Source: Burkholderiaceae bacterium (GTDB lineage Bacteria > Pseudomonadota > Gammaproteobacteria > Burkholderiales > Burkholderiaceae_E). Taken from it: a stretch of DNA of 64,000 bases. The stretch is taken from positions 681-64,680 of the forward strand of contig JAMLIR010000023.1 of NCBI GenBank assembly GCA_023954045.1, written 5' to 3'. Shown in pieces: positions 1-64,000 of this stretch (position 1 is the first letter of the stretch; every line of letters starts with the position of its first letter). The position numbers and the translations under genes are program-made. Below the pieces are notes generated by a model, which searched no databases, had not been told where the DNA came from, and worked only from the letters and a program-made list of their open reading frames with translations.

Positions 1-444
1 GAAACGGATGGCGATGTTCTCTTCCATCTTCGCGCCATCCTGGGCCCACGCATAGCGTGCCTTCATGGTCCCGGCGTCGATCCATTCGACCAGGTGGTCG
101 TGCGACTCGCCCTGGTTCGTGACCGCGTACCAGTGGCCCTGGCGGCTGACGGGGTCGACGCCGAACAGGTCGGATTCCGCGATCGACATCGTGCCGTTGC
201 GCGCCTTCAGCTCGCACGACACCGCCGAGCTGGCCGCCGCTTTGCGGCACCGGTAGTCGAGCGTCATCCGGGCCGGAGCCTGGCCGGGCTGGACCAGTTC
301 GCCGTGCCCCTTCCAGTGGCCGACCAGGGGAAAGAAGCGCGCCGCTTCGGGAGCGGCGGCCGTGTCGGCTGCCGAGACCGCGGCGGGGCCTGCGGCGCAC
401 GCGAGCAGCGTCAGTGCGGAAAGCCAGCGACGAACGGGATTCAT
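1..444 (-). CDS. Secreted hypothetical protein (beta-rich), 3' end beyond the window edge
   Basis: Manual translation from ATG at 444 (GGAGG RBS upstream): MNPVRRWLSALTLLACAAGPAAVSAADT...LVGHWKGHGE...; Sec-type signal peptide; open to position 1; divergent from TetR. Confidence 0.75.
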   Translation of the reverse strand, partial: MNPVRRWLSALTLLACAAGPAAVSAADTAAAPEAARFFPLVGHWKGHGELVQPGQAPARMTLDYRCRKAAASSAVSCELKARNGTMSIAESDLFGVDPVSRQGHWYAVTNQGESHDHLVEWIDAGTMKARYAWAQDGAKMEENIAIRF

Positions 445-487
445 GGCGACCTCCTTGGGTGGGACACCGTGGTCGACAGGCCTTTGA

Positions 488-502
488 CCTTACGGTGTAA
501 GG
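488..502. promoter_or_regulatory. Palindromic operator 1 (probable TetR site)
   Basis: CCTTAC-GGT-GTAAGG perfect 6-3-6 inverted repeat between divergent genes. Confidence 0.7.
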
Positions 503-518
503 GCGTTTTACTCCAATG

Positions 519-535
519 ACTTTACGATGTAAAGT
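519..535. promoter_or_regulatory. Palindromic operator 2 (probable TetR site)
   Basis: ACTTTAC-GAT-GTAAAGT perfect 7-3-7 inverted repeat; same TTAC-GNT-GTAA core as operator 1. Confidence 0.7.
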
Positions 536-541
536 GGCGGC

Positions 542-1219
542 ATGAAAAAAAATGCTGCAAGAACCCGGAGCGCCGCGGAGCGTCCGCCGCTCACCCGCGA
601 GGCCATCGCCTCGGCGGCTCTCGCGATCGTCGATCAGGACGGGCTGGAGGGCCTGTCGATGCGGCGGCTGGGCGCCGATCTGGGCGTGGAGGCGATGGCG
701 CTCTACCACCACTTCAGGAGCAAGGGCGAGGTGCTCGACGCCGTGATGGAGCGGCTGCTCGACGAGATCGAGTGGCCCGAGCGCGGTGCGGCGACGCCGG
801 CGGCGCGGCTGAAGAAGGTGTTCGCGTCGTACCGGCAACTGGCCGTTCGCCATCCGCGTGCGTTCATCCTGCTGGTCAACCGCCGGTTCAACACCGATCG
901 CAGCTTCGACCTTTACGAGCGCATCCTGGAGGCGATGGCCGATCTCGGGCTCGACGCCGCGTTGTCGGCGCGCTATTTCCGGATGTTCGGCTACTACATG
1001 AACGGCGCGGGACTGGCGGAGGTCGCGAGCCGGGCGGCCGCACCCGACGCGACGCCGGTCAGGCTCGAGAGCTTCCAGGAGGGTGCGCGCTATCCGCACG
1101 TCGCGGCGGTGGCGCGGCACCTGCGGGTCGCGAAGCTCGGCGCGATCTACGACTTCGGGCTGGAGATGATCTTCCGCGAGATGCTGAAGAGCGCGAAGAA
1201 GCCGGCGCGGAAAGCCTGA
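542..1219 (+). CDS. TetR/AcrR-family regulator with TetR_C-type C-terminal domain
   Basis: LTREAIASAALAIVDQDGLEGLSMRRLGADLGVEAMALYHHF HTH. Confidence 0.92.
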   Translation: MKKNAARTRSAAERPPLTREAIASAALAIVDQDGLEGLSMRRLGADLGVEAMALYHHFRSKGEVLDAVMERLLDEIEWPERGAATPAARLKKVFASYRQLAVRHPRAFILLVNRRFNTDRSFDLYERILEAMADLGLDAALSARYFRMFGYYMNGAGLAEVASRAAAPDATPVRLESFQEGARYPHVAAVARHLRVAKLGAIYDFGLEMIFREMLKSAKKPARKA

Positions 1220-1265
1220 TCCGCGACGCCGGGCGAATCGGCGGCGCGACCCCGGCTCGCCACGT

Positions 1266-2207
1266 TCATCGCCCGCGTCGCTCACCGAGCAGCGCCGCAC
1301 GCGTCACGGGGCTCTGCATCCGCTGCAACCACCACTGCAGCGCGCGCCCGCGCTCGGGCCGCTCGCCCTTGCGCCACGCGTAGCTGAGCGGGATCTTGTG
1401 TTCCGGTCGTTCGACGCGCTTGACGACCAGGCGCCCCGTGTCGATGTACGGCTGCGCCAGGCAGGTCGGCAGGAAGCCGACACCCAGCCCCCTGATCTGC
1501 GCATCCACTTTCGCGGGCATGCCGGCCACGGTGAACACGTCCTGGCCCGCCAGCAGTCCGATCGTGAGTCCGTCGCCGTGCCGGATCGAGTCGGCCACGG
1601 CCACCGCGCGATGGGGGCGGATCGCATCGTCGCTCAGCGGCTCGGGGGCGCTTGCCAGCGGATGATGCGGCGCCACCGCAAAGACGAAGCGAAGGCTACC
1701 CAGCGTTTCGCGCTGCAGGCCGGCCGCCGCGCCGGCGGTGATCACCACGCCGAGGGCGAGATCCGCCTGCCCCGAGGCGAGGGCATCCAGCGTCCCTGAG
1801 AGCGCCTCGGCGCGAAGCCTGAGCCGGGTCGGGGGTTGCAGGCGAAAGAACGCGTCGCACAGCTCCATCACGGCGGCGCCGTCGACGACGCTGTCGACCG
1901 CGATCGTGAATTGCGGCTCCCAGCCCGTGGCCACGCGCTTCACTCGGTTCGCGATCGCGTCGATGTCGGCCAGCAGGCGCGTGCCCTCGCGCAGCAGTTC
2001 GGCGCCGGCCTCGGTCAGGCGCGCCTGGCGCGAGCTGCGGTCGAACAGCAGCACGTCGAGCGCGTCCTCCAGCTGCCGCACGCGGTAGGTGAGGGCGCTC
2101 GGGGCGAGCCCGCTCGCGCGCGCTGCCGCGGCAAAGCTGCCGGCGGCGGCAATCGCCTCGAGCATCGCCAGGGAGTCCGGGGTCAGTACGTCGCGTGGTG
2201 TCGGCAT
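1266..2207 (-). CDS. LysR-family regulator (YhaJ-like)
   Basis: GSFAAAARASGLAPSALTYRVRQLED HTH; divergent from pirin. Confidence 0.92.
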   Translation of the reverse strand: MPTPRDVLTPDSLAMLEAIAAAGSFAAAARASGLAPSALTYRVRQLEDALDVLLFDRSSRQARLTEAGAELLREGTRLLADIDAIANRVKRVATGWEPQFTIAVDSVVDGAAVMELCDAFFRLQPPTRLRLRAEALSGTLDALASGQADLALGVVITAGAAAGLQRETLGSLRFVFAVAPHHPLASAPEPLSDDAIRPHRAVAVADSIRHGDGLTIGLLAGQDVFTVAGMPAKVDAQIRGLGVGFLPTCLAQPYIDTGRLVVKRVERPEHKIPLSYAWRKGERPERGRALQWWLQRMQSPVTRAALLGERRGR

Positions 2208-2220
2208 TCGGGGTCAGACC

Positions 2221-2237
2221 ATTCAAATAATTCGAAT
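2221..2237. promoter_or_regulatory. Putative LysR recognition site
   Basis: ATTC-AAATAATTC-GAAT dyad containing T-N11-A in the LysR/pirin intergenic region. Confidence 0.5.
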
Positions 2238-2313
2238 GATGCCACCGAATCCGCAGAGCCTCGAAGCGGCCGGCTAGTCCCAGAATCGATCTCATCGAAA
2301 GGAGGTTTCGACG

Positions 2314-3015
2314 ATGCTCACCCTTCGCAAATCACAGGACCGCGGCTACGCGGACCACGGCTGGCTGAAGAGCTACCACTCGTTTTCGTTCGCCGGCTAC
2401 TACGACCCGGCGCACATGGGCTGGGGCAACCTGCGCGTGATCAACGAGGACCGCGTGGCGCCGGGCACCGGCTTCGGCACGCACGGCCACCGCGACATGG
2501 AGATCATCAGCTACGTGCTGTCGGGCGAACTGGCTCATCGCGACAGCATGGGCAACGTCGTCGGCATTCCGCCCGGCGACGTGCAGCGGATGAGCGCGGG
2601 CACCGGCGTGCAGCACAGCGAGTTCAACCACGCCGAAGGCAAGACGACGCACTTCCTGCAGATCTGGATCGAGCCGAACGTGACCGGGATCGTGCCGGGC
2701 TACGAGCAGAAGGCGATACCGACGGTCGAGAAGCGCGGCGCGCTGCGCCTGGTGGCGTCGCCCGACGGGGCGCTCGGGTCGGTGACGATTCACGCCGACG
2801 CGAAGGTCTATGCCGGCCTCTTCGACGGCAGCGAGCGCGCCGAACTCGCGCTCGATCCGGTTCGAAAAGGCTACGTGCACCTGGTGCGCGGAAAGCTCGA
2901 GGTGAACGGCCAGTCGCTGAGCGCCGGCGATGCCGTGCTGCTGGAAAACGAGAGCCGGATCACGCTGGCCAACGGCGCCGATGCCGAGGTGCTGGTGTTC
3001 GATCTCGCTCCCTGA
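2314..3015 (+). CDS. Pirin-family protein (YhhW/YhaK-like)
   Basis: HGWLKSYHSFSF, GFGTHGHRDMEIISYV, HSEFN metal-binding motifs. Confidence 0.93.
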   Translation: MLTLRKSQDRGYADHGWLKSYHSFSFAGYYDPAHMGWGNLRVINEDRVAPGTGFGTHGHRDMEIISYVLSGELAHRDSMGNVVGIPPGDVQRMSAGTGVQHSEFNHAEGKTTHFLQIWIEPNVTGIVPGYEQKAIPTVEKRGALRLVASPDGALGSVTIHADAKVYAGLFDGSERAELALDPVRKGYVHLVRGKLEVNGQSLSAGDAVLLENESRITLANGADAEVLVFDLAP

Positions 3016-3062
3016 TTCCGCTCCCTGATTCTTATCTTTCAACCCTTCGACAAGGACTCGAC

Positions 3063-3476
3063 ATGTTCACCAGACTTCAGGATCCCCTCGCGCTGGCCGG
3101 CCGTCTGCTGATGGCCCTGCTGTTCCTGCCCGCCGGCGTCGGCAAGCTGACCGGCTTCGCCGGGACCGTGGGCTACATCTCTTCGGTGGGTCTGCCGATG
3201 CCGCAACTCGGCGCGATGGTGGCGCTGGTCGTCGAGATCGGCGGCGGCGTGGCGCTGATCGCGGGCTTCGGCACGCGCGTGGCCGCGATCGTGCTGGCGG
3301 CGTTTACGCTGGTCGCCTCGTACTTCTTCCACGCGTACTGGGCCGTGCCGGCCGACCAGCAGCTGATCCCGCAGTTGCTCTTCTACAAGAACATGGCAGT
3401 GATCGGCGGCCTGCTGACGATCGCCGCGTGGGGCGCGGGCGCCTGGAGCGTCGACGCGCGGCGCGGCAAGGCCTGA
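3063..3476 (+). CDS. DoxX-family membrane protein
   Basis: GRLLMALLF...GKL...EIGGG...FYKNMAVIGGLL; ATG at 3063 after AGGA RBS. Confidence 0.9.
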   Translation: MFTRLQDPLALAGRLLMALLFLPAGVGKLTGFAGTVGYISSVGLPMPQLGAMVALVVEIGGGVALIAGFGTRVAAIVLAAFTLVASYFFHAYWAVPADQQLIPQLLFYKNMAVIGGLLTIAAWGAGAWSVDARRGKA

Positions 3477-3483
3477 GGCCTCG

Positions 3484-3515
3484 CGCGCCGGGGCGCGTCC
3501 GCGCCGGGGCGCGTC
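3484..3515. repeat. Tandem duplication of a 16-bp self-complementary unit between convergent genes
   Basis: CGCGCCGGGGCGCGTC x2 (3484-3499, 3500-3515). Confidence 0.6.
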
Positions 3516-4200
3516 ACTTCTCCGCGAAGCAGTACAGGAGGCCGTCGCCTCCTGTACTGCGCAAGGCTTCCTGGCTGCAGCCGCGCGTCGGGTGCGACGA
3601 GTTCCAGGACGTGGCCCACGCGCTCTCGACGAGGCCGCCGCGGTCGTGGTGGCCGGTCATCGCCGAGCCGTCGGGACCGCCCCTGGTCCAGTTGCCGCAG
3701 GTCATGTCGGCGAACGGCGCGCCGGGGAAGGCGGTGCCGTCGGGCCTCGAGCCGGTCAGGATGTCGTGCCGGTTGGGCTTGTCGGTTCGGCCGTTGACGA
3801 GCTGGCCCTTCTCGTCGAGCGCCGTCTCCTTCGTGACGTTGTTGCGGGACGAGTGCAGGTCCTCGACGTTCCTGGCGATCACGACGCCCTTGGCGTTCTG
3901 CCAGGGACCGGCGCCGATGCGGTCGCGGGCGTTCACGAACTTCGGATCGTTCAGCGCGGGGGCCTGCGTGCTCAGGTAGGCGCGCCAGGTGCGATGGCCG
4001 GCGCCGACGGATTTCGCGAGCGCCTGGCAGTGCTGGTCGGCGCCTTCGAGGCCGCCGAGGTTGGCGCCTTTGCCGGGGCCGACGCTGGTCACGAAGAACG
4101 TCATGTTCTCGGGGCCCGGTGGCGACGGCAGCATGCCCGCGCATCCGCCCAGTGTCGCCAAGCCCGCCGCGATCAGGCAGGTCCGTCGCATCGCACTCAT
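3514..4200 (-). CDS. Lipoprotein with endostatin/C-type-lectin-like domain
   Basis: Lipobox LGGC; NLGGLEGADQHCQALA, WRAYLST, RIGAGPW, HDILTGS, TCGNWT, LLYCFA; start inferred at 4200 (GGAGA RBS). Confidence 0.8.
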   Translation of the reverse strand: MSAMRRTCLIAAGLATLGGCAGMLPSPPGPENMTFFVTSVGPGKGANLGGLEGADQHCQALAKSVGAGHRTWRAYLSTQAPALNDPKFVNARDRIGAGPWQNAKGVVIARNVEDLHSSRNNVTKETALDEKGQLVNGRTDKPNRHDILTGSRPDGTAFPGAPFADMTCGNWTRGGPDGSAMTGHHDRGGLVESAWATSWNSSHPTRGCSQEALRSTGGDGLLYCFAEK

Positions 4201-4328
4201 ACCGCTCTCCCGTTGATGGCGCATGCGCACTCTGCCGTGCCTCGCGCCGGTTGTCTCGCGGCGACGCACAAGGTGCGTTCGGAACGCCCGAGGGCAACCG
4301 ACGTTGTCGGCGCAGCGGGTCCCGGCTT

Positions 4329-5237
4329 TCAACGACCGAAGAATTCGCGCAGCGCGCGCGCCGTCTCCTCCGGCAATTCCTCGGGAATGAAGTGCCCCGC
4401 CGGCATCGCCCGGCCGCTGACCGTGCCCGCGCACTGCGCGCGCCACAGCGTCATCGGATCGAACTGCCGCTGCACGACGCCGCGCTCGCCCCACAGCACC
4501 AGCAGGTCGCACGCGATCTTCTCTCCCGCGGCGCGCGATGCGCGGTCGTGCTCGAGGTCGATGCCCGCGCTCGCGCGGTAGTCCTCGCAGGCGGCGTGGA
4601 TCGTTTCGGGCATGCGAAAGCACCGTTCGTAGTCGGCCAGCGCCTGCGGCTCGATGTGGCCCAGGCCCTGGCTTCCCCATCCGCCGAGGTTCTTGTGAAG
4701 GTAGAACAGCGGGTCGCCGCCGATCAGGCGCTCGGGTAGCGGCGCAGGCTGGATCAGGAAGAACCAGTGGTAGTAGGCGCGCGCGAAGTCCATGTTCGTC
4801 GCGGCGTACATGTCGAGTGTCGGCGCGATGTCGATCACGGCGAGGCGCGCCACGCGCTGCGGGTGGTCGAGCGCCAGTCGGTGCGCGACGCGCGCGCCGC
4901 GATCGTGCGCGGCGACGAAGAAGCGCTCGTGGCCGAGCGCGTGCATCAACGCCGTGAGGTCGGCGGCGACGCGGCGCTTGCTGTATCGGGCGTGGTCCGG
5001 ATCGCCGGGCGGCTTGCCGGAGTCGCCGTAGCCGCGCAGGTCGGGCAGCACCAGGCGGAAGTGCGGCGCGAGACGCTGCGCGACGCGGTGCCACATCGCG
5101 TGCGTCTGCGGAAAGCCGTGCAGCATCAGCATCGGCGGCGCGTCGGCGCGGCCGCCGACCCGGGCGAACAGGCGGATGCCGTCCACTTCGTGGAATGCCG
5201 CGTCGAAGCCGTCGAACCAGCGAGGGTCTTGCGCCAT
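4329..5237 (-). CDS. Haloacetate (fluoroacetate) dehalogenase-type alpha/beta hydrolase
   Basis: HGFPQ, HDRGAR, YYHWFF, CEDYR, GHFIPEE motifs. Confidence 0.85.
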   Translation of the reverse strand: MAQDPRWFDGFDAAFHEVDGIRLFARVGGRADAPPMLMLHGFPQTHAMWHRVAQRLAPHFRLVLPDLRGYGDSGKPPGDPDHARYSKRRVAADLTALMHALGHERFFVAAHDRGARVAHRLALDHPQRVARLAVIDIAPTLDMYAATNMDFARAYYHWFFLIQPAPLPERLIGGDPLFYLHKNLGGWGSQGLGHIEPQALADYERCFRMPETIHAACEDYRASAGIDLEHDRASRAAGEKIACDLLVLWGERGVVQRQFDPMTLWRAQCAGTVSGRAMPAGHFIPEELPEETARALREFFGR

Positions 5238-5266
5238 CGGAGTCTCCTCGTCACAGTGATGCTGTC

Positions 5267-6571
5267 ATGGCTGCCGCCCTGCTGCAACGGTTCGTGAACG
5301 TGCGCCGCGGCGAGGTCGGGCCGGTGCTCGTCGCGGGGCTGTTCTTCTTCTGCGTGCTCACCGCGCTGATGGTGCTGAGGCCCGCACGCGAGGCGCTGGG
5401 CATGCAGCGCGGCATGGACGCGATCCGCTGGCTGTTCGTCGGCACCGTCGCCGTCACGCTGCTGGTCAATCCGGTGTTCGGGTGGCTCGTGAGCCGATAT
5501 CGCCGGCTCGCGTTCGTCGCCGCGACCTACCTGTTCTTCGCGTTCGGCCTGCTCGGCTTCTATGCGCTGCTGGTGCTGGCGCCGGCCAGCGTCGGGGCGC
5601 ACACCGGCCAGGTCTTCTACGTCTGGTTCAGCGTCTTCAATCTGTTTGCCACGATGCTTTTCTGGGCGCTGATGGCCGACCGCTTCACGCTCGAGCAGAG
5701 CAAGCGCCTGTTCGGCGCGATCGCGGTGGGCGGCACGCTCGGGGCGATCTTCGGGCCGTGGCTCGCGAGCGTGCTGGCGCGGCCGCTGGGAACGCCGGCG
5801 CTGTTGCCGGTCGCGGCCGGGTTCCTGGTGCTGGCGCTGGGGGCGGCCTGGTGGCTCGCGCGGCTGCCGGCCGAGTCCGACGCCGGCGACGGCGCGGCAC
5901 GGGCGGACGGGCGCGCGCTGATCGGGGGCAGCGCGTGGGAGGGCTTGCGCTCGGTGTCCCGATCGCCGTACCTGCTCGCGATCTGCGCCTACGTGCTGAT
6001 CGTCGCGGTGATGGCCACGTTCATCTACTTCACCCGGCTGCAGATGGTGGCGGCGCTCGGCGCCGACCTCGACCTGCGTACGCAGACCTTCGCGCGGATC
6101 GACATGATCACGCAGGCCGCGACGCTGGTGCTGCAGGCGGTCGTCACCGGACACCTGATGAAGCGGCTCGGCGCGTCGGTGGCGCTGGCGCTGCTGCCGG
6201 CGATTGCCGCGCTCGGCTTCCTCGGGCTGGCGATCGCCGGATCGCTCGTGGCATTGGTCGCGTTCGAGGCGACGTTTCGCGCGGTGCAGCGCGGCATCAT
6301 GCGACCCGCGCGCGAGACGCTGTTCACCACGGTCTCGCGCGCCGACCGATACAAGGCGAAGGCGTTCATCGACACCTTCGTCTATCGAGCCGGCGACGTG
6401 GTCGGCGCGCAGACCGAGGGGTTGCTGGGGCGGCTCGGCATGGGGCTCGCGGCGCTCGCCGCGTTCGCGGTGCCGCTGGCGCTGGTCTGGATGGCGCTCG
6501 GGGTATGGTTGGGGATGGCGCAGCGCGCGCAGGCGCGCGGCGCAGCGCAGGCGAAGGGAGTGAGCGCATGA
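5267..6571 (+). CDS. NTT/TLC-like (ATP:ADP antiporter family) MFS transporter
   Basis: About 12 TM segments; LRPAREALG, VFYVWFSVFNLF...FWALMADRF, RPARETLFT, YKAKAFIDTFVYRAGD; start set at ATG 5267. Confidence 0.8.
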   Translation: MAAALLQRFVNVRRGEVGPVLVAGLFFFCVLTALMVLRPAREALGMQRGMDAIRWLFVGTVAVTLLVNPVFGWLVSRYRRLAFVAATYLFFAFGLLGFYALLVLAPASVGAHTGQVFYVWFSVFNLFATMLFWALMADRFTLEQSKRLFGAIAVGGTLGAIFGPWLASVLARPLGTPALLPVAAGFLVLALGAAWWLARLPAESDAGDGAARADGRALIGGSAWEGLRSVSRSPYLLAICAYVLIVAVMATFIYFTRLQMVAALGADLDLRTQTFARIDMITQAATLVLQAVVTGHLMKRLGASVALALLPAIAALGFLGLAIAGSLVALVAFEATFRAVQRGIMRPARETLFTTVSRADRYKAKAFIDTFVYRAGDVVGAQTEGLLGRLGMGLAALAAFAVPLALVWMALGVWLGMAQRAQARGAAQAKGVSA

Positions 6572-7524
6572 CGACGCGACGCGATTGTCTGAAGGGAATC
6601 GGGGCCGCAGCCGGGATACTGGCGCTGGCGCCCGGCACGGCGTGGGGCGCCGACGCTGCGAAGGGCTCGCCGATCACCCGCGCGATTCCGAAGACCGGCG
6701 AGCGGCTGCCCATCGTCGGCCTGGGCAGTTCGGCGACGTTCTCGCAGGTCGCGAGCCGCGAGGACGTCGGCGCGCTGCGCGAGGTGTTCGCGCGCATGAC
6801 CGCGCTCGGCGGCACCGTCTTCGACACCGCGCCCGCCTATGGCGCCTCCGAGGAGGTCGCGGGGCGCATCGCGCAGGAACTCGGAATCGCGCAGAGGCTT
6901 TTCTGGGCGACCAAGCTCAACGTCGCGCCGTGGGGCGGCGGCGCGGCCGACCCCGCCGCCGCGCGCAAGCAGGTCGAGACTTCGTTCCGGCGCATCGGCA
7001 AGCCGGTGATCGACCTGATCCAGGTCCACAACCTGGGCGGCCTGCGCACCCAGCTGCCGATCCTGCGGGCGCTGAAAGAGCAGGGCCGCGTGCGCTACAT
7101 CGGCGTGACGACGACCTTCGAGGGCCAGTACGACGCGCTGCTGCGCACGATGCGCAGCGAACCGATCGACTTCATCGGCACGAACTACGCGATCGACGAC
7201 CGCGACGCCGAGCGAACGATCCTGCCGCTCGCTCGCGACCGCGGCATCGCGGTGCTGGTCTACGCGCCGTTCGGCCGTACGCGCCTGTGGCGGCGGGTGG
7301 CAGGGCGCACCGTGCCCGAGTGGGCGCGCGAGTTCGACGCGAGTTCGTGGGCGCAGTTTTTCCTGAAGTACGTCGCGAGCCATCCGTCGGTCACTTCGAT
7401 CACTCCGGCGACGAGCCGGCCGGAGAACATGACGGACAACATGGGCGCCGCGAACGGCCGGCTGCCCGACGATGTGATGCGCAAGCGGATGATCGAACTG
7501 GTCGATTCGCTGCCCGCGGCGTGA
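6568..7524 (+). CDS. Aldo/keto reductase with twin-arginine (Tat) signal peptide
   Basis: MTTRRDCLK + hydrophobic stretch + AWG; FDTAPAYG, ATK, DLIQVHN catalytic D-Y-K-H; 4-bp overlap with the upstream stop. Confidence 0.88.
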   Translation: MTTRRDCLKGIGAAAGILALAPGTAWGADAAKGSPITRAIPKTGERLPIVGLGSSATFSQVASREDVGALREVFARMTALGGTVFDTAPAYGASEEVAGRIAQELGIAQRLFWATKLNVAPWGGGAADPAAARKQVETSFRRIGKPVIDLIQVHNLGGLRTQLPILRALKEQGRVRYIGVTTTFEGQYDALLRTMRSEPIDFIGTNYAIDDRDAERTILPLARDRGIAVLVYAPFGRTRLWRRVAGRTVPEWAREFDASSWAQFFLKYVASHPSVTSITPATSRPENMTDNMGAANGRLPDDVMRKRMIELVDSLPAA

Positions 7525-7577
7525 TGCGCGTGGCCGCGCGATCGAATCGGCGCTGTGCCGTGAAGCTGGAGGACACC

Positions 7578-8309
7578 ATGAAACTCGATCGCCGGGAATT
7601 CCTGGGACTCGCCGGGCTCGCTCCGGCCTCGCTCGCGATCGGCGGCCTGCCGATCGTTGCGCGCGCCGCCGACGCCGGTCCGGGCAAGCCGAAGATCGGC
7701 ATCGTCGGTTCGGGCAATGTGGGAAGCGCACTGGGCAGCGTCTGGGTGAAGGCCGGACACGAGGTGATGTTCTCGTCGCGCAACCTCGAGCACGACCGGG
7801 CGCTCGCCGCGCAGCTCGGGCCGAACGCGCGCGCCGGCACGCCGCGCGAAGCCGCCGCGTTCGGCGGCGTCGTGATGATCTCGGTGCCCTATCGGTCGCT
7901 GCCCGACGTCGGCAAGGAACTCGGCGACCTGATCAAGGGCAAGGTCGTGATCGACACCTGCAACCCCTTCCCGGGGCGCGACGGCGAGATCGCGACCTGG
8001 GCGCGCGAGAAGGGCGTGGGCATGGCCTCGGCCGAGCTGTTGCCCGGCGCGCGCATCGTGCGCGCGTTCAATGCGATCGGCGCGGCGCGGATGGGCGCCG
8101 TGCACGAGCAGCCCGGGCGCATCGGCATGCCGATCGCGGGAGACGATGCCGAGGCGATCGCGGTGGCTTCGCGCCTGGTGCGCGAGGTCGGGTTCGAGCC
8201 GGTGCTCGTCGGCGGGCTCGCGAAGGGCAAATACCTGATGCCGGGGACGCCGCTGGCGGGCGAGCGCTCCCCGGAGGAGCTCAGGAGGATCGCCGCGGCG
8301 CTCGATTGA
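7578..8309 (+). CDS. NADPH-dependent F420-reductase-like oxidoreductase with Tat signal peptide
   Basis: MKLDRREFLG signal; KIGIVGSGNVG, SSR, VIDTCNP, VRAFN, AGDD motifs; GGAGG RBS. Confidence 0.85.
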   Translation: MKLDRREFLGLAGLAPASLAIGGLPIVARAADAGPGKPKIGIVGSGNVGSALGSVWVKAGHEVMFSSRNLEHDRALAAQLGPNARAGTPREAAAFGGVVMISVPYRSLPDVGKELGDLIKGKVVIDTCNPFPGRDGEIATWAREKGVGMASAELLPGARIVRAFNAIGAARMGAVHEQPGRIGMPIAGDDAEAIAVASRLVREVGFEPVLVGGLAKGKYLMPGTPLAGERSPEELRRIAAALD

Positions 8310-8345
8310 GCGCCTGCGAGGCAGTCACCTGGGCCCGTCCATGAA

Positions 8346-8732
8346 TCAGACCTTGACCTGCCACCTCTGCGGCTCCAGGCTCTGGAAGAGTTCGATCAGC
8401 AGGTCGTCGGGCCCGCTGACCATCACGTACCGGAACTTCGGATCGTCGTGGATCGGGTTCCGGAACTCGAACCCGTTCGCCTTCATCTTCGCAACCAGCG
8501 CGTCGAGGTCGTCGGTCGCGATGCCGAGATGGTGGACGGCGCCTCCACGCGGCGCCTTCGGCGGCTGGTCGTAGATCACGATGAACGCGCTACCCAACGC
8601 AAGGCGCACCACCCTGACCCCCGCCGCTGCCTCGTCCCAGATCACGGTGGCGCCGAACATCGTGCGGAAGAACCCGACGGTGGCCGAGAGGTCCGAAGCG
8701 AAGAGGTGCGCGTGATCGAGGGAGACGTTCAT
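8346..8732 (-). CDS. VOC/glyoxalase-family protein
   Basis: LDHAHL...FFRTMFGA...VHHLGIATDDLDA...GPDDLLIELFQ. Confidence 0.85.
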   Translation of the reverse strand: MNVSLDHAHLFASDLSATVGFFRTMFGATVIWDEAAAGVRVVRLALGSAFIVIYDQPPKAPRGGAVHHLGIATDDLDALVAKMKANGFEFRNPIHDDPKFRYVMVSGPDDLLIELFQSLEPQRWQVKV

Positions 8733-8743
8733 GACGATCCGGG

Positions 8744-10279
8744 CTATATCTTCCGGTCCCGGCCGGCCCAGTAGGGATCGCGCAGTTCTCGCTTGAGCGT
8801 CTTGCCGGCCGCGCTGCGCGGGAAGTCCTCCATGATCACGACCTCGGCGACGCGCTGGTAGCGGGCCGCGACGCGCTCGTTGATCCAGTCGCACAACTCG
8901 CCCGCAGTGGCCTGCGCGCCTTCCTCGAGGATCACCGCCGCCACCGGCGTCTCGCCCCACTTGTCGTGCGGCACGCCGAACACCGCCACCTCGCGGATCG
9001 CGGGGTGGCGCGCGGCGATCTCCTCGACGTCCTTCGGATACACCTTCATTCCGCCCGAATCGATCATGTCCTTCTTTCGGTCGACCAGGTGCAGATAGCC
9101 CTCGTCGTCCACGAAGCCCATGTCGCCGGAGTAGAGCCAGCCGTCGCGGATCGCCTGCGCGGTGAGGTCGGGGCGCTTGTAGTAGCCCTGCATCAGGATC
9201 GGGCCGCGGCCGACGATCTCGCCGATCACTCCGGCGGGCAGGTCGCGCCCGTCGTCGCCGACGATCCGCATCTCGAAATACTGCTTCGGCCGCCCGACCG
9301 ATCCGGACTTGCGCACCGCCTCGTCGCGGTCGAGGATGGTGACAAAGCCCTCGGTGAGGCCGTACAGCTCGTAGAACCGGTTCGGCAATTCCGCGTTCAG
9401 GCGGTCCTTGTGCTGCTGAAGCAGCGGCGCGCCGAGCGAGACGATGCATTCGAGCGACGCGAGCCGCTCGGGGCGGTACTGCTTCGAGCCGAGGATTGCG
9501 ATGATCTGCGCCGGCACGAGCATGATGTGGGTGATGCGCTCGCGCTCGATCGTCGCGATCGTCTCCCCGGCGTCGAACTGCTTCAGCAGGACATAGCTGC
9601 CGCCCAGGTAGAAGGTGGGCATCAGCGTCACGTAGGCGCCGTTGAAGACGATCGCTCCGGCGTGGAGCGTGCGCGATTCGGGCGTGAACCGGTAGGCGCA
9701 GGCCATCAGCAGGCAGTACATCGAGCGCACGTAGTGGCTGTGCACGATGCCCTTGGGCAGGCCGGTGGTGCCGCTCGTGTACATGATGTTGAAGAGATCG
9801 TCGGGGCCGCAGCGCTCGGCGACGAACTCGGCTGCCTGCGCCTCGGCGAGCGCGCCATAGTCGCCCATTTCGCCTGCGGCACCGTCGATCAGCAGCACGC
9901 GGCCCGGGAGCAGCGGCGCGAGGTCGGCGCGGATCGCTTCGAGCGTGGACAGCATCGAGCGCTGGCTCACCAGGCACTTCGCGTCCGAGTCGCGCAGCAG
10001 GCTCGCCAGGCCGGAGGGCATCAGCAGCGGGGACAGCGGCACGAGCGCCGCCCCTACGGCCGGCACGGCCCAGATCAGTTCGAGCGCCGCGATCGAGTTG
10101 CCGAGCACCGTGGCGACCTTGTCGCCGCGGCCGATTCCGAGCGAGCGCAGCAGGTTGGCCGCCCGCGCCACGCGCGCGCCGAACTGCGCGTAGGTCAGGC
10201 GCTCGTCGCCGCAGACGACGGCGGTGGCGTCGGCGCGGAAGTGCGCGTGGTGCCCGATCAGCGTGGCGAGCTGCAGCAT
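8744..10279 (-). CDS. AMP-forming acyl-CoA synthetase (class I adenylate-forming enzyme)
   Basis: MYTSGTTGLPKG, YGLTE, SGDMG...DRKKDMI, PRSAAGK. Confidence 0.93.
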   Translation of the reverse strand: MLQLATLIGHHAHFRADATAVVCGDERLTYAQFGARVARAANLLRSLGIGRGDKVATVLGNSIAALELIWAVPAVGAALVPLSPLLMPSGLASLLRDSDAKCLVSQRSMLSTLEAIRADLAPLLPGRVLLIDGAAGEMGDYGALAEAQAAEFVAERCGPDDLFNIMYTSGTTGLPKGIVHSHYVRSMYCLLMACAYRFTPESRTLHAGAIVFNGAYVTLMPTFYLGGSYVLLKQFDAGETIATIERERITHIMLVPAQIIAILGSKQYRPERLASLECIVSLGAPLLQQHKDRLNAELPNRFYELYGLTEGFVTILDRDEAVRKSGSVGRPKQYFEMRIVGDDGRDLPAGVIGEIVGRGPILMQGYYKRPDLTAQAIRDGWLYSGDMGFVDDEGYLHLVDRKKDMIDSGGMKVYPKDVEEIAARHPAIREVAVFGVPHDKWGETPVAAVILEEGAQATAGELCDWINERVAARYQRVAEVVIMEDFPRSAAGKTLKRELRDPYWAGRDRKI

Positions 10280-10545
10280 GTCTTCTCCCTCGCCCGGAAT
10301 CCTCGACGATCCTACGCCTGTTCCTGCGTCATGCCGATGTCCGGGCCTGGGTGATGTCGTCGCGCCCGCCCGACCTGATCGCTGCAGTCGATCGGTGCAC
10401 TCCGTCGATCCGTCGGCCGGGGGAGCGCGAAACAGCAGATAGAACCCGGACGGCTCGCGGGAGGGATCGACCGAGCGCGGAAATGCCTCCCAGCGAAAGG
10501 TCGGCTACCGCTCGGCGACTGCCAGGTCGATGCGGGCCCACCGCG

Positions 10546-11214
10546 TCATCGGGCTGGCTCGAAGACCAGGAAATACTGCCGCGGCAGGAAGCGATGTTCG
10601 TGCGCGAGCGCGAATCCCGCGCGCTTCATCTCCGCGACCACGCGTTCGGCGGGGATTCGCGCCGCCTTCGGCGGCCCCTCCGGGGCATCGGGCAGGAAGT
10701 CGATGATCGCGACGCGTCCGCCCGGTTTCAGCGCCCCGCGCAGCCGCCGGAAATAGTCGATCCGGTCGTCGACGTGGTGATAGACGTCGACCATCAGCAC
10801 CAGGTCGATCCTCGCCGGCAGCTTCGGGTCGCCGGGTTCGCCGGCGACGGCGACCATGTTGTCGCGCTTCTCCCGCTTCGCGCGCTCGGCGAGGTACCGG
10901 ACCATGTCCGGCTCGATGTCGACTGCGTAGACGCGGCCCCGCGGCAGCATGTTGGCCAGTCGCACCGAGAAGTAGCCGGTGCCCGCGCCGATGTCGGCGA
11001 CGACGGCGTCGGGTGCCAGCGCGAGCGCCCCGATCACCTCGTGCGGCTTCTGCCACGCGTCGCGTTGCGGATCGTCGAACACGTGCGCCCAGCGCTCGGC
11101 GCCGCTGAAGCTGTGCTGGTGCGTCGACGGGGATTGAGCCTGCGCTGGGGCCGCGAGAAATGCGATGCAGGCTGCGAAGGCGAGGAAAACGGAAGGCGCG
11201 GCGATTCTGGACAT
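10546..11214 (-). CDS. Class I SAM-dependent methyltransferase with N-terminal signal peptide
   Basis: VADIGAGTGY, VYAVDI, LKPGG; N-terminus MSRIAAPSVFLAFAACIAFLAAPAQA. Confidence 0.85.
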   Translation of the reverse strand: MSRIAAPSVFLAFAACIAFLAAPAQAQSPSTHQHSFSGAERWAHVFDDPQRDAWQKPHEVIGALALAPDAVVADIGAGTGYFSVRLANMLPRGRVYAVDIEPDMVRYLAERAKREKRDNMVAVAGEPGDPKLPARIDLVLMVDVYHHVDDRIDYFRRLRGALKPGGRVAIIDFLPDAPEGPPKAARIPAERVVAEMKRAGFALAHEHRFLPRQYFLVFEPAR

Positions 11215-11319
11215 GGTTCGGTTCGTTTGGCGCGCGCTACTGTACCGCGACAGTGTCCGCAGCACGCCGTGCCGCGCGGCCAAGGGAACCCCGATACGAT
11301 ACGCGCTCACCGGCCGATC

Positions 11320-12540
11320 ATGCCCCACGCCGACTCCGACCTCTCCCGCCCGCTGCGCCTGCTAGGCCTCGCCGCCTTCGCCAGCGCCGCGTCGATGCGC
11401 TGGTGCGATGCGCTGCTGCCCGTGCTGTCGGACGATTTCTCGGTCACCGCAGGCCAGAGCGCGCAGGTCGTCTACGCGTTCGCGATCGCCTATGGCGTGA
11501 TGCAGCTGGTCTACGGACCGCTGGGCGACCGGCTCGGCAAGTACACGGTGGTGTCGTTCGCCGTGCTGGCCTGCACCGTGGGCGCGATGGGCTCGGCGCT
11601 GGCGCCCGGGCTGGGCTGGCTGACGCTGGCGCGCGTGGTGAACGGCGCCGCGGCGGCCGGCGTGATCCCGCTCGCGATGGCCTGGGTCGGCGACAACGTG
11701 CCGTACGAGCGACGCCAGCCGGTGCTCGCGCGCCTGATGGGCTCGATGGTGCTCGGGGTCATCGCCGGGCAGTGGCTGTCGGGCGTCTTCGCGGACACGC
11801 TGGGGTGGCGCTACGGCTTCGTCGGCGTCGCGTTGCTGTTCGCCACGACCGGCGTCGCGATGCGCGTGGCCGCGCGCGCCGGCGATTCGACGCCCGCGGA
11901 CCCGGCCGACGCCCCGCCCGGTGCCGACTTCGCAGGCGTCTCCAACCTCGAGCGGATGCGCCGCGTCGTGCGCGATCGGCACGCCCGGCTGATCCTGGCG
12001 ATCACCGCGGTCGAGGGCGGGTGCGCGTTCAGCGCGATGGCCTTCGCGCCGAGCCACCTGCACGAGCGCTTCGGGATCGCGGTCTCGTCGGCCGGCGCGA
12101 TCCTGGCGCTCTACGGCGCCGGCGGCTACCTGTACAGCCGCAGCGTCCACTGGTTGCTCGCGCGGATGGGCCCGCTCGCGATGGCGCGCGCGGGCGGCCT
12201 GCTCGCCGGCCTGTCGTGGCTGCTGTTCGCGCTGGCGCCGGGTTGGATCTGGACGCTGCCGCTGTGCCTGGGATCGGGGATGGGCTTCTACATGATCCAC
12301 AACACGCTGCAGACGCAGGCCACGCAGATGTCGCCCGGGCAGCGCGGCACGGCGGTCTCGCTGTTCGCGTTCGCGCTGTTCTCCGGGCAGTCGGTGGGGA
12401 CGGGCATCGCGTCGCTCTTCGTCGACGCGCTTTCGACCGGTGCGGTGCTGGCCGCATGCGGTGCCGGCCTGGTACTGCTCGGCTTCGTCGTCGCGAAGAT
12501 CGAACCCGGGGCGGACCCGGCGACGCGGGCCGCCCGTTGA
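11320..12540 (+). CDS. MFS transporter (YnfM-like)
   Basis: GPLGDRLGK MFS motif A; about 12 TM segments. Confidence 0.88.
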   Translation: MPHADSDLSRPLRLLGLAAFASAASMRWCDALLPVLSDDFSVTAGQSAQVVYAFAIAYGVMQLVYGPLGDRLGKYTVVSFAVLACTVGAMGSALAPGLGWLTLARVVNGAAAAGVIPLAMAWVGDNVPYERRQPVLARLMGSMVLGVIAGQWLSGVFADTLGWRYGFVGVALLFATTGVAMRVAARAGDSTPADPADAPPGADFAGVSNLERMRRVVRDRHARLILAITAVEGGCAFSAMAFAPSHLHERFGIAVSSAGAILALYGAGGYLYSRSVHWLLARMGPLAMARAGGLLAGLSWLLFALAPGWIWTLPLCLGSGMGFYMIHNTLQTQATQMSPGQRGTAVSLFAFALFSGQSVGTGIASLFVDALSTGAVLAACGAGLVLLGFVVAKIEPGADPATRAAR

Positions 12541-12577
12541 GCCTGCGCGCACGCCGCTTGCCGCCCCGGGGCTCTTG

Positions 12578-12597
12578 GATAATAATGCGTCTCAATT
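12578..12597. promoter_or_regulatory. Possible Fur-box-like site
   Basis: GATAATAATGCGTCTCAATT, an AT-rich island resembling the 7-1-7 TGATAAT-N-ATTATCA; right half degenerate. Confidence 0.35.
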
Positions 12598-12614
12598 AGA
12601 TCAGGGGGCTCCGG

Positions 12615-13397
12615 ATGGACGTCAAGCGAATCGTCGCCTTTCGCTGCGCGGTTGCGCTGTGGCTCGCAATGGCGGGCTTCGGCGTGTACGCAGCGCCCGA
12701 CGAGATCCAGGTCTACACCGAGGAGCTGGACGAGCCGGGCGAATCCGGCGTCGAACTGCACCTGAACCACGTACCGTCCGGGCGCACGAAGCCGACGTAT
12801 CCGGGCGAGTCGCAATCGGCGCACCGCATGCAGGTCACGCCGGAGTTCTCGTACGGGCTGACCCGGACGCTCGAAGCAGGGCTCTATCTTCCGGTGGCCA
12901 TCGGCTCCGACACCGGACTCGTCGACAACGGCATCCGCTTCCGCCTCAAGTTCATCGCGCCGCGCGCGCCGACGCAGAAGTTCTTCTGGGGGCTGAACGG
13001 CGAACTGGGCTGGTATGCGCGCCGCACGAGCGAGAGTCGCCGGGCGATGGAGTTTCGCCCGATCATCGGCTGGCGCGACAACGGCTGGCTCGTCAGCTTC
13101 AACCCGATCCTCGACGTCGAACTGTCGGGCGGCCAGAGCCACAAGCCGTCCTTCGATCCCGCGCTGAAGATCGCGCGCGCGATCCGCGGCGACACGATGC
13201 TCGGCGTCGAGTATTACTCGGAGTTCGGACCGCTCGGCGACTTCCACCCAGCGCGCGAGCGTCCGACCTACGTCTATGCGGTGATCGACACCGCGATCGC
13301 CGCGGGCGTCGACCTGAACTTCGGGGTGGGGCGGGGATCGAGAGGGGCGGAAGATCGCTGGGTCCTGAAGGCGATCGTGTCGATGGCCTTCGAGTGA
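12615..13397 (+). CDS. Exported hypothetical protein, probable outer-membrane beta-barrel
   Basis: Signal peptide, DEIQVY N-terminus, alternating beta-strand pattern, aromatic penultimate residue. Confidence 0.65.
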   Translation: MDVKRIVAFRCAVALWLAMAGFGVYAAPDEIQVYTEELDEPGESGVELHLNHVPSGRTKPTYPGESQSAHRMQVTPEFSYGLTRTLEAGLYLPVAIGSDTGLVDNGIRFRLKFIAPRAPTQKFFWGLNGELGWYARRTSESRRAMEFRPIIGWRDNGWLVSFNPILDVELSGGQSHKPSFDPALKIARAIRGDTMLGVEYYSEFGPLGDFHPARERPTYVYAVIDTAIAAGVDLNFGVGRGSRGAEDRWVLKAIVSMAFE

Positions 13398-13459
13398 GCG
13401 CAAGCCGGGTTACGATCCGCGCGAGGGTCGGGAACGCAGCGCGACATGGGAACCCCACG

Positions 13460-14257
13460 ATGCAGAACGACGAAATCCGCGACGCGGTGCGCGCGGTGAT
13501 CGGATCGGTCGCGCCCGGCGCCGACCTGCAGGCACTGCGTCCCGACCGGCTGCTGCGCGAGCAGATCGACCTCGACTCGATGGACTGGCTCAACGTGCTG
13601 GCCGCGCTGCAGGAGCGGCTGGCGATCGCGATCCCCGAGCCGGACTACGGCCGCCTCGGCACGCTCGATGCGATCGTCGCCTACGTGGCCGATCGCCGGT
13701 CGAATCCCACCGCCGATGCGGCGGGCGTGGCCGTGGCGCCCGATGTATCGCCGCCCGAAGCCGATCATCGGATCGACGGCGTGCGTGTCGCGCTGCGCCC
13801 GATCCGCCCGGACGATGCGGCGCGCGAACGCGATTTCATCCGCGCGCTCTCCGACGAAACCCGCTACCAGCGGTTCATGGCCACCGTCGGCGAGATGCCG
13901 CCGTCGCAGTTGCGCACGCTGACGAACGTCGACCAGCGGCGCGACCTGGCGCTGGCCGCGACCGTCGATCGCGACGGGGCGGAAGTCTTCGTCGGCGTCG
14001 CGCGCTTCGGCGTCGACACGACCGGCGCCGGCTGCGAGTTCGCGGTCGTGGTGTCCGACGACTGGCACGGCACGGGCCTGGCGGGCATCCTGATGCAGGC
14101 GCTGATCGACGTCGCGCGGCGCCGCGGGCTGCGCACGATGGAGGGCTTCGTGCTGGCGACGAACAGCCGGATGCTCAAGCTCGCGCGCCAGCTCGGGTTC
14201 AGGCAGCTGCCCGACGCGGAGAGCCGCGAGACGGTGCGGGTCGTCCGCAACCTCTGA
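13460..14257 (+). CDS. Acyl carrier protein - GNAT acetyltransferase fusion
   Basis: N-terminal LREQIDLDSMDWLNV (phosphopantetheine Ser motif); C-terminal LRPIRPDD...RYQRF...EFAVVVSDDWHGTGLA...NSRMLKL (Pat-type GNAT). Confidence 0.85.
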   Translation: MQNDEIRDAVRAVIGSVAPGADLQALRPDRLLREQIDLDSMDWLNVLAALQERLAIAIPEPDYGRLGTLDAIVAYVADRRSNPTADAAGVAVAPDVSPPEADHRIDGVRVALRPIRPDDAARERDFIRALSDETRYQRFMATVGEMPPSQLRTLTNVDQRRDLALAATVDRDGAEVFVGVARFGVDTTGAGCEFAVVVSDDWHGTGLAGILMQALIDVARRRGLRTMEGFVLATNSRMLKLARQLGFRQLPDAESRETVRVVRNL

Positions 14258-14282
14258 CAGGACGGCGGCCTGGGGAGCGCGG

Positions 14283-14834
14283 CTACGACGACTCGCGTTC
14301 GGCGCGCGCGGCCCTGCGGCGAGGCTTCGTCGCGGCACCGGAAGCGCCGACAGGCGGTCCACCCTCGGCGGTCTCGTCGCGCAGGTGCGCGATCAACCGA
14401 TCGATCATCGTCCTCAGGGCCGCCGCCTCGCTGTCGCTGAGAACGGCGCGCACCATGTCTTCGCGCGCTTGTGCACTGGGCGCGATCAGGGCAAACAGCG
14501 CCTGGCCGCGTCGCGACAACCGCAGCATCGAGCGCCGGCGGTCCGCGGGGTCGACCGCACGCAGCACGCGTCCCTGGCGAACCAGCCGTGCGACGCTGCG
14601 GCTGACGTTCATCACGTGCAGGCCGCTCCAGTCCGAGATTTCGGTCGCCGTGGTGCCGGGTCGCGCGGCCAGCGCCATCATGACGCGCCACTCGGTCAGC
14701 GACAGGTCGTAGCGCGTGCCGAAGCGCTCCTGGAACGGTCTCGCCAGCAGGTTGACCAGGCGCAGCAGTCGGTAGATCAGCGCCCGGTCGTCGAGCATCG
14801 ACTTCGCAGCCTTCGCCTGGGGCAGGGCATTCAT
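14283..14834 (-). CDS. MarR-family regulator
   Basis: LSLTEWRVM, VSRSVARL, DPADRRRSMLRLS. Confidence 0.92.
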   Translation of the reverse strand: MNALPQAKAAKSMLDDRALIYRLLRLVNLLARPFQERFGTRYDLSLTEWRVMMALAARPGTTATEISDWSGLHVMNVSRSVARLVRQGRVLRAVDPADRRRSMLRLSRRGQALFALIAPSAQAREDMVRAVLSDSEAAALRTMIDRLIAHLRDETAEGGPPVGASGAATKPRRRAARAERESS

Positions 14835-14870
14835 TGTTGCAGTGCGTATAGACCGGGGTTCGGCTAGATA

Positions 14871-14884
14871 TTAACGTTTGTTAA
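14871..14884. promoter_or_regulatory. Palindrome, probable MarR operator
   Basis: TTAAC-GTTT-GTTAA in an AT-rich spacer between marR and the dehydrogenase operon. Confidence 0.6.
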
Positions 14885-14887
14885 CAC

Positions 14888-15676
14888 TTGGCGATGGCGA
14901 TACCCGTGCGCGACCATCCGGTTTCTCCCGACGCGACGACCAGGCAGGTGCCGCAGGCGCGCGTCGCCAGGCTCGGGCCGATGCAGCGCATCGCTGCCGC
15001 ACACCTTTCGAAGAGCCATCTGGAGACGGCGCCGATCACGCTGCTCGGCGAGGTCGAAGTCGATGCGTTGGTCGCGCTGCGCGAGGCGCTGAATAGCCGC
15101 GCCGCGCGCGGCGCCGGCCCGCACGTCAGCCTGACGGCGCTGCTGGCGAAGATCGTCGCGCAGGCATTGTGCGCGCACCCGGCACTGAACTGCACCTTCG
15201 TCGACGGCGAGGTTCGTACTTCCGACGCGGTCCACATGGGCGTCGCTCTGTCGATGCCCGACGACAACCTCGTCGTCCCGGTCGTGCGCGACGTCGGGCG
15301 ACGCACGCTTTACGAGGTGGCGGACGCGCTTGCCGAAGTCGGCGCCCGCGCGAAGGCAGGCCGCTTGACTCTCGAAGACGTTCGGGGCGCCACGTTCACG
15401 CTGACCAACCCCGGCGGCTTGCGAAGCGCGCAGTGGTCGACGCCGATCATCGCGCTGCCTCAGTGCGCGATCCTCGGCGTCGGCGCCCTGAAGCGCAAGC
15501 CGGTGGTGCGCGACGGAGACGTGGTGCCCGCATGGGTCCTGCCGACCAGCCTGACCGTCGACCATCGCGTGGTCAACGGCGTGCCGGCCCAGCGGTTCGT
15601 CGACACCCTCTACGCGCTGCTCGCTGCGCCGGAGACGGCAGACCTCGGAACCTCGAATCGGGAAGGAGCGCAATGA
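14888..15676 (+). CDS. 2-oxoacid dehydrogenase E2 acyltransferase, catalytic domain only
   Basis: ATFTLTNPG, TPII...AILGVG, LTVDHRVVNG; no lipoyl domain; start may be ATG 14894. Confidence 0.88.
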   Translation: MAMAIPVRDHPVSPDATTRQVPQARVARLGPMQRIAAAHLSKSHLETAPITLLGEVEVDALVALREALNSRAARGAGPHVSLTALLAKIVAQALCAHPALNCTFVDGEVRTSDAVHMGVALSMPDDNLVVPVVRDVGRRTLYEVADALAEVGARAKAGRLTLEDVRGATFTLTNPGGLRSAQWSTPIIALPQCAILGVGALKRKPVVRDGDVVPAWVLPTSLTVDHRVVNGVPAQRFVDTLYALLAAPETADLGTSNREGAQ

Positions 15677-15912
15677 GCATCGAAGTGAAGATGCCCGACT
15701 TCGGCGGCGATGCCCAGGAGGCGACGATCGTCGCATGGCACAAGCAGCCCGGCGACAAGGTGGCGTCCGGCGAGCTTCTCGTAGAGGTCATGACCGACAA
15801 GGTGAATGTCGAGGTCGAGGCGCCGGCAGCCGGCGTCATCGTCGAGATCCTTCACGCGGCGGACGAGACAGTCGCGACCGGAGTGGTGATCGCCCGCATC
15901 GATGCAGCCTGA
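15673..15912 (+). CDS. Stand-alone lipoyl domain
   Basis: EVMTDKV lipoyl-Lys motif; 79 aa; GGAAGGAG RBS. Confidence 0.9.
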   Translation: MSIEVKMPDFGGDAQEATIVAWHKQPGDKVASGELLVEVMTDKVNVEVEAPAAGVIVEILHAADETVATGVVIARIDAA

Positions 15913-15924
15913 CGGAGGAACCAG

Positions 15925-16878
15925 ATGAGCGCGCGCGACGAGACCTGGCTTGCGCTGTACCGGCTGATGCTGGTCGTCCGGGAGGCCGACCGGGTCATCG
16001 GTGAGATCGATGGCCACTGGCACCCTGCGCTCGGCGAGGAGGCGGTCATCGCAGGTTGCTACCATGGCCTGCGCGCCGACGACGTCGTGGCGCCGCACTA
16101 TCGCGGCATGCTGGGTGCGTCGTATGCGCGAGGCGCCGACTTGCGGCGGCTGTTCGCCGGCCTCGACGGCAGGGCGACCAGCCACACGCGCGGGCGCTAC
16201 CGCTCAGACGTCTGCGGCCCCATCGAGGCCGGGGTGATCGGGCTCTACTCCGGGGCCCTGGGGCCGCCGATCGAGTATGCGGCCGGCGCGGCGCTGGCTG
16301 CCAAACTCGACGGCAAGGGCGCAGTGGCGTTGGCGGTATTCGGCGACGGCTCGGCCAGCCGCGGCAATTTCCACGAGGCGGTGAACCTCGGCGCGGTGCT
16401 TCGGCTGCCGGTCGTCTTCGTCTGCCAGAACAACCAGTACGCGATCTCGACACCGTCCGGATCGGAGCATGGCGGCAGCATCGTCGATCGCGCGCCGGGC
16501 TACGGAATTCCCGGCGTTCGCGTCGACGGAAACGACGTCGTCGCGATGCACGGGGCGGTCCAGTCGGCAATCGCGCGGGCGCGCGCAGGCGGCGGCCCGA
16601 CCCTTCTGGAGGCGTTCACCTATCGCCTCGGCGGCCACATGAGCGCCGATCCCGCGCCGTACCGATCCAGCAGCGAGGTCGAAGAGTGGGCCGGACGCGA
16701 TCCGTTGGTGCGGCACGAAGCGAGGCTTGCGGCAGAGGGAATCCTCGACGGGCAGGGCGCGGCGCGGCTGCAACAGGAGGTGGCGCGGGAAGTCGCGCAG
16801 GCCATGGCGCAGGCGCGCGAAGATCCGATGCCGGACGCCACTGTGCTGGGGCTCGATCGCGTGTTCGCGGGAGCGTGA
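15925..16878 (+). CDS. TPP-dependent dehydrogenase E1 alpha (acetoin/pyruvate dehydrogenase-like)
   Basis: FGDGSASRGNFHEAVN TPP motif, QNNQYAIST, VDGND, TYRLGGH. Confidence 0.9.
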   Translation: MSARDETWLALYRLMLVVREADRVIGEIDGHWHPALGEEAVIAGCYHGLRADDVVAPHYRGMLGASYARGADLRRLFAGLDGRATSHTRGRYRSDVCGPIEAGVIGLYSGALGPPIEYAAGAALAAKLDGKGAVALAVFGDGSASRGNFHEAVNLGAVLRLPVVFVCQNNQYAISTPSGSEHGGSIVDRAPGYGIPGVRVDGNDVVAMHGAVQSAIARARAGGGPTLLEAFTYRLGGHMSADPAPYRSSSEVEEWAGRDPLVRHEARLAAEGILDGQGAARLQQEVAREVAQAMAQAREDPMPDATVLGLDRVFAGA

Positions 16879-16879
16879 G

Positions 16880-17854
16880 ATGGCGCGACTTACGATGCAG
16901 CAGGCAGTCGTCAGCGGAATCGCCGAGGAGATGCGGCGCGACCGCAACGTCTTCATCATGGGCCTGGACATCGGCCGCTTCGGCGGCCCCCTGAATTCGT
17001 GCAAGGGGCTCTGGGAGGAGTTCGGCTCCGAGCGGGTCATCGACACGCCGATCTCCGAGGGCGGGGTCGTCGGACTGGGGGTCGGCGCCGCGCTGATGGG
17101 CAAGCGCCCCATCGTCGACATCATGTTCCTGGAGTACCTGGGGCTGGTGCTGCAGCAGGTCGGTTGCGACGCCGGTGCCATGCACTACTACTCCGACGGC
17201 AAGGCGCGGGTGCCGCTCGTGGTCCGAGCGAAATACGGCGTCGGCCCGTACCACGGCCATGCCTACGACTATCACGCATGGGTCGCGCACGTGCCTGGCG
17301 TCAAGGTCGCGATTCCTTCGAATGCGCGCGACGCCAAGGGGATGATCAAGGCGGCGATCCGCGACGACAACCCGGTGATGTTCCTGGAGCACATGGGGCT
17401 GTACCACGGCACGCGCGACGAGATCCCGGATGGCGATGTCGTGACGCCGCTGGGGCAGGCGGCGGTCTTGCGCGAGGGCAGCGCCGTGACGCTGGTCGCC
17501 ATCGGCGCGATGGTCAAGCGCGCGATGCAGGCGGCCGCGATCCTTGCAGCCGAGGGCGTCGAAGCCGAAGTCATCGACCTGCGAACGATCGTGCCGCTGG
17601 ATACGGGCACCGTGCTGGAGTCGGTCGCCAGGACCGGCCGACTCGTCGTGGTCACCGAGTCGGTGCGGTTCTGCGGATCGGCGGGCGAGGTGGCCGCGAT
17701 CGTTGCCGAGGAGGCGTTCCGGTCGCTGAAGGCCCCGATCGAGCGCCTCGGAATGCCCAGCGTTCCGATCCCCTTCGCGCGCAACCTCGAGAAGATGCTC
17801 GTTCCGGACGAGAACGCGATCGTGGCGGCGGCGCGACGCACGCTGGCGGCCTGA
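16880..17854 (+). CDS. TPP-dependent dehydrogenase E1 beta
   Basis: RVIDTPISE, DNPVMFLEH, EVIDLRTIVPLD. Confidence 0.92.
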   Translation: MARLTMQQAVVSGIAEEMRRDRNVFIMGLDIGRFGGPLNSCKGLWEEFGSERVIDTPISEGGVVGLGVGAALMGKRPIVDIMFLEYLGLVLQQVGCDAGAMHYYSDGKARVPLVVRAKYGVGPYHGHAYDYHAWVAHVPGVKVAIPSNARDAKGMIKAAIRDDNPVMFLEHMGLYHGTRDEIPDGDVVTPLGQAAVLREGSAVTLVAIGAMVKRAMQAAAILAAEGVEAEVIDLRTIVPLDTGTVLESVARTGRLVVVTESVRFCGSAGEVAAIVAEEAFRSLKAPIERLGMPSVPIPFARNLEKMLVPDENAIVAAARRTLAA

Positions 17855-17869
17855 GAACCGGAGGCCGTC

Positions 17870-18640
17870 GTGCAGGGGAAAGTGGCGATCGTGACGGGGG
17901 CGGCCAGCGGAATCGGGGAGGCGTGCGCGCAGGCGTTCGCACGCGCCGGCGCGCACGTGGCGATGTTCGACCGCGACGCTGCGGCGCTCTCTGCGGCAGC
18001 CGCAGGGATCGACGGCGCGCTCGCGGTCGTCGTCGACGTGGCCGACGGCAAGTCGGTCGAGGCTGGCGTGCGCGCCGCCTGCGACGCGTTCGGCGGCGTG
18101 GACATCCTGGTCAACAGCGCCGGCATCGAGTCGACGTACACGATCGAGCGGATGCCGCAGCAGGAGTGGGACCGGGTGATCGAGGTCAACCTGCGCGGGG
18201 TGATGCTGTGCACCCAGGCGGTGGTCGAACCGATGAGCGCGCGCGGGGGCGGCGCCGTGGTCAACATCGCCTCGATCGCCGGAAAGCGGATCTCCTATCA
18301 CGGCGGCGCGGCCTACACCGCGTCGAAGTCCGGGGTGCTGGGGTTCACGCGGCACGCGGCGTTCGAACTCGGCATCCGGCACATTCGCGTCAACGCGATC
18401 TGCCCCGGGCCTACACTGACGCCGATGATCCGGCGCAACGCGACCGAGGCGGAGATCGCGCGCACCGTGAAGACGATTCCGCTCGGGCGATGGGTCCAAC
18501 CCTCCGAGATCGCTTCTGCGGCACTGTTCTTCGCCAGCGACGCGGCGGCGATGTGCACCGGCACCTCGATCGACGTCGATGGCGGCGTGCTGGTGTCCAA
18601 CGGCAGTTCGTACGAAGATTACTTTGCGCGGCGACGCTAG
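17870..18640 (+). CDS. Short-chain dehydrogenase/reductase
   Basis: TGAASGIG, NSAG, YTASK; GTG start. Confidence 0.92.
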   Translation: MQGKVAIVTGAASGIGEACAQAFARAGAHVAMFDRDAAALSAAAAGIDGALAVVVDVADGKSVEAGVRAACDAFGGVDILVNSAGIESTYTIERMPQQEWDRVIEVNLRGVMLCTQAVVEPMSARGGGAVVNIASIAGKRISYHGGAAYTASKSGVLGFTRHAAFELGIRHIRVNAICPGPTLTPMIRRNATEAEIARTVKTIPLGRWVQPSEIASAALFFASDAAAMCTGTSIDVDGGVLVSNGSSYEDYFARRR

Positions 18641-18661
18641 CCGCAACCAGGGGAGACCGAC

Positions 18662-19651
18662 ATGAACCGACGCATCCTCGCAATCGCGGCCGCCGTCGGC
18701 TGCGCTGCCGTCCTGGCGGTCGCGCCTGCGCGCGCGCAGACCACCTTCAGGATGGCGTTCGTGGCCCCTCCGCCGGTTTGGGGCCCGATCGCCGACTACT
18801 ACGGCGAGCAGGTGGCGAAACTGACCAACGGCGCGATCAAGGTGCAAGGTGTCGGCGGCGGTCAGCTCGGCAACCTGCCGCAGAACTACGCGGGGCTGAA
18901 GACGGGCCAGATCGACATGATGCTCGCCGACACCGGCACGCTGGCGCTGGCCCGCGGCGGCAAGGATTTCAACGCGCTGTTCGCTCCATACGTCTTCCAC
19001 GACCACGCGCATTTCCGCAAATTCATGTTCTCGAAGACCTTCTCCGACATGCTCGCGCCGGTCGAGAAGGAGGCAGGCTTCAAGTACATCGGCTACGTGT
19101 CGGACCGCGCCCCCCGGCAACTGACGACCGCCAACACCCGGGTGACGAAGCCGGAAGACATGAAGGGCCTGAAGGTGCGCGTGCCCGAGACGCCGACCAT
19201 CCTCGAAGTATTCAAGGCCTGGGGAGCGGCACCGACGCCGGTTGCTGCGGCCGAGCTCTACCTGGCGATGAAGCAGGGCATCGTCGACGGACAGGACAAC
19301 GGGTTCGACGCGATCGCCGGTGCCAAGTACTACGAGGTACAGAAGTACGCGATCCGCATCGACTACATCCAGTCCGCGCTCATGGTCCTGATGGCCGAGA
19401 GCAAGTGGAACGCGCTGAGCCCGGCGCACCGGCAGGCCATGCTCGACGCCGCGATCGCAACGGAGAAGTGGGCCAGCAAGCGAACCTGGGAGGTGAGCGA
19501 CAAGTCGATCGCGGTGCTCAGGGAAAAGGGCATGGAGATCGTCGAGCCCGATCTGGCGCCGTTCAAGGCGTCGGCAGCGAAGGCCTTGAGCGCGCTCGAC
19601 GGAAACCTCTGGAGCAAGGGAACGCTCGAGAAGATCGCGGCCGAGCGATAG
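18662..19651 (+). CDS. dctP: TRAP substrate-binding protein
   Basis: Signal peptide; GLKVRVP, ELYLAMKQGIVDGQDN. Confidence 0.92.
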   Translation: MNRRILAIAAAVGCAAVLAVAPARAQTTFRMAFVAPPPVWGPIADYYGEQVAKLTNGAIKVQGVGGGQLGNLPQNYAGLKTGQIDMMLADTGTLALARGGKDFNALFAPYVFHDHAHFRKFMFSKTFSDMLAPVEKEAGFKYIGYVSDRAPRQLTTANTRVTKPEDMKGLKVRVPETPTILEVFKAWGAAPTPVAAAELYLAMKQGIVDGQDNGFDAIAGAKYYEVQKYAIRIDYIQSALMVLMAESKWNALSPAHRQAMLDAAIATEKWASKRTWEVSDKSIAVLREKGMEIVEPDLAPFKASAAKALSALDGNLWSKGTLEKIAAER

Positions 19652-19682
19652 CGCATCCGCCAGCGCCGCTGGCTCCGGTCGC

Positions 19683-20141
19683 ATGCTCGGGCGCCTCGAT
19701 CGCTTCGTCGAGTTCACGATCGGCGCGATCGCCGTCGCGCTGATCGCCACGGCGTTCGGCCAGGTCGTCGCGCGCTACGTGTTCGGGCAGTCGTTCGCGT
19801 GGGTGCTCGAAGTCGACGTCATGCTGATGGTCTGGCTCACGATGCTCTCCGGCTACGTCGGCGTGCGCCGCCGCGCGCACATGGCGACCGACTTCCTGGT
19901 GGCGTCGCTCTCGCCCGCCTGGCGGCGGCGCGCCTCGATCCTTGCGTGGACGCTGTGCGCGCTGCTCGTCGCGATCGTCGGCTGGACCAGCCGGATCATC
20001 GTCGACTCGATGAGCGGCATGTATTTCGTCTCGATCCACGTCGAGCAGACCGTGATGTACGCGAGCCTGCCGGTCGGCATGGGCCTGATGCTGCTGGCGA
20101 TCGTCGTCGAGCTGGCCGGCCTGGTGCGCGGCAGGGCGTGA
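19683..20141 (+). CDS. dctQ: TRAP small permease
   Basis: 4 TM; VVARYVF, HMATDFL. Confidence 0.88.
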   Translation: MLGRLDRFVEFTIGAIAVALIATAFGQVVARYVFGQSFAWVLEVDVMLMVWLTMLSGYVGVRRRAHMATDFLVASLSPAWRRRASILAWTLCALLVAIVGWTSRIIVDSMSGMYFVSIHVEQTVMYASLPVGMGLMLLAIVVELAGLVRGRA

Positions 20142-21448
20142 TGCTTCAGCAGCTCCTGCCTTTCTGCGTCCTGATGGGAGCGTTCCTGGCGCTGCTGGCG
20201 TTGGGGGTGCCGGTGTTCTTCGCGATGGGGCTCGCGTCGCTGTCGTTCATCCTGGCGATGGGAGGGCAGGTCCCCTTCAACGTGCTGGCCTCGACGCTGA
20301 TCCAGGGCATCGACTCGTTCGCGTTCCTGGCGATCCCGTTCTTCTTCGTGGCCGGCGAATTGATGAACACCGGCGGGATCACGCGGCGGCTGCTGGCATT
20401 CGCGGCGGCGCTGGTCGGACACATCCGCGGCGGGCTCTCGCACGTCGCGATCGTCGCGAGCATGGTGTTCTCGGGCGTGTCCGGATCGGCGGTCGCGGAC
20501 GCTACGGCGATCGGGGGCGCGCTGATCCCCGCGATGAAGGCCCAGAAGTATCCGCCCGAGTACGCGGCGGCGGTCGTCGCGGCGGCCTCGACGATGGGGC
20601 CGGTGATTCCGCCGTCGATCGCGTTCGTGGTCTATGCGTTGGTCACCGAGACGTCTGTCGGCGAGCTCTTCCTGGCGGGCGCGCTGCCCGGGCTGATGAT
20701 GGGCATCTGGTTGCTGGCTGCGGCGAGCCTGATCGCGCGGCGCCGCGCGTTTCCTTTCTCGCCGCGGGCGACCGTCGCGCGCGTGTTCGCGACGCTGCGC
20801 GATGCGATCTTCGCGCTGCTGATGCCCGTGATCATCCTCGGGGGGATCGTCGGCGGCGTCGTGACGCCAACCGAGGCCGGGGTGATCGCGGTGGTCTATG
20901 CCGCGCTGGTGGGCCTGTTCGTCTACCGCGAGATGCGACTGGCCGATCTCTGGCGGGTGCTGTGCGAGTCGACGATCAACTCCGGCCTGATCCTGCTGAT
21001 GGTCGCGGCGTCGGGGACGTTCTCGTGGCTGGTCGCAAACATGGCGATCGGCGATACGCTGGTGAGGTTCTTCACCTCGCTCACCGACAGTCGCTGGGTG
21101 ATGCTGGCAGTCATCAACGTGTTCTTCCTGGTCTGGGGTCTTGCGCTCGAGCCGCCCGTCGCGCTGGTGACGATGGTGCCGCTGCTGGTGCCGCTGGCGA
21201 ATGCGTACCAGATCGACCTCATCCACCTCGGCGTCGTGGTGGTTCTGAACCTGATGATCGGGCAGTTGACGCCACCGTCCGGTGTCATCACCTTCCTGAC
21301 CGCGCAGATCGCCGGTGCGCCGCTCGGCGCGGTCTTCAGGGAGGCGACGCCTTTCATGGTCGCGCTGCTCGTGGTGCTGTTGTTGATCACCTATGTGCCG
21401 GCGATCGCGTTGTGGTTGCCCGGCCTGCTCATGGGCAGGCCGGGATAG
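20141..21448 (+). CDS. dctM: TRAP large permease
   Basis: FLAIPFFFVAGELM, FSGVSGSAVAD, VIPPSI, GQLTPP. Confidence 0.93.
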   Translation: MLQQLLPFCVLMGAFLALLALGVPVFFAMGLASLSFILAMGGQVPFNVLASTLIQGIDSFAFLAIPFFFVAGELMNTGGITRRLLAFAAALVGHIRGGLSHVAIVASMVFSGVSGSAVADATAIGGALIPAMKAQKYPPEYAAAVVAAASTMGPVIPPSIAFVVYALVTETSVGELFLAGALPGLMMGIWLLAAASLIARRRAFPFSPRATVARVFATLRDAIFALLMPVIILGGIVGGVVTPTEAGVIAVVYAALVGLFVYREMRLADLWRVLCESTINSGLILLMVAASGTFSWLVANMAIGDTLVRFFTSLTDSRWVMLAVINVFFLVWGLALEPPVALVTMVPLLVPLANAYQIDLIHLGVVVVLNLMIGQLTPPSGVITFLTAQIAGAPLGAVFREATPFMVALLVVLLLITYVPAIALWLPGLLMGRPG

Positions 21449-21496
21449 AACGGGCAAGGCACGGCCCGCAGGGTTACAGAGAAGCAGGCGACTACG

Positions 21497-22168
21497 ATGA
21501 TCACCGTCCACCACCTGAACAACTCGCGCTCGCAGCGCGTGCTGTGGCTGCTCGAGGAACTCGGCCTCGACTACGAGATCGAGCGCTACGAGCGCGACCC
21601 GAAGACGATGCTCGCGCCGGCCTCGTTGCGCGCGGTGCATCCGCTGGGCAAGTCGCCGGTGATCACCGAGGACGGCGTCACGATCGCCGAATCCGGCGCG
21701 ATCATCGAGTACCTGCTCGAGCGCCACGGCAAGGGGCGACTGATTCCGCCCGCGGGCACGCCCGAGCGGCTGCGCTTCACCTACTGGCTGCACTTCGCCG
21801 AGGGATCGGCGATGTCGCCGTTGCTGCTGAAGCTGATCTTCAGCCGCCTGCCGCGCCAGCCGATGCCCTTCGTCGTGCGGCCCGTCGTCCGCGCGGTCAG
21901 CGAGCGGGTGCTGAAGACCTTCGTCGACCCGCAGCTGCGCGCGCACCGCGACTTCATGGAGGCCGAGCTCGGCAAGAGCGCCTGGTTCGCGGGCGAGGCC
22001 TTCACCGCGGCCGACATCCAGATGAGCTTCGTCGTCGAGGCGTCGGCGGCGCGCGGCGGGCTGGACAAGCGCTACCCGAAGCTGGCCGACTGGCTGGAGC
22101 GCATTCACGCGCGGCCCGCCTATCGGCGCGCGCTGGAGAAGGGCGGGCCTTACGAACTGATGAGCTGA
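21497..22168 (+). CDS. Glutathione S-transferase
   Basis: SRSQRVLWLLEEL, HPLGKSPV, ESGAI, FTAADI. Confidence 0.93.
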   Translation: MITVHHLNNSRSQRVLWLLEELGLDYEIERYERDPKTMLAPASLRAVHPLGKSPVITEDGVTIAESGAIIEYLLERHGKGRLIPPAGTPERLRFTYWLHFAEGSAMSPLLLKLIFSRLPRQPMPFVVRPVVRAVSERVLKTFVDPQLRAHRDFMEAELGKSAWFAGEAFTAADIQMSFVVEASAARGGLDKRYPKLADWLERIHARPAYRRALEKGGPYELMS

Positions 22169-22173
22169 ACCCG

Positions 22174-22202
22174 TTGACACGCGCCGGCGCCGGGCGTACG
22201 GT
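22174..22202 (+). promoter_or_regulatory. Sigma70 promoter of the cupin-TetR operon
   Basis: TTGACA (22174-22179), 17-bp spacer, TACGGT (22197-22202). Confidence 0.65.
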
Positions 22203-22203
22203 A

Positions 22204-22229
22204 CCGACTAGACCGATTGGTCTAGTCGG
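22204..22229. promoter_or_regulatory. NemR-type TetR operator
   Basis: CCGACTAGACC-GATT-GGTCTAGTCGG perfect 11-4-11 palindrome containing TAGACC-N4-GGTCTA. Confidence 0.8.
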
Positions 22230-22295
22230 CGGCGAGCCCCGACTCGTCGCCCCGGGGCGCCTTCGCGGCGCGCGCTTCGACGAGGAGACACGACG

Positions 22296-22688
22296 ATGCG
22301 GATTTCCAAGGAACACGTGGACCTGCAGATGGCCATTCCCGGCGCGGTGATCCGCCAACGGACGGACTTCGGCGACGCCACCGGGCTGGGCAAGATCAGC
22401 GGCGAGGTCTTTTCGCTGGCCGCGGGCGTCGACACGACGCCGCTGTTCCAGGGGCTCGAGGGGGACTGCTGCCAGTGCCCGCATTGGGGCTTCGTGCTGC
22501 GCGGGCGCGTCACCACGACCGACGCGAACGGCGTGCAGGAGACGGTCGAGGCGAACGACCTGTTCTACTGGCCGCCGGGCCACAACGTGCGCGTCGACGA
22601 CGACGCCGAGCTGATCATGTTCAGCCCGCAGCACGAGCACAGGCGCGTGATCGCCCACATGGCCGAGAGAATCGCCGGATCGAAATAG
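22296..22688 (+). CDS. Cys-rich cupin-fold protein
   Basis: CCQCPHWGFVLRG...FYWPPGH; GAGGAG RBS. Confidence 0.75.
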   Translation: MRISKEHVDLQMAIPGAVIRQRTDFGDATGLGKISGEVFSLAAGVDTTPLFQGLEGDCCQCPHWGFVLRGRVTTTDANGVQETVEANDLFYWPPGHNVRVDDDAELIMFSPQHEHRRVIAHMAERIAGSK

Positions 22689-23264
22689 ATGACGCATGCG
22701 ACGAAGCGGCGCCTGCTCGATGCGGGTCTGGCCATGCTGCTGAAGCACGGCTACAACGACCTCGGCATCCAGGCGCTGCTCGAGGCGACCGGCGTCCCGA
22801 AGGGCTCGTTCTACCACCACTTCCGCGACAAGGAGGCCTTCGCGCTCGAGGTCGTCGACGAGTACATGCGCAACGTCCACGCGGGGCTCGACGCGTGCCT
22901 GGGCGACGAGACGGTACCTCCGCTGGAGCGGGTGCGCGGCTTCTTCGTCGCCTCGCAGGACAAGTACCGCGAGGAGGGGTACATGGGCTGCCTTCTCGGC
23001 GGCCTGGGACAGGAGCTCTCCGGCGTGAGCGACGTCTTCCGCGGCAAGATCGAGTGGTGCTTCGGCGAGATCGCCGCGCGCATCGCCGCGTGCCTGAAGG
23101 AGGCTCGCGAGCGGGGCGACCTGCCGGCCGACTCGGACGTGAAGAAGCTGGCAGGCTTGCTGGTCGACTGCTGGGAGGGCGCCGCGCTGCGCAGCCGGCT
23201 GCGGCGCGATCCGGCGCCGCTGGGCGAGATGCTCGACTTCTACTTCGGCAGGGTGGCGGCGTAG
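22689..23264 (+). CDS. TetR-family regulator (NemR/LmrA-like)
   Basis: GVPKGSFYHHF, GCLLG, WEGA; abuts the cupin stop. Confidence 0.9.
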   Translation: MTHATKRRLLDAGLAMLLKHGYNDLGIQALLEATGVPKGSFYHHFRDKEAFALEVVDEYMRNVHAGLDACLGDETVPPLERVRGFFVASQDKYREEGYMGCLLGGLGQELSGVSDVFRGKIEWCFGEIAARIAACLKEARERGDLPADSDVKKLAGLLVDCWEGAALRSRLRRDPAPLGEMLDFYFGRVAA

Positions 23265-23286
23265 CTCCGGGCGGCTGCTGCGCCGC

Positions 23287-23886
23287 TCACTCGGTCTCCG
23301 CGAAGGTGTGCGCGATCTCGGCGAAGTTGTGCGCGATCTCGGGCACTTCGATCACGGTGCCGAGCTGCCGCTCGATCTGCGCACGCGAGATCACGCCGCG
23401 CACGCGCTCGGGTGCCGATCCGGAGGCGGCTTCGATGACCAGCAGGTGGTTGCGGCCGTGCTTCTTCAGCGTCGCGACCAGGTTGCTCACGCGCGCGCGC
23501 TTCAGCGCCTCGTAGTCGATCGCATCGAGCATCGACAGCGGCGTCATCGCATCGGCCACGCACAGCTCCTCGTAGCGCGCGTGGCGCTGCTGCGCGGCGC
23601 GAACCAGGCGGTCTCCGCGCAGGTCGGTCGTGGTGATGAGGCCCTCCAGCGAGGGCATCTCGCTGACGACGAAGAGCATCCGCACGCCCTGGTGGATCAT
23701 GATCTGCTCGGCCTGCCGCAGCGTCGTCGTCGGGTGCGTCGTCGCCGCGCGCACCTGCGTCAGGTCGGTCATCACGTCCAGGGCCGGCGAGTCGAGCGTC
23801 ACCGCCGCCGTCGGCGACGGCGATGTCTGCGCCACCGGAATGCCGGCCGGCAGGCTGCGGGCCGGAAGGGGGGAATCCGGAAGCAT
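23287..23886 (-). CDS. CBS-domain protein
   Basis: ALDVMTDL, GLITTTDL, VADAMTP, GVISRAQI. Confidence 0.8.
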   Translation of the reverse strand: MLPDSPLPARSLPAGIPVAQTSPSPTAAVTLDSPALDVMTDLTQVRAATTHPTTTLRQAEQIMIHQGVRMLFVVSEMPSLEGLITTTDLRGDRLVRAAQQRHARYEELCVADAMTPLSMLDAIDYEALKRARVSNLVATLKKHGRNHLLVIEAASGSAPERVRGVISRAQIERQLGTVIEVPEIAHNFAEIAHTFAETE

Positions 23887-24058
23887 GAAGGCCTCCCGAT
23901 GAAAATGGGACGCAGAATCGGTCCGAACGCCGTCACCTTACGCCCATTCCGGATGCGATGCCAACCGGGCCGGCGATCGAGCGCACGGAGCCGTTGCGCG
24001 GCGCCGGCGGTGCGCCTACGCTGCACGGCAGGCGCATCGCGGACCCCGAGGAGGCCTT

Positions 24059-25483
24059 ATGTCGGCAGTGCCCACCCCACAGGCGAGCGCCGTTCCCGGC
24101 CGCGCGCGCGGGTTTCTCTCCGGTGCGCGCGAGATCGAGGACGCCGAGGTCGGCGTGCGCGGGGCGCTGCCGCCGTGGCTGCGCGGCACGCTGCTGCTCA
24201 ACGGCCCGGCCCTCTGGGAATTGCCCGGCGGGCGGCTCGAACACTGGTTCGACGGCTACGCGATGTGGCACGCGCTGCGCATCGACGGCACCGGCGTGCG
24301 CTATCGGAGCCGCTTCTGCGCGAGCGAGTCGTACCGGCGCAGCGTCGCGGCCGGAGCGCCGGTCTACGGCGAATTCGGCACCGCGAATCCGGCGGGGCTG
24401 ATCGCGCGGCTGACGTCGCCGAAGGTCACCGACAACCCGGCGGTGGTGATGTCGCGTCACGGCGAGCGCTGGCTGTCGGTCACCGAGACGCCGAGCCTGA
24501 CCTACTTCGATCCCCGGACGCTGCAGACGCTCGAACGGCTCGACCTCGGTCGCCGCGAGGAGCCGATGCACCTGATGAGCGCGCACGGCTTCACGCTGCC
24601 CGACGGCAGCTATCTCAACGTGGCCACGGCGCTCGGAGCGAAGTGCGAAATGAAGCTGTTCCGGCTCGCGCCGGGCTCGGTGCATCCCCAGGTGATCGGC
24701 CGGATGAGGATGCCGAAGTCGGGCTACACGCATGGTTTCGGCCTCGCGCCCGGCCATGCGCTCGTCTGGGAGACCGCTCTTCGGGCGCAGCCGCTGGCCT
24801 TCCGCTTCGGCGCGAAATCGTATGCCGACAACTTTCGCTGGGATCCCGAAGGCGGCTCGGTCGTCCACGCGGTGGCGCTCGACACGGGCGGCGTGCGCAG
24901 CTGGCGCATTCCCCCGATGATGGCCTTTCACGCGACGCAGGCCTGGGCGGACGGCGGCGACCTCGTGCTCGAGATCGCCATCTATGACGACGGCGTGGTG
25001 TTCGACGACCTGCGGCTGGAGCGCCGCCGTGCCGGCTTGCCGATGCGCAGCCGGATGCGTCACGTGCGCTACCGCCTGCGCGACGGGCGCCGCGACGCCG
25101 AGCCCGAGCCGATCGCCGGCGCCGCGATCGAGCTGCAGCAGGTACACCCCGAGCGGATCGGCCGCGGCCGGGCGCGGGTCTGCTGGGGGGCTGGCAACGG
25201 AGAGCGCGGCGAGCTGTTCGACTGCACGCACCGTGTCGACCTGGACAGCGGCGCGGTGACGACCTGGCGGCGCGCCGGTGCGACGCACCTCGAGCCGCTG
25301 TTCGTTGCACGGCCCGGAGGCACGGCCGACGACGACGGCGTGCTGCTGGTGCCCACGCTCGCGGATTCCGACGAGACGACCGTGGTCGGCGTCCTCGATG
25401 CGCGCACGATGGACTGCGTGGCCGAACTGCGCGCGCCGCAGATCGTTCCGTTCGGATTCCACGCGGCGTTCAGCGCGGCGTAA
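24059..25483 (+). CDS. Carotenoid cleavage oxygenase (RPE65/CCO) family protein
   Basis: HWFDG, EFGT, TDN; candidate Fe-ligand histidines in SAHG, YTHGF, AFHA, FGFHA; EPLFV. Confidence 0.88.
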   Translation: MSAVPTPQASAVPGRARGFLSGAREIEDAEVGVRGALPPWLRGTLLLNGPALWELPGGRLEHWFDGYAMWHALRIDGTGVRYRSRFCASESYRRSVAAGAPVYGEFGTANPAGLIARLTSPKVTDNPAVVMSRHGERWLSVTETPSLTYFDPRTLQTLERLDLGRREEPMHLMSAHGFTLPDGSYLNVATALGAKCEMKLFRLAPGSVHPQVIGRMRMPKSGYTHGFGLAPGHALVWETALRAQPLAFRFGAKSYADNFRWDPEGGSVVHAVALDTGGVRSWRIPPMMAFHATQAWADGGDLVLEIAIYDDGVVFDDLRLERRRAGLPMRSRMRHVRYRLRDGRRDAEPEPIAGAAIELQQVHPERIGRGRARVCWGAGNGERGELFDCTHRVDLDSGAVTTWRRAGATHLEPLFVARPGGTADDDGVLLVPTLADSDETTVVGVLDARTMDCVAELRAPQIVPFGFHAAFSAA

Positions 25484-25640
25484 CGGCGTCGCCCGCGGTG
25501 CGGGTCGCCTCCGGCACGACGAACGATTCAGTCCCGAATCGACACCCTGCGTGACCTTGTTCTCGTTTGCTGCGCGTTCGGGCTCATCCCCTGAGCTTCG
25601 CCGCGAGCATGATGGCGGCCTGACCCCTTGCCTCGCGACC

Positions 25641-26189
25641 ATGTCCCACGCTCCAGACGTCCACACCAGCGAGACCGATCCGCTGCGGATTGCCGCCGTT
25701 GCCGCCGCCGGCGGCGCGATCGGCCTCTCGATCTGCCCCGGCAAGCACGCGCCGCGCTTCGACGGGGGGTGGTGGCGCCGCGACCTCGATGCCGACCTCG
25801 CGCGGGTGCGCGGCTGGGGCGCGGGCAGCGTCGTCACGCTGATCGAAGACCACGAGTTCGACGCGCTGCGCGTGAGCGCGCTGCCCGAGCGCGTGCAGAA
25901 GCTCGGCATGGGCTGGCACCACCTCCCGATCCCCGACGGCGGCGTGCCCGACGCGGGTTTCGCGCTGCGCTGGCAGTACTCGGGGCTCGCGCTGCGCCAG
26001 GCGCTGCAGCGCGGCGAGCGAATCTTCGTTCACTGCCGCGGCGGCCTCGGGCGCGCGGGCATGGTATCGGCGCGCCTGCTGGTCGAGCGGGGCGAGACCG
26101 CCGCCGACGCGATCGCGCGCGTGCGCGCCGCGCGTCCCGGCGCGATCGAGAACCGCGCACAGGAATCGTGGGTCGACAGCGGACTCTGA
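25641..26189 (+). CDS. CDKN3-like Cys-dependent phosphatase
   Basis: HTSETDPLRI, CPGK, HLPIPDGGVP, HCRGGLGRAG, RPGAIE. Confidence 0.85.
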   Translation: MSHAPDVHTSETDPLRIAAVAAAGGAIGLSICPGKHAPRFDGGWWRRDLDADLARVRGWGAGSVVTLIEDHEFDALRVSALPERVQKLGMGWHHLPIPDGGVPDAGFALRWQYSGLALRQALQRGERIFVHCRGGLGRAGMVSARLLVERGETAADAIARVRAARPGAIENRAQESWVDSGL

Positions 26190-26226
26190 AGCATAATCTG
26201 CGGCGCTTCGTTCGGAGATCGCGCCC

Positions 26227-27108
26227 ATGCCCCGCCCCCAGCCCGCCATCCTGCTTCCGATCCCGGCGGCAGCCCGCTACCTGTCCTTCGTGGTCACGCC
26301 GGGCGCCGACTCGCGCGGCGCGCTGAAGACGCTGGCGACCCTGGTCGACGGCGAGCGCTGTGTCGCCGGGCTCGGGGCTTCGCTGGTCGCGTCGCTGGGC
26401 GCCAGGATCGCGGGCCTGCACAGTTTCCCCGCGCTGCAGTCCACGCGGCTCACCATTCCGTCGACGCCGACCGATCTCTGGCTGTGGCTGCGCGGCGACG
26501 ACGCCGGCGAGCTGTTCCACCGCTCGCGCCGCATCGAGGACGCGCTGGCGCCGGCGTTCCAGCTGGTCGACCTCACGTCGGCGTTCCGCCACGGCGACGG
26601 CGACGACCTGACCGGCTACGAGGACGGCACCGAGAACCCGAAGGACGACGAGGCGGTCGCCGCAGCGATCGTGGCCGAGGGTGGCGCCGCGCCCGCGGGC
26701 TCGAGCTTCGTCGCCGTGCAGCGCTGGGTGCACCGCTTCGACCTGTTCGAAGCGATGTCGCCGCAGGAGCAGGACGCGACCTTCGGCCGTCGCCGCGACG
26801 ACAACGAGGAGATCGACGATGCGCCGCCCTCGGCGCACGTCAAGCGCACCGCGCAGGAGAGCTTCGACCCGACCGCGTTCGTCGTGCGCCGCTCGATGCC
26901 CTGGTCCGACGGCCGGCGCGCCGGGCTGGTGTTCGTCTCGTTCGGAAAGAGCTTCGACGCGTTCATCGCGCAACTGAAGCGGATGGCCGGGCTCGAAGAC
27001 GGCATCGAGGATGGACTGTTCCGCTTCACGCGCCCGGAGACCGGCGGCTATTATTGGTGCCCGCCGGTGCGCGAAGGTCGCCTCGACCTGTCCGCGCTGA
27101 AGCTCTGA
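26227..27108 (+). CDS. Dyp-type peroxidase
   Basis: DLTGYEDGTENP (GxxDG), SAHVKR, VRRSMPW. Confidence 0.92.
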   Translation: MPRPQPAILLPIPAAARYLSFVVTPGADSRGALKTLATLVDGERCVAGLGASLVASLGARIAGLHSFPALQSTRLTIPSTPTDLWLWLRGDDAGELFHRSRRIEDALAPAFQLVDLTSAFRHGDGDDLTGYEDGTENPKDDEAVAAAIVAEGGAAPAGSSFVAVQRWVHRFDLFEAMSPQEQDATFGRRRDDNEEIDDAPPSAHVKRTAQESFDPTAFVVRRSMPWSDGRRAGLVFVSFGKSFDAFIAQLKRMAGLEDGIEDGLFRFTRPETGGYYWCPPVREGRLDLSALKL

Positions 27109-27130
27109 TCCCGGCGGCGCGGGAGACGAC

Positions 27131-28696
27131 TTGCAGCAACTGACCGGACTCGATTCGGCCTTCCTCTACCTCGAGACGCCCGAGACGCCGATGCACGTGG
27201 CGTCGTTGCATCTCTACGATCTCCCCGAAGGTTTTCGTGGCGACTTCCTGAAGGCGATCCGCGCGCACATCCGCAGCCGCCTGCACCTGTTGCCGGTGCT
27301 GCGGCGGCGCCTGGCGCCGCTGCCGTTGCAGCTCGCGAGTCCGGTGTGGGTCGAGGATCGCCGCGTCGATCTTGCGCATCACATCAGGCGAGCGACGCTG
27401 CCCAGGCCGGGTACGCTCGCGCAGCTCAACGATTGGGTGGCGCAGGCGCACGCGGCGGCGCTCGACCGCAACCGGCCGCTGTGGGAGTTCTGGCTGGTCG
27501 ACGGCCTCGAATCGGGGCAGGTGGCGCTGTACTGCAAGGTGCATCACGCGACGCTGGACGGCGCCTCGGGCGTGCTGCTCGTCACCGAAATGCTCGACAC
27601 GACGCCGCAGCCGCGCCGGCTCGGGCGAGCGCCCGCGCGCGGCGGGCGAGCCGGCGCGTCGGCGCGGCAGTCGCCGCCAGCTGCGCGCGCCGTGCTCGGG
27701 ACGGCGTTCGAGCACACCGCCGGCCAGTTCGTGAAGCTGGTGCGCAGCCTGCCGAGCCTGTTGCCGATGCTCTCGGGCATCGTCGCCGGCGTGCGTTCGC
27801 GCGAGGCGCGCCCCGGGCTCGCACTGCTGCGCGGCAATTTCGCGTTCGGGCCGCGCACGCCGTGGAGCGGCGCGATCGGTCGCGAGCGATCGGTCGCGAC
27901 CGTGTCGTTGCCGCTCGATGCGGTGAAGGCGATCGCGCGCGCCCACGAAGCGAAGGTCAACGACGTGGTGCTGGCGATCTGCAGCGGCGCACTGCGCCGC
28001 TATCTCGCCGCGCACGGCGGCGTGCCGCGCAAGCCGCTGGTGGCCGCGGTGCCGGTGTCGCTGCGCGCCGACGGCGACGTGGAGTTCGCGACGCAGGCGA
28101 CGATGGTGCCGGCAAGCCTGGCGACGCACCTGGCCGACCCGGTGCGTCGATTGCGCGCGATCCGCGACGCGGCCGGCGCGTCGAAGTCGCTGACCGCGTC
28201 GGCCAGGCAGGTGCTGCCCACCGACTTCCCGACGCTCGGCCTGCCGTGGCTGCTGTCGGCGCTGGCGTCGCTGTATGGCCGCACGCGGCTGGCCAACGCG
28301 ATTCCGCCGATCGCCAACCTGGTGATCTCGAACGTGCCAGGGCCGCAAGTGCCGCTCTATCTCGCCGGCGCGCGGATGCGCACCTACTGGCCGCTGTCGA
28401 TCGTCGAGCACGGGCTCGGGCTGAACATCACGGTCGAAAGCTACAGCGGGTCGCTCGACTTCGGGCTGGTGGCGTGTCGCAAGTCGATCCCCGATCTCGA
28501 CGCGCTCGCGGCCGCGATGACCGACGCCTTCGAGGAACTGCGGGCGACCGGCGATCGGCCGCGCAGGACGGGGCGCGGTGCCGCGCGCAAGATGGCAGCG
28601 CCGGCGCCACGGCGCGACGCAACCCCGGCCCCACGGCGCAGGGCGAGTTCGAAACAGCCGGCGAGAGCCAGACCGGCGAAGGGCAAAGGAGACTGA
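27131..28696 (+). CDS. Wax ester synthase/diacylglycerol acyltransferase (WS/DGAT)
   Basis: LDSAFLYLE...PMHV, RPLWE, KVHHATLDG (HHxxxDG), NLVISNVPGP; TTG start. Confidence 0.92.
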   Translation: MQQLTGLDSAFLYLETPETPMHVASLHLYDLPEGFRGDFLKAIRAHIRSRLHLLPVLRRRLAPLPLQLASPVWVEDRRVDLAHHIRRATLPRPGTLAQLNDWVAQAHAAALDRNRPLWEFWLVDGLESGQVALYCKVHHATLDGASGVLLVTEMLDTTPQPRRLGRAPARGGRAGASARQSPPAARAVLGTAFEHTAGQFVKLVRSLPSLLPMLSGIVAGVRSREARPGLALLRGNFAFGPRTPWSGAIGRERSVATVSLPLDAVKAIARAHEAKVNDVVLAICSGALRRYLAAHGGVPRKPLVAAVPVSLRADGDVEFATQATMVPASLATHLADPVRRLRAIRDAAGASKSLTASARQVLPTDFPTLGLPWLLSALASLYGRTRLANAIPPIANLVISNVPGPQVPLYLAGARMRTYWPLSIVEHGLGLNITVESYSGSLDFGLVACRKSIPDLDALAAAMTDAFEELRATGDRPRRTGRGAARKMAAPAPRRDATPAPRRRASSKQPARARPAKGKGD

Positions 28697-28699
28697 TCG

Positions 28700-29491
28700 A
28701 TGCACAACGCACACCATTGGTACGAGGTCGGCCCGATGCGCGCACCGGGCGTCGTGCGGCTCGCGCTCGAGTGGCGCGCGCCCTGGGAGTTTGGCGCGGC
28801 GCTGTGGTCTCAGCCGCTGCTGCCGCTCGCGCCGCGCGGCGACGGGCACCCGGTGATCGTCTATCCGGGCCTGCTGGCCGGCGACCGCAGCACCGGGGTG
28901 CTGCGCCGCTTCCTCGGCCGGCTCGGCTATGCGGTTATCCCGTCGGGCATCAAGCGCAACCTCGGCCCGCGCGACGGCGTGCTCGAAGCGCTGCGCGACG
29001 GCCTGCTCGCGGCGCGTCGCGAGCACGGTCGCACGGTGAGCCTGATCGGCTGGAGCCTGGGCGGGGTGTACGCGCGCGAGCTGGCCAAGGAGTATCCCGA
29101 CGACGTGCGGCAGGTGGTCACGATGGGCACGCCGTTCACCGGTCATCCGAAGGCGACCAACGCGTGGCGGATCTACGAGTTCTTCACCGGCCACCGGATC
29201 GGGACGCCCGAGCTGCACGAGCCGCTGCGCGAGCCGCCGCCGGTGCCGACGACGTCGATCTTCAGCCGCACCGACGGCGTCGTGTCGTGGAAGTGCTGCG
29301 TCGAGAAGGAGGGCCCGGCCGCCGAGAACATCGAGGTCGAGGCGAGTCACCTCGGCATGGGCTTCAACCCGATGGTGCTCTACGCGGTCGCCGACCGGCT
29401 CGCGCAGCCCGAGGGCGGCTGGCAGCCGTTCGACCGGGCCGGCGTGCGCGCGCTGCTGTACCGCGATCCGCGGCGCAAGACCTGGTACTGA
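28700..29491 (+). CDS. Alpha/beta hydrolase (esterase/lipase-like)
   Basis: GWSLGG, DGVV, SHLGM. Confidence 0.88.
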   Translation: MHNAHHWYEVGPMRAPGVVRLALEWRAPWEFGAALWSQPLLPLAPRGDGHPVIVYPGLLAGDRSTGVLRRFLGRLGYAVIPSGIKRNLGPRDGVLEALRDGLLAARREHGRTVSLIGWSLGGVYARELAKEYPDDVRQVVTMGTPFTGHPKATNAWRIYEFFTGHRIGTPELHEPLREPPPVPTTSIFSRTDGVVSWKCCVEKEGPAAENIEVEASHLGMGFNPMVLYAVADRLAQPEGGWQPFDRAGVRALLYRDPRRKTWY

Positions 29492-29528
29492 GCGCGCGGC
29501 TTGCGCGCGCGCCGAGAGGGGCCCCGGG

Positions 29529-30419
29529 ATGCCGGCCGTCGACGTGAAGGGCGTGCGCCTCGACTACGAGTCGCTGGGCGATGCGCAGGCGCCGGCGATC
29601 GTGCTGGTCATGGGGCTGGGCATGCAGTCGATCGCGTGGCCCGACGCGTTCTGCGAGGGGCTGGTGCGCGAGGGCTTCCGCGTCGTGCGCTTCGACAACC
29701 GCGACAGCGGCCTGTCGTCGCGGATGACGGGCGGCGGCACCGCGAACCTGATGATGGCCCTGGCCGCGAAGTGGTTGCGCCTGCCGGTACCGGCCCCGTA
29801 TTCGCTCGATGACATGGCCGCCGACACGGTGGGCCTGATGGACGCACTCGGCATCGCGCGCGCGCACGTGGTCGGCGCTTCGATGGGCGGCATGATTGCC
29901 CAGCTCGTAGCGATCCATTACCCGGCGCGCGTCGCGAGCCTCACCTCGATCATGTCGAGCACCGGCAACGCCGCGCTGGCGAAGCCCACCGCCGCCGCGC
30001 GCAAGGCGCTGCTGCGTCCCGCGCCGAGCCCCGGCGACGTCGACGCCGTGGTCGAGCACCTGGTGTCGCTGTTCGGCGTGATCGGCAGCCCGGGCTTCCC
30101 GGCCGACCACGCGGAGCTGCGCAGCCGCATCGAGCGCGGCGTGCGGCGCGCCTACGATCCGGCCGGCACGCTGCGGCAGTTGCTGGCCATCGTCGCGGCG
30201 CCCGACCGTCGCGCGCAGCTGAAGCGGCTCGCCGTGCCGACGCTGGTGATCCACGGCGCAAGCGATCCGCTGGTGCCGGTCGACGCGGGGCGCGAGACCG
30301 CGCGCTCGATTCCGGGCGCGCGGCTGATGGTGATCGACGGGATGGGGCACGACCTGCCGCCGGCGCTGTGGCCGGCGCTGGTCGAGGCGATCGCCGCGCA
30401 CTGCCGCGCGGCGGGGTAG
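29529..30419 (+). CDS. Alpha/beta hydrolase (esterase)
   Basis: RFDNRDSG, GASMGG, DPLV, GMGHD. Confidence 0.9.
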   Translation: MPAVDVKGVRLDYESLGDAQAPAIVLVMGLGMQSIAWPDAFCEGLVREGFRVVRFDNRDSGLSSRMTGGGTANLMMALAAKWLRLPVPAPYSLDDMAADTVGLMDALGIARAHVVGASMGGMIAQLVAIHYPARVASLTSIMSSTGNAALAKPTAAARKALLRPAPSPGDVDAVVEHLVSLFGVIGSPGFPADHAELRSRIERGVRRAYDPAGTLRQLLAIVAAPDRRAQLKRLAVPTLVIHGASDPLVPVDAGRETARSIPGARLMVIDGMGHDLPPALWPALVEAIAAHCRAAG

Positions 30420-30435
30420 GACGCGGTGCGCGCGA

Positions 30436-30954
30436 CTACTTGCCCGGGCAGGCCTTCGTTTCGCTCGCGACCTTGCCGACCAGCAGCAGGAAGTTCTCGA
30501 ACGGCCCCATGTTGCCCATCGCCTCGAGCTTCGGTCCGTCGAAGCCCAGCCGCTGCATGAACATCGCCCGCATCGGGCCGTAGTCGCCGCGGCCCATCTC
30601 GATCCAGCGGGCGGTCTCGGCCATCATCACGTAGTCGGCGCCCGAGTCGAGCTTGTCGGCCTGCGGCGCGCCGCCGTAGACGCACATCGCCTTGCCGTCC
30701 TTCAGCGCGACGCGCAACTCGGCGGTGGGCTTGTCGCCGCAGTCGGTGCGATAGACCTGCATGATCTTGTAGCCGCGCGACTTGTCGTTGGCCATCCAGC
30801 CGCTCTCGACCAGCTTGTCGGTCAGAACGGGATCCTTGTTCCAGGCTTCGCAGGCGGCCTTGCCCCAATCGGCCGACATCATCGTCGGTGCTGCCCAGGC
30901 GGGCGCGGCAATGCCGATCGCGATCAGCGAGGCGGCCAGGGTGGTACGACGCAT
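30436..30954 (-). CDS. SCP2-like lipid-binding protein with signal peptide
   Basis: AWA cleavage motif; WGKAACEAWN, LGFDGPKLEAMGNMGPFENFL. Confidence 0.65.
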   Translation of the reverse strand: MRRTTLAASLIAIGIAAPAWAAPTMMSADWGKAACEAWNKDPVLTDKLVESGWMANDKSRGYKIMQVYRTDCGDKPTAELRVALKDGKAMCVYGGAPQADKLDSGADYVMMAETARWIEMGRGDYGPMRAMFMQRLGFDGPKLEAMGNMGPFENFLLLVGKVASETKACPGK

Positions 30955-30973
30955 CGAACTACTCCTTCGGTGG

Positions 30974-31828
30974 TCAAAGCGTTCTTGCGGAGAAGGTGTC
31001 GCACTGCGACGCGCGTCCGCTTTCCAGTCCGGCCCGGAACCAGCGCACGCGCTGCGCCGACGTTCCGTGCGTGAACGATTCGGGAACCACGACGCCCTGC
31101 GTCTGCTTCTGGATGCGATCGTCGCCGACCGCCGACGCCGCGCCCATGCCTTCCTCGACGTCGCCCTTCTCGAGCCAGTTGCGCGCCTGCTGCGAGTGAT
31201 TGGCCCAGACGCCGGCGTAGCAGTCGGCCTGCAATTCGAGCCGCACCGACAGCGCGTTGTACTGCTGCTCGGAGACGCGCTGGCGGGCGCGCTCCATCTG
31301 CTCCATCGTGCCGAGCAGGTTCTGCACGTGGTGCCCGACCTCGTGCGCGACGACGTAGGCCTGCGCGAAGTCGCCGGGGGCGCCCAGCCGCTCGCGCATC
31401 AGCTGGAAGAAGCTCAGGTCGATGTACAGGCGCCGGTCGCCGGGACAATAGAACGGCCCCGAGGCGGCCGCGCCCAGGCCGCAGGCCGTGCCGATGCGGT
31501 CGCTGTACAGCACCAGCTTCGGCGGTTCGTAGGTCTTGCCGGCCTGGGTGAAGATCTGCGACCAAACGTCTTCGGTGCTGGCCAGCACCACCGATACGAA
31601 GCGGCCGGTCTCGTCGGTGGGCGCTGGCGCCGGACCCTGCTGCGTCGACGATCCGGTCATGGTGTCGACGCCCTCGAGCACGCCCATGATCATCCGCGGG
31701 TCGACGCCGAACAGCCAGGCCGCAATCACCGCGATCACGATCGTGCCGAGCCCGAACCCGGCCCGGCGGCCGCCCATCCCGCGGCGATCCTCGACGTTCG
31801 AGCTCTCCCGTTCTCCCTGCCAGCGCAT
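30974..31828 (-). CDS. ypfJ: Neutral zinc metallopeptidase (YpfJ family)
   Basis: MRWQGERESSNVEDRRG, GPFYCP, AHEVGHHVQ (HExxH), ELQADC, FTHGTS. Confidence 0.92.
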   Translation of the reverse strand: MRWQGERESSNVEDRRGMGGRRAGFGLGTIVIAVIAAWLFGVDPRMIMGVLEGVDTMTGSSTQQGPAPAPTDETGRFVSVVLASTEDVWSQIFTQAGKTYEPPKLVLYSDRIGTACGLGAAASGPFYCPGDRRLYIDLSFFQLMRERLGAPGDFAQAYVVAHEVGHHVQNLLGTMEQMERARQRVSEQQYNALSVRLELQADCYAGVWANHSQQARNWLEKGDVEEGMGAASAVGDDRIQKQTQGVVVPESFTHGTSAQRVRWFRAGLESGRASQCDTFSARTL

Positions 31829-32049
31829 GACGGCCTCCGTTCGCGAGTCGAAGGCACATCTTAGTGGCTCTGGAGCGCGCTGCACGAGTCGCGGCGCTCG
31901 ATGCCCGGCGTGCGGAAGTTCTGCGCGCGCAAAGGCGCGGGCGATGGCGTGGGCCCTTTGCCGGAAACGTTACTGCGCTCGCCACCGGCGTCGCGAAGCG
32001 AGCGATCAGCGGCGCGGTCTTCGCTGAGAATGCCATCGACGTGTCCAGA

Positions 32050-32363
32050 GCGGCAGGCGGCGGCTGGGCGGGACAGGCGGGCGGCGTCCGGTGTGCGGGC
32101 GCATCGCAGGCAGGGCGATGTCGGCGGCGCCGAGCAGCGCAGCCTCGGGGTCGGCGCGCGAAGCGCGCTTCGTCCATCATTCTCGCGGCGATTGTCTGAG
32201 CGGAGCTCGCGCAGCGAGCGTAGCGAGTTTCGCCGCGCGACCTCGAGGCGAGCAGCGAAGGGGAGTCGGTGCGCAGCGCCGACCGCCGTCGTCATCGCCC
32301 TGCCTGCGATGCGCCCGCACACCGGACGCCGCCCGCCTGTCCCGCCCAGCCGCCGCCTGCCGC
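32050..32363. mobile_element. MITE/REPIN-like non-autonomous element with 71-bp perfect terminal inverted repeats
   Basis: 32050-32120 is the exact reverse complement of 32293-32363; 172-bp core contains palindromes; no transposase. Confidence 0.65.
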
Positions 32364-33110
32364 GAACGCGAGCCACTCGCGCAGTGAACGCAGCGACACA
32401 GGACCGCGTGCGCCCGGAACGACCGACGAGCGCAAAGGTGCCGGCGAAGCGAGGTCGTCGCACTCCGCGAGCGCGCCGTCGAACGCGCAATCGCCGAAGT
32501 ACGCGCTGCGCGTGACCAGCGTCGCGATGCCGGCGGCGCGCGCTGCCACGAGCCCGTTCGGCGAGTCCTCGATCGCGATCGCCTCGTCGGTCTCGATGTC
32601 CAGCCGCTGCAGCGCAAGCCGGTAGGCTTGTGGGTCGGGCTTCTTGCGCGGTGCGTCCTCGGCGCAGACGACGGCGCGAAAGCGCGACTCCCAGTGTTCT
32701 CCCAGGCTCGCGCGCAGCAGCGCGTCGACATTGCCACGTCCGGTGGTCGTGGCGATCGCGGTCATCACGCCCCAGTCGATGCACTCGTCGATCAACTCGC
32801 GCACGCCCGGCCGCAGCGCGATGCCGCCTGCCGCCACGCGTGCCTCGTACAGCGCGTTCTTGCGCCGATGCAACTCGCGGGCGAGCGCCTCGCGCTCTCG
32901 CTGCGATGCCGGCGCGTCGGCGCGGCTCGCCATGTCGTGCAGGATGCGCTCGTAGCCGCCAGTGACACGCAGCAGGCGGCCGTACGTGTCGACGTCCCAG
33001 CGCCACGGGACGCCGAGCGCCTCGAACGCGCCGTTGAACGCCACGCGATGGCCGTCGCGCTCGGTCTCGGCGAGCGTCCCGTCGACGTCCCAGATCAGCG
33101 CCCGCAGCAC
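32292..33110 (-). CDS. cbbY: HAD-IA hydrolase, CbbY (xylulose-1,5-bisphosphate phosphatase) family
   Basis: LIWDVDGTLAETERDGHRVAFN, LRVTGG, TTT, KKPDP, EDSPNG; GTG start inferred. Confidence 0.8.
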   Translation of the reverse strand: MLRALIWDVDGTLAETERDGHRVAFNGAFEALGVPWRWDVDTYGRLLRVTGGYERILHDMASRADAPASQREREALARELHRRKNALYEARVAAGGIALRPGVRELIDECIDWGVMTAIATTTGRGNVDALLRASLGEHWESRFRAVVCAEDAPRKKPDPQAYRLALQRLDIETDEAIAIEDSPNGLVAARAAGIATLVTRSAYFGDCAFDGALAECDDLASPAPLRSSVVPGARGPVSLRSLREWLAFAAGGGWAGQAGGVRCAGASQAGR

Positions 33111-33121
33111 CGCGGGGCCGT

Positions 33122-34159
33122 TCAGCGATAGCGCTGGATCATCGCTTCCAGCGGCACCGGCTTGATTCTCGCGGCCTGGCCTGCGCAGCCGAACGCCTCG
33201 AAGCGCGCCTTGACGACGTCGCGCGCGGCGTTCTTGGCGGCGGCGAGCGCCTTGCGCGGGTCGAACTCCGAAGGCTGCTCGGCGAACACGCGGCGCATCG
33301 CGCCGGTCATCGCCAGCCGGATGTCGGTGTCGATGTTGACCTTGCGCACGCCGCTGTCGATGCCGCGGCGGATCTCCTCGACCGGCACGCCGTAGGTCTC
33401 GCGGATGTCGCCGCCGTACCTGCGGATGACCTCGAGCCACTCCTGCGGGACGCTCGAGCTGCCGTGCATCACCAGGTGCGTGTTCGGCACCGCCGCGTGG
33501 ATCTTCGCGATGCGGTCGATCGCGAGGATGTCGCCGGTGGGCTTGCGGGTGAACTTGTAGGCGCCGTGGCTGGTGCCGATCGCGATCGCCAGCGCGTCGA
33601 CGCCTGTGCGCGCGACGAAGTCGCGTGCCTGATCGGGGTCGGTGAGCAGCATCTCGCGGCTCAGCTTGCCTGCCGCGCCGACGCCGTCTTCCTCGCCGGC
33701 CTCGCCGGTTTCGAGCGAGCCCAGGCAGCCGAGCTCGCCCTCGACCGACACGCCGACCGCGTGCGAGAACTCGCAGACCTTGCGCGTGACCTCGACGTTG
33801 TAGTCGTAGCTGGCCGGCGTCTTCGCGTCCTCCAGCAGCGAGCCGTCCATCATCACGCTGGTGAAGCCCGAGCGGATCGCCTGCTGGCACACCGCCGGCG
33901 AAGCGCCGTGGTCCTGGTGCAGAACGACCGGGATGTCGGGATGCGCCTCGACCGCCGCCAGCACCATGTGCCGCAGGTACGGCTCGCCGGCGTACTTGCG
34001 CGCACCTGCCGACGCCTGCAGGATCACCGGGCTCTGCGTCTGCTGCGCGCCCTCCATGATCGCGTGGATCTGCTCGAGGTTGTTGACGTTGAACGCGGGT
34101 ACCCCGTAGCCGTGCTCGGCCGCGTGATCCAGCACCTGGCGAAGCGAAACGAGCGCCAT
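33122..34159 (-). CDS. fba: Class II fructose-bisphosphate aldolase (CbbA type)
   Basis: [35 protein letters not shown]. Confidence 0.95.
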
Positions 34160-34163
34160 CGGG

Positions 34164-36233
<2,070 letters not shown>

Positions 36234-36262
36234 CGAGAGTCTCCAGGGGGTCTACCCCAGGG

Positions 36263-36329
36263 ACTCTAGGATCGGCGCCGGCTCATTTGAAGTCAGGAAT
36301 TCTTAGGACCGACTTCAGGAAAAACTGAA
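36263..36329 (-). promoter_or_regulatory. AT-rich tkt upstream control region with dyad motifs
   Basis: Minus-strand TAGAGT -10 candidate (36263-36268); TCA-N7-TTA (36293-36305); TGAAGTC-N16-GACTTCA (36288-36317); TTCAG-N6-CTGAA (36314-36329). Confidence 0.45.
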
Positions 36330-36330
36330 T

Positions 36331-37941
36331 CTAAGCGTGGTGGTCGTGCAGCGTGAAACGGGCGCCGCCCCGCTCGCGCAGGACGCTGAAGCGCAGGTCA
36401 GGCCAGCGTTCCTGGGCGACCGTGATCTCGTGGGGGGTGCGCACCAGGTACGTGGGGGCGTCGGCCGCATCGAGCGCCACCCGCGCGGCGTTCTGCTCCA
36501 GGAAGCGCGCGACCATCGCCTCGTCGTCGCCGTTGATCCACCGGGCGGCCACGTAGGGGGCCGGCGTGATCCGCGCTTCGACGTTGTACTCGACGCGCAG
36601 CCGGTGGGCGACCACCTCGAACTGCAGTTCGCCGACGGCACCCAGCAGCAGCCGGCTGCCCCCGTCCTGCCGGAACACCTGGATCGCGCCCTCGTCGCCG
36701 AGCTGCGCGAGCGCCGCCCGCAGCTGCTTCATCTTCATCGGGTCGACCACCTCGATCGTGCGGAACGACTCGGGCGCGAAGAACGGCAGGCCGCTGAAGT
36801 GCAGCAACTCGCCTTCGGTCAGCGTGTCGCCGAGGCTCAGCGTGCCGTGGTTCGGGATGCCGATGATGTCGCCCGGAAACGCCTCGTCGACCAGGTCGCG
36901 GCGCTGCGAGAGGAACGTGACCACGTTCTGCGGGCGCAACTGGCGCTTCGTGCGCGTGTTGAACAGCGCCATCCCGCGCTCGAAGCGGCCCGAGCAGACG
37001 CGCACGAAGGCCACGCGGTCGCGGTGCTGCGGATCCATGTTCGCCTGCACCTTGAACACCACGCCGCTGAACTTCGGCTCGTCGGGCGCGACCATGCGCT
37101 CGTCGGCGTGCTTCGGGCCCGGCATCGGCACCAGGTCGACGATCGAGTCGAGCACCTCGCGCACGCCGAAGTTGTTGATCGCCGAGCCGAAGAACACCGG
37201 CGTCTGGCGCGCGTCCAGGAACAGCGCGCGATCGAACTCCGGCGAGGCGCCGCGCACCAGCTCGAGCTCGGGCTCGGCGTCGGTCCACTCCTGCCCGAGC
37301 GTCGCCGCCTGGGCCGGGTCGCCGACGTCGACCAGTTCGGCCTGCTCGACGTCGCGGTCCATCCCGGGGCGAAAGCGCCGCACCCGGCCGATGCGCAGGT
37401 CATAGACGCCGCGGAAGCGGTTGCCCATGCCGATCGGCCAGGTGAAAGGAATCGGCGCCATCCCCAGCTCGCGCTCGATCTCGTCGAGCAGGTCCAGCGG
37501 GCCGCGCACCTCGCGGTCGAGCTTGTTGACGAAGGTGACGATCGGGATGTTCCGGCTGCGGCAGATCCTGAGCAGCCGCAGCGTCTGCGACTCGATGCCG
37601 TTGGCCGCGTCGATCACCATCAGCGCCGCGTCGACCGCGGTCAGCACCCGGTAGGTGTCCTCGGAGAAGTCCTGGTGGCCCGGCGTGTCGAGCAGGTTGA
37701 TCACGCAGTCGCGGTGGACGAACTGCATCACCGAGCTCGCCACCGAGATGCCGCGCTGCTTCTCGATCTCCATCCAGTCGGAGGTCGCGTGGCGGCTCGC
37801 CTTGCGCGCCTTGACGCTGCCGGCGATCTGGATCGCGCCCGAGAACAGCAGCAGCTTCTCGGTCAGCGTCGTCTTGCCGGCGTCGGGGTGGGAAATGATG
37901 GCGAAGGTTCTTCGCCGGGCGTACTCGGGGAGGTCTTGCAT
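36331..37941 (-). CDS. prfC: Peptide chain release factor 3
   Basis: RRRTFAIISHPDAGKTTLTEKLL, DTPGHQDFSEDTYR, NKLD. Confidence 0.96.
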   Translation of the reverse strand: MQDLPEYARRRTFAIISHPDAGKTTLTEKLLLFSGAIQIAGSVKARKASRHATSDWMEIEKQRGISVASSVMQFVHRDCVINLLDTPGHQDFSEDTYRVLTAVDAALMVIDAANGIESQTLRLLRICRSRNIPIVTFVNKLDREVRGPLDLLDEIERELGMAPIPFTWPIGMGNRFRGVYDLRIGRVRRFRPGMDRDVEQAELVDVGDPAQAATLGQEWTDAEPELELVRGASPEFDRALFLDARQTPVFFGSAINNFGVREVLDSIVDLVPMPGPKHADERMVAPDEPKFSGVVFKVQANMDPQHRDRVAFVRVCSGRFERGMALFNTRTKRQLRPQNVVTFLSQRRDLVDEAFPGDIIGIPNHGTLSLGDTLTEGELLHFSGLPFFAPESFRTIEVVDPMKMKQLRAALAQLGDEGAIQVFRQDGGSRLLLGAVGELQFEVVAHRLRVEYNVEARITPAPYVAARWINGDDEAMVARFLEQNAARVALDAADAPTYLVRTPHEITVAQERWPDLRFSVLRERGGARFTLHDHHA

Positions 37942-38002
37942 CGTGGGCCGCTCGGGGGCCCCGAAGTATATGCGAACGAAGCCCCCGGGCGGGGCATCGC
38001 GA

Positions 38003-38641
38003 TCAGCGCGGGCGCAGCGCCTCGCCCCAGCCCTGGAACGGCCCGAGCGGGTTGCGCGTGACCTGCAGCTCGTGCAGGTTGGGCTGGCCGCCGAACACCG
38101 TGTAGACGACCAGGTCGTCGACGAACAGGATCAGCGCGTTGAAGGTCCAGCCGGTGATGTTCGTCTCGCGGCGAAACGCGAACGAATCGAGCCAGAAATT
38201 GCCGATCCGGTCGCGCTTGATGCGCTTGGCGGCGATCGAGTAGCCCGAGCAGGCCTTGCCGGCGGCCAGGCAGGTGCGGATCCCGGCCTCGTACTCGTCG
38301 GGCCGCAGCGCGGTGCCTGCCGAGAAGCGCTGGACGATCTCCGGGTAGGTCAGGATCGTGACCGCGGGGTTGCGCTTCGGGTCGAAGCCGTTCTCGATCA
38401 GGTCGGACTTGCGGGTGCCGAACGGCTCGATCGCCTCGACCGCCTCGCGCGCCTCGTCGAAGCTGTTCCACTCGACCTCGGTGCGGTCGCTCGCGTCGGG
38501 CAGCAGCGCCTGGCAGCCCGCGGCCGCGGCCAGCGCCAGCGCGGCGAGGAGGGTCCGCACCGAGGCCAGGCTCGGTCGGGAACGCGGTCGGGAACTCAGT
38601 CGGGAAGCTCCGGTGGTCGGCACGGGCCGGGTCGATTGCAT
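38003..38641 (-). CDS. Hypothetical lipoprotein
   Basis: LAAAAGC lipobox; true start may be GTG 38560. Confidence 0.7.
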   Translation of the reverse strand: MQSTRPVPTTGASRLSSRPRSRPSLASVRTLLAALALAAAAGCQALLPDASDRTEVEWNSFDEAREAVEAIEPFGTRKSDLIENGFDPKRNPAVTILTYPEIVQRFSAGTALRPDEYEAGIRTCLAAGKACSGYSIAAKRIKRDRIGNFWLDSFAFRRETNITGWTFNALILFVDDLVVYTVFGGQPNLHELQVTRNPLGPFQGWGEALRPR

Positions 38642-38841
38642 CTCTCAGTATCCGGTAGGCGGGGCGCCCGCGCCATTGCGCTGGGTCAACGGCCCGGCAG
38701 GCCGCCGCCGCTCGCGCCCAGGGCATCCGAGGGGCCGCTCCAGCCGCGCGGTTGCATCTGCGTCCGAAAGGCGGACAATAACGCTTTTTACCAGATGCCC
38801 CGCCCCCTACCGACCGCGGCGGCACATCCGAACGGACCCAT

Positions 38842-40275
38842 TTGAGCACCACCTTCGATTCCTTCGGCCTGGCCGAACCCATCCTGCGAGCAGTCACCGA
38901 ACTCGGCTACAGGGAACCCACACCGATCCAGGCGCAGGCGATTCCGGTCGTCATGCAGGGCCGCGACGTCATGGGCGCCGCCCAGACCGGCACCGGCAAG
39001 ACCGCCGGCTTCGCGCTGCCGATCCTCCAGCGGCTGATGCCGGCGGCCAACACCAGTGCTTCGCCGGCGCGCCACCCGGTGCGCGCGCTGATCCTCGCGC
39101 CGACCCGCGAACTGGCCGACCAGATCTACGAGAACGTCCGCGAATACGCCAAGTACACCGGCCTGAAGTCGGCGGTGGTGTTCGGCGGCGTCGACATCAA
39201 GCCCCAGATCGCCGCGTTGCGCCAGGGCTGCGAGGTGCTGATCGCCACGCCCGGGCGCCTGCTCGACCACATGGGCCAGAAGACGGTCACGCTGGCGCAG
39301 GCCGAATTGCTGGTACTCGACGAAGCCGACCGGATGCTCGACATGGGCTTCCTGCCCGACATCCAGCGGATCATCCACGCGCTGCCGGCGCGGCGCCAGA
39401 ACCTGATGTTCTCGGCGACGTTCTCCGGCGAGATCCGCAAGCTGGCCGAGACCTTCCTGAACGATCCGGTGCTGATCGAGGTCGCGCGGCGCAACGCCAC
39501 GGCCGAGAACGTCGAGCAGCTGGTGTTCCGGGTGCCCGACCTCGAGGCCAAGCGCGCGGCGGTCGCCAAGCTGGTGCGCGAGCGGCAACTCTCGCAGGTG
39601 ATCGTGTTCACGAACACGAAGATCGGCGCCGGCCGGCTGGCGCGGCTCCTCGAGCGCGACGGGCTCAACGCCGCCGCGATCCACGGCGACAAGACGCAGC
39701 AGGAGCGGCTCGCCACGCTCGAGGCGTTCAAGAAGGGAGAGATCGTCGTGCTGGTCGCCACCGACGTGGCTGCTCGCGGGCTCGACATCGTGGAGCTGCC
39801 GGCGGTCATCAACTACGACCTGCCGTACAACGCCGAGGACTACGTGCACCGCATCGGCCGCACCGGGCGCGCCGGGGCGAGCGGCGTCGCGCTGTCGCTG
39901 ATGGTGGGCGGCGACGAGCGTCTCCTCGACGACATCGAGAAGCTGATCAAGCGCAAGCTGCCGGTCGAGCGGCTCGACGTCGGCCCGTCCGAGGCGCGGC
40001 CCCGCCGCGAGCGGCGTGAGCCGTCCGGCGAGCCGCGCGAACCGGCGCCCGAGGCCGGCGCGCCGCGGCGCCGGCGCCCGGCGGCCGATTCGCGCGCGCC
40101 GCGCGCTACCGGCTACTCGACCGACCCGTTCTTCTACAAGCCCTACGAGCCGCAGGCGGCCGAGCCGGCCGAAGCGACGGCCGGCGCCGAGGCGCCGTCG
40201 CGGCCTGCGGCCACGGCGCCGCGGAAGTCGAGCCGCCCGGTCGCGGCGCTGCTCGGCGGCGGCAGGAAGGGCTAG
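38842..40275 (+). CDS. rhlE: DEAD-box RNA helicase (RhlE-like)
   Basis: [29 protein letters not shown]. Confidence 0.92.
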
Positions 40276-41168
40276 CCGCCGTCCATCCAGGGCGAGCGCG
40301 CCCACCGCGCGATCGCCTCGGGCCAGAAGGCGGCCGGGCCCTCGGCGCCGACCTCGCCCAGTCCCAGGAACGCCAGCGCTGCGTTCAGCGCCCGAACGCC
40401 CTCGTGCGGATCGATCGGGGCGGCGCCAGTCTGCTTCGAGAGCTTCTCGCCGTGCGCGTCGAGCACCACCGGCACGTGCAGGTAGCGCGGCGTCGGCAGG
40501 TCGAGCAGCCGCTGCAGGTGGACCTGGCGCGCGGTCGAATCGCGCAGGTCCTCGCCGCGCACCACGTCGGTGACGCCCTGCCAGGCGTCGTCGACGACCA
40601 CCGCGAGCTGGTACGCCCACAGGCCGTCGGCGCGGCGCACGACGAAGTCGCCCACCGATTCGTCGAGGCGCTCGGTCGAGGCGCCGGCGCGCCGGTCGCG
40701 CCACTCGATCGGCGCCGCATCGACGCGTACGCGCCAGGCACGGGCCTCGCGGCCTGCGGGCATACCGTGGCGGCAGGTTCCCGGATAGACGAGTTCGGCG
40801 TTGCGCGGGCGATCGAGCGCGCCGCGCAGCGCCGAATCGGCGACCTCGCGGCGCGTGCACGCGCAGGGGTAGACGTGTCCGGCAGCCAGCAGGCGATCGA
40901 ACGCGGCGCGGTACGCGGCATCGCGCGTGCTCTGGAAGACGATCTCGCCGTCGTGCGCGAAGCCGAGCCGCGCCAGCGCGTCGATGATCGCCGCGCTTGC
41001 GCCGCGCGCTTCGCGGGGCGGATCGAGGTCCTCGATCCGCAGCAGCCAGCGGCCCCGGTGCGCGCGCGCGTCGAGATGGCTCGCCAACGCGGCGACCAGC
41101 GAGCCCGCGTGCAGCGGACCGGTCGGCGACGGGGCGAAGCGGCCGACGTAGGGCTCGGGCCGGCTCAC
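40272..41168 (-). CDS. gluQ: Glutamyl-Q tRNA(Asp) synthetase
   Basis: [36 protein letters not shown]; no anticodon-binding domain. Confidence 0.93.
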
Positions 41169-41180
41169 CGGACTGCGTCC

Positions 41181-42017
41181 TCAGCGCTGGGCCAGCCACG
41201 CCTCGAGGTCGGCGAGCACGGCGTCGCGCCCGGCCGGCGCCTCGTTCAGGATCTCGTGCCAGAGCGCCGGGTACTCGCGCGCGACCAGCAGCGATCGCGG
41301 GGCGCGCCGCGCGAACTCGCGGCTGCCCTCGGGGTCGACGAGTCGGTCGTCGCCGGCGTAGATGAGCAGCGTGGGCACCGCCAGCGTCGGCGCGCGATCG
41401 AGGGCCTCGCGCGCGCCGTCGACGATGAAGCGCGCCAGCCGCGCCGAGATGCGATCGTGCACCAGCGGGTCGTCGAGGTAGGCGCGCACCGCCGCGGGGT
41501 CGTGCGAGAGCTTCGTCGGATCCAGGCCGTTGTTCACCGCGACGTCGGGCGCGAGCCGCGACATCAACGCGAGCAGCGCCTTCTGGAACGCGCTCAGGCC
41601 GGGGGCGAGTGCCGGCGACGACAGCACCAGCCCGGCGACCCGCCCGGGATGCCTCAGCGCATAGGTGAGTGCGACCAGGCCGCCGAGGCTTTGGCCCATC
41701 AGCAGCGGCGGCGTGGCGGCGGGTGCGCGGAGCGCGTCGATCGCGGCGGCCAGGTCGTCGACGAGGTCGCCCGACGAGGCCACCTTGCCGCGCGCACCCT
41801 GCGAGCGGCCGTGGCCGCGGTGGTCGTAGCCGCACAGCGCCCATCCGCGCGCGCCGAACCACGCGCCGAGCGCCGCATAGCGTCCGACGTGCTCGCCCAG
41901 TCCGTGAACGACCACCACGGTGCGCGGCGGCTTCGCCGCGGGGGCAGGCGGGCGCCAGCACAGTCCGCGCAGCTCTATGCCGTCGGGCCGGGCGAGGGTG
42001 AGAGGTTCGGGAGTCAT
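41181..42017 (-). CDS. Monoacylglycerol lipase/lysophospholipase-type alpha/beta hydrolase
   Basis: HGLGEH, DHRGHGRS, GQSLGG, HEILNE. Confidence 0.9.
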   Translation of the reverse strand: MTPEPLTLARPDGIELRGLCWRPPAPAAKPPRTVVVVHGLGEHVGRYAALGAWFGARGWALCGYDHRGHGRSQGARGKVASSGDLVDDLAAAIDALRAPAATPPLLMGQSLGGLVALTYALRHPGRVAGLVLSSPALAPGLSAFQKALLALMSRLAPDVAVNNGLDPTKLSHDPAAVRAYLDDPLVHDRISARLARFIVDGAREALDRAPTLAVPTLLIYAGDDRLVDPEGSREFARRAPRSLLVAREYPALWHEILNEAPAGRDAVLADLEAWLAQR

Positions 42018-42042
42018 GACAGGTGCGGCAGGCAGGCGGGCC

Positions 42043-42945
42043 TCAGTGTAGCCCGGTTGCGGGCGCGGCCGGCGGCACCGCGCGGCGCGCCCGCAGCGTG
42101 TCGGCGACCAGCGCGGCCAGCACGACGAGGCCCCCCTGGATCGTCGCCGCGGGCATCGCCTCGCCGGCGCCCAGCCATGCCCAGATCGGGCCGAGCACGA
42201 CTTCGAGCAGGGCGATCAGGGCGACTTCGTGCGGGGCCAGGTGGCGCACTGCCCGGATCATCAGGAAGCACGGGATCGCGAGCTGCACCGTCCCCAGCAG
42301 CGCCAGCAGCGCGAGGTCGCGACCGCTCGCGTCGAACGGCCAGGCGAGCGGCGCGGTCGCCGCGCAGCACAGCAGCGCGCCGACCAGAACGGCCGGCGCG
42401 AGGTCGAGCTCGGCCTGAAGTCGCTTGAGCGTGACGATGTTGATGGCCGCCGCCACCGGCACCGCCAGCGCGATCGCCATCCCCGCGAGCCCCTCGGCGC
42501 TCACCCCCTCGTGGACCATCCAGCCGATGCCGAGGCCGGCCGTCACGATCGCGGCGCCGGTCATCGCCGACACGCGCGCACCGAGCACGACGCGGCCGAA
42601 GAGCGCCGCCAGCAGCGGCGAGACGCTCATCACCAGCAGCGTGTTGGCCACGCTGGTGCGCGTGAGGGCGAGCATGAAGCAGGTGAACATCACGCCCCAC
42701 ATCGCGCCCGAGAACAGGCCCGGCCAGCCCATCTCGCGCACCGGCGCGAACGGGTTGCCGCGCCGCTGCCAGCCGAGGATCGCCATCACGGCGAGCGCGC
42801 AGAACAGCCCGCGCCAGAACGTGACTTCGAACGCGTCGGCGCGCTCGAGGTGGCGCGTGACGACGCCCGCGACGCTCCAGAGCAGCGCGCACAACGCGAG
42901 CAGCAGCGCGGCGCGCCGGTGCGCGGCCTGAGGGGTCGGGAACAT
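42043..42945 (-). CDS. DMT/EamA-family transporter
   Basis: About 10 TM segments in two EamA repeats; LLEVVLGPIWAW. Confidence 0.88.
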   Translation of the reverse strand: MFPTPQAAHRRAALLLALCALLWSVAGVVTRHLERADAFEVTFWRGLFCALAVMAILGWQRRGNPFAPVREMGWPGLFSGAMWGVMFTCFMLALTRTSVANTLLVMSVSPLLAALFGRVVLGARVSAMTGAAIVTAGLGIGWMVHEGVSAEGLAGMAIALAVPVAAAINIVTLKRLQAELDLAPAVLVGALLCCAATAPLAWPFDASGRDLALLALLGTVQLAIPCFLMIRAVRHLAPHEVALIALLEVVLGPIWAWLGAGEAMPAATIQGGLVVLAALVADTLRARRAVPPAAPATGLH

Positions 42946-42977
42946 GGGTAGAATTTGCCGGTGAGATTCTACCCATG
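42943..42977. promoter_or_regulatory. Symmetric divergent promoter region
   Basis: CATGGGTAGAAT-N11-ATTCTACCCATG perfect 12-bp inverted repeat including both start codons. Confidence 0.6.
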
Positions 42978-45900
42978 AGCGCGCCCCGCTTCGTCCATCT
43001 TCGGGTTCACTCCGAGTATTCGGTCAGCGACTCGATCGTCCGCCTCGACTCGCTGATCGGCGCCGCGCTCGCCGACGGGCAGCCGGCGGTCGCGGTGACC
43101 GATCTCGCGAACCTGTTCGGCTGGGTCAAGTTCTACAAGGCGGCGCGCGGCCGCGGCCTGAAGCCGATCTGCGGCGTCGACGCCTGGTTCACCAACGACG
43201 GCGATCGCGATCGCCCAGTGCGCATGCTGCTGCTCGCGCGCAACCGGGCCGGCTACCTGCGGCTGTGCGAGCTGATCAGTCGCGCCTGGCTCGAGAACGA
43301 GTATCGCGGCCGCGGCGAGATGCGCGCCGAGTGGTTCGACGCGCCTGGCGCCGACGGCGCGCCGATGGGCGAGGGCCTGATCGCGCTGTCGGGCGCGCAG
43401 CACGGCGACGTCGGCCAGGCGCTGCTCGCCGGCAACGCCGAGGCCGCGAAGGAACTGGCGCAGGCGTGGGCGCGGCGCTTTCCCGGGGCCTACTTCGTCG
43501 AGGTCCAGCGCACGGGCCGCAACGACGCCGAGATGCAGACGCGGGCCGCGGCGCAGCTCGCGGCGCGCCTCGGGCTGCCGCTCGTCGCCACGCATCCGGT
43601 GCAGTTCATCGCCCGCGGCGACTACAGTGCGCACGAGGCCCGTGTGTGCATCGCCGACGGCGAGATCCTCGCCAACCCGCGGCGCGTGCGCCGGTTCACC
43701 GAAGAACAGTACTTCAAGTCGCAGGCCGAGATGGCCGATGCCTTCGCCGACCTGCCGTCCGCGCTCGCCAACAGCGTCGAGATCGCGCGGCGCTGCAACC
43801 TGTCGATGCAGCTCGGCAAGCCGCAACTGCCGCAGTTCCCCACGCCGCCCGGGATCACGCTGGACGACTACATGCGCGAGCTGGCGCGCGAGGGCCTCGC
43901 GAAGCGGATGGCGAAGCTCTTCCCCGAGGGCGACACGCCGCCCGAGGTGCTCGCCGCGCGCCGCGAGCAATACGGCAGGCGCCTCGAGTACGAGTGCGAC
44001 ACGATCGTTCAGATGGGCTTCTCGGGCTATTTCCTGATCGTCGCCGACTTCATCAACTGGGCCAAGAACAACGGCGTGCCGGTAGGGCCGGGGCGCGGCT
44101 CCGGCGCCGGCTCGCTGGTGGCGTTCGCGCTCGGCATCACCGACCTCGACCCGATCCCGTACGCGCTTCTGTTCGAGCGCTTCCTGAACCCCGAGCGCGT
44201 CTCGATGCCCGACTTCGACATCGACTTCTGCCAGGACCAGCGCTACCGGGTGATCGAGTACGTGCGCGGCCGCTACGGCGAGCAGGCGGTTTCGCAGATC
44301 GCCACGTTCGGCACGATGGCCTCGAAGGCGGTGATCCGCGACGTCGGCCGCGTGCTCGACATGGGCTACAACTTCTGCGACCAGCTCTCCAAGCTCGTCC
44401 CGGTGGCGCAGAACAAGCCGCTGTCGCTCGCGAAGGCGCGCGAGGCCGAGCCGCTGCTGGCCGAGCGCGAGAAGAAGGAGGACGAGGTGCGCGAGCTGCT
44501 CGCGCTGGCCGAGCCCCTCGAAGACCTGACGCGCAACGTCGGGATGCACGCCGGCGGCGTGCTGATCGCGCCGGGGCGGCTCACCGACTTCTGCCCGCTG
44601 TACAAGCAGCCCGGCGCCGAGGCAGGCGTGGTCAGCCAGTTCGACAAGGACGACGTCGAGGCGGTCGGGCTCGTGAAGTTCGACTTCCTCGGCCTGCGCA
44701 ACCTGACGATCATCGATCTCGCGGTCGCCTACGTCAACCGCCGCCATCCGCAGCTGAACCTCGACCTGCAGAAGCTGGGCTTCGACGACCCGAAGGCCTA
44801 CCAGGTGCTGAAGGACGCGAACACCACCGCGATCTTCCAGCTGGAGAGCGAGGGCATGAAGAAGCTGCTGAAGAAGCTCGCCCCCGACCGCTTCGAGGAC
44901 ATCATCGCGGTGCTCGCGCTCTACCGCCCCGGGCCGCTGGGCTCGGGGATGGTCGACGACTTCATCCTGCGCAAGAAGGGCCAGCAGAGAATCGACTACT
45001 TCCATCCGGACCTGCAGGCCTGCCTCGAACCCACCTACGGCGTCATCGTCTACCAGGAACAGGTGATGCAGATCGCGCAGATCGTCGGCGGGTACACGCT
45101 GGGCGGCGCCGACCTGCTGCGCCGCGCGATGGGCAAGAAGAAGCCCGAGGAGATGGCGCAGCACCGCGGCACCTTCGTCGACGGGGCGAAGGCCAAGGGC
45201 TACGCGGCCGAGCTGGCCAACAAGCTGTTCGACCTGATGGCGATGTTCGCCGAGTACGGGTTCAACAAGTCGCACACCGCGGCCTACGCGGTCGTCACCT
45301 ACCACACCGCCTGGCTGAAGGCCTGCTTCCCGGCCGAGTTCATGGCGGCGACGCTGTCGTCGGACATGGACGACACCGACAAGGTCAAGCTGTTCGTCGA
45401 CGATGCGCGCGCGAACCAGGTCGAGGTGCTGCCGCCGGACATCAATGCGTCGGGGTTTCGCTTCGAGCCGGTCGGCGATCGTGCGATCCGCTATGGCCTG
45501 GGCGCGGTCAAGGGGACCGGCGGGGCGGCGGTGGCCGACATCCTGCGCGCGCGCGCCGAGCGCCCGTTCGCCGACCTGTTCGATTTCTGCGCGCGCATCG
45601 ACCGCAAGCTCGTCAACCGCCGCGCGATCGAGGCGCTGGTTCGCGCGGGCGCGTTCGATGCGCTCGACCCCGACCGCGCCAGGCTGCTCGCGAACGTCGG
45701 GCGTGCGATCGACGCGGCCGATGCCGCCGGCGCGGCGATCGACCAGGCGAACCTGTTCGGCGACGAGGCGGGCGGATTGCCGAGCGCGCCCGAATGGATT
45801 GCCGCGCCCGCCTGGAGCGAGCGCCAGCGGCTGCAGGAGGAGAAGGCCGCGCTCGGCCTGTTCCTGAGCGGGCACCTGTTCGACGCGCACGAGGCCGAGG

Positions 45901-46457
45901 TGCGCAGCTTCGTGCGCACGCGGCTCGCCGACGTGCAGCCGGCGCAGCAGCCGGTGTGGATCGCCGGAATCGTCGCCGCGCAGCGACCCCAGATGACGCG
46001 CCGCGGCAAGATGGTCTTCGTCACGCTCGACGACGGCAGCGCGACGGTCGAGGTGTCGGTGTTCAACGAGCTCTACGAGGCGCAACGCCGGCTGATCCGC
46101 GACGACGAATTGCTGGTGGTGCTCGGCAAGGTGAGCCGCGACGACTACACCGGCGGCCAGCGCATCGTCGCCGAGCGGCTGCTCGACCTCGTCGGCGCGC
46201 GCCAGGAGTTCGGCAAGCGTCTGCGCATCCGCCTGAACGGCATTGCCGACGGCGGCGCGCTGCGCGGGGCGATCGCGCCGTTCGCGATCGGCGACCGCGA
46301 GGGCACGCCGGCGATCCCGGTGGTGGTCGAGTACGGCAACCGCGACGCCGCCTGCGCGATCGAGCTCGGGCCGCGCTGGCGCGTGCAGCCCCACGACGAC
46401 CTGATCGGCGCGATCCGCTCGGTGCTGCACCCGCTGGCCGCGGAGGTCGAGTATTGA
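42975..46457 (+). CDS. dnaE: DNA polymerase III alpha subunit
   Basis: FVHLRVHSEYS, GPGRGSGAGS, PDFDIDF, KFDFLGL, FNKSH; no intein-sized insertion. Confidence 0.98.
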   Translation: MSAPRFVHLRVHSEYSVSDSIVRLDSLIGAALADGQPAVAVTDLANLFGWVKFYKAARGRGLKPICGVDAWFTNDGDRDRPVRMLLLARNRAGYLRLCELISRAWLENEYRGRGEMRAEWFDAPGADGAPMGEGLIALSGAQHGDVGQALLAGNAEAAKELAQAWARRFPGAYFVEVQRTGRNDAEMQTRAAAQLAARLGLPLVATHPVQFIARGDYSAHEARVCIADGEILANPRRVRRFTEEQYFKSQAEMADAFADLPSALANSVEIARRCNLSMQLGKPQLPQFPTPPGITLDDYMRELAREGLAKRMAKLFPEGDTPPEVLAARREQYGRRLEYECDTIVQMGFSGYFLIVADFINWAKNNGVPVGPGRGSGAGSLVAFALGITDLDPIPYALLFERFLNPERVSMPDFDIDFCQDQRYRVIEYVRGRYGEQAVSQIATFGTMASKAVIRDVGRVLDMGYNFCDQLSKLVPVAQNKPLSLAKAREAEPLLAEREKKEDEVRELLALAEPLEDLTRNVGMHAGGVLIAPGRLTDFCPLYKQPGAEAGVVSQFDKDDVEAVGLVKFDFLGLRNLTIIDLAVAYVNRRHPQLNLDLQKLGFDDPKAYQVLKDANTTAIFQLESEGMKKLLKKLAPDRFEDIIAVLALYRPGPLGSGMVDDFILRKKGQQRIDYFHPDLQACLEPTYGVIVYQEQVMQIAQIVGGYTLGGADLLRRAMGKKKPEEMAQHRGTFVDGAKAKGYAAELANKLFDLMAMFAEYGFNKSHTAAYAVVTYHTAWLKACFPAEFMAATLSSDMDDTDKVKLFVDDARANQVEVLPPDINASGFRFEPVGDRAIRYGLGAVKGTGGAAVADILRARAERPFADLFDFCARIDRKLVNRRAIEALVRAGAFDALDPDRARLLANVGRAIDAADAAGAAIDQANLFGDEAGGLPSAPEWIAAPAWSERQRLQEEKAALGLFLSGHLFDAHEAEVRSFVRTRLADVQPAQQPVWIAGIVAAQRPQMTRRGKMVFVTLDDGSATVEVSVFNELYEAQRRLIRDDELLVVLGKVSRDDYTGGQRIVAERLLDLVGARQEFGKRLRIRLNGIADGGALRGAIAPFAIGDREGTPAIPVVVEYGNRDAACAIELGPRWRVQPHDDLIGAIRSVLHPLAAEVEY

Positions 46458-48226
46458 GCCCGCCGCCGAAGGGTGACAAGGGCTCGAAGTCGAGCTGGGC
46501 GATCTACCGGCGCCTGTTCGCCTACACCGGCCCGTACCGCGTCGGCTTCGCGGTCGCGCTGGTGGCGATGGTGATCGCCGCGGCCACCGAGCCGATGTTC
46601 CCGGCGCTGATGAAGCCGCTACTCGACCAGGGTTTCGTCGCGCGCTCGGGCTTCCCGCTCTGGTTCGTGCCGGTCGCCCTGGTGGGCATCTTCGTGCTGC
46701 GCGGCGTGGCCACGTTCACCAGCAGCTACGCGCTGTCGTGGGTCGCCAACCGGGTGCTGGTCGACCTCAGGCGCGAGATGTTCGCGCGCACGATGCGGCT
46801 CTCGTCGGCCGAATTCGAGCGCGAGGCCTCGGGGATGCTGATTTCGCGGATCGTCTTCGAGGTGACCAACGTGACCGCCGCGGTCACGCGCGCGCTCACC
46901 GTTCTGGTGCGCGACTCGCTGGTGATCGTCGGGCTGCTCGGCTGGCTCTTCTACCTCAACTGGAAGCTCACGCTGGTCGCGCTGGCGCTGATCCCGGTCG
47001 TCGCGCTGGTCGTCGCGCTGTACAGCCGGCGCATGCGCAGCCTGAGCCGTCGCAGCCTCGAATACACCGGCGAGCTGACGCGCGTGGTCGAGGAAGCGGT
47101 GCACGGCTACAAGGTCATCAAGATCTTCGGCGGATACGGCGAGCAGGCACGGCTGTTCGAGCGCACCAGCGAGAAATTGCGCGGCTTCGCGATGCGGATC
47201 ACCGTCGCCAGCAGCGCGACGGTCCCGATCACGCAGCTGTGCGCGGCGATCGCGGTGGCCATCGTCGTCACGATCGCGCTGCTCCAGTCGATGGACAACC
47301 AGACGACGGTCGGCGGCTTCGTGTCGTTCATCACCGCGATGCTGATGCTGCTCGCGCCGCTCAAGCACCTGGCCGACGTCAACGCGCAGCTGCAGCGCGG
47401 GCTGGCCGCCGCCGAGTCGGTGTTCGATCTGCTCGACAAGCCGGAGGAAATCGACCGGGGCGCGCGGCGGCTCGATCGCGCCCGCGGCGAGCTCGCGTTC
47501 GAGGGCGTGTCGTTCCGCTATCCCGGCGCGACGTCGGAGGCGCTGCGCGCGATCGACGTGCGGGTTCGCGCCGGCGAAGTGGTCGCGCTGGTCGGCGCCT
47601 CGGGCGCCGGCAAGACGACGCTGATGAACCTGCTGCCGCGCTTCATCGAGCCGACCGGGGGGCGGATCACGATCGACGGGATCGCGCTGCCCGAGCTGCG
47701 CCTTGCCGACCTGCGCCGCCAGTTCGCGCTGGTGAGCCAGGACGTCGTGCTGTTCAACGACAGCATCCGCGCCAACGTTGCCTTCGGCTCCGAGGACGAC
47801 GTCGACGACGTCCGGATCTGGGCGGCGCTCGAGGCGGCGATGCTCGACGCCGCGGTGCGCGCCCTTCCCGAGGGGCTCGACGCGTCGGTCGGAGAGCGCG
47901 GCACGCGCCTGTCTGGCGGGCAACGCCAGCGGCTGGCGCTCGCGCGAGCGATCGTCAAGGACGCGCCGATCCTGCTGCTCGACGAGGCGACCTCGGCGCT
48001 CGATTCGGAGACCGAGCGCGACGTGCAACTCGCGCTCGAGCGCACGATGCGCGGCCGCACCACGCTGGTGATCGCGCACCGGCTGTCGACGATCGAGCGT
48101 GCCGACCGGATCCTGGTGTTCGACCAGGGCCGCATCGTCGAGCAGGGCACGCACGCCGAGCTGCTCGCCGCCGATTCGCTGTACGCGCGCCTGTACCGGA
48201 TCCAGTACGGAAACCCCCAATCCTGA
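46454..48226 (+). CDS. msbA: Lipid A export ABC transporter
   Basis: TM domain + GASGAGKT, LSGGQRQR, LLLDEATS, IAHRLST; TTG start overlapping the dnaE stop. Confidence 0.88.
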   Translation: MSPPPKGDKGSKSSWAIYRRLFAYTGPYRVGFAVALVAMVIAAATEPMFPALMKPLLDQGFVARSGFPLWFVPVALVGIFVLRGVATFTSSYALSWVANRVLVDLRREMFARTMRLSSAEFEREASGMLISRIVFEVTNVTAAVTRALTVLVRDSLVIVGLLGWLFYLNWKLTLVALALIPVVALVVALYSRRMRSLSRRSLEYTGELTRVVEEAVHGYKVIKIFGGYGEQARLFERTSEKLRGFAMRITVASSATVPITQLCAAIAVAIVVTIALLQSMDNQTTVGGFVSFITAMLMLLAPLKHLADVNAQLQRGLAAAESVFDLLDKPEEIDRGARRLDRARGELAFEGVSFRYPGATSEALRAIDVRVRAGEVVALVGASGAGKTTLMNLLPRFIEPTGGRITIDGIALPELRLADLRRQFALVSQDVVLFNDSIRANVAFGSEDDVDDVRIWAALEAAMLDAAVRALPEGLDASVGERGTRLSGGQRQRLALARAIVKDAPILLLDEATSALDSETERDVQLALERTMRGRTTLVIAHRLSTIERADRILVFDQGRIVEQGTHAELLAADSLYARLYRIQYGNPQS

Positions 48227-48240
48227 AGGAGATCCCCGAG

Positions 48241-48825
48241 ATGGCACAGACCGCCGACCGCTACCCGGTGGCCACGCTGGACGAGCTGCCCGACGACATC
48301 CGCGAGCGCATCGTCGCGGTCCAGGAGAAATCGGGTTTCGTGCCGACGGTGTTCCTGAAGCTCGCGCGCCGCGCCGGCGAGTTCCGCGCGTTCTTCGCCT
48401 ACCACGACGCATTGATGCTGCGCGAGAACAGCCTCTCGAAGGGCGAGAAGGAGATGATCGTCGTCGCGACCAGCGGCGCCAATGGGTGCCTCTACTGCGT
48501 GGTCGCGCACGGCGCGATCCTGCGGATCTACGAGAAGAACCCGCTGATCGCCGACCAGCTCGCGACCAACTGGCGAAAGGCCGACCTGACGCCGCGCCAG
48601 CGTGCGATGATCGCGTTCGCGATGAAGGTTTCGCTGCGCTCCGACGAGATCGACGAAGACGACTTCGCCGAGCTGCACCGCCACGGCTTCAGCGACGAGG
48701 ACGCCTGGGACATCGGCGCGATCGCCGCCTTCTTCGCGCTGTCGAACCGGATGGCGAACCTGTCGAACATGATGCCGAACCCCGAGTTCTACCTGCTCGG
48801 CCGCGTGCCGAGGACCAAGTCCTGA
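48241..48825 (+). CDS. AhpD/CMD-like peroxidase-related enzyme
   Basis: NGCLYCVVAHGA (CxxC...H), LSNRMA, PNPEFY. Confidence 0.9.
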   Translation: MAQTADRYPVATLDELPDDIRERIVAVQEKSGFVPTVFLKLARRAGEFRAFFAYHDALMLRENSLSKGEKEMIVVATSGANGCLYCVVAHGAILRIYEKNPLIADQLATNWRKADLTPRQRAMIAFAMKVSLRSDEIDEDDFAELHRHGFSDEDAWDIGAIAAFFALSNRMANLSNMMPNPEFYLLGRVPRTKS

Positions 48826-48843
48826 GCGAGGAGGGCCCCGACG

Positions 48844-49200
48844 ATGGAACCGACCGTTGCCGACGAGAAACGCACGGCCGACGCGAAGCGGCTGGCGACG
48901 ATCTGCTATGCGCTGTATGCGGCGTCGTGCCTGGTGGGCATCACCGCGATCGCCGCGATCATCGTGAACTACCTGAAGCGCGACGACGTCGCCGGCACCT
49001 GGGTTGCGAGCCACTTCGAGTGGCAGATCAAGACGTTCTGGTACGGCCTGGCCGGCGCGATCGTCTCGTGGCTGCTGATGTTCGTGCTGATCGGGTTTCC
49101 GCTGCTGCTCGCGGTGGGCGTCTGGACGATCTACCGGGTCGTCAAGGGCTGGCTCGCGCTGGCCGACGACAAGCCGGTCGACGCTTCGAAGCTGTTCTGA
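48844..49200 (+). CDS. Small membrane protein (DUF4870-like)
   Basis: IIVNYLKR...SHFEWQIKTFW...YRVVKGW. Confidence 0.8.
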   Translation: MEPTVADEKRTADAKRLATICYALYAASCLVGITAIAAIIVNYLKRDDVAGTWVASHFEWQIKTFWYGLAGAIVSWLLMFVLIGFPLLLAVGVWTIYRVVKGWLALADDKPVDASKLF

Positions 49201-49209
49201 GGCCCTCGG

Positions 49210-50676
49210 CTACATCAGCACGATGTCGTACTGCTCCTGCAGGTACATCGTCTCGACCTGAAGCGCGATCCGCTTGCCGATCAGGTCGCCGAGCGCGGCG
49301 AGCGGTTGCGCCTCCTCCTCGAGGAACAGGTCGACCACCTGCTGGGAGGCGACGATGCGGAACTCGCGCGGGTTGAACTGGCGCGCCTCGCGCTGGATCT
49401 CGCGCAGGATGTCGTAGCAGACGGTGCGCGCGGTCTTGACCTGCCCCTTGCCCTCGCAGGTCGGGCACGGCTCGAGCAGCAGGTGCGCGAGCGATTCCCG
49501 GGTGCGTTTGCGCGTCATCTCGACCAGGCCGAGCGAGGTGAAGCCGTTGACGCTCGACTTGGTGCGGTCGCGCGCCAGCGCCTTGCGCAGCTCCTGCAGC
49601 ACCTGCTCGCGGTGCTCGCCGCTGGACATGTCGATGAAGTCGACGATGATGATGCCGCCGAGGTTGCGCACGCGAAGCTGGCGCGCGATCGCGTGCGCCG
49701 CCTCGAGGTTCGTGCGGAATATCGTGTCGTCGAAGTTGCGCCCGCCGATGTAGCCGCCGGTGTTGACGTCGATCGTCGTCATCGCCTCGGTCTGGTCGAT
49801 GATCAGGTAGCCGCCGGACTTCAGGTCGACGCGGCGCGACAGCGCCTTGGCGATCTCGCCCTCGACGCCGTGCAGCTCGAACAGCGGCCGCTCGCCACCG
49901 TACTGACGCAGCCGGCCCGCCATCGCCGGCATGTAGGTGCGCGCGAATTCCGACAGCTCGGCCAGCGCCTCTGGCGAGTCGACGAGGATCGCCGCGGTCG
50001 AGTCGCCGGCGATGTCGCGCAGCACGCGCTGGCCGAGGCTGAGCTCCTGGTAGAGCAGCGCGGGCGCGGATTCGCGGCGGCTGCCGTCGAGGATCTGCCT
50101 CCAGCGCCGCCGCAGGTAGGCGATGTCGGCTTCGAGCTCGGGCTCGCCGGCCTCCTCGGCCGAGGTGCGGATGATGAATCCGCCTTTCTCGTCGGCCGGC
50201 AGCAGCCCCTGCAGGCGGCTGCGCAGCATCTGCCGCTCGGCTTCGTCCTCGATGCGCTGCGAGACGCCGATGTGCGGGTCCTGCGGCAGGTAGACCAGCA
50301 ACCGGCCGGCGATGCTGATCTGCGTGGACAGCCGCGCGCCCTTGGTGCCCAGCGGGTCCTTGATGACCTGCACCAGCAGCGGCTGGCCCTCGAACAGCAG
50401 CTTCTCGATCGGCGGCGGATGCCCGCCGCCGTTGGTCGAGCCGCTGCGCGACTGCCAGAGGTCGGCGACGTGCAGGAACGCGGCGCGCTCGAGGCCGATG
50501 TCGATGAACGCCGACTGCATCCCCGGCAGGACCCGCGACACCTTGCCCAGGTAGACGTTGCCGACCAAGCCGCGGGTCGCGGCGCGCTCGATGTGCAGTT
50601 CCTGGGTCGCGCCCTGCTGGACGACCGCGACCCGCGTCTCGTGCGCGGTGTGGTTGACGAGGATCTCTTCGGTCAT
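49210..50676 (-). CDS. rng: Ribonuclease G
   Basis: [10 protein letters not shown]1 domain, [22 protein letters not shown]. Confidence 0.96.
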
Positions 50677-51281
50677 CGCGGGGTCTGGCCGGCCCCGCGC
50701 AGCAGCCGGGACGTCTCGTACAGCGGAAGACCCATGATACCGGAGTGGCTACCGTCGATCCGGCGCACGTGGCGCGCCGCGTCGCCCTGGATCGCATAGG
50801 CGCCCGCCTTGTCCATCGGCTCGCCGCTGGCGACATAGGCGTCGATCCAGGCGGGCGGCAGGCGCGCGAAGACGACCCGCGATACGTTCACCGCCGACTC
50901 GACGCGACGGCCGCGCACCACCGCCACGGCGCTCAGCACCCGGTGCGTGCGCCCCGAGAGCATCCGCAGCAGACGCGCGGCGTCGGCGGCGTCGACCGGC
51001 TTGCCGAGGATCCGCCCGCCGACCGCGACGGTGGTGTCGCTGGCCACGATGGGCGCCTCGGGCAGCGCACGCCGGGCGAGCCGTTCGCGCGCCGCTTCGG
51101 CCTTGGCGCGGGTGACGCGCTGCACGTACGCGGTCGGTGACTCGCCGGCGCGCACCGCCTCGAGCGCCTCGGCGTCCTCGCCGTCGTCGGGCAGCAGCAA
51201 CTCGAAGCGCACGCCGATTCTCCGCAGCAGTTCCTGGCGGCGCGGGCTCTTCGAGGCGAGGTAGACGAAGGATTCGTTCAC
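50673..51281 (-). CDS. maf: Maf-family nucleotide pyrophosphatase
   Basis: [28 protein letters not shown]. Confidence 0.95.
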
Positions 51282-51285
51282 GGCG

Positions 51286-51756
51286 TCATTCGCGGTGATA
51301 GGGGTGGCCGGCGAGGATCGACCACGCGCGGAACAGCTGCTCGGCGACGAGTACCCGCACGAGCGGATGCGGCAGGGTCAGGCTGGACAGGCGCAGCGTC
51401 TCGTCGGCGTCGCGCGCGAGCGCCGGATCCAGCCCGTCGGGCCCGCCGACGAGGATCGCGACGGGCCGGGCGTCGTCGCGCCAGGCGGCGACGCGCTGCG
51501 CGAATTGCCTCGTGTCGAGGTCGCGGCCGCGCTCGTCGAGCACCACCACTCGCGCGCCGGCGGGCAGGGCGGCGCGGATGCGCTCGGCCTCGCGCAGCAT
51601 CCAGGCGGCCGCGTGGCCCGAGGCGCCGCGCGGCTCGGCGCGCACTTCGCGCCACTCGACGCGCCAGTCCGCCGGGATCCGCCGGGCGTAGTCGTCGACC
51701 GCCGCACCGACCCAGGCCGGCATCTTCGTGCCGACCGCGACGATGCGGATCAGCAT
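51286..51756 (-). CDS. rlmH: 23S rRNA pseudouridine-1915 methyltransferase
   Basis: [30 protein letters not shown]. Confidence 0.96.
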
Positions 51757-51758
51757 GC

Positions 51759-52244
51759 TCAGCCGGCAGCGGCGCGGGGCCTGCGCTTGCGCGCCGGCGC
51801 GCCGGCTGCGCCGGCCGCGGCCGCGCTCGCGCCGGCTGCCCTGGAGGCGGGCTTCCTCGCGTTGGACTTCTTCGCGGCAGGGGCCTTCGAGGCAGGGGCC
51901 CGCGCGATCTGCATCCGCACCGGCTTGGCGCCCCAGAGCTCCTCGAGGTTGTAGTAGGCGCGGATCGCCGGCTGCATGATGTGGACGACCGCGTCGCCGA
52001 GGTCGACCAGCACCCACTCGCCGGTCTCGCCGCCCTCCATCGAGACGACCGTGCCGCCGGCTTCCTTGACCTTGTCGCGCACGTGCGCGGCGAGCGATCG
52101 CGTCTGCCGGTTGGAGGTGCCGGTGGCGATGATCACGCGGTCGAACAGTTCGGTCTGGCCGGTGGTGTTGAAGACCCGGATGTCCTGGGCCTTGATGTCG
52201 TCGAGGGCGTCGACGACGATGCGCTGCAGCTTTCTGAGATCCAT
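51759..52244 (-). CDS. rsfS: Ribosome silencing factor with Ala/Lys/Arg-rich tail
   Basis: ALDDIKAQDI, IATGTSNRQ, WVLVDLGD, YYNLEELW. Confidence 0.95.
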   Translation of the reverse strand: MDLRKLQRIVVDALDDIKAQDIRVFNTTGQTELFDRVIIATGTSNRQTRSLAAHVRDKVKEAGGTVVSMEGGETGEWVLVDLGDAVVHIMQPAIRAYYNLEELWGAKPVRMQIARAPASKAPAAKKSNARKPASRAAGASAAAAGAAGAPARKRRPRAAAG

Positions 52245-52272
52245 CCGGTTCCTTCGGGCCAGCGTGCGACGT

Positions 52273-52929
52273 TCAGGACGAGCCTGCACCCGCACGATAG
52301 AGTCGATGCCGCTCAATATAGTCGAGAACGGCAGGCGGCAACAATTCGGCGGGCCGCTCCCCGCGCGCGAGCCGCTCGCGCAGCGCGGTGGCCGAGACCG
52401 GCACCGGCGCCATCCTGAAGTAGACGATCGCTCCCGAAGGCGCGTCGGGCAGCGCGTCGCGGCCGTGCTCGGCGAGCAGCGCCTCGACCGGCGCGTCGAG
52501 CGCAGAGAGCGGGTGCGTGCCGCGCTGCGTCGCGGCGATGTGCGCGTACTGCAGCAACTCGCGGTAGCGGTGCCAGGTGGCGAGATTGCGCAGCTGGTCG
52601 CTGCCGAGGATCAGCACCAGCGCCGGCTCGGCGCCGAGCTCGGCGCGCAGCTCGATCAGCGTGTCGATCGTGTAGCTCGCGCCCGCGCGGCGCACCTCGC
52701 GATCGTCGACGACGAAGCCCGGCGTCGCGCCCACCGCGAGCCGGACCATCTCGAGCCGCGCGGCCGCGTCGACTCCCGAGCCGGACTTCTGCCACGACCT
52801 GCCGGTGGGGATGAAGCGCACCTCGTCGAGACGCAGCGCCTCGCGCGCCGCCCGCGCGAGCGCGAGATGGCCCACGTGGACGGGGTCGAAGGTGCCGCCA
52901 AGCAGCCCGATGCGACGGCGCGCAGCCAA
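52273..52929 (-). CDS. nadD: Nicotinate-nucleotide adenylyltransferase
   Basis: GGTFDPVHVGH, YTIDT, GSD, VSAT, YIERHRLY. Confidence 0.95.
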   Translation of the reverse strand: MAARRRIGLLGGTFDPVHVGHLALARAAREALRLDEVRFIPTGRSWQKSGSGVDAAARLEMVRLAVGATPGFVVDDREVRRAGASYTIDTLIELRAELGAEPALVLILGSDQLRNLATWHRYRELLQYAHIAATQRGTHPLSALDAPVEALLAEHGRDALPDAPSGAIVYFRMAPVPVSATALRERLARGERPAELLPPAVLDYIERHRLYRAGAGSS

Positions 52930-52932
52930 GGG

Positions 52933-55885
<2,953 letters not shown>

Positions 55886-55959
55886 TGCTCCCTCTCGTGG
55901 CGATTGCGCTTGCTGCGCAGCCGCTGCCGTGATCGAATACCCGCATCGACGAACCCGAA

Positions 55960-55969
55960 ATTCTAGCAT
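55960..55969. promoter_or_regulatory. Overlapping bidirectional -10 elements
   Basis: ATTCTAGCAT gives TAGAAT (minus) and TAGCAT (plus) sharing the central TA; ATG 7 nt downstream on the plus strand. Confidence 0.55.
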
Positions 55970-55976
55970 CGCCGCC

Positions 55977-57494
55977 ATGCCCGAACCCCTTCTGATCGCC
56001 CGCAACAACGAGACCGAGTTGCACCTGCTTCCGGCGATGGGCAATCGCCACGGCCTGATCACCGGCGCGACCGGAACCGGCAAGACGGTGACGCTGCAGG
56101 TGCTCTCGGAGCGCTTCTCGTCGATCGGCGTGCCGGTGTTCGCGGCCGACGTGAAAGGCGACCTCGCCGGCATCTCGCAGCCGGGAACGCTGTCGCCGAA
56201 ATTGAAGGAGCGCCTCGACCGGCTCGGTTTCGCGGTGCCCGATTTCGCCGGCGCGCCGGTCACGCTGTGGGACGTCTACGGCGAGAAGGGGCACCCGCTG
56301 CGCGCGACCGTCTCCGACATGGGGCCGCTGCTGCTGTCGCGGATGCTCGGCCTGAACGAGACGCAGGAGGGCGTGCTGCACCTGGTGTTCAAGATCGCCG
56401 ACGAGCGCGGACTGCTGCTGCTCGACGCGAAAGACCTCCGCGCGATGCTGCAGTTCGTCGGCGACAACGCGCGCGAGTTCACCACCGAGTACGGCAACGT
56501 GTCGACCGCGTCGATCGGTGCGATCCAGCGCGGGCTGCTCACGCTCGACCAGCAGGGCGCCGACCGCTTCTTCGGCGAGCCGATGCTGAACATCGACGAC
56601 CTGATGCAGGTCGACGCGCAGGGCCGCGGTGTCGTCAACGTCCTGGCGGCCGACCAGCTGCTCAACGCGCCGAAGCTCTACGCGACATTCCTGCTGTGGC
56701 TGATGTCGGAGCTGTTCGAGAAGCTGCCCGAAGTCGGCGACCCCGACAAGCCGCGGCTGGTGTTCTTCTTCGACGAGGCGCACCTGCTGTTCAGCGACGC
56801 GCCGAAGGCGCTGCTCGACAAGGTCGAACAGCTGGTGCGGCTGATCCGCTCGAAGGGCGTCGGCGTCTACTTCGTCACGCAGAACCCGATCGACGTGCCC
56901 GACACGGTGCTCGGGCAGCTGGGCAACCGCGTCCAGCACGCGCTGCGCGCGTTCACCGCGCGCGACCAGAAGGCCGTGCGCGCCACCGCCGAGACGATGC
57001 GCGCCAACCCGAAGTTCGACACCGAGAAGGCGATCACCGAGCTCGGCGTCGGCGAGGCGCTGGTGTCGCTGCTCGACGAGAAGGGGCGCCCCCGCGTCGT
57101 CGAGCGCGCGTTCATCGCGCCGCCGGCCTCACGGATCGGCCCGATCACCGATGCCGAGCGCGCGGCGCTCATCCAGCGCTCCGTCGTCGCGGGCGCCTAC
57201 GACAAGCCGCAGGATCGCGAGTCGGCCTACGAGAAGCTCAAGGGGCGCGCGGCGGGCAGCGCCGCGGGCAGCGCGCAGGGCGGGGCCCAGCCGTCCGGCG
57301 CGCCTGCGGAGGGCGGTGGCATCGGCGGCATGCTCAAGGACGCGCTCGGCGGCGTGATGACCGGCAGCGGTCGCAAGGACTCCGCGATCGAGGCGATGGC
57401 CAAGAGTGCGGCGCGCTCGATCGGCTCGTCGCTGGGCCGCGAGATCATCCGCGGCGTGCTGGGCACGCTGCTGGGCGGTACCCGGAAGCGCTGA
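55977..57494 (+). CDS. HerA-like ATPase (DUF853/YjgR family)
   Basis: [33 protein letters not shown]. Confidence 0.92.
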
Positions 57495-57590
57495 TCGCGG
57501 CGCCGGCGGTCACCGCGGCGGCGGGTCGGTGCGCGGCGGCCCGCGGCACGCGCGTGGCACCATCGCGCTTTCACGTTCAGGAGTTCGACG

Positions 57591-58370
57591 ATGGACCTCG
57601 GCATAGCCGGAAAGTGGGCGCTCGTCTGCGGCGCCAGCAAGGGGCTCGGATACGGCTGCGCGCTGTCGCTGGCGCGCGAAGGCGTCAACCTGGTGATCAA
57701 CGCGCGCACGCCGGGGCCGCTGGCCGAGGCCGCGCAGCGCATCGGCGACGAGTCCGGCGTGACCGTCGTCGCGGTGGCCTGCGACATCACGACGCAGTCC
57801 GGCCGCGACGAGGCGCTGTCGGCCTGCCCGCAGGTGGACATCCTGGTGACCAACGCCGGCGGCCCGCCGCCCGGAGACTTCCGCAAGTTCACCCGCGACG
57901 ACTGGATCCGCGCGCTCGACGCGAACATGCTCGCGCCGATCGAGCTGATCAAGGCGACCGTCGACCCGATGATCGAGCGGCGCTTCGGGCGCATCGTCAA
58001 CGTCACGTCGGGCGCGGTGAAGGCGCCGATGCACATCCTCGGCCTGTCCAACGGCGCGCGCTCGGGCCTCACCGGCTTCGTCGCCGGTCTCGCGAGAACG
58101 ACGGTCTCGCACAACGTGACGATCAACAACCTGCTGCCCGGCTTCCACGACACCGACCGCGTGCGCAGCGTGATCGGCGCGCAGGCGAAGGCGCAGGGCA
58201 TCAGCTACGAGGACGCGATCCGGCAGCGGATCGCGACCATCCCCGCCGGACGGATCGGAGACCCCTGGGAGTTCGGCCAGGCCTGCGCGTTCCTGTGCAG
58301 CGCGCAGGCGGGCTGGATCACCGGGCAGAACCTGCTGATCGACGGCGGCGCGTACCCGGGCACCTTCTGA
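57591..58370 (+). CDS. Atypical SDR oxidoreductase
   Basis: GASKGLG, TNAGGP; SNGAR replaces YxxxK. Confidence 0.88.
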   Translation: MDLGIAGKWALVCGASKGLGYGCALSLAREGVNLVINARTPGPLAEAAQRIGDESGVTVVAVACDITTQSGRDEALSACPQVDILVTNAGGPPPGDFRKFTRDDWIRALDANMLAPIELIKATVDPMIERRFGRIVNVTSGAVKAPMHILGLSNGARSGLTGFVAGLARTTVSHNVTINNLLPGFHDTDRVRSVIGAQAKAQGISYEDAIRQRIATIPAGRIGDPWEFGQACAFLCSAQAGWITGQNLLIDGGAYPGTF

Positions 58371-58397
58371 GTGCCGCGCGGGCGCCGCACGCGGGAG

Positions 58398-59084
58398 TCA
58401 GGCCGGCAACTCGCGCGCGGGGGCCGCGCGATTGCGGCTCGCGGCCAGGTACGAGTCGAGCGTGTCCCGGATGTGTGCGGCGAGCAATTCCTGAGACCGG
58501 GCGACGTCGGCGGTGCGGATCCTGCGGACGATGCGGGCGTGGTTCGCCTGGCACTCGCCGACGCGCTCGTTTCCCTCGGGAAGGCGCGCGCGCAGCGCGC
58601 TGATCTTGTGCGCGACCAGTTCGTACGAAGCCTGCAGGTAGGGATTGCCGCAGCAGGCGAGCAGGGTCTCGTGGAACGCCTGGTCGAGCTTCGGAAGTGA
58701 CTTCAGGTCGTGCGCGGCGTGGGCGTCGGCCATGTCGCGCACGTTGCTGTCGAGGCGGGCCAGGAGCTCGGCGGAGTGGCCTCGCATCGCTTCGCCCAGT
58801 GCGGCGGTTTCGATGATCTCGCGGAACCGGCAGACCTCGGCCACGCCCGCCTCGTCGAGGCTGAACACGTAGGTGCCGCGCTGCGGGTGGATCTCGACCA
58901 GCCCCTCGGTCTGCAGCCGAAGAAGCGCTTCGCGCACCGGCGTCTTGCTGATCCCCATGCGCGCGGCGAGCGAGGCCTCCGAGAGCTGCTCGCCGAACGC
59001 GTACTGCCCGTCGACGATCGCTTCGCGGATCCGCTCGATCGCGATCTCGGTCAGCGTCTTCGGCCGTTCGACCCGGTTCACCAT
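58398..59084 (-). CDS. GntR/FCD-family regulator
   Basis: QLSEASLAARMGISKTPVREAL; DQAFH, NH in the FCD domain. Confidence 0.92.
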   Translation of the reverse strand: MVNRVERPKTLTEIAIERIREAIVDGQYAFGEQLSEASLAARMGISKTPVREALLRLQTEGLVEIHPQRGTYVFSLDEAGVAEVCRFREIIETAALGEAMRGHSAELLARLDSNVRDMADAHAAHDLKSLPKLDQAFHETLLACCGNPYLQASYELVAHKISALRARLPEGNERVGECQANHARIVRRIRTADVARSQELLAAHIRDTLDSYLAASRNRAAPARELPA

Positions 59085-59155
59085 GGCATTGCGCTTCGTT
59101 CGCCCGATTGTAACTGCGGCGGGCGTTGCGCTCGGCCGTTGCCGGACACGATGCG

Positions 59156-60076
59156 TCACCCCGACGCGAGGAGCCGGCGCACCGCGTCGGGACGCGGCAG
59201 CGGCGCGACCGCGCCGAATCCGGTGGTGGAGAGCGCGGCGGCGGCATTGGCGTAGCGCGCCGCGTCCCAGACCGTGTCGCCGGCAGCGATCCGCGCCAGG
59301 CACGCGCCGCAGAAGCAGTCTCCGGCCCCGGTCGCGTCCACCGCTTCGACGCGGTGACCGTCGATGCGCTCGCTTAGCGACCCGTCGCTCACCAGCGCGC
59401 CGTCGGCGCCCAGCTTCAGGAATACCGTCCTCGCCCCCAATCGGTGACACCAGTCGAGGATCGCGTACGGGTCGTCCAGTCCGGACAGTGCGGCGGCGTC
59501 CTCGAGGCTGGGGAAAAAGTAGTCGGCCATCGCGGCGGTTGCCGCGATCGTCGCGCGGGCGCGCGCGAGCGGCCACAGCTTCAGGCGAAGGTTCGAGTCG
59601 AAGGAAATCCGGGCGCCGGCGCCGCGCGCGGTCTCGAACGCGTGCAGCACCGCGTCGCAGGCGCTGCTGGAGATCGCCTCGCTGATCCCGGAGGCGTGGA
59701 CGATGCGGGCTTCGCGCAGCAGCGCGACCGGCAGGTCTTCGGGGCGCATGCGGCTGGCGGCCGAGCCTGCGCGCAGGTAGCTGAACGAGTGGCCGTCGCG
59801 GTCGTGCGTGACGAAGTAGACGGCAGTGTGCGCTTGCGGGTCGAACTCGACGGAGTCCGCGTCGACCCCTTCGCGACGCCAGAGGTCGGCGAACATGCGG
59901 CCGAATGCGTCGTCGCCCAGCCGGGTGAAGTACGCGGCGCGCGCGCCCGAGCGCGCCGCCGCGATGATCATGTTCGAGGTGTCGCCGCCGAAGCCCTGCA
60001 GGTAGCGCGGCTCGTCGGGCGACACCCGGTTGAACTCGATCATCGGTTCGCCGATCGCGAGGATGTCCGGCGTCAT
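59156..60076 (-). CDS. PfkB sugar kinase (2-keto-3-deoxygluconate kinase-like)
   Basis: GGDTSN, DSNLRLKLW, DATGAGDCF. Confidence 0.88.
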   Translation of the reverse strand: MTPDILAIGEPMIEFNRVSPDEPRYLQGFGGDTSNMIIAAARSGARAAYFTRLGDDAFGRMFADLWRREGVDADSVEFDPQAHTAVYFVTHDRDGHSFSYLRAGSAASRMRPEDLPVALLREARIVHASGISEAISSSACDAVLHAFETARGAGARISFDSNLRLKLWPLARARATIAATAAMADYFFPSLEDAAALSGLDDPYAILDWCHRLGARTVFLKLGADGALVSDGSLSERIDGHRVEAVDATGAGDCFCGACLARIAAGDTVWDAARYANAAAALSTTGFGAVAPLPRPDAVRRLLASG

Positions 60077-60125
60077 GGTGCGACTCGGGCCTTGCTGCGC
60101 GGGTGTCGGGCGGGGCGGCGGACGC

Positions 60126-60776
60126 TCAGATGCGACCGTACTTCGCGAGGCCCTGCCGCAGCGACCTCGCCTCGACGATCAGCCGCGCCTGCTCGAGCTC
60201 GCGCCGGTCGATCTCGCGCGCCATCTCGAGCACTTCCGGGCAGCGCGCGCGCGGAACGACCACTACGCCGTCGATGTCGCCGATGATCATGTCGCCAGGA
60301 TTGACCTCGATGCCGCCGCAGACCACCGGTACGTTCGAGGCGACGGTGCGGTGGCGGCCGACCGTCGTTCCCGGGGACACCGAGCGTGCGATGACGGGGA
60401 AGTCGTAGTCGCGGCGGATCTCGGCGATGTCGCGCACGCCGCCGTCGAGCACCGCGCCAGCCATCCCGCGCGCCCAGGCGCCGGCGGTCATCAGTCCGCC
60501 CCAGACCGCGACGTCGGCGTCTGCGCCGATCGCGATGACGATGACGCTGCCGGGCGCCGCCTCGTCGATCAGGTCGAGCGCGTGCTGCGGCGGCACCGAC
60601 TCGGTGGTCGGCTCCTCGAGCACGGTGACCGCCGGCCCGACGATCCGCCGCTCGTTGATGCGCGGCTTCAGTTCGTGCTCCATGTAGCCGCGCCGACCGC
60701 AGACGCGATCGACCGCGTCGGCCAACGAGGCCGTCGCCACCTCGCCGAATCCCTTGACCAGTTCTTCAAGTGTCAT
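60126..60776 (-). CDS. RraA-like / HMG aldolase family protein
   Basis: ASLADA, VGPAVTV, VWGGLM, DGGVRD, GDIDGVVV; start set at ATG 60776 (GGAG RBS), alternative 60788. Confidence 0.88.
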   Translation of the reverse strand: MTLEELVKGFGEVATASLADAVDRVCGRRGYMEHELKPRINERRIVGPAVTVLEEPTTESVPPQHALDLIDEAAPGSVIVIAIGADADVAVWGGLMTAGAWARGMAGAVLDGGVRDIAEIRRDYDFPVIARSVSPGTTVGRHRTVASNVPVVCGGIEVNPGDMIIGDIDGVVVVPRARCPEVLEMAREIDRRELEQARLIVEARSLRQGLAKYGRI

Positions 60777-60777
60777 C

Positions 60778-61437
60778 TCATGCTCCATGCGATGCGTATT
60801 GCAGGTACCTGCGCCCGCGTTCGATCGCCGCGGCGCGGTCGCCGCGCGCCAGTGCGGCGCGATCGACGAGCTGGCTGCCAGCGCCCACCAGCGCCGCGCC
60901 GGCGCGCAGGTACGAGGCGACCTGTGCGTCGTCGATGCCGCCGGTCGGGCACAGCGGCACGCCCGGGAATACCGAGGCGAGCGCCGCCAGGTGCGCCGGC
61001 CCGCCGGTCGACGCCGGAAAGACCTTCACGACGTCGGCGCCTTCGTCGATCGCCGCCGCGACTTCGCCCGGCGTGAACGCGCCTACCAGCGCGACGCGCC
61101 CGGCCTGCGCGCAGCGCCGTGCGAGGCCCGGCACGACGTACGGCGAGACGATGAACGACGCGCCGCGCGCGAGGCAGGCGTCGACGCGCGCCAGGTCGGT
61201 GACCGTTCCGGCGCCGACCAGGCTGTCGGGGCGTTCGCGCGCGAGCTGCTCGATCAGCGCCTCGGCGCCGGGCGTCGTCATCGTGACCTCGAAGACGCGA
61301 AAGCCGGCCTCGTGCAGGCAGTCGACCGCCGCCAGCGTGATCCCGGCGTCGGGCAGCCGCAGCACCGGCAGCACGCGCTGCGCGCACAGCCGCGCGAGCA
61401 GCGCCGCGCGTCCGGTGGGCGCCGTCGGCGGGTGCAT
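60778..61437 (-). CDS. eda: KDPG/KHG aldolase
   Basis: EVT, VGAGTV, FIVSP, GAFTPGE, VKVFPA, PTGGI. Confidence 0.85.
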   Translation of the reverse strand: MHPPTAPTGRAALLARLCAQRVLPVLRLPDAGITLAAVDCLHEAGFRVFEVTMTTPGAEALIEQLARERPDSLVGAGTVTDLARVDACLARGASFIVSPYVVPGLARRCAQAGRVALVGAFTPGEVAAAIDEGADVVKVFPASTGGPAHLAALASVFPGVPLCPTGGIDDAQVASYLRAGAALVGAGSQLVDRAALARGDRAAAIERGRRYLQYASHGA

Positions 61438-62444
61438 CACTTCTTCGTCGCCTCGATCGCCTTGAACAGGCTGTCGACATAGTTCTTGCCGATTTCCTGT
61501 TCGGCCCATGCGCGCACCGGCGGTTGCGCCAGCTTGCGGAACTCGCCGATCTGGGCGGGCGTGAGCTCGGTCACCTGCATGCCGACCTTCTCGAGGATCG
61601 CCTTGGCGTTGAGGTCCTGGTCGGCGGTCATCCTGCGGTGGATCGCGATGGCTTTCTTCACGCCTTCGTCGACCGCCTTGCGCTCGACCGGCGTCAGCGA
61701 CTGGTAGAAGCGCTCGTTGATCAGGTAGCCGTGCACGCTCCAGACGTGGCCGTCGAGCGTGATGTACTTCTGGTGCTGGTACAGGCTCGCGGCGAGGATG
61801 TTGGTCACACCGTTTTCCTGTCCGTCGACGACCTTCTGCTGCAGCGCGGCCGGCAGCTCGGCCCACGGGATCGCCGACGGCGACGCGCCGAGCGATTCGA
61901 CCAGCGTCTTGTAGACCGGCGAGGGCTGGATGCGGATCTTCATCCCCTTCATGTCGGCCGGCGTATGGATCGGCCGCAGGCTGTTCGTGAAGTGGCGCAC
62001 GCCGTTGTCGGCCAGGCCGAGCAGCCGGATGCCCTGCTTCCTGATCATGTCGTCGGAGAACTCCTTCAGCCACGGGCTGTCGTAGACGCGCCAGGCGTGC
62101 GCGTGGTCCTGGTACAGGAACGGAATCCCGAGAATGCCGATCGGCTTGTGGACCGTGGCGATCGCGCCGTCGTGCGCGACGGCGAGCTCGAGCGTGCCGA
62201 GCTTGACGGCCTCCATCGTCGGCTGGTCCTTGCCGAACTGGCCGGCCGGGAAGATCTCGACCTTGATCGAGCCGTTGGTCGCCTTCTCGACGTGCTCCTT
62301 GAAGGCGAGCGCTGCGACGTGCTTGGGCTGGTCGTCCTTGGCGGGCTGGAAGTGCGCGTACTTCAGGACCTTCTGCGCGTGGACGGCCGGCGTGGCGACC
62401 ATCAGGGCCGCCGCGAATGCGGCGAGCAGGAATCGTGGCTTCAT
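61437..62444 (-). CDS. dctP: TRAP substrate-binding protein
   Basis: Signal peptide; MKGMKIRIQ, ELPAALQQKVVDGQEN. Confidence 0.93.
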   Translation of the reverse strand: MKPRFLLAAFAAALMVATPAVHAQKVLKYAHFQPAKDDQPKHVAALAFKEHVEKATNGSIKVEIFPAGQFGKDQPTMEAVKLGTLELAVAHDGAIATVHKPIGILGIPFLYQDHAHAWRVYDSPWLKEFSDDMIRKQGIRLLGLADNGVRHFTNSLRPIHTPADMKGMKIRIQPSPVYKTLVESLGASPSAIPWAELPAALQQKVVDGQENGVTNILAASLYQHQKYITLDGHVWSVHGYLINERFYQSLTPVERKAVDEGVKKAIAIHRRMTADQDLNAKAILEKVGMQVTELTPAQIGEFRKLAQPPVRAWAEQEIGKNYVDSLFKAIEATKK

Positions 62445-62466
62445 GACGTCTCCTTGTGGGTGTTGA

Positions 62467-63756
62467 CTACCTCGAGTAGCCGAAGAGCGCGGGCACGGCG
62501 GTGCTCAGCGACGGAAACACGATGACCAGCAGCAGGACGACCAGTTCGGCGGCCAGCAGCGGAAGGATGGCGCGCGCGAGCCGATCGAGCTTGAGCCGCG
62601 CCACCGACACCATGACGAACAGCACCGCGCCGACCGGGGGCGTGATCATCCCGATCGTCAGGTTCAGCACGATGGCCATCGCGAACTGCAGCGGCGGAAT
62701 GCCGAACTGATCTGCCAGCGGCGCGAGCACCGGCACGAGGATGATCACCGCCGGCAGCGTGTCGATGAAGAGGCCGCAGACCAGCACGAAGCCGGCGACG
62801 ACGAACAGCACCAGGAGCGGGTCGGTCGTCATCTGCCCGATCGACGCGCCGATGGTCTGCGGAATCTGCAGTAGCGTGAGCAGCCACGCGAACAGCGAGG
62901 CCGTGGACACGATGATCAGCGCCGCCGACGTCACCAGGCCGCTCTGCAGCAGCACTTTCGCGATGATCCGCGCGTTCAGTGTGCGGGTGACGAAGAGCCC
63001 GATCAGCAAGGCGTAGACGACGGCGACCGCCGACGCCTCGGTCGGCGTGAACAGCCCCGACAGGATGCCGCCGATGATGATCGCCGGCATCGCCAGGATC
63101 GGCGTTGCCCGCAACAGCGCCCGCAGTCGTTCGCCCCAGCCGCGTCGCGGCTCGGCCGCACCGTATCCGCGGCGCACCGAGATCACGTGGTTGGCCGCCA
63201 TCAGCGCGGCGCCGAGCAGCAGCCCAGGCACGACGCCGGCGAGGAACAGTCCGGCCACCGTCACCCGGCTGTCGGTCAGCGCGTAGATCACCATGATGAT
63301 CGACGGCGGAATGATCGGGCCGATCGTCGCGGTGGCCGCCGACAGCGCCGCCGAGTAGTAGCGGTCGTAGCCGGACTGCTCCATCATCCGCATCTCGATC
63401 GCCCCGGGCCCCGCGGCATCGGCGAGCGCCGAGCCGCTGATTCCCGCGAACAGGACCGAGGTCACGACGTTGACGTGGCCGAGGCCGCCGCGGATGTGGC
63501 CGACGATGCTCTGCGAGAAGCGCAGCAGCGCCGTCGTGATTCCGCTCGCGGTCATCAGGTCGGCGGCGAGGATGAAGAACGGCACCGCCATCAGCGGGAA
63601 CGAATTGATGCCGTCGAAGACGCGCTGCGGAACCGACAGCATCGAGAGCTTGCCTTCCCAGGCGAGCGCGGCGAGGCTGGAGACGCCCATCACGAACGCG
63701 ATCGGAAGGCCGATCGCCAGCCCGATCACGAACACGCCGATCAGGACCGGGGTCAC
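62467..63756 (-). CDS. dctM: TRAP large permease
   Basis: LMAVPFFILA, FAGISGSALAD, IIPPSI, GMITPPVG. Confidence 0.94.
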   Translation of the reverse strand: MTPVLIGVFVIGLAIGLPIAFVMGVSSLAALAWEGKLSMLSVPQRVFDGINSFPLMAVPFFILAADLMTASGITTALLRFSQSIVGHIRGGLGHVNVVTSVLFAGISGSALADAAGPGAIEMRMMEQSGYDRYYSAALSAATATIGPIIPPSIIMVIYALTDSRVTVAGLFLAGVVPGLLLGAALMAANHVISVRRGYGAAEPRRGWGERLRALLRATPILAMPAIIIGGILSGLFTPTEASAVAVVYALLIGLFVTRTLNARIIAKVLLQSGLVTSAALIIVSTASLFAWLLTLLQIPQTIGASIGQMTTDPLLVLFVVAGFVLVCGLFIDTLPAVIILVPVLAPLADQFGIPPLQFAMAIVLNLTIGMITPPVGAVLFVMVSVARLKLDRLARAILPLLAAELVVLLLVIVFPSLSTAVPALFGYSR

Positions 63757-63757
63757 G

Positions 63758-64000
63758 TCAGCCGGCCTCCGCGTCGGACAGCTCGTCGTGCTCGAAGCGC
63801 CGCTCGACGAAGCCGCGGAAGAACAGCACGAGATGCAGCGCGCACAGCAGCGCGCCGATCGGGATGCCGAGGTAGGGGATGCCGGTGCGGATGCCCAGCA
63901 TCGGTGTCTCCTGGTTCCAGCTGAACGCGACGATCTGCATCCCGTACCAGCCGAGCGCGAGCAGGAAGCCCAGCATCGTCAGCGCGATCGCGCCGCGCAG
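63758..64000 (-). CDS. dctQ: TRAP small permease (5' end outside the window)
   Basis: TM segments, YLGIPIG, upstream of dctM. Confidence 0.8.
   Translation of the reverse strand: MRGAIALTMLGFLLALGWYGMQIVAFSWNQETPMLGIRTGIPYLGIPIGALLCALHLVLFFRGFVERRFEHDELSDAEAG

Follow-up and report, generated by a model that had tools for sequence, protein, structure and literature searches.

An NTT-related carrier gene linked to genes for predicted exported NADP(H) oxidoreductases: a candidate periplasmic cofactor module in a Burkholderiaceae bacterium

Organization of the Locus

The DNA studied comes from Burkholderiaceae bacterium (assembly GCA_023954045.1, contig JAMLIR010000023.1, positions 681–64,680 of the forward strand); this whole stretch of 64,000 nt is called the window below. 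It contains three co-oriented genes in tandem, g1, g2 and g3, which encode a carrier and two oxidoreductases (Table 1). As the preliminary description had stated, the first two overlap by 4 bp: the ATG of g2 overlaps the stop of g1 as ATGA at positions 6568–6571, by which g2 is predicted to be translationally coupled to g1. The sequence GGAGGA is located 6 nt upstream of the ATG of g3. Simple scans revealed neither a sigma-70-like promoter nor a terminator within 5267–8309, which is consistent with a single g1-g2-g3 transcript. The host genome contains no Tat-signal aldo/keto reductase (AKR) or FNO-like gene other than g2 and g3, and both adjoin the single copy of the carrier gene. This arrangement is far beyond chance.

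Table 1. Features of the g1-g2-g3 locus (positions are those of the window)
Feature	Position	Strand	Description
alpha/beta-hydrolase gene	4329–5237	−	divergent from g1
29-bp gap	5238–5266	.	separates the divergent starts of the alpha/beta-hydrolase gene and g1
g1	5267–6571	+	434 aa, 12-helix MFS carrier
g2	6568–7524	+	318 aa, AKR precursor
Predicted Tat signal of g2 (MTTRRDCLKGIGAAAGILALAPGTAWG)	6568–6648	+	likely cleaved near AWG/A, a site read from the sequence alone
g3	7578–8309	+	243 aa, FNO-fold (F420_oxidored family) NADP(H) oxidoreductase precursor
Predicted Tat signal of g3 (MKLDRREFLGLAGLAPASLAIGGLPIVARA)	7578–7667	+	TIGR01409 match

The Two Oxidoreductases and Their Export Signals

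The g2 product begins with MTTRRDCLKGIGAAAGILALAPGTAWGA, which includes the segment TRRDCLK, and matches the Pfam family Aldo_ket_red (PF00248) with 99.3 bits, above the cut-off. The catalytic tetrad reported earlier was located at D86, Y91, K116 and H154, and the same D-Y-K-H set is conserved in 53–54 of the 55 AKRs found as partners of related carriers. Since g2 reaches none of the NCBIfam equivalog models and its nearest PDB relatives (6kik, 5dan) are only weakly similar, with E about 1e-16, it could belong to an AKR family not described before. Many AKR matches had been flagged as having one TGA inside, and selenocysteine was considered; a comparison of coordinates showed that this TGA is the terminal stop.

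The g3 product starts with MKLDRREFLGLAGLAPASLAIGGLPIVARAA, including DRREFLG, and contains the motifs GSGNVG and FSSR. Its description as an F420-reductase-like Rossmann enzyme is borne out by a match to F420_oxidored (PF03807) with 69.7 bits, and its PDB relatives are FNO and the NADPH domains of STEAP3/4. A role as an F420 reductase proper (F420H2:NADP+ oxidoreductase/NpdG) was rejected: g3 scores 49.7 bits against the NpdG equivalog model TIGR01915, the cut-off of which is 149.8 bits, and no cofE was found in the 97%-complete host genome.

Both enzymes are predicted Tat substrates, and the host possesses the Tat machinery, TatC being encoded in its genome (228 bits). With the NCBIfam Tat-signal model TIGR01409 (cut-off 16.7 bits), g3 scores 20.0 bits and g2 15.9 bits, just under the cut-off; several partner enzymes of the carrier family pass the model. 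The RR motif is retained in 46–50 of the 55 AKR partners, and orthologues and paralogues down to about 36–45% identity keep RR, then a hydrophobic stretch, then an AxA-like site. Most relatives of g3 carry RR as well, whether they adjoin a carrier or not; it is absent in two of the five copies at loci L118–L122, which show FSRV and KR. The partner enzymes in Luteimonas also bear a lipobox (LAAC). Signal-less paralogues of an epimerase-family partner gene occur beside the signal-bearing copy, which marks the N-terminal extension as a specific feature. Some partners possess non-RR, Sec-like or lipoprotein-like signals (L041, L117, L126, L069), and those exported by a Sec-type signal could not bring a cofactor out with them.

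One may suppose instead that the RR segments at the N-termini do not function in export, so that the enzymes stay in the cytoplasm and the MFS carrier imports their substrate. The score of g2 just under the cut-off speaks for this, as does the fact that export of g2 and g3 is a prediction. The conservation of the whole signal at low identity, the partners that exceed the cut-off, the lipobox and the signal-less paralogues nevertheless make such a cytoplasmic location highly improbable.

The Carrier and Its Relation to Nucleotide Transporters

The g1 product, which contains FYVWFSVFNLFATMLFW and YKAKAFIDTFVYRAGD, matches the Pfam family MFS_1 with 51.7 bits. It had been proposed to be a transporter of the NTT/TLC type, and this stands in part. 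Membership in Pfam TLC (PF03219) was rejected: hmmscan of g1 gave no match to this family even at E ≤ 10, and when the genome was searched with the TLC model, g1 alone was touched, by two collinear partial matches that score 9.7 and 9.1 bits against a gathering threshold of 21 bits. The relationship itself is seen in both profile and fold comparisons. A profile of the carrier family compared with solved structures finds NTTs first (9j3n, E 2e-12; 9j3j, E 2.6e-9), and the next MFS protein is OxlT with E 8e-4. Likewise, an AF2 model of g1 (pLDDT 87) retrieves NTT structures at ranks 1–4 in Foldseek. The first three give TMq of 0.79, 0.74 and 0.80 with E from 2e-10 to 1e-9; the fourth, 9j3j, has TMq 0.56 and E 2e-7, close to the best other MFS protein (E 3e-7).

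At the level of residues, the TM11 motif of the carrier family, YKAKxxIDTxxYRxGD, aligns with the NTT motif KxKGKAAIDVV. The profile alignment retains the lysine pair of the NTT motif KxKxxID as K363/K365 of g1 and replaces the glutamates of the motifs AELWG and EVTWK by S122 and Y254, respectively. In AtNTT1, the conserved charged residues needed for ATP/ADP exchange are K155, E245, E385 and K527. The exchange of the acidic residues for serine and tyrosine suggests that the binding site of g1 differs from that of the ATP/ADP carriers. On this sequence and model evidence, g1 appears to belong to a family that is a remote sister of the NTT/TLC nucleotide transporters and lies outside Pfam TLC.

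Clustering at 50% identity divides the family into about 1,000 groups (E ≤ 1e-30). Current annotations of its members vary between 'MFS transporter' and 'ATP:ADP antiporter'. The alignment of the carriers contains 32 invariant and 61 near-invariant columns, common to carriers with every partner type, and the conserved columns include many Arg, Lys, Asp and Glu residues within predicted helices. Such shared charged columns would fit one polyanionic substrate common to all of these carriers.

Linkage of Carriers and Exported Enzymes across Genomes

Among 41 related genomes, 25 encode both the carrier and the AKR, none the carrier alone, four the AKR alone and 12 neither (Fisher p = 2e-7). Carrier and AKR genes adjoin each other in either order and in different phyla, so the linkage noted at the locus is conserved. 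Together with the RR motifs and the NTT relationship, this means that all the predictions of the preliminary description that are open to computation held.

About 70% of carriers adjoin an exported NADP-type oxidoreductase, both in a sample of 80 species-level carrier loci (56 loci) and in an even sampling of Pseudomonadota (20 of 29 loci). The neighbour in the 80 loci is a Tat-AKR in 34 cases and a Tat-signal epimerase-family SDR in 16; rarer partners are a signal-bearing classical SDR (four), a signal-bearing D-2-hydroxyacid dehydrogenase (one) and a Tat-FNO protein alone (one). The partners thus fall into five families, and all five have an NADP-type signature after beta-2, namely Arg and no acidic residue, in motifs such as FSSR, FNRG, AARN/ATARR and ATRASSR. 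The linkage of the carrier to four exported NADP-type families besides the AKRs points to the cofactor, not the fold, as the common factor among the partners. When the ORFs within 3.5 kb of the 80 carriers were clustered, no further recurrent neighbour family (such as a NAD kinase, a nucleotidase or a regulator) was found.

The remaining carriers, about 30%, have no exported NADP-type neighbour, and the genes next to them are unrelated (e.g., CN-hydrolase, MutS, peptidase S9, histidine kinase). Conversely, Tat-AKRs occur with no adjacent carrier in G008 and G009, and G003, a 99%-complete genome, encodes a Tat-AKR and no carrier at all.

About 11 of the 34 AKR-type loci of the 80-locus sample contain the FNO-like gene, as do 5 of 12 in the Pseudomonadota sample. 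This bears on the possibility that the AKR and the FNO-like enzyme form a coupled pair exchanging reducing equivalents through NADP(H) carried out by Tat, with the carrier topping up or priming the pool, or being unrelated. The three genes do recur together in two distant groups with differing gene order, MFS-AKR-FNO in Burkholderiales and AKR-FNO-MFS in another genus of Pseudomonadota, and in the two samples the FNO-like gene was never seen alongside other partner types. However, it also stands alone beside a carrier (L045) or alone elsewhere in genomes, and it is missing from most partnered loci, so a coupled pair cannot be the reason why carrier and enzyme genes stay linked. We regard this alternative as improbable, and the earlier suggestion that an AKR/FNO pair alone recycles bound NADP does not hold as a general mechanism, the FNO-like gene being found in a minority of loci.

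Proposed Function of the Carrier

The analysis shows directly how the genes are built, which export signals they encode and how well these are conserved, that the carrier is related to NTTs, and that carrier genes repeatedly adjoin genes of several enzyme families. These results lead us to propose, with roughly even confidence, that g1-g2-g3 is a member of a widespread, undescribed two-part module consisting of an NTT-related MFS carrier and one or more exported NADP(H) oxidoreductases. We give about even odds to the view that the carrier is dedicated to moving or exchanging NADP(H) on behalf of periplasmic reductases. The broader reading, in which this MFS family represents unrecognised NTT-related carriers of NADPH/NADP+ (or NAD(P)) that supply free-living Gram-negative bacteria with extracytoplasmic nicotinamide cofactor, is more tentative, its chances being somewhat short of even.

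In the proposed mechanism, the inner-membrane carrier would move a nicotinamide dinucleotide over the inner membrane for its partner enzymes, which would themselves leave the cytoplasm chiefly through Tat or, in some relatives, through Sec or in lipoprotein form. By analogy with NTT antiport, the likeliest mode would be counter-exchange of NADPH outward for NADP+ inward. We infer this mode and direction, as well as the substrates of the carrier, the AKR and the FNO-like enzyme. Such an exchange would transfer net negative charge outward, and hence could be driven by the membrane potential. It would let periplasmic reductases turn over despite the lack of cofactor-regenerating metabolism in the periplasm. 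Against the cofactor-carrier reading stand the score of g1 under the TLC threshold, the changed acidic residues, the Tat-AKRs that occur without a carrier and the partnerless carriers. Zymomonas GFOR also shows that permanently bound cofactor can suffice for a Tat-exported NADP enzyme.

In the main rival reading, the exported enzymes retain a tightly bound NADP, like Zymomonas GFOR, and regenerate it in a two-substrate ping-pong reaction, while the carrier brings their substrate out or takes their product in. Candidates for the transported compound would then include anionic carbonyl or hydroxy compounds and lipids. Several genomes contain multiple carrier paralogues, each paired with a different enzyme: Luteimonas sp. 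Y-2-2-4F has three, each adjoining its own enzyme, and a Vicinamibacterales MAG shows an MFS-AKR-MFS sandwich. This pattern argues against a generic cofactor supply, for which one carrier would suffice; it fits either dedicated, possibly docking, pairs or enzyme-specific substrates. Carriers and AKRs also seem to have co-diversified, AKR identity to g2 being about 36–49% beside distant carriers vs. about 65–85% beside g1-like carriers. On the carrier tree, the partner labels are clustered (22 changes vs. 40 with shuffled labels). The carrier-free Tat-AKRs and the lost acidic residues of NTTs point the same way.

The same tree, on the other hand, shows several partner types in both major clades, with at least seven switches, and partner type is better matched to the lineage of the host than to the clade of the carrier. 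Even carriers at least 60% identical to g1 adjoin AKR, SDR, epimerase-family, 2-hydroxyacid-dehydrogenase or FNO-like partners, and one substrate is unlikely to serve five enzyme families of several folds. Partners with Sec signals cannot leave the cytoplasm with cofactor bound. In addition, all characterised members of the NTT/TLC family, the nearest one, transport nucleotides (PMC5381601). A substrate or product transporter is considered rather unlikely, if still the main competitor of the cofactor carrier. If the carriers do exchange NADPH and NADP+, each may serve its cognate exported reductase, perhaps by direct docking.

Comparison with Known Systems

The literature searched yielded no comparable system of a carrier and an exported NADP enzyme; on Tat-exported AKRs, periplasmic NADPH and bacterial NADPH transporters, nothing relevant was found but a paper on CerR, described below. 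The closest relatives are the NTT/TLC proteins (AAA family, TC 2.A.12; AtNTT1, Chlamydia Npt1/NTT1, Protochlamydia NTT4), which are antiporters of polyanionic nucleotides and of which one, Protochlamydia NTT4, carries NAD+ (NAD+/ADP). They have the same 12-helix MFS fold as g1, provide its best profile and fold matches, and share with it the motifs FYV...FW in TM4 and KxKxxID in TM11. In contrast, the g1 family scores below the Pfam TLC cut-off, is about 60–150 residues shorter, has Ser and Tyr for the two Glu residues and is always single-domain. It occurs in free-living bacteria, where it is genetically tied to exported oxidoreductases, and the proposed direction is outward supply, not theft of host nucleotides.

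GFOR of Zymomonas mobilis, a Gfo/Idh/MocA enzyme, is Tat-exported, periplasmic and NADP-dependent, as predicted for g2 and g3. Its NADP is permanently bound and is recycled with two substrates, and the enzyme can work in this way. GFOR is not known to have a linked carrier, whereas here AKR, SDR, FNO-like and 2-hydroxyacid-dehydrogenase families are linked to a homologue of nucleotide carriers. Functional analogy is offered by DsbD/CcdA, MsrQ and STEAP-type reductases, which deliver reducing equivalents derived from cytoplasmic NADPH to the outside; the NADPH domain of STEAP also matches the fold of g3. These systems pass electrons via cysteines, haem or flavin, whereas here the cofactor molecule would itself cross the membrane. 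CerR of Caulobacter has been shown experimentally to be a periplasmic ceramide reductase of the NAD(P)H type, and the source of its reductant is an acknowledged open question (2024, PMC11087976). It is an NDUFA9/epimerase-family SDR and is set beside the Tat-signal epimerase-family partners by this broad family only; no carrier link has been reported for it.

Significance

According to standard teaching, NAD(P)H is absent from the periplasm. Among the small number of periplasmic NAD(P) enzymes known, some are accounted for by permanently bound cofactor (GFOR) and others are unexplained in this respect (CerR, PMC11087976). The conserved coupling of a nucleotide-carrier homologue with five families of exported NADP enzymes provides a specific candidate for the supply route that is missing, and the recurrent pairing suggests that certain bacteria may provide enzymes outside the cytoplasm with nicotinamide cofactor. 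If true, many bacteria of soil and water would carry out NADPH-dependent chemistry in their periplasm, contrary to textbooks. The NTT superfamily would then include transporters of a new class of substrates, with a physiological role in free-living bacteria that is likewise new, and a family of about 1,000 clusters would be explained. A set of uncharacterised periplasmic reductases would become open to study, with possible use in periplasmic biocatalysis.

Gene layout and source genome

Three co-oriented genes occupy positions 5267–8309 of the window, whose G+C content is ~70%: g1, encoding a carrier, g2, encoding an aldo/keto reductase (AKR), and g3, encoding an NADP enzyme of the F420_oxidored fold (FNO-like). 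The source genome (4.0 Mb, 97% complete) belongs to an uncultured member of the Burkholderiaceae that shares its GTDB genus with 'Lautropia sp. SCN 70-15'. The preliminary description read these genes as a nucleotide translocase (NTT)-like carrier with two Tat-exported NADP(H) enzymes, and every motif that it quoted was found in the sequence. The g2 start and the g1 stop overlap (ATGA), so the two genes are translationally coupled, and simple scans found no promoter-like or terminator-like site inside the block. The start of the divergent hydrolase gene is just 29 bp from that of g1, so both promoters must sit in coding sequence; a sigma-70-like site was not found in this divergent region (positions 4329–5266). 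On the 3' side, genes for an AMP-binding enzyme and a methyltransferase lie on the opposite strand. The more distant upstream genes look ordinary, and other genomes showed no link between them and the operon.

Features of the locus and its upstream region (window coordinates)
Feature	Position	Strand	Remarks
TetR-family regulator, LysR-family regulator, divergent pirin/quercetinase-like gene	542–3015		upstream
Alpha/beta-hydrolase gene	4329–5237	–	divergent from g1
g1	5267–6571	+	434 aa
g2	6568–7524	+	318 aa
g3	7578–8309	+	243 aa; 53 nt after g2; GGAGGA ribosome-binding site

The carrier is a relative of the nucleotide translocases

The only Pfam match of g1 is MFS_1. The NTT-like character attributed to it fails at the threshold of the TLC model, where two collinear pieces score 9.7 and 9.1 bits against a cut-off of 21, although g1 is the sole protein of the genome that this model touches. 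The kinship itself is borne out by profile and fold. A profile built from 13 family members matches first two solved NTTs, NTT1 of Chlamydia pneumoniae (9j3n, E 2e-12) and of Arabidopsis (9j3j, E 2.6e-9), in alignments spanning TM1 through TM12, and the next MFS protein follows at E 8e-4. An AlphaFold model based on 72 sequences (pLDDT 87, pTM 0.86) has twelve long helices plus short amphipathic ones, and Foldseek places NTT structures at ranks 1–4. The first three give TM 0.74–0.80, with E values between 2e-10 and 1e-9. At rank 4, 9j3j (TM 0.56, E 2e-7) is close to the best non-NTT MFS protein (E 3e-7). The relationship to NTTs is thus specific despite the sub-threshold score.

The TM11 motif of g1, YKAKxxIDTxxYRxGD, aligns with KxKGKAAIDVV of the NTTs, and Ser122 and Tyr254 stand where the NTT motifs AELWG and EVTWK have glutamate. 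Judged from these residues, the g1 pocket would be related to, and not identical with, that of the ATP/ADP carriers. Close homologues are labelled 'AAA family ATP:ADP antiporter' by JGI and 'MFS transporter' or 'NTP/NDP exchange transporter' by NCBI. The family comprises 986 clusters at 50% identity with E<=1e-30. Major et al. (2017, PMC5381601) noted that free-living bacteria have functionally uncharacterised NTT homologues; those in their set are PF03219-type proteins and HEAT fusions, and the g1 family is not among them. Two loci (L110:2637-9217 and L115:2520-5384) encode MFS proteins of 942–1271 aa with long C-terminal extensions, distant kin of g1 (E 1e-43 to 1e-56) that probably represent this NTT-HEAT fusion class. 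The carrier gene of a Longimicrobiales MAG (L089:6001-7278) contains one in-frame stop codon and may be a pseudogene or reflect a sequencing error.

The two enzymes and their linkage to the carrier

The AKR assignment of g2 is confirmed (99 bits, D-Y-K-H tetrad present); it does not score as any named equivalog, and solved AKRs resemble it weakly (best E ~1e-16). g3, described at first as F420-reductase-like, does have an FNO/STEAP-type NADPH fold. The F420 role has to be dropped: g3 falls short of the NpdG equivalog level and cofE is absent from the source genome, and hence F420 is not its partner. In the Tat-signal model g3 passes and g2 is short by 0.8 bit. The source genome encodes TatC, and g2 and g3 are its sole Tat-signal members of the partner enzyme families.

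The predicted conservation of the carrier–AKR linkage holds. Of 41 related genomes, both genes occur in 25, the carrier alone in none, the AKR alone in four and neither in 12 (Fisher p = 2e-7, without correction for relatedness). Carrier and AKR genes adjoin wherever contigs permit a view, both in orthologues (carrier ~80–89% identical, order MFS-AKR) and in a paralogue group (carrier ~40–45%, AKR ~45–49% identical, order AKR-MFS). The RR motif, retained in both groups, is present in 46–50 of 55 aligned partner AKRs, and the tetrad in 53–54. The carrier is not always needed, given that Tat-AKRs occur without an adjacent one in two genomes (G008, G009) and without any in the 99%-complete genome G003. 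At one locus of a Rhodospirillales MAG (L093:1945-4843) the carrier is followed by three tandem AKRs with the signals SRADFLK or SRGDFLK, in which a single Arg replaces the twin arginines.

A coupled pair, in which the AKR and the FNO-like enzyme work together, was also proposed. It is still viable for g1–g3, as the trio turns up, in differing gene orders, in two distant groups, but it fails as a general rule: g3 is accessory, its kind accompanying only some AKR-type loci.

Predicted exported partners across phyla

The carrier alignment, run against a single genome for each species, picked up 80 loci in Burkholderiales, Xanthomonadales (including cultured Luteimonas), Gemmatimonadota, Acidobacteriota, Phycisphaerales, a Fibrobacteraceae MAG and others. 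All neighbouring ORFs were clustered and searched with HMMs. An NADP-type enzyme predicted to be exported adjoins the carrier in 56 loci. AKRs with a Tat signal account for 34 of these, and proteins of the NAD-dependent epimerase/dehydratase family (PF01370) with a Tat signal for 16 (the Tat model accepts three of the four examined). In four the partner is a classical short-chain dehydrogenase/reductase (SDR) with an N-terminal signal, and one locus each has a D-2-hydroxyacid dehydrogenase whose signal is Sec-type and a Tat-FNO enzyme by itself. The clustered neighbours include no further recurrent family, and unpartnered carriers are flanked by unrelated genes. Two more samples fit this pattern. 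Extra carrier paralogues from eight of the surveyed genomes are partnered in 5/6 cases. Of 394 good-quality genomes sampled evenly across Pseudomonadota, 28 (7%) have the carrier, and at 20 of 29 loci a gene for a predicted exported AKR, SDR or epimerase-family protein lies no more than 1.5 kb away. At three loci (L077:3190-5971, L086:2704-5002, L090:3691-5968) a signal-less epimerase-family paralogue directly upstream of the Tat-signal copy and carrier looks like the cytoplasmic member of a cytoplasmic and periplasmic pair of one enzyme type.

With five partner families of several folds, a substrate common to all is unlikely. What they share is that all are NAD(P) enzymes, with Arg and no acidic residue after beta-2: FSSR (FNO-like), FNRG (epimerase family), AARN/ATARR (SDRs) and ATRASSR (2-hydroxyacid dehydrogenase), signatures that established Rossmann-fold rules would class as NADP-type. 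A maximum-likelihood tree built from 95 carriers has several partner types in each of its two major clades. The well-supported clade of g1 (>=59% identity to g1) includes 36 AKR, three SDR, two epimerase-family, one 2-hydroxyacid dehydrogenase, one FNO-only and 12 unpartnered carriers. The tree requires at least seven switches of partner type, which tracks host lineage more than carrier clade; in both clades AKR partners are found in Burkholderiales and epimerase-family partners in Gemmatimonadota. Across all partner types the carriers have 32 invariant and 61 near-invariant positions in common, many of them charged and within predicted helices, which suggests a single polyanionic substrate.

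A possible supply of NADP(H) to the periplasm

A periplasmic NADP enzyme requires either a second substrate that recycles its bound cofactor or a cofactor supply. As read from the sequences, one exported SDR subfamily has RR signals in some members and non-RR, Sec-like or lipoprotein-like signals in others, and the signal of the 2-hydroxyacid dehydrogenase is plain Sec-type. Partners with Sec-like or lipoprotein-like signals would be translocated in an unfolded state and need to acquire their cofactor outside. The sole gene consistently linked to the partners is a nucleotide-antiporter homologue. We propose, with belief and doubt in about equal measure, that the carrier serves these enzymes by swapping NADPH against NADP+ over the inner membrane, or by supplying NAD(P) across it in some other way. 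Because NADPH (4–) and NADP+ (3–) differ in charge, their exchange would export net negative charge and could be driven by the membrane potential, just as ATP/ADP exchange is in mitochondria. The cofactor, at ~745 Da, exceeds the usual porin size limit and might thus be retained in the periplasm.

The main alternative, which we consider rather unlikely, is that the carriers move enzyme-specific substrates. It draws on genomes with more than one carrier, each with its own adjoining enzyme. Cultured Luteimonas sp. Y-2-2-4F has three (L063, L112, L113), beside an SDR with a signal, a Tat-lipoprotein AKR and an RR-lipoprotein epimerase-family protein. In a Vicinamibacterales MAG, two carrier paralogues enclose one Tat-signal AKR (MFS-AKR-MFS, L109:4054-7783), and a separate carrier (L041) lies beside the Sec-signal D-2-hydroxyacid dehydrogenase. 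Generic supply would need one carrier, so multiple pairs imply either such substrates or dedicated carrier–enzyme pairs, perhaps with the enzyme docking on the carrier.

Literature searches on Tat-exported AKRs, on NAD(P)H in the periplasm and on NADPH transporters of bacteria found no such module described; a 2024 JBC paper (PMC11087976) demonstrates a periplasmic location for CerR and acknowledges that where its reductant comes from is not known. Each part falls within a known superfamily; the novelty lies in the module and in the role proposed for it. Both are open to direct test, and Luteimonas sp. Y-2-2-4F, with its three carrier–enzyme pairs, is well suited to experiments.
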